A stretch of 61,827 nucleotides of DNA, filler included, from Asterionella formosa (GCA_002256025.1; 27 parts of 27 records of this genome joined end to end with filler, not necessarily neighbours in it), one strand, 5' to 3'. Shown: positions 1-61,827, counted from the whole stretch's first letter. Program-made: numbers and translations. The notes: generated by a model not told the origin, from the letters alone.

Positions 1-182
1 AAAACAATTGTGACGAAAAAGCGCAGAACAGATCAAGAGCGAGATTTCATAGGAATTAAAAAAACAGGGCATATATGATGCACTGCTCCTTGTGTAGACT
101 AGCTATATTTGATCATTTCCATATTTCGTACTATACAGGTGCATGGATGACTCCTCCCGCCCTTTCATTAGATATGCAGCCA
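1..182 (-). repeat. Dispersed repeat, reverse complement of ~39928-40115
   Basis: GGATGACTCCTCCCGCCCTTTCATTAGATATGCAGCCAT here matches ATGGCTGCATATCTAATGAAAGGGCGGGAGGAGTCATCC at 39928, with further colinear matches. Confidence 0.9.
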
Positions 183-789
183 TGTTACAATAATTCTACA
201 GGACCTATAGGATTGGTAGTCTGGTGGTCATTTTTTCCGCATTGTATATATCAGTAGGAGTGACCATGTATGCATGCATGCTGCGATAATTCTTACAAGA
301 CATAAAATTTGGTAGCTTAGGGCTTATCACTTCCATACTGTAGTATACAGGGGGGGAAGGAGTTGCATGCATGAGCAACTACTCCGATATAAACAATAAT
401 CTTTAATCAATAAATTTGGATATATGAATTTTGGTCAATATGTCTATATACATAAATGTATGGCTGATTTCGACCATTTGAAAAATTGGCGATGACTCGC
501 CTCCCGCTTATTAAGGGGCTTAATTAAATCAGCCTCTGACTTGTAGGTACAAGAATTGACACAAAAAAATTGAAAAAACTCAACAGGTCATGGAAAACTA
601 TGAACTCATCATACATTGTATATATTTGAATCATGTACAATCAAAGTTGATATTAGTTTTCACAGGTAGGATTTGCCGTTTAAATGAGCTTGTTCAAAAC
701 TATGCAAATGTTCAACTATGTATACATTTAAACTTCTTACAAATCTTTATAAATATATGTATTGCTTCATGGCTGAAACATTTGAAATT

Positions 790-1135
790 ATGTTTTCATG
801 TTCCTTGTCATGCATTCACTTTGCTCCTGAAATGAAGGATTATCACACATGATGACGCGGAAAACGAAAGTGATAATACAGCACAATGATAATTGCGGCT
901 TAGAAGAGAATGCGGAATCAATTGATAGTAAATCAAGAGCAAATGCCTTTCATGTTCCTTGTCATGCATCCACTTCCTGAAATGAAGGATCTCAAGCAAC
1001 AAATGATGCGAAAAACTGAAGTGACAAAACAGCGCGATGATACACCATGCGGCTGAGAATGAGTGAATATGATGGAGAAGAGCGGAATCAACAAGCTGTG
1101 CATAGCATCACGGTTTGTCAAGAGCAAATGCCAGG
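790..1135. repeat. Degenerate tandem duplication (units of ~155-185 nt)
   Basis: TTTCATGTTCCTTGTCATGCAT..CCTGAAATGAAGGAT at ~794 and ~948; GCGGAATCAA and TCAAGAGCAAATGCC each occur twice. Confidence 0.75.
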
Positions 1136-2202
1136 ATGATCAATTGCTGGGATTACAAATACGGAATAACTCGTCCCCTTTCAGTGATTCAATAGCTCCT
1201 TTTCGATTTGGTGGCTGGCCAATCATCAATGTGGACAAAAGAAATCGGAAAGTGCTATCAGCCATCATCTTTGGATCAAGCCACAACTGTTAGAAAAACT
1301 GACACATATGTGTTGCTTCTTTCAGGATAATGGTAGACAAACAGTATTTGTAAGTTACAAAGAGCAGTGTTGGAGCCCATTTATTGATCGATACTTTGCT
1401 TCCCATTCAATCTTCAACTGACACATTATTTTACAGGAATATGCATCAGTTACTTCCTCAATTTGTGGTAAGTGATGATAGAAGCGAAATGCATGTTGTT
1501 GTGTAAGCAAAACATGAACAGCTAACAATGAATTGCTTCTCTTTGTTATTATGGCTGATTGGAACAACGAAACGGATTCAATAGTAATAGGAAAAGGCGT
1601 GAATGCAAACTCAGATCCGTCAGGAGTAAATGGAACAATGCAGGGGAACAACGGCAAGGCAACCAGTACAACAACCTTCAGAATTGGATTGGGGGGGGAT
1701 TTTCGAAGGATCTTGGACTTGGATATTAGGAGAATTCATTGGAGCATCTTATATTTTATTTTTCACTTCTGAATCTTTATCTCAAGCAGCCACTGAAACA
1801 AATTAAGGCCCACTTCTGTAATGGATGGTTACCAGAAAAACACGAATGATGACTACCCCAAACTGGTAGATAATATAGCCTGCTCTTAAGAACCCTATTC
1901 ATTTGTTTGCTCTTTCCATGAAACATCACCATATTAGTATGGAAGTGCATGGATGGCCTTCTTAAAAAATTTCATTGACATTGTTGCTATTACTTACTGT
2001 TGTGATAAATACTATTCAAACAAATATTTCAGGGGAAGTAGAAGACCATGTTGCCACAGCTGCTATGCAAGAGGCTTGTTCATAGAGTACTACTAGTAGT
2101 GTGTTACCCAACCACAAAAGGAAACAGCATGCAGTGATCAGAAGTAAGTTTTTCGACTACTGCAGTCACAAATAATCCCCTGCAACACTGGCCTAGGAAT
2201 AA

Positions 2203-2302
2203 NNNNNNNNNNNNNNNNNNNNNNNNNNNNNNNNNNNNNNNNNNNNTTAATTAATTAANNNNNNNNNNNNNNNNNNNNNNNNNNNNNNNNNNNNNNNNNN
2301 NN
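2203..2302. other. Artificial contig spacer N44-TTAATTAATTAA-N44 (first of 26, recurring every ~2.3 kb up to 59541-59640)
   Basis: Identical 100-nt spacers with six-frame stops; contig lengths fall from 2202 to about 2184 nt. Confidence 0.99.
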
Positions 2303-4080
2303 TTAGGAAGTTCAGAGTCACTATCCACTTCAATGCCTAGTAGCTAACTCCGGTTACAGCATATAAAGGTGAGGAGAGGCAACATTGCACAAACCAATCA
2401 AGTTTGTGATCGGAGAATCACAAGAATATAATCGATTGAGAATCTCTTTTATTCAACGTGCAGAGAATACAATTACGAATTATAAAATCAAACATAAATT
2501 TTCACTGCAAATTTTTCTGGTTTTGAAAATAGCAGAGGGTTCGATTTGGAAAGCAAAGCTCGTTGTGTTGATACTGTCGCCGCAGTTGATGACTCTTCAT
2601 GACCACGTAAATGATGAGGTTTTAACTGAGCGAAGATCTTTGTAATGTTTAAGGTGAGTGGTCACTAGATAAAACCCTCTATTCAGCAACTGAATGGTAT
2701 TTTCCCCTAATTTGTCAAATATTTTGCTTGCTCCACACGATTAGAAAGTTCATGATATGCTGCCTCTTTCATCTATCTGTCAAGCTGCTGCTTGGAGGTT
2801 TTTTAATCATGGTATCAACTGGAGGAACATTTCTGGTATCGAGAACTGAAGAAAAATCGGCCTCATCACTATCAGTATTGATGGGATTTTAGCACACCTT
2901 CTGCGGTGGCGGGTTAGATTACTGCATTCTCCACCTGTCTTTTTCATGTAGTCCATAGGATTTTGGGGGGTGCGGCTGACTAACAGACAGTTCCCATTGT
3001 ACCGTACAGACGAATATTATTTGGGTCCAACTGCAATTATTGGATAGCTTTTACTTACTATAAAAGTTGATTGACATTCTTGTGAGGCAGATGGCGTATC
3101 TTTGGACGATGGCTGGGGTAGTAGATCTCTGGGGGTAATAACACGGAACAGAATATGCCTTTTTTCACTTGATCCTGGTGTATTAGCACTTGATGAGGGG
3201 TACTGAGTAGTTCCATCATGACCTAGCTTGCTGTTATTCTTTTGGAGGTGGAGACCTTGTTCTGGACCTTACTATTATTGATATTAACAATTTCAGAACT
3301 CTTGTTTCTTTAAAGTTTACTGAAAATCCTCTTTGGTGGTATTGTAGATGAATGATGTCAACAAATACAATGATCTCAAAAATAAAATGTCACCACAATT
3401 GAATCCTTAGCAACTAAAAGGTTTTACACTGTTGATGCATGGGAAATCTCTTCTAATCAAAACCTCCGTTAACTTAGAAATTGTCATACCGGGCGATGCA
3501 TTCACGCTGCAAGGAACCAGTTTTCGTACATCGGCTATCTGACTTACTCACACTAGCTTCTGAAAAGAAAGTCCGATCTGTTCTTAATAAATATCATTGG
3601 ATACTTTAATTTTCTACGTTTGGCAACAAGGCATATTAATAGTATGATATACACTGTCATTTATATCAAACCTAAAATATCAAAATATAACTTAGGTAGT
3701 AGAAATAAGAAAATTAATATCAAAAATTCGATCAAATGTTCCTAAATGTGTCATATTCAGTTTTCCAGCACTGAAGTATAACTTTTCTAATTACTTAGGA
3801 TACTGTAGGCAGTGAAGATTTTGCGAGTCCGCCTGTATATATATGGTCAAATCACCATATGATTTATAAATATGAACAGTGCATTATGACTCCCGCCGAT
3901 TATGGGGTTTACATAATGCGCAAAAATTGATACAAACTAATTTCAAAAACAGGTTATGAAGTTGTGAAAAAATGAACTTGTCATGCATTGTATATTTTAG
4001 AATAGCGACTCGAGATGTAAAAACATGGAAATCATTTCTACATATCATGCATATGAGGTCAATTACAATCCATTTCGACC

Positions 4081-4504
4081 TACATCTAAGCCTCGAAATA
4101 CGCCACTTTTCGAAATTTCGTCTACGTATGAGTGTTAATTATGTGGTACTTCACATGCATTAATGCCACTCTTCACGTAAAAAAGATTACTTTTAACGGT
4201 TTCATGTGAAGTTTTAACTGCTTCATGTGAAGTTTTCACAATGAATTTTGAACGCGAGACTGAATTAGTTGATGTTTCAAATAATTCATTTGACTTTTCG
4301 AAATTTCGTCTACGTACGAGTGTTAATTATGTGGTACTTCACATGCATTAATGCCACTCTTCACGTAAAAAGGTTACTTTTAGCGGTTTCATGTGAAGTT
4401 TTAACTGTTTCATGTGAAGTTTTCACAATGAATTTTGAACGCGAGACTGAATTAGTTGATGTTTCAAATAATTCATTTGAAAGTTCAACTAAGATCCTGC
4501 TCTT
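4081..4504 (+). repeat. 188-nt tandem repeat family (about 2 units here; other copies at 20288-20523 on + and 43640-43928 on -)
   Basis: ACTTTTCGAAATTTCGTCTACGTA at 4105 and 4293; internal TTCATGTGAAGTTTT doublet; same sequence in two other contigs. Confidence 0.95.
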
Positions 4505-4604
4505 NNNNNNNNNNNNNNNNNNNNNNNNNNNNNNNNNNNNNNNNNNNNTTAATTAATTAANNNNNNNNNNNNNNNNNNNNNNNNNNNNNNNNNNNNNNNN
4601 NNNN

Positions 4605-6754
4605 TTTCCGAATGGATCCATCATCAATTCACGAATGCGTTCAGAATCACTTAGCTCCGACAAATACATTTCTTTCACTTTATCCGTGCAGCGTTCGAGA
4701 CACTTTTCCATAACATTGGAGCTAAACTTCTGGATAGCTAGCAAACAGACTTTTCCCGCAACACTCTCGCACACAGCATGGACGTCGTCGTCGCCACAAA
4801 CGTCGAGAACATATTGAACTACATAGTTTCCGTACGCATCTTGCATAAGTTCAAGAGATTTTTCAACAATGCGACGTACTAGGTGAGATCTAGCCTCGGT
4901 GACAGGCGAGTCTAGGCATCGTTGAATGACACAGCATCCATGGCGATGACGTGCCACGTCGCCGACACTGGCTGCAACAGCATCGAAGACAAACTTGGAA
5001 TGGCGATGACCAAGTTTTAACAAAATACGCTGGATGACGTGGTTACCGTGGCTGTCAATACAGAGACGGGCTGCGGCAGGTGCAAGGGCGCGGGTCAAAA
5101 TTTCGGATGCATTTCCCTCCGATGGATCCAACGCGTCAGGGTATTGGATTTCGTCAGTGGCACAAAGCTCAACGACTTTTTGAACACTCCTTGTTCCGTG
5201 GAGGTTCAAACTGGCATTGACGAGACGAGCACTGACGCTCTTGATCAGCATTATGCGCTCCTCCGCCGTAATCTTCTCCAAAATCTTCTGGAAGAGGTAG
5301 TTTCCAAAAGGATCAACCATCGCTTCGCCCCAGAAAGCGATTCCTTCGTTAAGGATAAGCGTAGAGGCCATTGTTCCTTCTTCATCAAGGGCTTGCTGCA
5401 GTAGACGACATCCAACCTGATCGCGGGAAAGACGACGAACATGCCCAAGTAGAGCGTCGAGAGGAGGGCGCTGTGGCGCTGCGTACAACGAAGCAATAGC
5501 ATCTGCACCATTAACACTCGAAAGAGTAGGCGACGAATGGCCACCTGACGTACCGGCGCCCATGTGCATTGGTGAGGCCAAATACTCATCGCGTCCGCCG
5601 TTATCAGCTGTATACTGGCCCACGGCACCACCGCTATTGGTATTGTCACCAGACTGATACTGCAAAGGAACGGCCCAATTCTGGCCCTTGATGTTCATGC
5701 CGAATTGTGGGGGTACTCCACGCGAACTTTGCTGCTGCATCGTGTTGGGTCCGACCATAATTGGCTGATGATTACCATCTTGATTAGCAGTAATGGCTCC
5801 CTGGGGAAGAATAAAGGAAGGAGTTGTCTGTCCTGGAATAGTCACCATCTGAATCGCTTGTAACATCTGACCCCTACCATCTGGAGTAGGGACTGCCATA
5901 TATAGAACCTGCGGAGTGGCTGTATTCTGCTGCTGAGGAGCACCGTGCTGGTGCTGGTACTGATTTATTGACAGTTGTTGTTCCATCCTGTGTTGCATTC
6001 CCATGTAATCCATACCCATGTGCGGCATTCCGTTCATCAGGACAGTGGGTCCGTATCCTTGAGTTCTCCGCTGCTGCTGGTGAGTGCCGCTGGAAATATC
6101 GTGGCTTTGGTATGCCTGTATTCTGCTGCTGCGTCCGTTGTCGGCGCTAGCTTGAAAAAGGGAGGGCGAATCCGCTCCGCTGGAAGCAGATGTTGCAGCA
6201 ACTGATCCTAAAGGTGACTCTGACTTCCTCGTGGGTCCACCGGCACTAATATGGTCATGTGATCTAGATCGTTGATTTCCAGCTACCCCATGCGTTAATC
6301 TCTGCAAGGCAAGAACCTCCTCCCCCAAGGTCTGAGAGGGACTCTGCGAAAGAAAGAGTTCAAGACTGGGTTTCCTTGCAGGTGTCGAAGGCTCGCGAAG
6401 GTCATTCATGTCGGTCCCAAACAAGAGGTTGTTTTGCGACATCACCCTCTGGCCGTCGCTGAACGTGGCGTGAGTAGGGTACTGCTGCTGTTGCTGGTGT
6501 CTGAGCATCACGTGATGCTCCTGGTTCAACTCAAGCTCAGTGCCCGATGGCGGAAGCACCGACGACCAGTTAAGCCCTTGATTGGCTTGGCTATCATACG
6601 GCTGCATGTAGGCCCCATTCAGGCTGACACCGGCCAAAGCATCACCGAGCGAGTTGATCCCATCACTGCCGTGGATGCTGTTACTTCCATAAGATTGACG
6701 ACCATCAGGGACTGGCGATCGATGTTGATTGCGTGGGGGTCCCGCCGACTCCAT
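4605..6754 (-). CDS. Pumilio/PUF RNA-binding protein (Puf4/Puf5/APUM7-like), 3'-truncated by the contig end
   Basis: Q/G/S-rich disordered N-terminus followed by PUF repeats DQVGCRLLQ, DPFGNYLFQ, NLHGTRSVQ, DSHGNHVIQ, HRHGCCVIQ, DAYGNYVVQ, QKFSSNVME, DPFG... Confidence 0.96.
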
Positions 6755-8140
6755 TTGAGTGACAGCGAGCTTCTCGTTCGTTCTATTGGAGTTCTTTCAG
6801 TACACGNNNNNNNNNNNNNNNNNNNNNNNNNNNNNNNNNNNNNNNNNNNNTTAATTAATTAANNNNNNNNNNNNNNNNNNNNNNNNNNNNNNNNNNNNNN
6901 NNNNNNATCAGCATAAAAATCTTCAATGCAGAATTCTGAATAGATGCTTTTGATTGTATCATTCATATTTCCTCTATCACTGATAACACAATATGTTCCA
7001 AGCGCCGCTTTGATGTCGTCTACTGATAAAATATATAGAATCCAATGAGTCGAGAATCAAAATTTATAATGATTAGAAACCAAGACATGCGACACTTATT
7101 GACAAATGAATTAAGATGCATACTTCTTGACAAGTGAGTTAGATGGTTACTTAATGAATATGCTCACTTATTGTAAAAGCAAGGAAGATTATATTGATGA
7201 GATCAAGGGAATTGTGAGATGTCTTGGTAAGGATTACATGAGTAATCAGGCAATTCCTGCTCCAGCTTTGATCTTGCCATTCGGGTACTTCAAAGTAATG
7301 TTTAGGCTCTAAGTTTATCTTTTTAAGGGCAATATGGGGCACATCGAATTTTTCGGCATTAAAATTGCCGATTTTAGCATGACAACCAGATTAACGGTAA
7401 AATGCATAGAGCCTGACACAAGTTGCAGTCCTTCCGCCCACAGTCCTCATTCCTCCCACCAAACAACCCTGATCATCATTCCATTCCAATCCATTCTCAT
7501 TGAGTATAATCGCCAGGCTGCTCCAGCACTATCCACTCCCTCTAGCTGAATATACGTAGCTTCTGATACAAACTCGTAGTAGAAATGTAGCAAAGCGCGG
7601 TAGTACAAGAAAAGCATTGCTTGGCGGGAATATTGACATCATGGTCAATGACTATTCAAATCAACAAATACGATCAAGAACGGCACAATACCACATCTTC
7701 AATGAGTAGTCATTGATAAATACATTGGTTCTTATGTAGATATATACAATCGAAAAAAACGACAGTGCGGAACGACAAACAACGACGGAAGCAATCAAAA
7801 CAAACCACGGAAGCAATCAAATTGGAAAGTCGATAAATACAATCTACAATCCACATTCAGTGTTTCACTGTTGTACTCACCGATCCGCTTCAACTAGCAT
7901 AACAAGCAACAGACGAGGGGATCAAAGAAAGATGAACATTGCCTATTGCAAGCCCGAATAGAGCAAAGGCAGGCAAGATAGAGTGAGAACTATAATTGTG
8001 ACGACGAAATCGGGCATACGGTACGTAAAATCAATGAATATGTGAACGATATAATTTAACATTCAGGTCTCGTAAAAATAATACCGAGTCTACAGAGATA
8101 ATATTACAACGTATTCAAAGTAAGCATTAAAGTATAGCTT

Positions 8141-9108
8141 AAGGTTCCTGCATTTGAACCCCTAGGCAAAAATTAAAAAATTGCTTAGGGTTGCCGAAAT
8201 TCCCTGGAACTAAGAACTTTTATGTGCTAATTTGAATATCAATGATTCCGTTTGAAAAATTCAAATGAGTGGAAATTTGCGCGTACGTATATAGATTCCA
8301 TTTCAAATGCATAAAATATGTAAAGATAGATTCTTCATCGCTGAGTGTTTTATATTGCTACTCTACCGATAGTATACCTACTCGTATCATAAATATGTTT
8401 CACATGCACGACCCGGCGGCTGCAAAATATATTTGAATCTGCAAACTATCGGTACTAAGGTACTGGTTAGCGTGCACTACCATTTACTATGACGAATGAT
8501 GATCAGTTACCTGGAACCGGTAGGTCTACCCGGCTCTCGGTATTCCTACTCCGTACGGATTCCGGTATACGGGTAAACCTACCCGGTACTCGATATTCCC
8601 ACTCCGTACGGATACCGGTATACGGGTAGGATCGGCCAACACCCAAGAAAATGCTTCATGTGTATCCAGTGTGGCCGGCGTGGGATTGCACGACCTCGCA
8701 AACCGTCCCAATCGAACGGATGTAAGGATAACCAATCAGAATATGATTATTACAGCGGGCAATTATATTGGAACTTTTTGTACACGAGATTTTACGACTG
8801 CAAATTTTAGCACAAGACTACCATTCCGATGATGACGTTTCGGCGATTAGTGATTCTGATTCCGACGTTTGGGTGACCGTTGAAAAGGCCGATATTGTCG
8901 AATTTTTGGACGACGATAGCTCAACGTTGGCAGGGTTTGAAGAAGAGTTAAGTACATAGGTAATCTTCATATAGCCCCAGAAGTTAACTTTCGGCGAGAA
9001 ACTGCAGAAAGGAACTTCGGTTTTTTTACTAGGCCAAATAAACGAGTTAGCCCGGTAAAATCCACTATTTTCAGCATAGTTAAAAAACCGAAGTTCCTTT
9101 CTGCAGTT
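8141..9108 (+). mobile_element. Non-coding derivative of a Mutator-like DNA transposon, sharing both end blocks with 43970-45230
   Basis: GGTTCCTGCATTT..GGCAAAAATTAAAA..TTGCTTAGGGTTGCC at 8143 and 43970; 8790-9108 is near-identical to 44900-45225; perfect 27-bp inverted repeat at 9000-9026/9082-9108. Confidence 0.65.
8526..8630. repeat. 53-nt tandem duplication, each unit bounded by TACCCG...CGGGTA
   Basis: CTACCCGG..ACTCCGTACGGAT.CCGGTATACGGGTA at 8526 and 8579. Confidence 0.85.
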
Positions 9109-10444
9109 NNNNNNNNNNNNNNNNNNNNNNNNNNNNNNNNNNNNNNNNNNNNTTAATTAATTAANNNNNNNNNNNNNNNNNNNNNNNNNNNNNNNNNNNN
9201 NNNNNNNNCGTATTCAATGAACTCATTTCGTTTCATAATGGGCATGATGGGCGATGATCGGCATGGTGAAAGGTGAATTGCTAGAGTCACTTTTCAGGCG
9301 ACAAACAAAAACGAGGTGAATACTATATATTTTTTTAATCAAATCTGCATAGTGTATAAAATGGATTTCTCCAAGTAGACCCCTTGCCAATTTCAGAAAT
9401 CCCAGGGCTGGAAAACCGAGGGGCGATTGGCGTAAGTTGTATTGCCAAAATGCTAACATAGGAAACATACAAAATATATTTTAATGATGGGCAATGTCGA
9501 ACCTATTGCAAATTTCGATTTGAAAGGAAATATACAACTATATTTTACATGATGGGCTATAGTAAGCTAAAATTGACATTACAATCAATGATTGGGAAGT
9601 AGGCAAGCAAATGGCGCGACGATAGCTGGTTTGTGAATTGCCTCAACAATACCCTTCTCGTTGGCTAGATGCCTTCTCGTTTACATTTGTACTTGCAGGC
9701 ATGAGACCACCTCGGCCGGGCATGTATTGCCTTTAGCAATATTCGAGCTTGTAAATGTGAAGTGCTCCATGAGATTGGCAATATGATTTTTACCAAGCAA
9801 TTGCCCCTCGGATGCTCATGCCGGATACATATTGCCAAAATATGCAAAAAGTCGGCTACGGGTACTTGAGAAATCCATTTTATAAATCTTAAAAAGATTT
9901 CTTAATAATATATGCAGTATTCACTTCATGCCAATTCTTTCTGAAGGTCCGTTTTCTCATTCCACACTTGCTTTTTGAAAAGAAAATGTGGTATGATTCT
10001 CTGATTTTTTGGGGCAAAAAATGTTAGTCAGCATAAATTTTGGTGATACCACCTTAAAACTGAGAGCCAATGTTTGATTACTCCATCTTTCGACTAAAAT
10101 TATCGACGTTTCTTAAATGACAAAATTCGAACCAAGTAGATATTTAATTGTAGACGACAAAGAACGGAGAGAGCTATCATGTAATCATTTTTCAAGTAGA
10201 ACAGTCACTTATGAAGATCAATACCCATTTATATCACCCACCATCTTGACTTGTAACGTTCTTGTTCAGTATTTTTTTTAATTCATACATAGCAAAGCTT
10301 TTCCCCCAAAACTGTCAGTTATTATACTCGATTGTTACCACAAATTTTTTTTTATTACTTTATGGATGCTAGGATAACTGGTACCATGAACTCTCTCCCC
10401 CAGGTACCGTATTCCCATGATCACGACACCAGTATATTTTAAAG

Positions 10445-10656
10445 AAAGGTTTTAATCTCTAGGATGATCGTAGTTGTTCCATATACTACTGTTGCCTACT
10501 AGATTACCGGTAGTTGATAGAAGTGAGAGAGATGGAGCAGAGAAATGAGCTTCTCTGATTGTGGGGAGAGCTTCTCTGACTGTGAGCTCATCCTGAACCC
10601 GTTGTCGAACAACTGTCCTTCGTCCGTTTTGTAACTTCTCCCAACACACTCCTGTG
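10445..10656 (-). mobile_element. Putative polypurine tract and 3' LTR of the copia remnant (LTR starts TGTTGG at 10646; far end uncertain)
   Basis: Minus strand reads CACAGGAGTG-TGTTGGGAG just after the end of pol, the usual copia PPT/LTR junction. Confidence 0.55.
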
Positions 10657-10699
10657 GTGTAGCCATTTGCCTGGCGCGGCACCAAACTGTTTCTGGCCC

Positions 10700-11310
10700 C
10701 CGCCCCGGGATCACTCCCATGATTTGGTCTCGGAATTTCCGAAATAGAGCGCCTTGAAGTGGTTTAGTCATAAAGTCTCCTGACATGTCCCCACTGGGAC
10801 ACACATCACCCTTTTTGACTCGGTTGCTAATGAAGAAATACCGAATATTGATATATTTTGTACGATTGCAGCTTTGAAGCCCTTCCATTCTTCTCCAGAA
10901 GAATAGCGCTTTTGTTGTCTTAGAATAAAAAGTTTGTCCTGAACCTGGTAACCTTGAGCTTCTATGAAATACCAGGTCCAACAGGTCGCCGGCATGAAGT
11001 CATCAGCACCCACAATTTCAGTTTCCGTAGAACTGCGCATGTTGAGCTTTTGCTTAGTGGAACTCACAATGGGGAATCCTCTTCCTAGAGAGAGTCCACC
11101 ACCAGAATGTCCTCGCATGTTAGGGTGGACCGGCCTAGCACGTTTGGTGGCAAACAAAGTCTTGGCCACCAAGTTGTGAAACTCCACAGCTTTGTTTGAT
11201 TAGAGCTTCTCACCGTCTTTGTCGATTCTGAAAAGATTTTCGGATGCGGCGCTTGTCTTAGTGCCACCTCCCTTGGGGTCTGTGTTGGCAAAAGCAGTCA
11301 GGATCTCGTT
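10700..11310 (-). pseudogene. Ty1/copia (CoDi-like) RT thumb/RNase H remnant with deletions and frameshifts
   Basis: FHNLVAKTLFATKRARP, HPNMRGHSGGGLSLGRG, STKQKLN.RSSTETEIVGADD, TKYINIRYFFI, DFMTKPLQGALFRKFRDQIMG spread over several frames. Confidence 0.92.
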
Positions 11311-12520
11311 GGAACCCAGCAAATTGCAGTAAATTTGTTGACACAAAGATATTGACATCACGGATATTCCTGCCCATCCACTGCTTAATAAATATGCTGG
11401 CTAGCTACTANNNNNNNNNNNNNNNNNNNNNNNNNNNNNNNNNNNNNNNNNNNNTTAATTAATTAANNNNNNNNNNNNNNNNNNNNNNNNNNNNNNNNNN
11501 NNNNNNNNNNATGGAAAGGAAAATTACGATCAGGATAACTCATGAGTGTGTCTGAAACTAACAATGCTTTCATTGATGCACAAGTTTGTTGATGTATGCA
11601 TAGGTAACCATACAAATGGTCTAGTTCCATTTCAATCCTGTTTTAAGATTTGAAGACCAAAATTTGAAGTCGGTTGGAGTTTATCGATATCCCAATGAGT
11701 CAGTTTCTTTAACAGACCATTTCATATAGAATGGTGCTGGAGGACTTCAGCCATAACAGCATATTTCCGTATCTGTATAGTTAGGAGCTTGAATGTTCCA
11801 TGTGTAAACATAATCCTTGATAGGTGTATCAAAATATAACAAACCATTGTGCAAATGTTCTGTGCGTATCATTATAGGAATGCATGACATGCAGAAAAAC
11901 ACTGATATATCCACCATACAGACAGGACATGGTATTTGTAAATTATCCGTCATAAATTAATCAGCTGGACAAATGAGCAAACTCGCAGAAGGTACTAAGA
12001 CCAGGTACTTCTGTTGCAAGATACAAGCTGACGGATTAAATTTTGGGAGCATCATGCTGAGTACTGGCAAAGGAAGAAAAGATGGGATCATACCTGCTAT
12101 GCATGGTATATATTAATTATAAATGTTCGATTTACAACGAAATGTCCTGAAGTGCAATCCATTCATAAGTTAAAGATCAGGACCCACCGCGATCAAATAA
12201 TATTCATCTTATGTCATGCATATACAACGCAGCCACCAATGCTTGGGTTGCTTATGACATGAGAATGAAATGCAATTAAGCTTATGCATTCATAGGCAAA
12301 GAAAGAATGAGACCGGAATCAGGTCTTGAGATGTGCATATGGAATGATATATTGAATCTACCTTTGCATTTTAAAAATATCCCGTGTTAAAATAGCGGTG
12401 ATATCCAACCTGTAATTATCCTGTAAATAAAAAAAATTTATTCAGGTAATGATTGACGTAAGACATATTCAATGTGCTGTCGCTCATAAATAAATATATA
12501 TATATATATATGTATATTAT

Positions 12521-12690
12521 TAAAATCATATCATTCTTGTTGCTATTGTCGCACATAATTCTGTTAAGGCGATATGTTCAGCATTCTGCTGGTTTTTTTA
12601 TTAGGCATAAAATCATAGCATTGTTGCTATTGTCGCACATAATTCTGTTAAGGCGATATGTTCAGCATTCTGCTGGTTTTTTATTAGGCA
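12521..12690. repeat. Tandem duplication of about 85 nt
   Basis: TTGTTGCTATTGTCGCACATAATTCTGTTAAGGCGATATGTTCAGCATTCTGCTGGTTTTTT twice. Confidence 0.95.
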
Positions 12691-13178
12691 CATCGGCCAC
12701 TAACTGACCAACAGAAGGGTTCATGACCACTAAAATTTGCTTCCTGGGCAGATTCATAAATAGTCGGCAGGTATGGCCCTCGGCACAGTACCCTAACCAG
12801 ACATCATCATAGGGTTAACCCATGGATTTGCTTGTATAAAACATGCACGGAAGAAAAAACGTGAATAGAGTTAGCTGTGTTAGTATGATAATTTGCTCCG
12901 CGTAGAATTTCTACGACAGGAGAGGAACAGGAACCACAGGATTCCAAACAGGAACAAGGTTAGTAGTGTTAGTAATGTTAACTCCATGAATCTTATGTTT
13001 GACCGTTGTTTCATATCCCATGCGTGGTCGGTTGCATTAAAATGCGTGTGCCCTGCCATTTCCACTGAGTACAAAATTATCATGTACAAATTTACGCTTG
13101 AAATGGTGGTTGTACTCTTGATACATCACAGGACTGCATTTAGCAATGCGAAGACGATCTTTTGTTAAAATTGACACC

Positions 13179-13711
13179 AGTCACGCTTATTTTCTTGATG
13201 CGTCATGGAATTGTCTTCAACTTCAACTATTTATTTACGATTTTGTGTTAGAAAATTGACACCAGGCACGCGCGTTCTCTCGACATAACACGATTGCCTT
13301 CAACAAGCGATGCGAAGTCGATTTCGGCTTATGGTAGAACTCATGCTTGAGGATGTGCTTGAGTTGATCTTTTAATGATTGTTGACTCTCGAAGTAAGTC
13401 AAAACCAAGTGAATCAATTATTTTTTGTTCTTTTCATTGTTCCATTCAAACACTTGTTGCCACGCATTGTCGATCAAGCAAAATGACAATCAACCTCAAA
13501 TCTTCCTTGGCGGAAACCTCTTGATCTTCTGGATGAGTTATCATGAGTTTTAGGAGCTTCTTTAAGGTCTTGAGACAGGCAGCAAAGTCGATTATAAACA
13601 TGTTGAAATGTTTTATTGAGTAATATCATGGCATCCAGCCACTGTTATTGACTCTCAGAGATATCATGAAGAAGGTAATCTTCCAGCCACATCACTATGA
13701 CTTTCTTGTTG
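13179..13711 (-). repeat. Dispersed repeat with decayed coding remnant, reverse complement of ~39390-39927
   Basis: AGAAAATTGACACCAGGCACGCGCGTTCTCTCGACATAACACGATTGCC matches the reverse complement of 39806-39855 and is colinear over ~530 nt. Confidence 0.9.
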
Positions 13712-13811
13712 NNNNNNNNNNNNNNNNNNNNNNNNNNNNNNNNNNNNNNNNNNNNTTAATTAATTAANNNNNNNNNNNNNNNNNNNNNNNNNNNNNNNNN
13801 NNNNNNNNNNN

Positions 13812-14252
13812 ACACCGGTGATCAGACCAAAAAAACCGTTGGTGATACACAAAAAAAACCAAACCGCCATTTTTGTATCATATTTCGGCGATGATACACC
13901 AATGACAACAAATAACAGAATGATAAGAACGGCCCTTACCAATGCTGTATCAGTGATACAGCAATTGATTGCTTTGTATCATGTCTGTTGCCACTGATAA
14001 AATAACTGTAGACATGCAAGTGCCAATTATATGATTTATTTTGTGGATGGGAAAATCAACATCAGCAAAACAGCGCAACATGAAAGCACCACTGGTGCAA
14101 TCGATTGAGGTGATACACCCATTATAAACCAGTGATCAGACCAAAAAAACCGTTGGTGATACACAAAAAAACCAAACCGCCATTTTAGTATCATATTTTG
14201 GAGATGATGCATGAACCAACGATTACCAATGACAGAATGATAAGAACGGCCC
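13812..14252. mobile_element. Two right ends of PIF/Harbinger-like (Tourist-type) elements
   Basis: TIR GAATGATAAGAACGGCCC followed by TTA (13918-13938) and by TAA (14235-14255); duplicated subterminal block GTGATCAGACCAAAAAAACCGTTGGTGATACAC; many GTGATAC/GTATCA motifs. Confidence 0.7.
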
Positions 14253-14255
14253 TAA

Positions 14256-16003
14256 GGGGAGTTCTTATCATTCAGCATTTTTCGCACAATGGGTTTTCAT
14301 TTCCGGGTTTCGAGCAAAAAATGACAGATGGTATCAATTTTGGGTAACATTACTACCTGGTATTGCTATCAGCAATGGCTACCCTAGTGGTATCAATGCA
14401 GCCATTGATACCAAATTGATACCTTTTTGACCACCTCCATAAACAGTATCAGTGATACTGGCAAATTCAGATGTGTATTATTTCTATTGTCACTGATAGA
14501 ATACCCGGTAACATGCAAACATGTGTGTGCATCAATACAACAAATATCCGGCTTGATTCTAGACAACCTGCCACTGCCTTTGATCAGCCGTCATTATATT
14601 CAAAGTAGTAATGTTGTAGTATCAACCAGCAGAGCAGGTAAATGGAAGAAATGAAAGCAAGGCAAATGGAACCAATCACAGAAACAACGATTATTGATGC
14701 TGTGACCCCCAGCCATCTCAAGAAACCCACCTCTCCCAACAAAACAATTCGCTTGTTACAGATGCTGGAGTCGATCGATTTGTTGGCTCCCTCATAATTC
14801 CTAATGACTTTGCTGAGCTTGATATTGATAGGAGACACCTGATTCTCATTAAGGGCATTGCAATGAAGCAGATTTCTGTTAAGCTTCTGCCGAAAAATTG
14901 CGTCAGACACAAAGGTTCTGGATACAAAAATGCGAAGAAAGCGTTCACTGTTAGTTTGATTGTTCGACTTTTGAGTAAAAATGAAAGCAAAGACAATGAC
15001 GACAAGAATGAAAAAGAACAACAGCCAACAGCAGTAGAGGAACAACCATTGGTCCTTGTATGCAACTATGATCATGATGATGATGATGATGATAATGACT
15101 GTACAGGATAAAAAAAATTCGACACTCTTTTAAATCCTTGTTGGAATTCCTCTACTGTGATTTCGGATGAAATTGTGTCCTGTCCAGGTTCACCTTTCGC
15201 ATGCTTCATTTCGGAGATGCAAGCCTTGACTCCCTCGTCTGGTACATTGAAATGTTATAAGTCTATAGATCCATTCAGTATGGACTCAGAATAATTGTTT
15301 TGCTGAAATGGCGGCAATTTGTCCTCAAATATTCCTTCAACAAAAAGTGTGTTTTTGGATTGTGAGAAATGTTCCTTATTTCTCTGTATTTCGGATGGCT
15401 TGGAGATGGATCGAAACTCGAAGACCTCCACCCCCTGATCATCATACACTGGAACTTTGATTCTATTCAATCCAGAAGAGATTTCTTCTTGTTTGGCATT
15501 TTTACGCAATCGTGGCCACAATCAATCTCCTAGCATTTTCTGAAAATGAATATTGGGACCGATTTGGAATTGATGATGATTATGCATGTAAGTTGTTTAT
15601 GCATTCATCATCATGGTCATCATTAAAAATGGAGTCATCTTCTTCACTCAGATATTGATGGTCCTCTTCATTGTTGAGCAGTGACGACATGATTGATTGA
15701 TGTATATTTATAATTTATTGTGCAGACCAAACTACTAGTACATGTAGTCTATCTATTTTATTAAGTACATTTACGTAGATTTCCTACATATTTTCAGTAC
15801 TAGTTACTTCTCAAAATAGTCCGGAGGAAAACATATGTTTGTAGCCAGCCTGTACCCATTGAAATTTCGTGATACTTTTTGGGTGGTACAAATTTGGTTT
15901 TTTCTATGTGGAGAATGAATATTTTCAGTTTAAATCAACTAGCTGTTGCATGATACCTTTTCAAATATTATGATACCCTATCCAAAATGATAATAATGCC
16001 CCC
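14256..16003 (+). mobile_element. Putative non-autonomous Harbinger-like element flanked by TAA, containing a LINE fragment
   Basis: Left TAA|GGGGAGTTCTTATCATT; right AATGATAATAATGCCCCC|TAA; the left ~430 nt resemble 45312-45790. Confidence 0.5.
15115..15530 (-). pseudogene. Fragment of a diatom-type non-LTR retrotransposon ORF (region upstream of RT)
   Basis: WPRLRKNAK..SGLNRIKVP..RNKEHFSQSKNTLF..LPPFQQNNYSESILNG..ISSEITVEEFQQGFK, with an internal stop. Confidence 0.55.
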
Positions 16004-16111
16004 TAAGCCATNNNNNNNNNNNNNNNNNNNNNNNNNNNNNNNNNNNNNNNNNNNNTTAATTAATTAANNNNNNNNNNNNNNNNNNNNNNNNNNNNNNNNN
16101 NNNNNNNNNNN

Positions 16112-18311
16112 TTGGAAACCACGAGACAGTATCGCAGATTCTGATTGAACGTGTGTCCCACATCCAGATGCAGTAGCAGCGATAGGAATCCACAGCAGGG
16201 CCGACATACCAACCATCGAGAGCATGCGGAGCCCATGTTGTGCGGTGTTGGGGCTTGGCATGAACAAGGACCCGACAGCCAGGTGGAGCAAGGGGGACAC
16301 GGTTGTAATCATAGGTTCCATTGACCTGTGCCCAAGCAGACAGTTTGGGGTTGATGCGTGAGCCACGGAGGAGGTTAAGAGTAAGTTCAGCTTGAACTAA
16401 TAGTTGGTCCCACAAGTGGAGAGTAAAGTGTTTGTCGACACTGCATAGACCGGCAATGAAATGATTTTGAAAGGTGCGAATTGCACGTTCAGCGGCATTG
16501 CGACGATGGACAGCCGGCGGGACCAACTGAAAGTCAATAGCTTCTTCGTCCAAGAATTCTTTGAGGAGTGTAGAACACTCATTGTCAAGGCGTTGAAGTT
16601 TGGGACGTAGGCCAGCTTTGCACAAACGTTGATGTAATGCTTTATATGCTGCAAGGAGGCAGGAAGCGGTTCGGTTATGAAAGGGCTAAACGAAAATGTA
16701 GTTGCTGTCATAATCATATAAAATCATAATGTAGTTGTTTCCAGTGCTGGAGGGGAGTATGAATTTTCCGGTTTGATCAGTGTAAATTTGGCCTGTGGGT
16801 GCAATAATGGACGCAAAACACATATGGGTAGGGGTTGCAAGACCCTCAGGGTGGAAATCAGCATCACCCAGCACATTGGTAGTAGGAATGGATGCAAGTT
16901 CAGGCTCAATGATAGTTGGGGGCACACGTGTGGATCGTACGTTTTGACGTGTTTGATCGAGGTGGCCTTTGATGGTTGCGATGGAATGAGGGGGATGTTT
17001 GCGTAGTGTAGCTAAGGTTAGACCTGGAAAATTGACAAGATACCCATGGAGTAATGCGCTTTCCAAAGTGGAGAGAACAGGAAAAAAGAGGGCCGCATGG
17101 GCAAAGGCAACAAGTGCTGGTGCATTGGGACTGCCAATGGCGGTAGCAGCGTAGTGGGTAGGGGTAGGCAATGGTGGATCAATAGTGGCGGTGGTGACAT
17201 GCCATAATCGAGTGGTGGTGGAGCGATGGCCCTGAAGGATGCAATGACCATCGGATAAGACAGACATGTGTAGTTTGGTGAAAAGTACCTTGTAGCCAGA
17301 ATCACATAGTTGTCCAATGCTCAATGAAGAGCAATTGTGTAGACCAGGGACAATGTGTACATGAGGAGCAGCAGGTAAGAGCATAGGTAAAGATAATTCG
17401 GCCTCATGTGTAGATTTAACATGGTTGCCGTTAGGAAGTTGAATGGTGATAGGGTTGGTGGTAGGTCATTTGTTGATGACAGGTAAATCAACAGTGGCGT
17501 AATTGCCAGAACTACCAGAATCAGCAATGAGTGTGACGGGGGGACAAGTGATGGGAGATAAGTTTGTGTTAATAGTATTATCGACAGCAACTTGCTCCCC
17601 TCCACATCAAGCAAGTGGTGAAGGTGGCGGTGAAACACGGGGTGGCCGGGTAGGACGGGGACCATCACTAAAAAGACGGACGCTGCCACCCAGACGTCGA
17701 TCAAGGGTGGCATTGAGTTGATGGCCAGAAGCTGGATGATTGCAAGTTGCACTGGTATGGTCAGGGTTTTTGGTAAGACCATGAGTCCAACAATAGCCTA
17801 ATTGGACATTGTTGTAAGTGTATCCAGAAGGGACAGCACGAGCAGCGGCAGCAATAGCTGGCAATGGGGGAGGGCCACTGGTTTGAATGGCAGCATGGGC
17901 ACCATGATAACCGGCAGTGGTGGCGGTGGCAAGGCGCAATCGTTCCTTATCAGCATGCATGAAATGCGGGCAAAAATTAACCCATGTACGGTCCAGCTCA
18001 GCGCGATCACGCCAAGTTTGAATGCTATGAGAATATACACCAGCCTGTTCTAAAGCAGAAAGAGTCAATCGCATGACAGTACTGTCAGAGAAAGGTTCCC
18101 CACCAGCATCGGCAATGGCACAAAGATGTTTGATGCGGATCCATAAATGCTCAATAGGTTCCTCTGGTGGCCAAGCATCGGCCAAGCGCATGCGATTGAG
18201 TTCCAAATCATCCACACTCAATGTTGCATATGTAGATTCTAAGTGAGCAAGTAAGGTCAGAACAGTGATGTCTGCATATCCAAATGTAGCATCTTCCAGA
18301 ACGTTGTAGTA
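16112..18311 (-). mobile_element. Ty1/copia (CoDi-like) gag-protease-integrase, decayed; one reading frame with three in-frame stops
   Basis: Gag knuckle YCWTHG..DHTSATC..GH; protease IADSGSSGNY; AHAALF.P..KGHLDQTR; integrase TDQTGKF, YDYDSN, LDNECS, HRRNAAERAIRTFQNHFIAGL; stops at 17607, ~17467 and 16686. Confidence 0.93.
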
Positions 18312-18619
18312 NNNNNNNNNNNNNNNNNNNNNNNNNNNNNNNNNNNNNNNNNNNNTTAATTAATTAANNNNNNNNNNNNNNNNNNNNNNNNNNNNNNNNN
18401 NNNNNNNNNNNCCTTCAGACCGCTGCTCTGAGGGCATGTCATGGTGTGAATAATAATAGTGCTCCTACGCACATCATTGGTGAAATTCTACCAAAGGTCC
18501 CCAATGTACACTGCCGTGAATGAATTTGACTGAGTTTAATTAGTATAAGGGGGAGATCCAGGACAATAAAGAGGCTTCCCTTATAATAGACCTACGTAGA
18601 TTTTTATCGGTTCTACAGG

Positions 18620-19850
18620 ATAGCGCGCATTTTTCCAATAAATATTAAAATGATCATAATCTCCGTAAAGTGGAAAATGAGAAAGTTCCTCAGCTTGCAA
18701 GAAAAATGTGACATCATGGATGAAGCATGGGAACTCCCCAGCAACATTAAGGCATTTGGCACATAAGTATGGCATCAATGCCAGCAATATTCGGCGCTGG
18801 AAAACTAACTTCATGCTTTTTATGATCATTATACCAATGTAGAAGGTTCATTGTTGGATGAGGGTCATTTGCTACTAAAGAAAGAGACGTTTCATTTAGG
18901 CAAGTCATTTCGCAATGATAGTGCCGCTCAGCTGAATTTGCTGCAATTCATCATGGTAATGATCGCGTTTGTTCAATCATGTTGCTTGCTGCCGAGTTGA
19001 AGCGTTTGTTGGGACAAGATGTTAGTTTGAGCATTGTGCCACAGCATGTAGCTCGTTGGTGCAAATCACAAAACATCATGTATCATCATATCACCCACAT
19101 GGCACAAAACACCAGTTATGTACTGAGTGCCATGCAGGAGTATCTCCAGTACTTAAACAAGATGCAGTTTCTTGACAGGGTTGTATCATTGTACAAGTAT
19201 TGTAAATATAGATGAAACAAACATTTATTTCAATATGTCAGGCAGTCTCATGCAAGCTGATAAAGGTGTGCAAACCATTATTTTATGCACCAATGGCAGC
19301 AGCATGCGTTGCACAAAGTTGTTGGGAGTTTCAATGTCTGGAGAGAAGCTTGCTCCTCTTGTTGTTTTCAAAGGAGTACCTGATGCCAGGATCCAAAGGG
19401 AATGCAACAATCAACAGTTTGCCTATCCTCAGGAAATGGTTTATTGTTTGTCAGGCAAAGGCATGGGTTGATGAGTTGATGTTTATGCTTTGGATTTTGG
19501 AAATTTGGAAGCCATGGAGGACAGCAATCAACCAAGCTACCTGCTAATTGACGAGTTTCAGGTGTGTTTGATGGCAACAAGCCTCAATGCAATTAAGGAC
19601 TGTGGAACTGCTATGGATTTCATTTGTGGAGGTTACACCTCCAAACTTCAAGTTTTGGACATTGGTGGTAAACAAGCCCTTTAAAGTGTTTGTTAGGGAT
19701 GGCAATGAGGACTGAATGGTCGCCCATCTTCATGGTACAAAGGTGAAGCAACAGGATGTTGCTCAGTGGGTCTGGACAGCTTGGGAGAAGCTCTCTCAAT
19801 CCACCATTTTAAACACTTGGAATTCAGTCAGTTACATTGCAAGCAATTGA
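18620..19850 (+). pseudogene. pogo/Tc1-mariner DDE_1 transposase pseudogene
   Basis: KYGINASNIRRWK (HTH), IVNIDETNIYF, SGEKLAPLVVFKG, QAKAWVDE..WILEIWKP, YLLIDEF, GGYTSKLQVLDIG..KPFK across frameshifts. Confidence 0.9.
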
Positions 19851-20287
19851 CGACTTTATATTAGTCAAAAAGTGTAGCATTTGACTAGAAATATAACTTT
19901 ATCATCTGTTTATGTATGATCTAATGTATTTTATTGATTTTTAGAAGAAATTCCATTAGCATCAATATGAAATAGCTCAAGTCTCAATTTTCGAGTCGAT
20001 TTTTCGTGTTGCAGCTATTAGAACCATAATCGATGTGAATCACTAAATATACTAAAAGAAATGATTCTAGAGTCTATTAATGGTTCTACAATGTTATAAC
20101 ATATATTGTAGAATGCATTTCTATAGCTTTATTGGGAGCTGCTACAAAAATCTACTCCTGGCCTTGAATATCGTCCTTCAAGTGGAATGTTGCCATTCCA
20201 GCCTTTCAAATGATGCTCTTCTTTATTCTCATCATTGAATTTTCATGTAAATCATACAGCTCTATGACCTGCATGAACCTGTCGATA

Positions 20288-20523
20288 TACATCTAAGCCG
20301 CGAAATACGCCACTTTTCGAAATTTGTTCTACGTAGGAGTGTTAATTATGTGGTACTTCACATGAAATAATGCCGCTCTTCCCGGAGAAAAGGTTACTTT
20401 TAACGGTTTCATGTGAAGTTTTAACGGTTTCATGTGAAGATTTCACAAAAAACTTTGAACTCGAGACTGTATTAGTCGATGCTTCAAATAATTCATTTCA
20501 AAGTTCAACTAAGACCCTGCTCT
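20288..20523 (+). repeat. Single unit of the 188-nt repeat family
   Basis: Starts TACATCTAAGCCGCGAAATACGCCACTTTTCGAAA, as at 4081. Confidence 0.93.
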
Positions 20524-20709
20524 CGTGGCTAATTCATTTACGACATGCATCTTCCTTTGTGAAATAGTAAGGATATTTGTGGTGTCTTAATTCATGCTAC
20601 CAGGTACAGNNNNNNNNNNNNNNNNNNNNNNNNNNNNNNNNNNNNNNNNNNNNTTAATTAATTAANNNNNNNNNNNNNNNNNNNNNNNNNNNNNNNNNNN
20701 NNNNNNNNN

Positions 20710-20836
20710 CACAATAAAGTAAAGCAGAAAGTGAGTTTCTGACGTTTACTAAAGATCTAGAAGTAGATCACGAGAAATAGCTAGCTGAGAGTGAAGTATA
20801 GACGTATACTACTCAAGAGTACTAGATACTTTAACA
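20710..20836 (+). mobile_element. Probable 3' end of the 5' LTR of the downstream copia element (ends ATACTTTAACA)
   Basis: Ends in ..AACA 46 nt before the gag ATG; the same ATACTTTAACA ends the putative LTR at 49144-49154. Confidence 0.5.
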
Positions 20837-20882
20837 CGTTTATAAACGAACCTTTGTATCTACAAAGCAAAAGATAAGTAGC

Positions 20883-22906
20883 ATGACTACAGCAGAAGAG
20901 AAAGTCGGAACCATCAAGTTTGATGGAGACGAAAACCATTGGCATGAGTGGAGCGTGAAGGCGCTCGCTCTGGCCAAAAGCAAGGGGTTTCGCCATGTCT
21001 ATGCCAACGACACGAAACCATGTTCAGATGCGGTCTATTTGACTTCGACGCACGACGAAGAGAAGAAAAAGTATGAGGATAACGATAAAGCTTACCAGTT
21101 TTTAATCCTCAGCTGTACTGGAATCGCTTTTGGGTTAGTGAATCATGCAAAGACGAAGGACCTAATCGATGGCGATGCTTTCTTAGGATGGAAGAACCTT
21201 AACGACAGGTATGCGCCCAACGAAGCATCGGATTTGATTCAGCTTGCTGGAGAATTCAACAAGTGCAACCTCAAGGATACGAAACAAGACCCTGATGAAT
21301 GGTTCATTAAGTTAGACAACATCAGGAACAGGATGATACAGATTGATATCGACTTCGAGAAAAAGGACGCCGAAGTTATCGCGCATATCATTGACAAACT
21401 TCCAGGAGAGTACAGCGAAGTGATTACTATGGTTGAAGGAGTAAAAAACGTGACGCTTACGGAGATCAAAGCTAAGATCAGGGCGTTCTACAAGCGCAAG
21501 TTCAAGACAACAGACAAGAATGAAGACGAATTGGCTTTGTTTGTCGGAGGAAAGTTTAAAGGGAACTGTCGCAACTGTGGAAAGCAGGGGCACAAGGCAG
21601 CGGAATGCCGATCAAAAGCGAACACTGCTGGTGGTGGGAACAAGAAACGAGCAAAAGACGATGAAGCCATCGGCAAAGGAGTCAAATGTTTCAATTGTAA
21701 TAAGTATGCTGGACACATTGCGAAAGATTGCCCTGAGAAAAATAAGAAAGACGAAAAGGACAAAGACAAAGAAACCGGAATGTATGTCGGGGTGACGATT
21801 ACGATCGATGACGACGAAGAAACTACGAAAGAAGGCATCGAACTCATCAAGAAGACGAACGACAATGAGTTCAAAAACAAAATCGAAAATAACGAATTTT
21901 GTGGAGTGAGTGATGATGTCAAGACTGAAGAATGGTTAGCGGATACAGGAGCTACAAGTCATATCACTACGTGCGATGTTGGTATGACAAATATCGAAAG
22001 AGTCAAGACTCGAGTCATCGTTGGCAATGGAGAGGAAATTTTATGTACCAAACGTGGTGACATCCTCCTCACTGATACTGCTACACAGAAGGTCCTACTC
22101 CTGAAGAAGGTCCTATATACACCTACCTTCCACAAGAATATACTAAGTGTCGGTATGTTTGTGCGAAATGGGAGTTTCGAGGTTGGTATTCTCAAGGACA
22201 AGATGACCCTACGCAAGGAAGGGGAGCACGACGGACTAACTTTCAAGAGCAAGGCCAACGGTGTGCTCTACTATATGCATGGTACTAGAAAGTACGGCAA
22301 CGAAACAGCATTGTCCACAGAGGACAACAACGAGGAAGCTGCGCCAACGACCGGCAACCCTGTTAAGCAAACACCTAAGAAAAGTATGGACATCAATGTC
22401 GCACATGACAAATTCGGGCACACTAGCGAGGCAGCTCTGCGTGCTACATTGAAGTCGATTGGTATTGAGACCAGTGGAGCCCTACAGCCATGTGAGGGAT
22501 GTGCTTTGGCTAAAGCAAAATCAAAGGCTGTACCTAAAGTTGCAACTAACAAAGCGACTATGGCAGGTGAGCGTTTAGGTGCAGATATAAGTGGCCCTTA
22601 CAAGAAGTCTATTGTCGGGAGTACTTACTGGATTTTGGTCGTTGATGAATATAGTGGAAAATCCTGGAGTTTCTTTGTCAAGAAAAAGTCGCAGATGGCG
22701 GCTACAGTGGAACCACTATTGCTTAAATTACGCAATGCTAACTACGTCATTCGGTACCTGCGATGTGACAATGCTGGGGAAAATATCAAGGGACTTTCCG
22801 CGATGTGTGACAGGCTTAATATCACTATCGAATTTACTGCTCCACATACCCCACAGCAAAACGGTATGGTGGAACGCAAATTTGTGACTATTAGAGACAG
22901 AAGCGT
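20883..22906 (+). CDS. Ty1/copia Gag-Pol polyprotein (single open ORF, 3'-truncated)
   Basis: Two CCHC knuckles (CRNCGKQGHKAAEC, CFNCNKYAGHIAKDC); protease WLADTGATSH; AHDKFGH..CEGC; integrase ADISGP, VVDEYS, RCDNAGEN, PQQNGMVER. Confidence 0.97.
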
Positions 22907-23006
22907 NNNNNNNNNNNNNNNNNNNNNNNNNNNNNNNNNNNNNNNNNNNNTTAATTAATTAANNNNNNNNNNNNNNNNNNNNNNNNNNNNNNNNNNNNNN
23001 NNNNNN

Positions 23007-24112
23007 GAGAAGTACGTGTCGTTCGCCCTCCTCGTCTATCTGTGAAAACAAATTCTGAGCAATAAGGTTAGAAGACAATGCCTCTGTGTGTCCGTCAAAG
23101 AACTCGACCTCATACTCTCTGGTGTCAAGCAAAGGATTTTCGTGAGCCTTGCCGATAGGTCTACCATCAGCGTCGCGCAATCTCTTGGTGACTCTGCCAA
23201 ACTGAACACCGTCGTTGTCATCTCCAGCGCCCCTCGCTATCGCTATCTCTTTGTTGAGGTATGTATCCTCGAAAAAAACGGGCGTGAAAGTGTCATCGGC
23301 ATTTGGTATTTGGTGATCGCTCACAACATTGTTTATCTCTTCGCCATTACTGAGTCGTCCTGCAGATCCGAGTATTCATCCCAATCCTGCAATTGTCGCT
23401 CCTCCTCGTCGCCTGCATTTTGGTGGTTGTAGTCACGTATTATTTCCTTTATCCTCTCATTGTACTCCTTGCATCTGTCATTGACCTCGCTAGTTGTCAG
23501 TTCAAGGTGAGTGATACGCTGCACTGTAGTGCATGAGATAACGCGACAAGCAATGGTTAGAATCCAATATGACATTAGGTTACCGACTCGGTGAGACACC
23601 CCAAGCCAGCGCCCGAACATGTTTTCGCCAACCCCTGCATTATCCTTGTACCACACCCAATCGTAGAACACGAAATCCAAGTATTCGGATATGTCGGGTG
23701 TCTCGCCTGTGATTTGTTCTATAGGAGTCCGACCTTCCAGCGCGAATGATGAGTTAGCAGTGAGAGACATTGTTTCACACACCCACACGATTCCGTAATC
23801 CCACAAACGCTTCGGAACCCGACGCTTCATCATTTGTCGAAACCATCGCTTTTTCACTTCACGAATAACTGACTCCGCTCGATTCTGTCGATGCTGTTTA
23901 GTTTCGCTCACGTGATGTTCAATCCCATACTTCCTTACGTTCTTAATGAATTCCGTTTTCGGTCCAGTCTGTTCGGACACCCCGTCAGACGTGAGGTACT
24001 CAGGTGCTCCGTAATCACGAATGAATTGTCGGAGCGCCAAACCCGCGCCAGACTTCTTCTCCATCGGGTACGCTTTTACGAAATACGCTTCATTTGCAAA
24101 GATTTGAGCACC
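23007..24112 (-). mobile_element. CoDi-type Ty1/copia integrase and post-integrase region, frameshifted near 23330
   Basis: AQIFANE..YPM, TSDGVSEQ, QNRAESVIREVK, RLWDYG, TGETPDISEYLDF.FYDWVWY, GRWLGVSH, NPLLDTREYEVEF.DG; homologous to 59641-61827. Confidence 0.93.
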
Positions 24113-24164
24113 ATCTAAGACGCCGTTTACGGCACTTTTTCGAATTTATGTGTAAAGTGACGTA

Positions 24165-24240
24165 TTCATGCTACTTTTTTAAAATATTATGTTACTTTTC
24201 TAAAATATTATGTTACTTTTTTGAAATATTATGCTACTTT
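24165..24240. repeat. Minisatellite of 21-22 nt (AAATATTATGYTACTTTT), at least 3 units
   Basis: Direct reading; further degenerate units at 24327-24361. Confidence 0.85.
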
Positions 24241-24621
24241 CTCCCTAATTTATTCGGGTTAAACAAAAATTTATTTCACTTATCGAATAATTATGTGATC
24301 ACACCAATCGCAACAGTTTAAAAGCGAAATTATGCTGCTCTGCCGCAATATTATGCTGCTTTCACCATATAATGAACGAAAGAGTCGCCAATTCCGATAC
24401 ACTTATTATTTTTTCCGCTCCGACATATCACTTTGATCTGAACTGGCAAAGAATAACACATGCAAGAGGAAGATTCACACTGTAGAATTCAGCACACGTA
24501 GTAGTAGTAGTTGATGTTGTAGACACATAATTAAGTCATTGTTGATTGTAGAGATTACAATAGCCTGCCAGATTGGAAATAAAGCACTGTTGGTCCTCGT
24601 TGAGCATCGTTTAGCATTGCA

Positions 24622-24913
24622 TGTCGCCGTAGCTAGTGAGTCAAAATTGAGATGCGCCGCAATGGCCTTCTCCGTTTCGGAGCAGCTACAAATAGTCTGC
24701 AGCAATAAGTCGAGCAAGTACAATATAGAAAAAGAAGGAAAGGATGCTGAGTAGCTCACAATAAGGAATTGAATCCGTTATTTCGTTAAGAAACAGCTGT
24801 TGCATATTTCAACCTTGGATGTCGCCGTAGTGAGTCAATTGAGATGTGCCGCAATGGCCTTCTCCGTTTCGGAGCAGCTACAAATAGTCTACAGCGATAA
24901 CTCTAGCAAGTAC
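24622..24913. repeat. Direct repeat of about 100 nt (24622-24721 and 24820-24913)
   Basis: GCCGCAATGGCCTTCTCCGTTTCGGAGCAGCTACAAATAGTCT twice. Confidence 0.9.
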
Positions 24914-25829
24914 CATTGAAGCCACCATAAAAGTTTCCCTGCAGGAAGAAGTACTCCCTCAACTCTCTGAACTCATTACAAGAGAGGTATCAAGCACAAT
25001 CAATTCCTCTGAATTTGGTAATGCCATCTCTGAAAATATCCGCCAGCATCTAGTCTTTCACTTCCACCCCCCTGTATCACAAATCTCAGCAGCAGAGTCG
25101 TCTCAACCCACACCTATGATAACTGGGGGAGACGACAGCGAAGATTAGTAGGCTTGGCAATTCTGCTCCTCTTGGTGAGCAGATGGCGCCGCCTCCATCC
25201 CAANNNNNNNNNNNNNNNNNNNNNNNNNNNNNNNNNNNNNNNNNNNNTTAATTAATTAANNNNNNNNNNNNNNNNNNNNNNNNNNNNNNNNNNNNNNNNN
25301 NNNCTACAGTGCGTACTACAGCGCTTATCACAGATTTTAGTGGTGCATGAAGTGACTACCAACCCACCTTATATGAGCCATGGAGCGCAATGAAGGCAAC
25401 TCTAGAAATAGAATAGTAAGAATGCGCTATAAGAATGATTAATATATACAAAACAGAGTTCCCTTACAATTTGCTGCATAGCTAGTACTATATCAGAGAT
25501 TGATTAGGCAGCATGGAATTTGGGATTGATTGTTGTGGTGAGCAATTGTTTTGCTTTGTACAAATTATCAAAACCGTAATCATAACAAAGATAAATTTAG
25601 ACCAATCATGCTTTTGCAATATTTCATGTCTTCTCATGAATTGGATGAGGGACAACGAAAAGTTCATGCCGACACCAAAATACTCCTTTCATACACCAGT
25701 ATACTTACACATACATGTGCAACCGTGCAGATTCCGATTCCAATATTTTGACGACTGTTGAAAAAGCCGATCGGGGTTGACTCTTTTGAGGATGATTGCT
25801 CTAAATTGGCGGGAATTCATGAATATTAG

Positions 25830-26150
25830 AAAACATTTCTGTGTATATATGGTTCCAACGAGCTACACAAGGACCGGAACTCATCAATAGCACAATCAGC
25901 ACGACAAAATGAGAGGATTCGAGCCCTATACGGAAAAAAGGGGAATTCAGTCATCGAGACAGACATATTTTCAATGCAGACCTAGAAATGCTATTGAACT
26001 CAGGACTGCACAAAAATATGAGATTCCTAGAACGGGCCAATTTCCTAGTAGCGGCTTCAAGGAAATTTGTGGCGACAAACGAAACTAATTCATTTTTCAT
26101 GGCCAAAGAAAACAAGATGAAAAAAGAAACCGATAATGGCATTTCTCTAA
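25830..26150 (+). pseudogene. Possible C-terminal remnant of a non-LTR retrotransposon ORF
   Basis: RQNERIRALYGKK / FSHRDRHIFNADLEMLL resembles the tail of diatom LINE proteins; frameshifted. Confidence 0.3.
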
Positions 26151-27341
26151 GCATACAGAGGGTTCTATTAATACAACAAAATTTCATATTCAGATCCTTG
26201 ACCCACATATAGGAAATACGGTTCTCTTAGATAGGGACAAGACCAACGACAGCACAATTTTTTTGCCCGACTCCTCCATGAGGGATTGATCACCATACAA
26301 TCTTCCACCACCCTGTTATTTGGGCCATGGAGTGCAATGCATACAATTGTGTAGCGAGGCTAGTACTCATGCACTAAAAAAACTATTTATTATACCTTCC
26401 TGTAAAATTTTTACCAGTCAGTACCAGTAATAGAAACAAAACAACATCGCTCATGACAACGATGATACACAGAATATAAACAAATAAATCATGATTTATG
26501 AATCAATTGTTGTTTTCAGCTAATGATGCTGTTATTTACTCTACTTGATGTATAACGGTTGTGTATGAACAATACGGGTTTGATCCAGCAATAAATCATG
26601 GAGATATTGTTGTCATTGCCAGTCAAGTGCCATTTTGTTTCCACCAATTTTCTATTTTAGCTAGGATTTTACAATGAATATCAAAGCTATGGCAACAATT
26701 TTTTCACTACATGCTAGCGACACTTGTATTCTATCTGAGCAATAAATAAAAGTGTTAAAGATTCATACAAAACTCATTATGAGTAACAATCATTTTGCTT
26801 TTTTTGGTCATAATGGTAATGGGGAATTATGTTCAATTTTATTGTATAATGTATAGAACATGCTCGTTATGCACGTCAAATGTACTACCGGTACACCTAA
26901 TACGAGTACCGGTAGGTACAATGTTTTGATCAACGGAAGTGGGCAATGCAACATCGCCATCATCCTGTCTCCCCATCTATGTAAATCTACCGGTAGTCGT
27001 GGCTGTGTACATTAGAGTAGAGAGGAGCATGGGAAGTACGGTCGTTCTGCAATTCATGGTGGTCTTATTTAGTATATATGTGTACCGGTGAACTGTTTTT
27101 GGGTAGCACGATCCTGATGTGTATCATCACCATCAGTCTTCGTTGGTTGTATGAATCGTACCAATGGTACAGGTACCAGGTGCAAGGCAGGCAGACTACC
27201 GGTATATAAACTGGTACCATGTACCGGTAGTCTACCAGTGCAACCAACTACCCCCGGTAAAGAGTCCTCTCCTGAAGTCCCGTTACAAATTTACCGTCTA
27301 CTATTCCTCGCTTCTCGCTGTCAACGTAGTCAGAAGCCACG

Positions 27342-27499
27342 ATGAAGCCTATAAGGCAAATCAGATCTCTCATGCCTGGCAACAAAAGGCATAACGAAAT
27401 GGTTGAACACGAGCAACAAAAGGAGAAGTACGACATGAAACAGCAAACCAGTGACGATGAACACAATGCTCGTTTTGAAGAGCTCCAGGCCATGAAGCG
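27342..27499 (+). CDS. Possible 5' start of an unknown host gene (truncated)
   Basis: ATG-initiated charged, coiled-coil-like ORF running to the contig end, preceded by a GTAC-rich region. Confidence 0.35.
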
Positions 27500-27600
27500 N
27501 NNNNNNNNNNNNNNNNNNNNNNNNNNNNNNNNNNNNNNNNNNNTTAATTAATTAANNNNNNNNNNNNNNNNNNNNNNNNNNNNNNNNNNNNNNNNNNNNT

Positions 27601-29085
27601 CTCCGTACTGCTGACAATCATCTCGTCCACACCGTTTTCAAACACATCAGTCTCGACTTGCGCCCTGATTCCCATGTTCCTCTGCTTGTTCCGTGCCCTC
27701 CCCCCTTTGACTCCTTCTCTGGTTTTTCTCCTGGCACAAAAGAGGTCCTTCTGTCTGTTGACCGCTTGTCACTTCGGGACCGTCACACCCTCACGGCCGC
27801 CCCCATTGTTACCTCATCCCTTTTCGATGGCACTTCTGCTTCCATGTCGGATTTTCAATGCCAATTCGGCGAGTTCATGACCATTGAACATTTTCATCAC
27901 ACTGGTTTGCTTTCTATCCTGGATGCCCGTGGTGTGCCTCGCGATATCTTCCGTGATTCCAACTCCCTTGTGCTAAGTGATTTTGAGCGTGCCGACGCCC
28001 GGCTCCTCTCTGACTCTTCCCCGTCTGGCCTTGCTCTCGCTAAACTCTCTACTTTGCTTTTTCTTAAGCTCCAAAATTTGTGTACTCCTGCTTTCCAGGC
28101 CACTCTTCGTGGCTCCTACAAGCCTTTCTATGGAACTTCCTTTCTTCTGTATTATGCCTACATGTTGGAGTACTGTCATATGTCCGGCGTTGGTACAGTT
28201 ATCGATATCGAGCTCGCTCGTGAACAGTTGAGCCAATCCAAGCTTGTTCTTGCTTTCCGCACCCACCTCTATGATGTCGTTAAATTCTTTGCTGACATTG
28301 TCCGCCTTGTTGATCAACTCTCTCGTCTTGGCAGTTCCAAAGAAGATTTATGCGGTGCTATTCTATTTGCATTATCTACCTGTCCCGATGCTGATTTTGT
28401 TCGTTTCATCAATGCCCTTCGCCGTGATTTTATTCTCAAACAGGGTTCATTTTTCCATACATTTACGGATACCGCCCAGTTCGACTACCTTCGCAAAACT
28501 ACTGTTGCTGAATTTTCTCTTCTTTCCAAGGACAACCGCTACAATGTTGGCTCTTCTGCCGATGGTTTTGTTCTTGTTGCTGGTAAACATCAGCCTCCTC
28601 CCATCCCTGGACTTCCGGTTCCTCCTGCTGGCGGTCCTACCTTTGCCAATAAAGCCGACTGGGAATATCAACCCCCCCTTCCCGGCAAATCCAACAAACG
28701 CGAGGTGGAGGGGCGTTCCCTTTACTGGTGTGTTCATCATGCGCACAGCCCCCGCTGCCTTCATTTCATCAATACCGGTCAGTGGGTTGTTCACCATCCA
28801 ACCCAGTGTCGTCTCAAGAAGACCAAATCTCGTCCTCCGTCTGTTCCTCCTCCGGTTCCTGCCACTGCTCTTGTTGCTGCTACCCCTGCTGTCCCCACTG
28901 TTCTCCCTTCTCCCGCCACCGGTGCTCTTAGCTACTCTACTGTTGCTTCTGGTGAACCCCTCCTTATGCGCACAAAGCTCAAACAAGTGCTTGATGGCGG
29001 TGATCCCACTCAGGTGGCTGGTTTATTTGCTGCCTACCACGCCTCCTGTCTCCTTGATGATGTGCCCCTTGGTGATGCTCTCTGA
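27601..29085 (+). CDS. Gag of a CoDi-like Ty1/copia element (5'-truncated)
   Basis: Open from the contig start; Zn-knuckle variant LYWCVHH..C..GQWVVHHPTQC; Pro/Ala-rich tail; ends TGA. Confidence 0.75.
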   Translation, partial: LRTADNHLVHTVFKHISLDLRPDSHVPLLVPCPPPFDSFSGFSPGTKEVLLSVDRLSLRDRHTLTAAPIVTSSLFDGTSASMSDFQCQFGEFMTIEHFHHTGLLSILDARGVPRDIFRDSNSLVLSDFERADARLLSDSSPSGLALAKLSTLLFLKLQNLCTPAFQATLRGSYKPFYGTSFLLYYAYMLEYCHMSGVGTVIDIELAREQLSQSKLVLAFRTHLYDVVKFFADIVRLVDQLSRLGSSKEDLCGAILFALSTCPDADFVRFINALRRDFILKQGSFFHTFTDTAQFDYLRKTTVAEFSLLSKDNRYNVGSSADGFVLVAGKHQPPPIPGLPVPPAGGPTFANKADWEYQPPLPGKSNKREVEGRSLYWCVHHAHSPRCLHFINTGQWVVHHPTQCRLKKTKSRPPSVPPPVPATALVAATPAVPTVLPSPATGALSYSTVASGEPLLMRTKLKQVLDGGDPTQVAGLFAAYHASCLLDDVPLGDAL

Positions 29086-29793
29086 TTCTGGGGTCCGGCT
29101 GGACATGTTTACATTTCAATTTTTATGATGTGTTGTTACATGCATATTGCTCCTTATTTTGGATACCTCTCCATTCTTTGCAATATTCCAAATTTTGCCT
29201 GCAGACCTCTCTATCTTCTCTTGTCCTCTCTGAAACTTTTGTCTGGTTTCCTTCCTTCTCCACATCTCTTTGCTGCTGGTGTCCTTTTCTACATCCTTAC
29301 TCGTCACCTCTGCGCTATTATTTTCTACACGTCTACTTTGCTTGATTCCTTCTGTGGTCCTTCCCGCATTGTTCCCGCCTACTTTGCCTACCCCTCTACA
29401 CTCCTTATTTTCTCCCACGTTATGCTCTCTATGCACTTCATGTTCTTTTTACGTGGTCACTCTCCTTTGCGCTCTTTGTTCCTTTTGGACATTCTTTTTA
29501 GTTCCAATTTTCCGTCTCCCCATGGCCTCCTACTCCCTCTCTTTTCCTATATCTACCCTGGTCTATATGCTACTTATATTTTCGCTTCCCGTGGTTCCCG
29601 TACACTCCTCTATTTGATTCTTGCTTCGCTCCCGCGTCTTTTTCCTCTTGGCTACCTCAAATGCGCTTTCTCTCAACGTTTATCTTTCTCTACTGCCGCC
29701 CTCACTCAATTTGGTGTCATGACTCTTTCCGCGGCTACTTTGGATATCCTTCCCTCTACCTTCATTAACTTTGATGTTGACACGTATGATGTT
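29086..29793 (+). CDS. In-frame continuation after the gag TGA: hydrophobic multi-TM segment leading to the probable pre-protease motif
   Basis: Same frame as gag, no stop for 236 codons, Leu/Phe/Ile/Tyr-rich; ends INFDVDTYDV, like the FD.DS motif that precedes the protease in CoDi elements. Confidence 0.6.
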
Positions 29794-30379
29794 NNNNNNN
29801 NNNNNNNNNNNNNNNNNNNNNNNNNNNNNNNNNNNNNTTAATTAATTAANNNNNNNNNNNNNNNNNNNNNNNNNNNNNNNNNNNNNNNNNNNNAAACTTT
29901 TCAATTTTCCTGAAATAAACATGATCTGGAAGTCTGGTCAAACAGAGTGTGATGTTCAGGTGTGTTCCTATATCAAAATAACACAATTTGTTGGAAAAAT
30001 TTACACAAGTGTGTGACAAGCTAGATTAGACTCTCCAGGAGTACACATTTATTGCAATGATTATCATAGTAGTCTACAGATCAAAATATGGTAATAATCA
30101 TATTTAGCTATATATGTCATTTGCTATAATTCATACTATGTTATGGTTGCTCATTGTCATAGCAGCTGGGAGGGGACTAAATAACAATATGGTACTAATA
30201 ATACCAGGTAGATTGGAGAGAGTTATTTCCAGACAAGGAGCCCAAGATGCAACTTACAAAATTCGTTGGTCTGGTTTCTACTCCATTGAATTTTCGGTGA
30301 ACAAGGTCCTTATTGTTGGGAGGTGCCGTCGCTTCTCCTATGTTGGTCTTTTGATGGAAACCTGAGAAGATGATAAGGT

Positions 30380-30717
30380 CCACAATAATCTCGCCTTGAC
30401 ATCAGCCATCATGTATACTGAGGGTCGATGAGTGATTATTCAAGTGCGCAAATTTGCTCTGTATCATCGGTTACAGAGCTGTCAAATGACTGTACAGGGC
30501 CGTCTCCAGTCCCTCCTCTGTATTGTCCACTCAATAGGCTCCAACAGCTTTGGTTGAGGCCATCAGAGTCAATTCGAACACAATGATGTGCATGCGTATG
30601 TGGTGTAGCAGCCATCACAGTAGTGTCATGAAGCCAACTGAGTTTTGTGTGGCAAACAAAATAATGGTGGTTTATATGAAGGCTATGTAGTAGGCTAGGG
30701 TCAAAAAATGGGGACGT
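30380..30717 (+). repeat. Subterminal region of a DNA-transposon-like repeat shared with 46992-47330
   Basis: CCACAAT.ATCTCGCCTTGACATCA, TTGAGGCCATCAGAGTCAATT, GGTGGTTTATATGAAGGCTATGTAG in both. Confidence 0.88.
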
Positions 30718-30722
30718 GCCGA

Positions 30723-32087
30723 CATAAGAAAGAAGAAGCATCCTAAGATTAGGAAGCAAATTCTCAAGTATGGCGTTGAGGTCCCACAAAATGTCACCCA
30801 TGCAATGGAATTGGACAAGCAAAGTGGAAACACATTCTGGCAAGAGGCAATCAAACGTGAAATCTCCTCACTTGTCGAAATGGAATGTTTTGAATTTAAG
30901 AAGCCAGATTTTAACCCTGGAGTCGGATATCAATGGACAACACTGACAGTGATCTTTGACGTCAAACAAGATCTACGGCGCAAGGCAAGACTTGTGGCTG
31001 GCGGACATCTAGTTGACGCACTTGACAACAATATTTACTCTTCAACTGTGAAAGGCATAAGTGTTAGAATGCTACATGTGATTGCACACAAGCAGAACTT
31101 GAAGCTGCTTTGTGGCGATGTTGGAAATGCTTACGTCAATGCATACACTAATGAGCTAGTATACTCCCGTGCTGGACCAGAATTTGGAGAGGAGTTGAGG
31201 GGATCAATCATTCTCATCCGAAAAGCACTATATGGTTTGAGATCAAGCTCTGAGCGTTGGTGGACGCATTTTGCGGACACGATCCGGGGAATGGGGTTCC
31301 AGCCAACTAGGTACAACAAAGATGTGTGGTACAAGATGAGCAATGATACTTCACACTATGAATATGTCTGCACCCACTCAGATGACTTCATGATAGTGTC
31401 AAAAACTCCTGAAGTAATTATGGAAGGACTCAAGCAGGTCTATACAATCAAGTCTGAAGGTCCTCCAGAATATTATCTTGGGAACGACTTCAAGAAGGAC
31501 AAGAAGGGCAGGTGGTGTTTTGGATGCAAGAAATACATACAAGAGTCGATTGCAAGAATTGAGGTGATGTTTGGTGTGCAACCCAAAAGTACAATTCCAA
31601 TGAGTGCAAATGATCATCCAGAATTCGATGACACCACACTACTTAGTGATGACGAACATCGAAAGTTTCAGATGTTAATTGGCATGTTGAATTGGGTAGT
31701 AACAATTGGGAGATTTGATGTTGCACACGCCACAATGTCATTGTCAAGATTCTCTGCATGTCCAAGAAAAGGACACCTTGAGCGGGTATTGAAAGTGTTT
31801 GGCTACCTCAAGAGGAGGCCAAATAGGCGAATTGTTGTGGATTCTAGGTCGCCTGACTTCTCTTGACTCAGATCATGCCCATGACAAGATCACACGCAGG
31901 TCAGTGACCGGTTTGATTATATTCGTTGGAAGAACACCAGTATTCTTTATGAGTAGGCGGCAAGGAGCAGTGGAGACATCAACATACGGCGCTGAGTTTT
32001 GTGCTATGCGCATTGCAGTTGAAGAAACCATAGCTATTCGTTATATGCTACGCTCAATGGGAGTGCGGGTGGCTCATGCCTCATACC
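30723..32087 (+). mobile_element. CoDi-type Ty1/copia reverse transcriptase and RNase H (deletion/frameshift at ~31863)
   Basis: KYGVEVP..ELDK.SGNTFW, FDVKQDLRRKARLVAGGH, GDVGNAY, KALYGLRSS, THSDDF, PRKGHLER; then DSDHAHDKITRRSVTG, VETSTYGAEF. Confidence 0.95.
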
Positions 32088-34479
32088 NNNNNNNNNNNNN
32101 NNNNNNNNNNNNNNNNNNNNNNNNNNNNNNNTTAATTAATTAANNNNNNNNNNNNNNNNNNNNNNNNNNNNNNNNNNNNNNNNNNNNGAGACTTTTTCAA
32201 GATAATTTACAGATTAACTCACTGGGGGAACTACTTTTGAATATATTATGATAGCATCAATAGCAATTTTTTTCTTGTTACCTATATGACAACCACCAAT
32301 TTCAGGTCACCAGAAGGTATTATGATATAAGATAGTATCAATATCTTCGAAAGGACAACATTTCTATTACCTGATTACATTATGTCTTGTATGATTAACC
32401 ATGCTAAGCATAGCCCTATTTTGATAATTTATAATCATCAAGTAAACCTAGGAGGGCCCAATTTTCGCGTACAGGCGCATTGCTCGCATTGTTCTTGATC
32501 AGTATACTGTACGTAATATTTACCAGTATCAGTATACCAGTATACTGTTGGATTGGAATAAAGTAACTGTAATAATAACTGGTGGGACTCCCCAATACCA
32601 TACTGCCTCACGTTAGTAGAACTATAACTGGTATACTGCTGGAAGCCAAAAAATGGCTCGCAGTTAACTGCAGTATGAAATCACCGACCTATGCACGATA
32701 GGGCCCCTGTTGTACCTGGTACTATACCATACCATGTACCTACCGGTAGGATAAAGCACTTCGATCCAAATTATGGCTTGGTGGCCCCCTTAAAGTACAT
32801 CAGGTACACAACGGCCCATTGTACCAGTACCGGTAGCTGGTTCTACATTTGTAAATTTTAGCACAGCCCAATATTTGTTTTGAATACATAAAAGTAGAGT
32901 CGTCCAAGTTGATGTCGTTCATTTCCTCTTCATTAAATATATGAATGAACATACCACTTGTTAATAATAAACCATCATGAATCTCTTGACAAATACATGC
33001 CACATACACTGAGGAGCCACAGCCTCACACTTGATTGCTACACTCACCATGATGATACCTCTGTTTGTCATTGTTTGATCTTCACCATCAACTCCTTGCT
33101 ATAACTATGATCGACCAGCAATGCCATCCTCATTGAGTCTCAGATGTTCTTGGTGACAGGTAGTACCATTCGTTCCATGTTCCATGAGCTTGTTGGAAAC
33201 TTGCAATTGATTTTCAGTGACGAAGGGAGAACGAATAGAAAGAAACATGACAAATGGTAACAATACTAACAAGCAAGGCACTGAAGGTAATCCTTGCCCG
33301 TCAGCATAAATCCAATGCCCATGTCTGAACATGAAGAGGCGATTTGTCAGAATTGCCAAAAGCTTGCTGTGGTGAATTCTGTCTACAAGTTTCAACCAAA
33401 AAACAAGGAAAGGAGAAAGATATCTACAGGTTTCAACGACAAGTACAAGAAGGATTTGATCCATTTCGAAGTAATTTAAAATGATGCAATTGATAGGAGA
33501 GTCTTGGAATTGAGAGGATTGATTTTCGTGGTGACAAGAGAATGCCTTGCATCAATCAAGGATACAAGATTGATGTTATGGGGAATGTGGGTCCTCCTTT
33601 ATTGTTTGTTGAAACAGGAACATGTACCCACGCAAATTCATTTCTGAAATTGAGTGGGCTCAACATATTTGATGTACCACTATAATTTCTGTTTGTAAAC
33701 ATCTTTGGAGGAAGGAAAAAAGAAAGGCAACTAAATCTTGAATGCATTGCATTTTGGTCTCAACCAACGGCCATACATACTTTAATATAATTGTTGCGAA
33801 GTAGACAAAGAAAGATGGACCAAAGCAATGAACATACTTGTTCTCAACCACATATGATTCATAATGCTGCGATATAATTGAACTTATTAATCCTTTCCAC
33901 TTACTAATGTATGTTATTAATTATATTCTAGCATTAACTATCTTCCTTGGCAGTTTTGAGGTTCATCAAACTTGTCATGGTTCATTCCTCCTTCTCAGAC
34001 CAAATGTCCTGTGCATTTTGCTTTGTAATTTCAAAATGTTTGCTTTGCTTTGCCTTGCCTTGACAACCAATGTTAAAATCGCTCAAAACTAAATTGGAAT
34101 GAGTGCCCTCAAGGAACCATCATCTCATAGTTCCAATTCTTGAACCAGCAGTGAACAAGCAATCCACAAGATCACATTAAGGAACAAAGATAAGAGAAGG
34201 TAAGTGATGGCCATTGCAATGGCCGTTGTGATGACCAAAAACAAGCACTTTTGAGGATAAATATTTAAAAGGTGACCAGTCAAGATTCTCAAGGCCTGCT
34301 TATCCCAATCCAATGGTTATTTGTCTAATCTTTGCACTTGGAATGTATTTATGTCAATTCAATGCAGCTGTTGAAAATANNNNNNNNNNNNNNNNNNNNN
34401 NNNNNNNNNNNNNNNNNNNNNNNTTAATTAATTAANNNNNNNNNNNNNNNNNNNNNNNNNNNNNNNNNNNNNNNNNNNN

Positions 34480-36670
34480 TCTCCGTACTGCTGACAATCA
34501 TCTCGTCCACACCGTTTTCAAACACATCAGTCTCGACTTGCGCCCTGATTCCCATGTTCCTCTGCTTGTTCCGTGCCCTCCCCCCTTTGACTCCTTCTCT
34601 GGTTTTTCCCCTGGCACAAAATAGGTCCTTCTGTCTGTTGACCGCTTGTCACTTCGGGACCGCCACACCCTCACGGCCGCCCCCATTGTTACCTCATCCC
34701 TTTTCGATGGCACTTCTGCTTCCATGCAGGATTTTCAATGCCAATTCGGCGAGTTCATGACAATTGAACATTTTCATCACACTGGTTTGCTTTCTATCCT
34801 GGATGCCCGTGGTGTGCCTCGTGATATCTTCCGTGATTCCAACTCCCTTGTGCTAAGTGATTTTGAGCGTGCCGACGCCCGGCTCCTCTCTGACTCTTCC
34901 CCGTCTGGCCTTGCTCTCGTTAAACTCTCTACTTTGCTTTTTCTTAAGCTCCAAAATCTGTGTACTCCTGCTTTCCAGGCCACTCTTCGTGGCTCCTACA
35001 AGCCTTTCTATGGAACTTCCTTTCTTCTGTATTATGCCTACATGTTGGAGTACTGTCATATGTCTGGTGTTGGTACAGTTATCGATATCGAGCTCGCTCG
35101 TGAACAGTTGAGCCAATCCAAGCTTGTTCTTGCTTTCCGCACCCACCTCTATGATGTCGTTAAATTCTTTGCTGACATTGTCCGCCTTGTTGATCAACTC
35201 TCTCGTCTTGGCAGTTCCAAAGAAGATTTATGCGGTGCTATTCTATTTGCATTATCTACCTGTCCCGATGCTGATTTTGTTCGCTTCATCAATGCCCTTC
35301 GCCGTGATTTTATTCTCAAATAGGGTTCATTTTTCCATACATTTACGGATACCTCCCAGTTCGACTACCTTCGCAAAACTACTGTTGCTGAATTTTCTCT
35401 TCTTTCCAAGGACAACCGCTACAATGTTGGCTCTTCTGCAGATGGTTTTGTTTTTGTTGCTGGTAAACATCAGCCTCCTCCCATCCCTGGACTTCCGGTT
35501 CCTCCTGCTGGCAGTCCTACCTTTGCCAATAAAGCCGACTGGGAATATCAACCCCCCCTTCCCGGAAAATCCAACAAACGCGAGGTGGAGGGGCGTTCCC
35601 TTTACTGGTGTGTTCATCATGCGCACAGCCCCCGCTGCCTTCATTTCATCAATACCGGTCAGTGGGTTGTTCACCATCCAACCCAGTGTCGTCTCAAGAA
35701 GACCAAATCTCGTCCTCCATCTGTTCCTCCTCCGGTTCCTGCCACTGCTCTTGTTGCTGCTACCCCTGCTGTCCCCGCTGTTCTCCCTTCTCCCGCCACC
35801 GGTGCTCTTAGCTACTCTACTGTTGCTTCTGGTGAACCCCTCCTTATGCGCACAAAGCTCAAACAAGTGCTCGATAGCGGTGATCCCACTCATGTGGCTG
35901 GTTTATTTGCTGCCTACCACGCCTCCTGTCTCCTTGATGATGTGCCCCTTGGTGATGCTCTCTGATTCTGGGGTCCGGCTGGACATGTTTACATTTCAAT
36001 TTTTATGATGTGTTGTTACATGCATATTGCTCCTTATTTTGGATACCTCTCCATTCTTTGCAATATTCCAATTTCGCCTGCAGACCTCTCTATCTTCTCT
36101 TGTCCTCTCTGAAACTTTTGTCTGGTTTCCTTTCTTCTCCACATCTCTTTGCTGCTGGTGTTCTTTTCTACATCCTTACTCGTCACCTCTGCGCTATTAT
36201 TTTCTACACGTCTACTTTGCTTGATTCCTTCTGTGGTCCTTCCCATATTGTTCCCGCCTTCTTTGCCTACCCCTCTACACTCCTTATTTTCTCCCACGTT
36301 ATGCTCTCTATGCACTTCATGTTCTTTTTACGTGGTCACTCTCCTTTGCGCTCTTTGTTCCTTTTGACATTTTTTTAGTTCCAATTTTCCGTCTCTCCAT
36401 GGTCTCCTACTCCCTCTCTTTTTCTATATCTACCCTGGTCTATATGCTACCTATATTTTCGCTTCCCGTGGTTCCCATACACTCCTCTATTTGATTCTTA
36501 CTTCGCTCCAGCGTATTTTTCATCTTGGCTACCTCAAATGTGGTTTCTCTCAACGTTTATCTCTCTCTACTGCCGCCCTCACTCAATTTGGTGTCATGAC
36601 TCTTTCCGCGGCTACTTTGGATATCCTTCCCTCTACCTTCATTAACTTTGATGTTGACACGTATGATGTT
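34480..36670 (+). pseudogene. Second, defective copy of the 27600-29793 copia gag + hydrophobic region
   Basis: Nearly identical at an offset of 6880; premature TAG at 34622 and 35321; small deletions near 36070 and 36370; gag TGA retained at 35963-35965. Confidence 0.93.
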
Positions 36671-36770
36671 NNNNNNNNNNNNNNNNNNNNNNNNNNNNNN
36701 NNNNNNNNNNNNNNTTAATTAATTAANNNNNNNNNNNNNNNNNNNNNNNNNNNNNNNNNNNNNNNNNNNN

Positions 36771-37633
36771 AATGTACAGGTGTGAGGCATACTCTTCCTG
36801 ACATATGTTGCGTCACTTACAAGTGATTGCAGCACAGAACCGGGAATGACCATAGACAAAGTTTTCCAAAACATGTCGATATTGTTGGAAAGTAATGTAT
36901 TCGAGATCACCATCTTGTCAGTGAATGCTCCATAGGCAATCAATGACATTACCTTGCCTGTCATTTGCCTATAGCAATCACGACAGAGTATGGTTTTAGA
37001 ACCGAATGTGTTCTTGATGAGTGAATTGGTAGCCTCATCATTTCTGAGGTTCCCTAAAATTTGTTTAAAGCCCAGGTCAAGAAAAGGACAATCTTTTGTT
37101 CCGAAAAATTGGTCCGGGAGGAAAGACAAATTCAACAAAAATATCTTGGAAGATAGAGTCCCTTCAATCTGTAGCATGAAATCATCATCAATAATCAAAT
37201 GAACAGTTTTCATCGCGTCTGCAACTTTTTGTAAGAAAATGTTGAGATGTTTAATGCGGTCACATTGGTTCGAAGGCCAAACCTCATCAACAAAGCTTCT
37301 AGCAAACTTGACATTGCTATGATCAATAACAAGTGCATGCCATCCAATCTTCTTTCCGCCCTTCTTTTTAATGAAAGTTGACGAATTCACTGACTCCAGT
37401 CTCCTGAACATGACGTCCAATAAACTATCAAGGTCCGCATTCACGGTATCTTCGACATGACCTTGTAGGAAATGACGAATTAAAATACGGTGAGTGTGGT
37501 CACGATGCTGATCAAGCAGTACTCGAAGTCTCCATTTAACCACAACCCGATATGTGTTCTCAGGAAGTGGAACTGGAAGAATGGGGATAATTCTTCCAAG
37601 TCGGGATGCACGTAGGCTGTTCGAGATCACCAT
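36771..37633 (-). CDS. Unknown protein, probable second ORF of the Plavaka-like transposon (3'-truncated; may begin near 37866 via an intron or frameshift)
   Basis: About 290 open codons directly downstream of the transposase on the same strand; no motif recognised. Confidence 0.5.
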
Positions 37634-37943
37634 TGATTTTTTTAAACCGAGATAGGATACGGTACCAATTTTTCCAACGAAAGAACTTGGCTCTCTATTG
37701 ATGAGGATGACACGGACACCGACTTTTTATTTGCAGACGCAAGGAACGATTTTCTTGATTTCGGAAGGCTTCCGGGCATGGTCGAGAACTGATTTATTGG
37801 AGACCCTGTCGTACACATTGACCAGCGCTCGCTTTGGCCTTCGTGTAGCATACAACGTTCATACATATAGCTACCGGTAGCTAATATATATATTAATAGA
37901 AATAACTAGTACTGCTGTGTTGTGTGCATGCATATCTAGAATC

Positions 37944-59640: not shown

Positions 59641-61827
59641 ATACTGACCAACCATTGCGCCTAGATAGCGGCAAGGTGCGTTCCCTGGATCTTCAACAAC
59701 CTTAAGTGTAAAATAACAAGCTAATTCTTTGACTAACTCATCAGCTGCCGCTGAAATGAGCATAACATCATCGACGTAGACCAATGCATATTCATAGTAT
59801 GCTGAGCCATCCAGTTTTGTTGCTTTCCTCAACCACAGATCTGGATCAGCCTCACAAGCATAGAAATGCAAGTGATCACGTAACACAGAAGCCAGATGTG
59901 CCCGAAAGGCGGCACCAGCAGACTTCAGACCATAAAGAACACGAACGATCTTCAGCACACGACCTTTCAGCGGGCCAAATTCGTCCCCTGCCACAACATA
60001 ATAACGCTCTGTCACAGGCGCTGTCAAATAAGCATTCCCAATGTCTGTCAGCCGTAGATTTAATCCATTTAGACCGGCAACCAACAAGGCAATGCGAATT
60101 GTCTCCCTAGAAACGACACTTGAATATGTGATTGCCTTTGGGGGGTCAGTCCTATGACCTCCTGCCACATACCTAGCCTTGCGCGTGAAGTCCATCTTGA
60201 CATCCCAGACTATATGTCCCGGAATCTTCTTGTACCCAGGAACGTGGGTTGCCTTTTCTGGCTGAACTTCAAAAGCTATCATCACTGCAGACATCTCCTT
60301 GCGGAGAGCATCCATCCAAAATGTATTACCATTTTCATGGTCCAACCTTGCTGCGTCGGGAATGCTACTTGGCATTTGAACCCCAAATTTAAAACCAGCT
60401 CGGTGGTGTCTACTCTGTGTTGCCCTGATGATTCGTTTCTTGCGTCTTAAGACCATTGGAACCCACCAATCAAAAGCAGGCTCGGTTTCGATTTGGTTCG
60501 CTTTGGCATATTCAGCAACTTCAATTGGATTTGTTTGCTTCAAAGTCTTTAATGGGGGCCAGGATGTAGATCCGTCCCTCCATTCGACTTCTAGATCCCA
60601 ACCAGTTGTTGTTTTCTTCTTATAATGTTTCCCATTTCGCTGGAAGTATTGATCACTCTTCTCCACAGCCTTCCTTGAATCACGGCGATGGTCCACAATT
60701 TCTTTGAAGAGTTGGTACTGTCTACCCTCCTCGTCTACCTGACTGAGGAGATGCTCTGCCAATATATTGTATGCGATTTGCTGTCGCTCACCATCTAAGA
60801 ATTCGACCTCATAAACCCTGGAATCTAACCTTGTTGGAAACCTGTGCTTTCGCCCAACCAGGTTCCCGTTTGCATCCCGCTTTCGTTTAATGACCGCTGC
60901 AATCATATCGCCCTCCTGGTGTGGAAGTACGACCTGAGCCTTAATCAGTGGATCGAAACTGGGACCATTAGGATCTTCTTCCAGATCTTCATCTGTAGGG
61001 AGAATGCCATCAGGGGTAGCCTCGAAGATCTCTTCTTCAGGCTCATCTACCTCAGACTGGAGGATAGCATCATTATCATGGACCCCAACATGCTCCTTTA
61101 TCCTAGTCTCAAATTCTTTCATTTCATCTCTCAGCATTGGATACTTTAAATAATCATCATCGACAATCGGCCTCACAGTCGACCGAGCGATGTACCGCCC
61201 ATTCGCCTTAAGTACATAGTAACATAAAGCTTGCCCAACGCTCTTGGAGGGGCCAAGCCATCTCCCGAGTTTCCGTCGGGCCAGGCCACTCTCGTCCATA
61301 TCATTGGGATCATAGTAAATCACAAACTGATAGAAATCGAAATCTGTATACTCCGAAATATCAGGAGTATCACCTGTCATCACTTCATATGGAGATCGAC
61401 CCTCAAGTGCAGGTCTAGACATGAGCTCACGGATGTTGGAGGTATATTCCGCTGCAAAACACCATAGCATGTCTGGACATCTGTACCTATTCATGATACA
61501 ACGCCAATGCGTCTTGAATTGTCCAATCTCGCTCTCAGCTCTGTTCATCCAGGGGCTGTGAGGCTCTGTTGTTGTGCGAGGAACTAAGTGGATCTTCCGG
61601 ACTCTCTCGAACTCTGTGAAGTCCCCTGTTTCCGCAGCTGCATTGTCTGAGTGGATACCTAGTTCTGGAATTCCATATTGCCGGATGGCCGCATTGAATC
61701 TATCCCCACAATCTGCCTCAGAGCGCATTGGATACACCTTGGCCCAACACTGATCATTACAGAAAAGTTGTGCACATGTGTGTCCCCTCACCGACTTCAC
61801 CTTGTCCTTGGGAAACATGGTATCAGT
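59641..61827 (-). CDS. CoDi-type Ty1/copia Pol: integrase, linker and RT (open, truncated at both ends)
   Basis: DTMF..RGHTCAQLF, HSDNAAAE, PWMNRAESEIG, TPDISEYTDFDFY; RT DVKMDFTRKARYVAGGH, DIGNAYL, LYGLKSAG, YVDD; IN-before-RT order. Confidence 0.97.

Follow-up and report, generated by a model that had tools for sequence, protein, structure and literature searches.

How a Ty1/copia retrotransposon produces Pol when its gag ends at an in-frame TGA, and what the long hydrophobic stretch encoded between that stop and the protease might do, are the questions raised by a contig from the assembly of Asterionella formosa. Most Ty1/copia elements rely on one open reading frame for Gag and Pol, on frameshifting or on splicing. 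An in-frame UGA between gag and pol is, to our knowledge, found in very few of them; Tca2 is the studied case, and we know of no explanation of how its stop is bypassed. The original prediction for the present element was that Pol is made by programmed readthrough of the TGA, and that a multi-transmembrane (TM) insert between Gag and the protease serves as a membrane anchor or as an env-like protein in an unusual position.

The element and its copies

The window, meaning the whole stretch of DNA that was analysed (61,827 nucleotides, filler included), had been treated as one locus. It is in fact composed of 27 unrelated contigs of about 2.2 kb each, joined by N44-TTAATTAATTAA-N44 spacers. Contig A (Table 1) runs from the last three quarters of gag through the stop and a spacer into the first eight codons of the protease. 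Contigs A and B both derive from the interior of a Ty1/copia LTR retrotransposon; this assignment, made from the outset, is supported by the Copia-type reverse transcriptase (RVT_2) of the relative P0042 and by the match of gag to a copia capsid. The runs in which the element is found are freshwater, and its host is a freshwater alga, probably a diatom.

Copy B differs from copy A by 45 substitutions and three deleted bases. Its TGA lies at 35963-35965, and around it columns 1415-1590 of the alignment show no difference from copy A, in agreement with the claim that the stop and its context are the same in both. Copy B is a dead copy, with in-frame stops in gag at 34622-34624 and 35321-35323 (equivalent to 27742 G>T and 28441 C>T); in the spacer it has lost 1 nt near 36069/36070 and 2 nt near 36367/36368. 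A 2364-nt DNA contig of another assembly, X1, spans all of contig A and extends just 18 and 152 nt beyond it. The DNA of the element that was examined came from truncated or dead copies throughout, with no intact full-length element seen among it.

Since the window is made of separate contigs, the Copia reverse transcriptase encoded by the next one (29894-32087) lies outside this element. It was considered as the element's own and rejected, having 22-26% identity to the reverse transcriptase of the element's family. The presence of this neighbour may have coloured the first reading.

Neither tandem nor inverted repeats were found in contig A. Its direct repeats are limited to short, two-copy ones, so the spacer is not an expanded microsatellite. 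When DNA of relatives was sought, a metagenome scan yielded one 1099-bp locus, holding the 5' part of gag only, and genome contigs yielded no match; viral contigs searched with the gag alignment and with the pol alignment gave none. In run X16, 28649-29187 was without cover, which is no evidence of anything because the data are contigs.

Table 1. Positions of the features discussed, counted from the first letter of the window
Feature	Position	Strand	Remarks
Contig A	27600..29793	+	Internal fragment of a Ty1/copia LTR retrotransposon; assembly breaks at both ends
gag frame	27601..29082	+	494 codons, open from contig start, 5'-truncated; C-terminus GDAL
Capsid (CA)-like helical region	27796..28536	+	Gag fragment residues 66-312; AlphaFold pLDDT ~80-90
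Cys/His motif C377-x2-H380...W395...C403	28729..28809	+	At the place of the nucleocapsid zinc knuckle
TGA ending gag	29083..29085	+	In frame with pol; identical in copy B
Pyrimidine-rich hydrophobic spacer ('leader')	29086..29769	+	228 codons between gag stop and protease; open in frame 0 only
Hairpin GTCC-GGCT-GGAC	29093..29104	+	4-bp stem, starting 8 nt after the stop
ATG ATG, first in frame after the stop	29125..29130	+	Spacer codons 14-15, 39 nt past the stop; candidate pol start
Start of retropepsin-like protease (FDVDTYDV)	29770..29793	+	8 codons, placed by alignments to relatives; contig ends here
Copy B	34480..36670	+	Degraded copy; first and last bases as contig A

Gag

In relatives the start chosen by the gene caller corresponds to the ATG at 27844, and full-length gag has about 650-706 residues. 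Codon periodicity in the gag frame is strong (chi2 136; third positions A 0.085, T 0.46). The upstream protein is gag, with a predicted capsid fold of the Copia/Ty1 kind. The best VIA-align match of its model was the Drosophila copia capsid 8vvw_A (Z 9.5, 182/184 aligned, rmsd 6.7), and the first five ranks also held a Ty1 Gag CA-CTD derivative, 9rxy_A (Z 9.3, rmsd 2.6), PEG10 CA-CTD (Z 8.0), a second copia capsid (Z 6.9) and PNMA2 (Z 6.9), all of them values that helical models often attain. A Foldseek search of the PDB with the same model gave no match at E <= 0.001.

The capsid-like region is followed by a Cys/His motif (C-x2-H...W...H-x4-C) of which W395 is invariant among 14 aligned relatives, down to 18% identity; W354, P359, C377, H380 and C403 are nearly invariant in the same 14. 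Pfam zf-CCHC had no match in gag. Diatom Copia groups mostly lack CCHC according to the available text of their published description (PMC2806351), so it is not required for membership of Ty1/copia. Pfam searches found nothing above cut-off in gag or in the spacer and nothing in 11 gag relatives; a Suv3_C_1 row (E 0.016) from the gag/spacer search was below its own cut-off and was dismissed.

Protease and downstream pol

A protease had been expected to follow the insert, and it does: in P0040, P0041 and P0042 the frame continues into protease, integrase and RVT_2. The order protease, integrase, reverse transcriptase was read in P0042, the window itself ending at the first protease codons. In this relative, a protease-like region at the aligned FDVDTYD...DNC is accompanied by Pfam matches to gag_pre-integrs (344-392), SH3_retrovirus (600-672) and RVT_2 (927-1160), the last with E 2.8e-40 and 138.9 bits against a cut-off of 31.6.

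The invariant Asp residues of the protease region are D216 and D225 of P0040. A model of P0040 residues 217-345 matches the retroviral-protease-like domain of Ddi1 (Z 6.8) and the proteases of foamy virus (Z 5.2) and FIV (Z 5.1), and the pol models of relatives have fold matches to integrase cores too. Pfam also matches Pol_BBD at the corresponding alignment position of P0047 and P0048. The protease triad reads D-N-C in P0040-42, P0044 and P0045, D-T-G in P0047 and P0048, and D-S-Y in P0046.

The gag stop codon and the shared frame

As had been stated, gag ends in GDAL-TGA and the same frame then stays open to the end of the contig. It continues TTC TGG GGT CCG GCT GGA... for 236 codons with 0 stops to 29793, ending in INFDVDTYDV, while the other two plus-strand frames of 29086-29793 are interrupted by 4 and 6 stops. 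Stops are rare by composition, because the strand is poor in A and G (14% and 13% in the spacer); a fully open frame 0 was obtained in 36/5000 dinucleotide-preserving and 18/5000 mononucleotide shuffles.

The gag stop is real and conserved, since eight relatives share the C-terminus that it defines, their gene calls ending at the homologous position (P0002, P0005, P0006, P0007, P0009, P0015, P0032 and P0034). This coincidence of gag C-terminus and stop position holds in relatives down to 46% identity (46-51%). No variant falls on the TGA among those listed for four runs. The 494 + 236 codons contain no other in-frame TGA, and all four Trp codons are TGG. Two relatives, P0029 and P0033, have W at the stop position and the frame reads on; P0029 also preserves, in recognisable form, the 13 codons that lead from the stop to the first ATG. 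These observations support a single frame shared by gag and pol and divided by a single TGA.

Expression of pol

The stop lies in the context CUC UGA UUC UGG. Readthrough motifs recognised as leaky include UAG-CAR-YYA, UGA-CGG/CUA and UGA-CUAG, and none of these three matches it. The pseudoknot-free fold of 29083-29202 has a z of -0.26, with 69/200 shuffles folding at least as well. The small hairpin that had been pointed out 8 nt downstream of the stop is present, but its stem of four base pairs is absent from the MFE fold and it is treated as a chance occurrence. Programmed readthrough remains a candidate mechanism: no recognised leaky context and no structure signal were found, and the expression data consist of one colinear RNA-library contig.

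That contig, of 1200 nt, is colinear over 28747-29793, across the junction, without a splice, and no splice joint near the stop is among those listed in four runs. The check for splicing that had been called for therefore came out in favour of an unspliced junction. A splice noticed by eye, from GT 29072 to AG 29204, would skip 133 nt and leave the protease frame, and was rejected because 133 is not a multiple of 3. The only joint listed, a 114-nt skip (27657>27772) in one contig, has TT..CA ends and looks like a deletion variant; it was rejected as an intron.

Because ATGATG lies only 39 nt past the stop, Pol might also come from reinitiation, from internal ribosome entry or from a subgenomic RNA. 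The gene call of P0040 begins at the second of these ATGs, and P0029 keeps 'FMM' there. A precedent is provided by Tca2 (pCal) of Candida albicans, a Ty1/copia element with gag and pol in one frame and a single UGA between them; in the available text of its description, the junction alone gave no readthrough in yeast and a cryptic promoter is present, suggesting that the flanks alone may not suffice (PMC2194720). For this reason stop bypass cannot be assumed here.

Conservation and constraint of the spacer

Codon periodicity in the spacer is weak and of the same sign as in gag (chi2 24, p 5e-4; third positions A 0.068, T 0.50). The spacer is homologous and in frame in P0040 (94%), in P0041 (48% over 84% of its length) and, in part, in P0042 (56-60%). 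With P0041 the identity of 48%, with gaps, compares with ~85-90% in the protease-integrase region (by eye, from alignment blocks). Blocks kept in P0041 and P0042 are found around FSHVMLS.HFMFFLRG and in the last 60 or so residues. From these kept blocks and the significant codon periodicity, it follows that the spacer retains some constraint.

Variable sites were pooled from copy B and four runs, whose contigs are mixed copies. The counts are small and cover listed sites only (40 in gag, 30 in the spacer); they fall on the three codon positions as 14/3/23 in gag (p 5e-4 against uniform) and as 12/12/6 in the spacer (p 0.30), and the third-position share differs between the two (Fisher p 0.003). 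Per nt, the spacer has 0.042 such sites and gag 0.027 (p 0.07). Second codon positions are hit by 5/15 of the spacer variant sites from the four runs and by 9/22 of the differences between A and B. The spacer thus lacks the codon-position signature of purifying selection that gag displays in the same copies, and, judged by this variation, constraint on it is relaxed.

Free accumulation of stops and frameshifts in the insert had been named as grounds for abandoning the original prediction. Copy B does have two frameshifts in its spacer, and other copies in the four runs have a 1-nt deletion there; however, these copies also have three frameshifting indels in gag, and the gag of the same dead copies is as damaged as the insert. 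The spacer is most likely translated in frame 0 as part of Gag-Pol.

Hydrophobicity of the spacer

The insert had been described as very hydrophobic, with several candidate TM helices. Its hydrophobicity is confirmed by a GRAVY of 0.83, but the candidates fare less well: only two 19-residue Kyte-Doolittle windows reach 1.6 in copy A, with one in P0040, two overlapping ones in P0041 and none in P0042, and Arg, His, Ser and Pro occur within them. Leu, Ser, Phe and Pro, which have pure-pyrimidine codons, make up 111 of the 236 residues encoded by 29086-29793 (47%); the same four amount to 47-53% of the spacers of this family versus 0.34-0.36 of the remaining pol. Frame 1 of the same DNA is more hydrophobic still (GRAVY 1.35). 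The caution that strand bias could inflate hydrophobicity proved justified, the residue make-up following the pyrimidine bias.

The spacer's fold model has a pLDDT of 30-51 and seven predicted helices, and its recognition by a protein language model is low (733). A query of the Atlas with the spacer reached a best score of 0.87, to unnamed clusters, and gave no lead. VIA-align of the P0040 leader (residues 1-81) returned generic helical matches with Z ~5-6, one of them a designed TM protein, which are meaningless at pLDDT <50. Upstream of the protease, TM-like windows occur in four of six distant relatives, in which composition is unbiased: P0043 (1.75), P0044 (1.62, right after the first Met), P0046 (2.09 and 1.92) and P0047 (up to 2.11). 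Their presence in unbiased sequence favours a hydrophobic feature of the whole lineage. No description of a hydrophobic spacer before a Copia protease was found in a full-text literature search of limited scope.

Discussion

The explanation that we favour, with moderate confidence, is that gag and protease are separated by a translated, weakly constrained, pyrimidine-rich spacer, kept open because Gag-Pol is made by bypass of the stop. It builds on the established architecture of the element, its frame, the conservation of the stop, the identity of gag and pol and the relaxed constraint on the spacer. Gag, with its Copia-like capsid fold and C-x2-H...H-x4-C motif, ends at the conserved UGA, and pol in the same frame encodes a retropepsin-like protease that carries D-N-C where the active site is expected, an integrase and an RVT_2 reverse transcriptase. 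A minority of ribosomes would pass the UGA and make a Gag-Pol that includes the spacer, which would result in the usual excess of Gag over Pol. Selection would hold the spacer open and in frame, and its residues would drift towards the Phe, Leu, Ser and Pro encoded by the T/C bias; such drift would be sufficient to explain the hydrophobicity. We infer, then, that the UGA is bypassed by readthrough and that the spacer plays no specific role at membranes.

Several other explanations concern the frame and the stop. The open frame might simply reflect the scarcity of A in dead copies, the stretch being untranslated or decayed and nothing functional lying between gag and pol. Stops are indeed rare at 14% A and 13% G, copy B has its two spacer frameshifts and other copies their 1-nt deletion, and the variable sites are flat over codon positions. 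Nevertheless just 0.7% of shuffles are equally open, the periodicity of frame 0 is significant, and gag is equally disabled in the same dead copies (two stops in copy B, three frameshifting indels in the runs); entry of the same frame into the protease in three families (P0040-P0042) largely refutes this account, which is very improbable. Scarcely credible is the suggestion that the host reads UGA as a sense codon or as selenocysteine, making gag-pol an ordinary single Copia ORF. The W at the stop position of P0029 and P0033, with reading on beyond it, can be cited in its favour and fits a TGG variant or a gene call with TGA=Trp. Opposed to it are the eight gene calls that end exactly at the stop, the lack of a further TGA in the 494 + 236 codons with 4/4 Trp codons as TGG, and the agreement of the stop with the point where gag ends in relatives of 46-51% identity; nor are diatoms known to use a variant nuclear code. 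A more serious contender, although unlikely, is that the spacer forms the N-terminus of a Pol made apart from gag translation, by reinitiation or internal entry at ATGATG or from a subgenomic or internally promoted RNA, so that the shared frame is incidental. P0029 and P0040 both retain the ATGATG, the region downstream of the stop gave no readthrough signal, and pyrimidine-rich tracts like those of the spacer are typical of some internal entry sites. This has to be set against the 13 codons between stop and ATG, kept in the P0029 protein about as well as the gag tail, and against frame 0 being the sole open frame from the stop onwards. That the listed RNA contig ends and loose ends include none at the junction is a weaker point, since contigs cannot show RNA starts. 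Tca2 can be cited on both sides, for in the available text its junction holds a minor promoter and alone drives no readthrough, yet its Pol is concluded to come from gag-pol RNA, which requires stop bypass there (PMC2194720).

The spacer may alternatively be a real multi-pass membrane anchor or signal-anchor that holds Gag-Pol or Pol on the ER or another internal membrane while particles assemble, with selection acting on hydrophobic character and not on exact sequence. A GRAVY of 0.83 and seven predicted helices are consistent with this, as are the recurrence of TM-like windows in P0041 and in the pol of the distant, unbiased relatives P0043, P0044, P0046 and P0047, and a frame that is open across deep divergence; many substitutions are generally tolerated in TM segments. 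On the other hand, few windows reach 1.6 (two in copy A, one in P0040, none in P0042) and the candidates contain Arg, His, Ser and Pro; second-position changes are frequent (5/15 in the runs, 9/22 between A and B); T/C-rich DNA encodes a like make-up in any frame; and the leaders of distant relatives begin at gene-caller ATGs and may include untranslated or out-of-frame sequence. Taking composition bias, flat codon positions, fast divergence, a pLDDT of 30-51 and an Atlas recognition of 733 together, the anchor or env-like function originally predicted has become a weak proposition, and a membrane anchor of this kind is improbable. More doubtful again is its wider form, in which an algal Ty1/copia lineage would have placed a hydrophobic, membrane-inserting leader before the protease. 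Gag-Pol made by UGA bypass, or Pol with its own start, would then be anchored co-translationally in the ER, and assembly or protease activation would occur on membranes. The leader would be an old feature: P0044, P0046 and P0047, of unbiased composition, show TM-like segments before the protease too. It would be accompanied by the unusual D-N-C protease motif.

Among known systems, Tca2 is alike in being Copia-type with a single in-frame UGA between gag and pol. It differs in having a proposed pseudoknot 3' of the UGA, where no structure signal was found here, and in its host, a fungus as opposed to an alga; we know of no hydrophobic spacer of ~228 residues before its protease. The CoDi elements, Copia elements of Phaeodactylum and Thalassiosira, are brought to mind by the nearest Atlas cluster with recorded taxa, which is mostly Bacillariophyta. 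They are likened by description only; the available text of their descriptions makes no mention of a hydrophobic spacer or a D-N-C protease motif, and the runs with the present element are freshwater. In Drosophila copia and plant Ty1/copia elements the gag-pol ORF is uninterrupted and an excess of Gag is obtained via spliced or shortened RNA. The present element resembles them in capsid fold (8vvw_A, 8s41_A), pol order and RVT_2, whereas a stop divides its genes and no splice was seen. Sireviruses, of the Copia lineage, carry an extra env-like ORF with predicted TM segments as a separate gene 3' of pol; in the present element the hydrophobic stretch forms part of the pol frame and precedes the protease on the 5' side.

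Gammaretroviruses of the MuLV type also have an in-frame stop between gag and pol, and make Gag-Pol by occasional suppression of it. In MuLV the stop is UAG, a defined pseudoknot begins 8 nt after it and the protease starts at the stop, in contrast to the UGA, the 4-bp hairpin and the 228 extra codons before the protease found here. Another likeness to the spacer is offered by HIV-1 p6*, which links Gag to the protease, is poorly conserved and unstructured, and in which length and cleavage matter and fold does not. It is ~56-68 residues long, hydrophilic and reached by a -1 frameshift. The likeness lies in a poorly conserved linker before the protease, with no homology between the two.

The element represents a second lineage, unrelated to Tca2, with the same layout. 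It abounds in freshwater algae, is represented in RNA libraries and offers an independent system in which to ask how Copia elements pass the gag stop. Its spacer illustrates how a strong compositional bias yields a long, open and greasy mimic of a membrane domain, a trap for annotators. If the spacer were nevertheless inserted into membranes, it would localise retrotransposon assembly in a way that is new.

Genomic context and the gag–TGA–pol junction

The window (61,827 bases) is made up of 27 unrelated contigs of 2184–2202 bases each, ordered by length and separated by N44-TTAATTAATTAA-N44. It represents more than one locus, and features on either side of such filler are unlinked. Two contigs, A and B, carry copies of one element (see table). 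Contig B begins and ends with the same bases as contig A; 45 substitutions and two small deletions separate the two. Copy B is dead: its gag contains two in-frame stops, and the stretch downstream has lost 1 nt at one site and 2 nt at another.

Coordinates of features in the window
Feature	Position	Strand	Remark
Contig A	27600–29793		gag, TGA, spacer, protease start
gag frame	27601–29082	+	open from contig start
Skipped segment	27657–27772		114 nt, ends TT..CA; skipped in one RNA-library contig
Cys/His motif	28729–28809		C-x2-H ... W ... H-x4-C
RNA-library contig (1200 nt, one library)	28747–29793		colinear; extends 153 nt beyond
Variant-free segment	29053–29195		143 nt round gag stop
gag stop	29083–29085	+	GDAL–TGA
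Stretch after stop	29086–29793	+	236 codons, ends INFDVDTYDV
Hairpin	29093–29104		4-bp stem
Contig after A	29894–32087		Copia RT of another family
Copia-type RT fragment	30937–31839	+
Copia-type RT fragment	48227–48523	+
Copia-type RT fragment	59641–60180	-
Contig B	34480–36670		second copy
Open frame	36719–37726	-	335 aa
Open frame	37944–39005	-	353 aa

The gag–TGA–pol arrangement of the original prediction is confirmed: gag ends in TGA and the same frame continues without a stop to the contig end, with the TGA and its context identical in copy B. Within the stretch, frame 1 contains four stops and frame 2 six; of 5000 dinucleotide shuffles, only 36 leave frame 0 fully open. The plus strand contains very little A and G (in contig A, A is 0.16, C 0.31, G 0.17 and T 0.36; in the stretch, A is 0.137, G 0.134 and T 0.425), so stops are rare in every plus frame. 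The gag stop is homologously placed in eight gene calls, including P0007, P0009, P0015, P0032 and P0034. In two related proteins, P0029 and P0033, the frame reads on with W at this position, which may mean that the codon there is TGG or that the gene was called with TGA read as Trp.

The sense strand of both copies is extremely pyrimidine-rich, with T or C at 80–83% of third codon positions, a richness absent from all other 25 contigs. Retroelements are usually A-rich. Possible causes of the bias are codon preference, mutation bias or editing.

The Copia reverse transcriptase (RT) on the contig after A is that of another family, being only 22–26% identical to the RT of the contig A family. Counting this contig, three contigs besides A and B carry Copia-type RT fragments, which are only 22–38% identical to relatives of the element; several Copia lineages are present in the genome. 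The two contigs after copy B carry long minus-strand open frames.

Pol follows the stop

The 236-residue translation, used as a query against longer proteins, gave three matches: P0040 (623 aa; 94% identity), P0041 (624 aa; 48% identity, 84% of the query covered) and P0042 (1174 aa; 56% identity over the query's last third, 29% of the query). In all three the hydrophobic stretch leads in the same frame into FDVDTYDVAFDNCTSYCVTNDKRDF and beyond. P0042 contains the Pfam domains gag_pre-integrs, SH3_retrovirus and RVT_2 (RVT_2 E 2.8e-40). The P0040 model resembles retroviral-protease-like domains at residues 217–345 (Ddi1 Z 6.8, 99 aligned; foamy virus PR Z 5.2; FIV PR Z 5.1) and integrase cores at residues 508–603 (MMTV Z 7.9; ASV Z 7.3), and Pfam Pol_BBD lies at the aligned place in the more distant pol relatives P0047 and P0048. 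From these Pfam, model and alignment matches, the element is therefore a Ty1/copia element with a protease downstream. Contig A stops within the first eight protease codons, and the relatives continue through the domain. The proposed insert of ~230 residues corresponds to ~228 codons between stop and protease.

The predicted protease triad (P0040 residues 225–227, beyond window position 29793) reads D-N-C, not D-T/S-G, in P0040–P0042, P0044 and P0045; its Asp is invariant in nine aligned sequences. Related families have D-T-G (P0047, P0048) or D-S-Y (P0046).

The Gag protein

The gag frame has no match in Pfam. Its relatives are P0002 (99% identity), P0003 and P0004 (74–80%), P0005 (51%) and P0006 (46%), to all of which the C-terminus is common. 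The frame aligns into the long N-terminal extensions of P0005 (683 aa) and P0006 (706 aa), and the window's gag is therefore 5'-truncated. In the only metagenome locus retrieved, L001, gag starts ~159 codons upstream of the start of contig A. The extension of full-length relatives (L001 215–690; P0005, P0006) spans 160–290 residues and, by eye, contains two similar short, putatively beta-rich modules (...V.Y....G..P..V.V..VD...P...Y.....DG...).

An AlphaFold model built from 14 aligned relatives has a mean pLDDT of 69 (about 80–90 at residues 40–310). Foldseek found no match to it in the PDB. A Foldseek-independent structure search ranks retroelement capsids on top. The first, the copia capsid of Drosophila (8vvw_A), has Z 9.5 and rmsd 6.7 with 182 of 184 residues aligned; a derivative of Ty1 Gag CA-CTD (9rxy_A) follows at Z 9.3 and rmsd 2.6, and PEG10 CA-CTD at Z 8.0. 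Below them are PNMA2, another entry for a copia capsid, and Arc. Helical models commonly score this high, and the weight lies in the run of capsid entries.

The Cys/His motif residues C377, H380, W395 and C403 are nearly invariant down to 18% identity, at the expected place of the nucleocapsid knuckle, where the conserved motif stands in place of a CCHC knuckle. It is also found in ~400-aa proteins with acidic C-terminal tails at 18–22% identity (P0025, P0027, P0030, P0035–P0037, P0039). The segment skipped in one RNA-library contig is probably not an intron but a deletion that some copies carry; in P0015, too, much of the interior of gag is deleted.

The spacer: translation, constraint and a possible membrane anchor

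Evidence that the spacer is a translated frame comes from frame 0 being the sole open frame and from preservation of the homologous frame in a family with no more than 48% identity. The base composition of third positions has one signature in the spacer (A 0.068, T 0.50, C 0.33) and in gag (A 0.085, T 0.46, C 0.33); in a codon phase test, chi2 is 24 (p 5e-4) in the spacer, compared with 136 in gag. The 13 codons from the stop to the first ATG are recognisably retained in P0029.

The spacer is weakly constrained. Between copies A and B, 23 of 1485 gag sites differ (9/2/12 by codon position) and 22 of 708 in the stretch (7/9/6); variants listed in contigs from four public runs (two RNA, two DNA) add at least 7/2/16 and at least 7/5/3, respectively. 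Pooled, the listed variable sites fall 14/3/23 in gag (p 5e-4 vs uniform) and 12/12/6 in the stretch (p 0.30), and their third-position share differs between the two (Fisher p 0.003); their density per nt is 0.027 in gag and 0.042 in the stretch (p 0.07). Frameshifting indels do occur in the insert (one listed in the public runs and two in copy B, besides one in-frame 3-nt insertion) and in gag too (three among those listed). In comparison with P0041, identity is 48%, with gaps, in the stretch and about 85–90% in protease–integrase (blocks read by eye). Conserved blocks in the stretch include the region round FSHVMLS.HFMFFLRG and the last ~60 residues.

The insert had been proposed to be a multi-transmembrane (TM) anchor. 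It is indeed hydrophobic (GRAVY 0.83, against -0.01 for gag), but only two 19-residue windows reach a Kyte–Doolittle value of 1.6 or more, both with Arg, His or Ser, and AlphaFold gives seven helices at pLDDT 30–51. Frame 1 of the same DNA scores above frame 0, at GRAVY 1.35. The residues with pure-pyrimidine codons (Leu, Ser, Phe and Pro) account for 111 of the 236; Glu is absent and Lys occurs only twice. In the contig A family their fraction is 0.49–0.53 in the spacer and 0.34–0.36 in the remaining pol, compared with 0.22–0.28 in the pol of distant families, a pattern expected if compositional pressure is strongest where constraint is weakest. The Atlas recognition value is 733 for the spacer and 2551 for gag. 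TM-grade windows are nevertheless found upstream of the protease in four of six distant pol relatives of unbiased composition (peaks: P0043 1.75, P0044 1.62, P0046 up to 2.09, P0047 up to 2.11; none in P0045 and P0048), in protein-level leaders that begin at gene-caller ATGs. These windows keep the anchor reading alive, albeit as a weak and rather unlikely one.

Expression of Pol and relation to known elements

The layout would require the stop to be bypassed, and readthrough, as originally proposed, is a plausible and the simplest kind of bypass. The UGA context, CUC UGA UUC UGG, however, matches none of the leaky motifs with which it was compared, and the 120 nt beginning at the stop show no more stable a fold than shuffled sequence (z -0.26). 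The predicted hairpin is present but short, and is absent from the minimum-energy fold. An ATGATG 39 nt downstream of the gag stop could allow ribosomes to reinitiate or to enter internally. The segment round the stop contains no variable site among the variants listed in copy B and the four public runs, where about 4–5 would be expected at average density, a possible sign of a conserved RNA element.

All or part of the stretch occurs in at least 20 runs, among them six RNA libraries; the runs belong to 16 studies, and most carry the label freshwater metagenome. The colinear RNA-library contig indicates that an unspliced form is present, and other forms are possible; no splice joint near the stop is listed in the two RNA and two DNA runs, whose sequences are contigs and may include DNA.

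Tca2 is the one studied Copia element that likewise has an in-frame UGA. According to the Tca2 study, its gag–pol junction alone drove no readthrough in yeast and contained a minor promoter; Pol was nevertheless derived from the gag-pol RNA (PMC2194720). An in-frame stop is not without precedent in the Copia group compared. A full-text literature search found no paper that describes a long hydrophobic spacer ahead of the protease in a Copia element. The element represents a Ty1/copia family which combines an in-frame UGA with a 228-codon, pyrimidine-rich and weakly constrained spacer.
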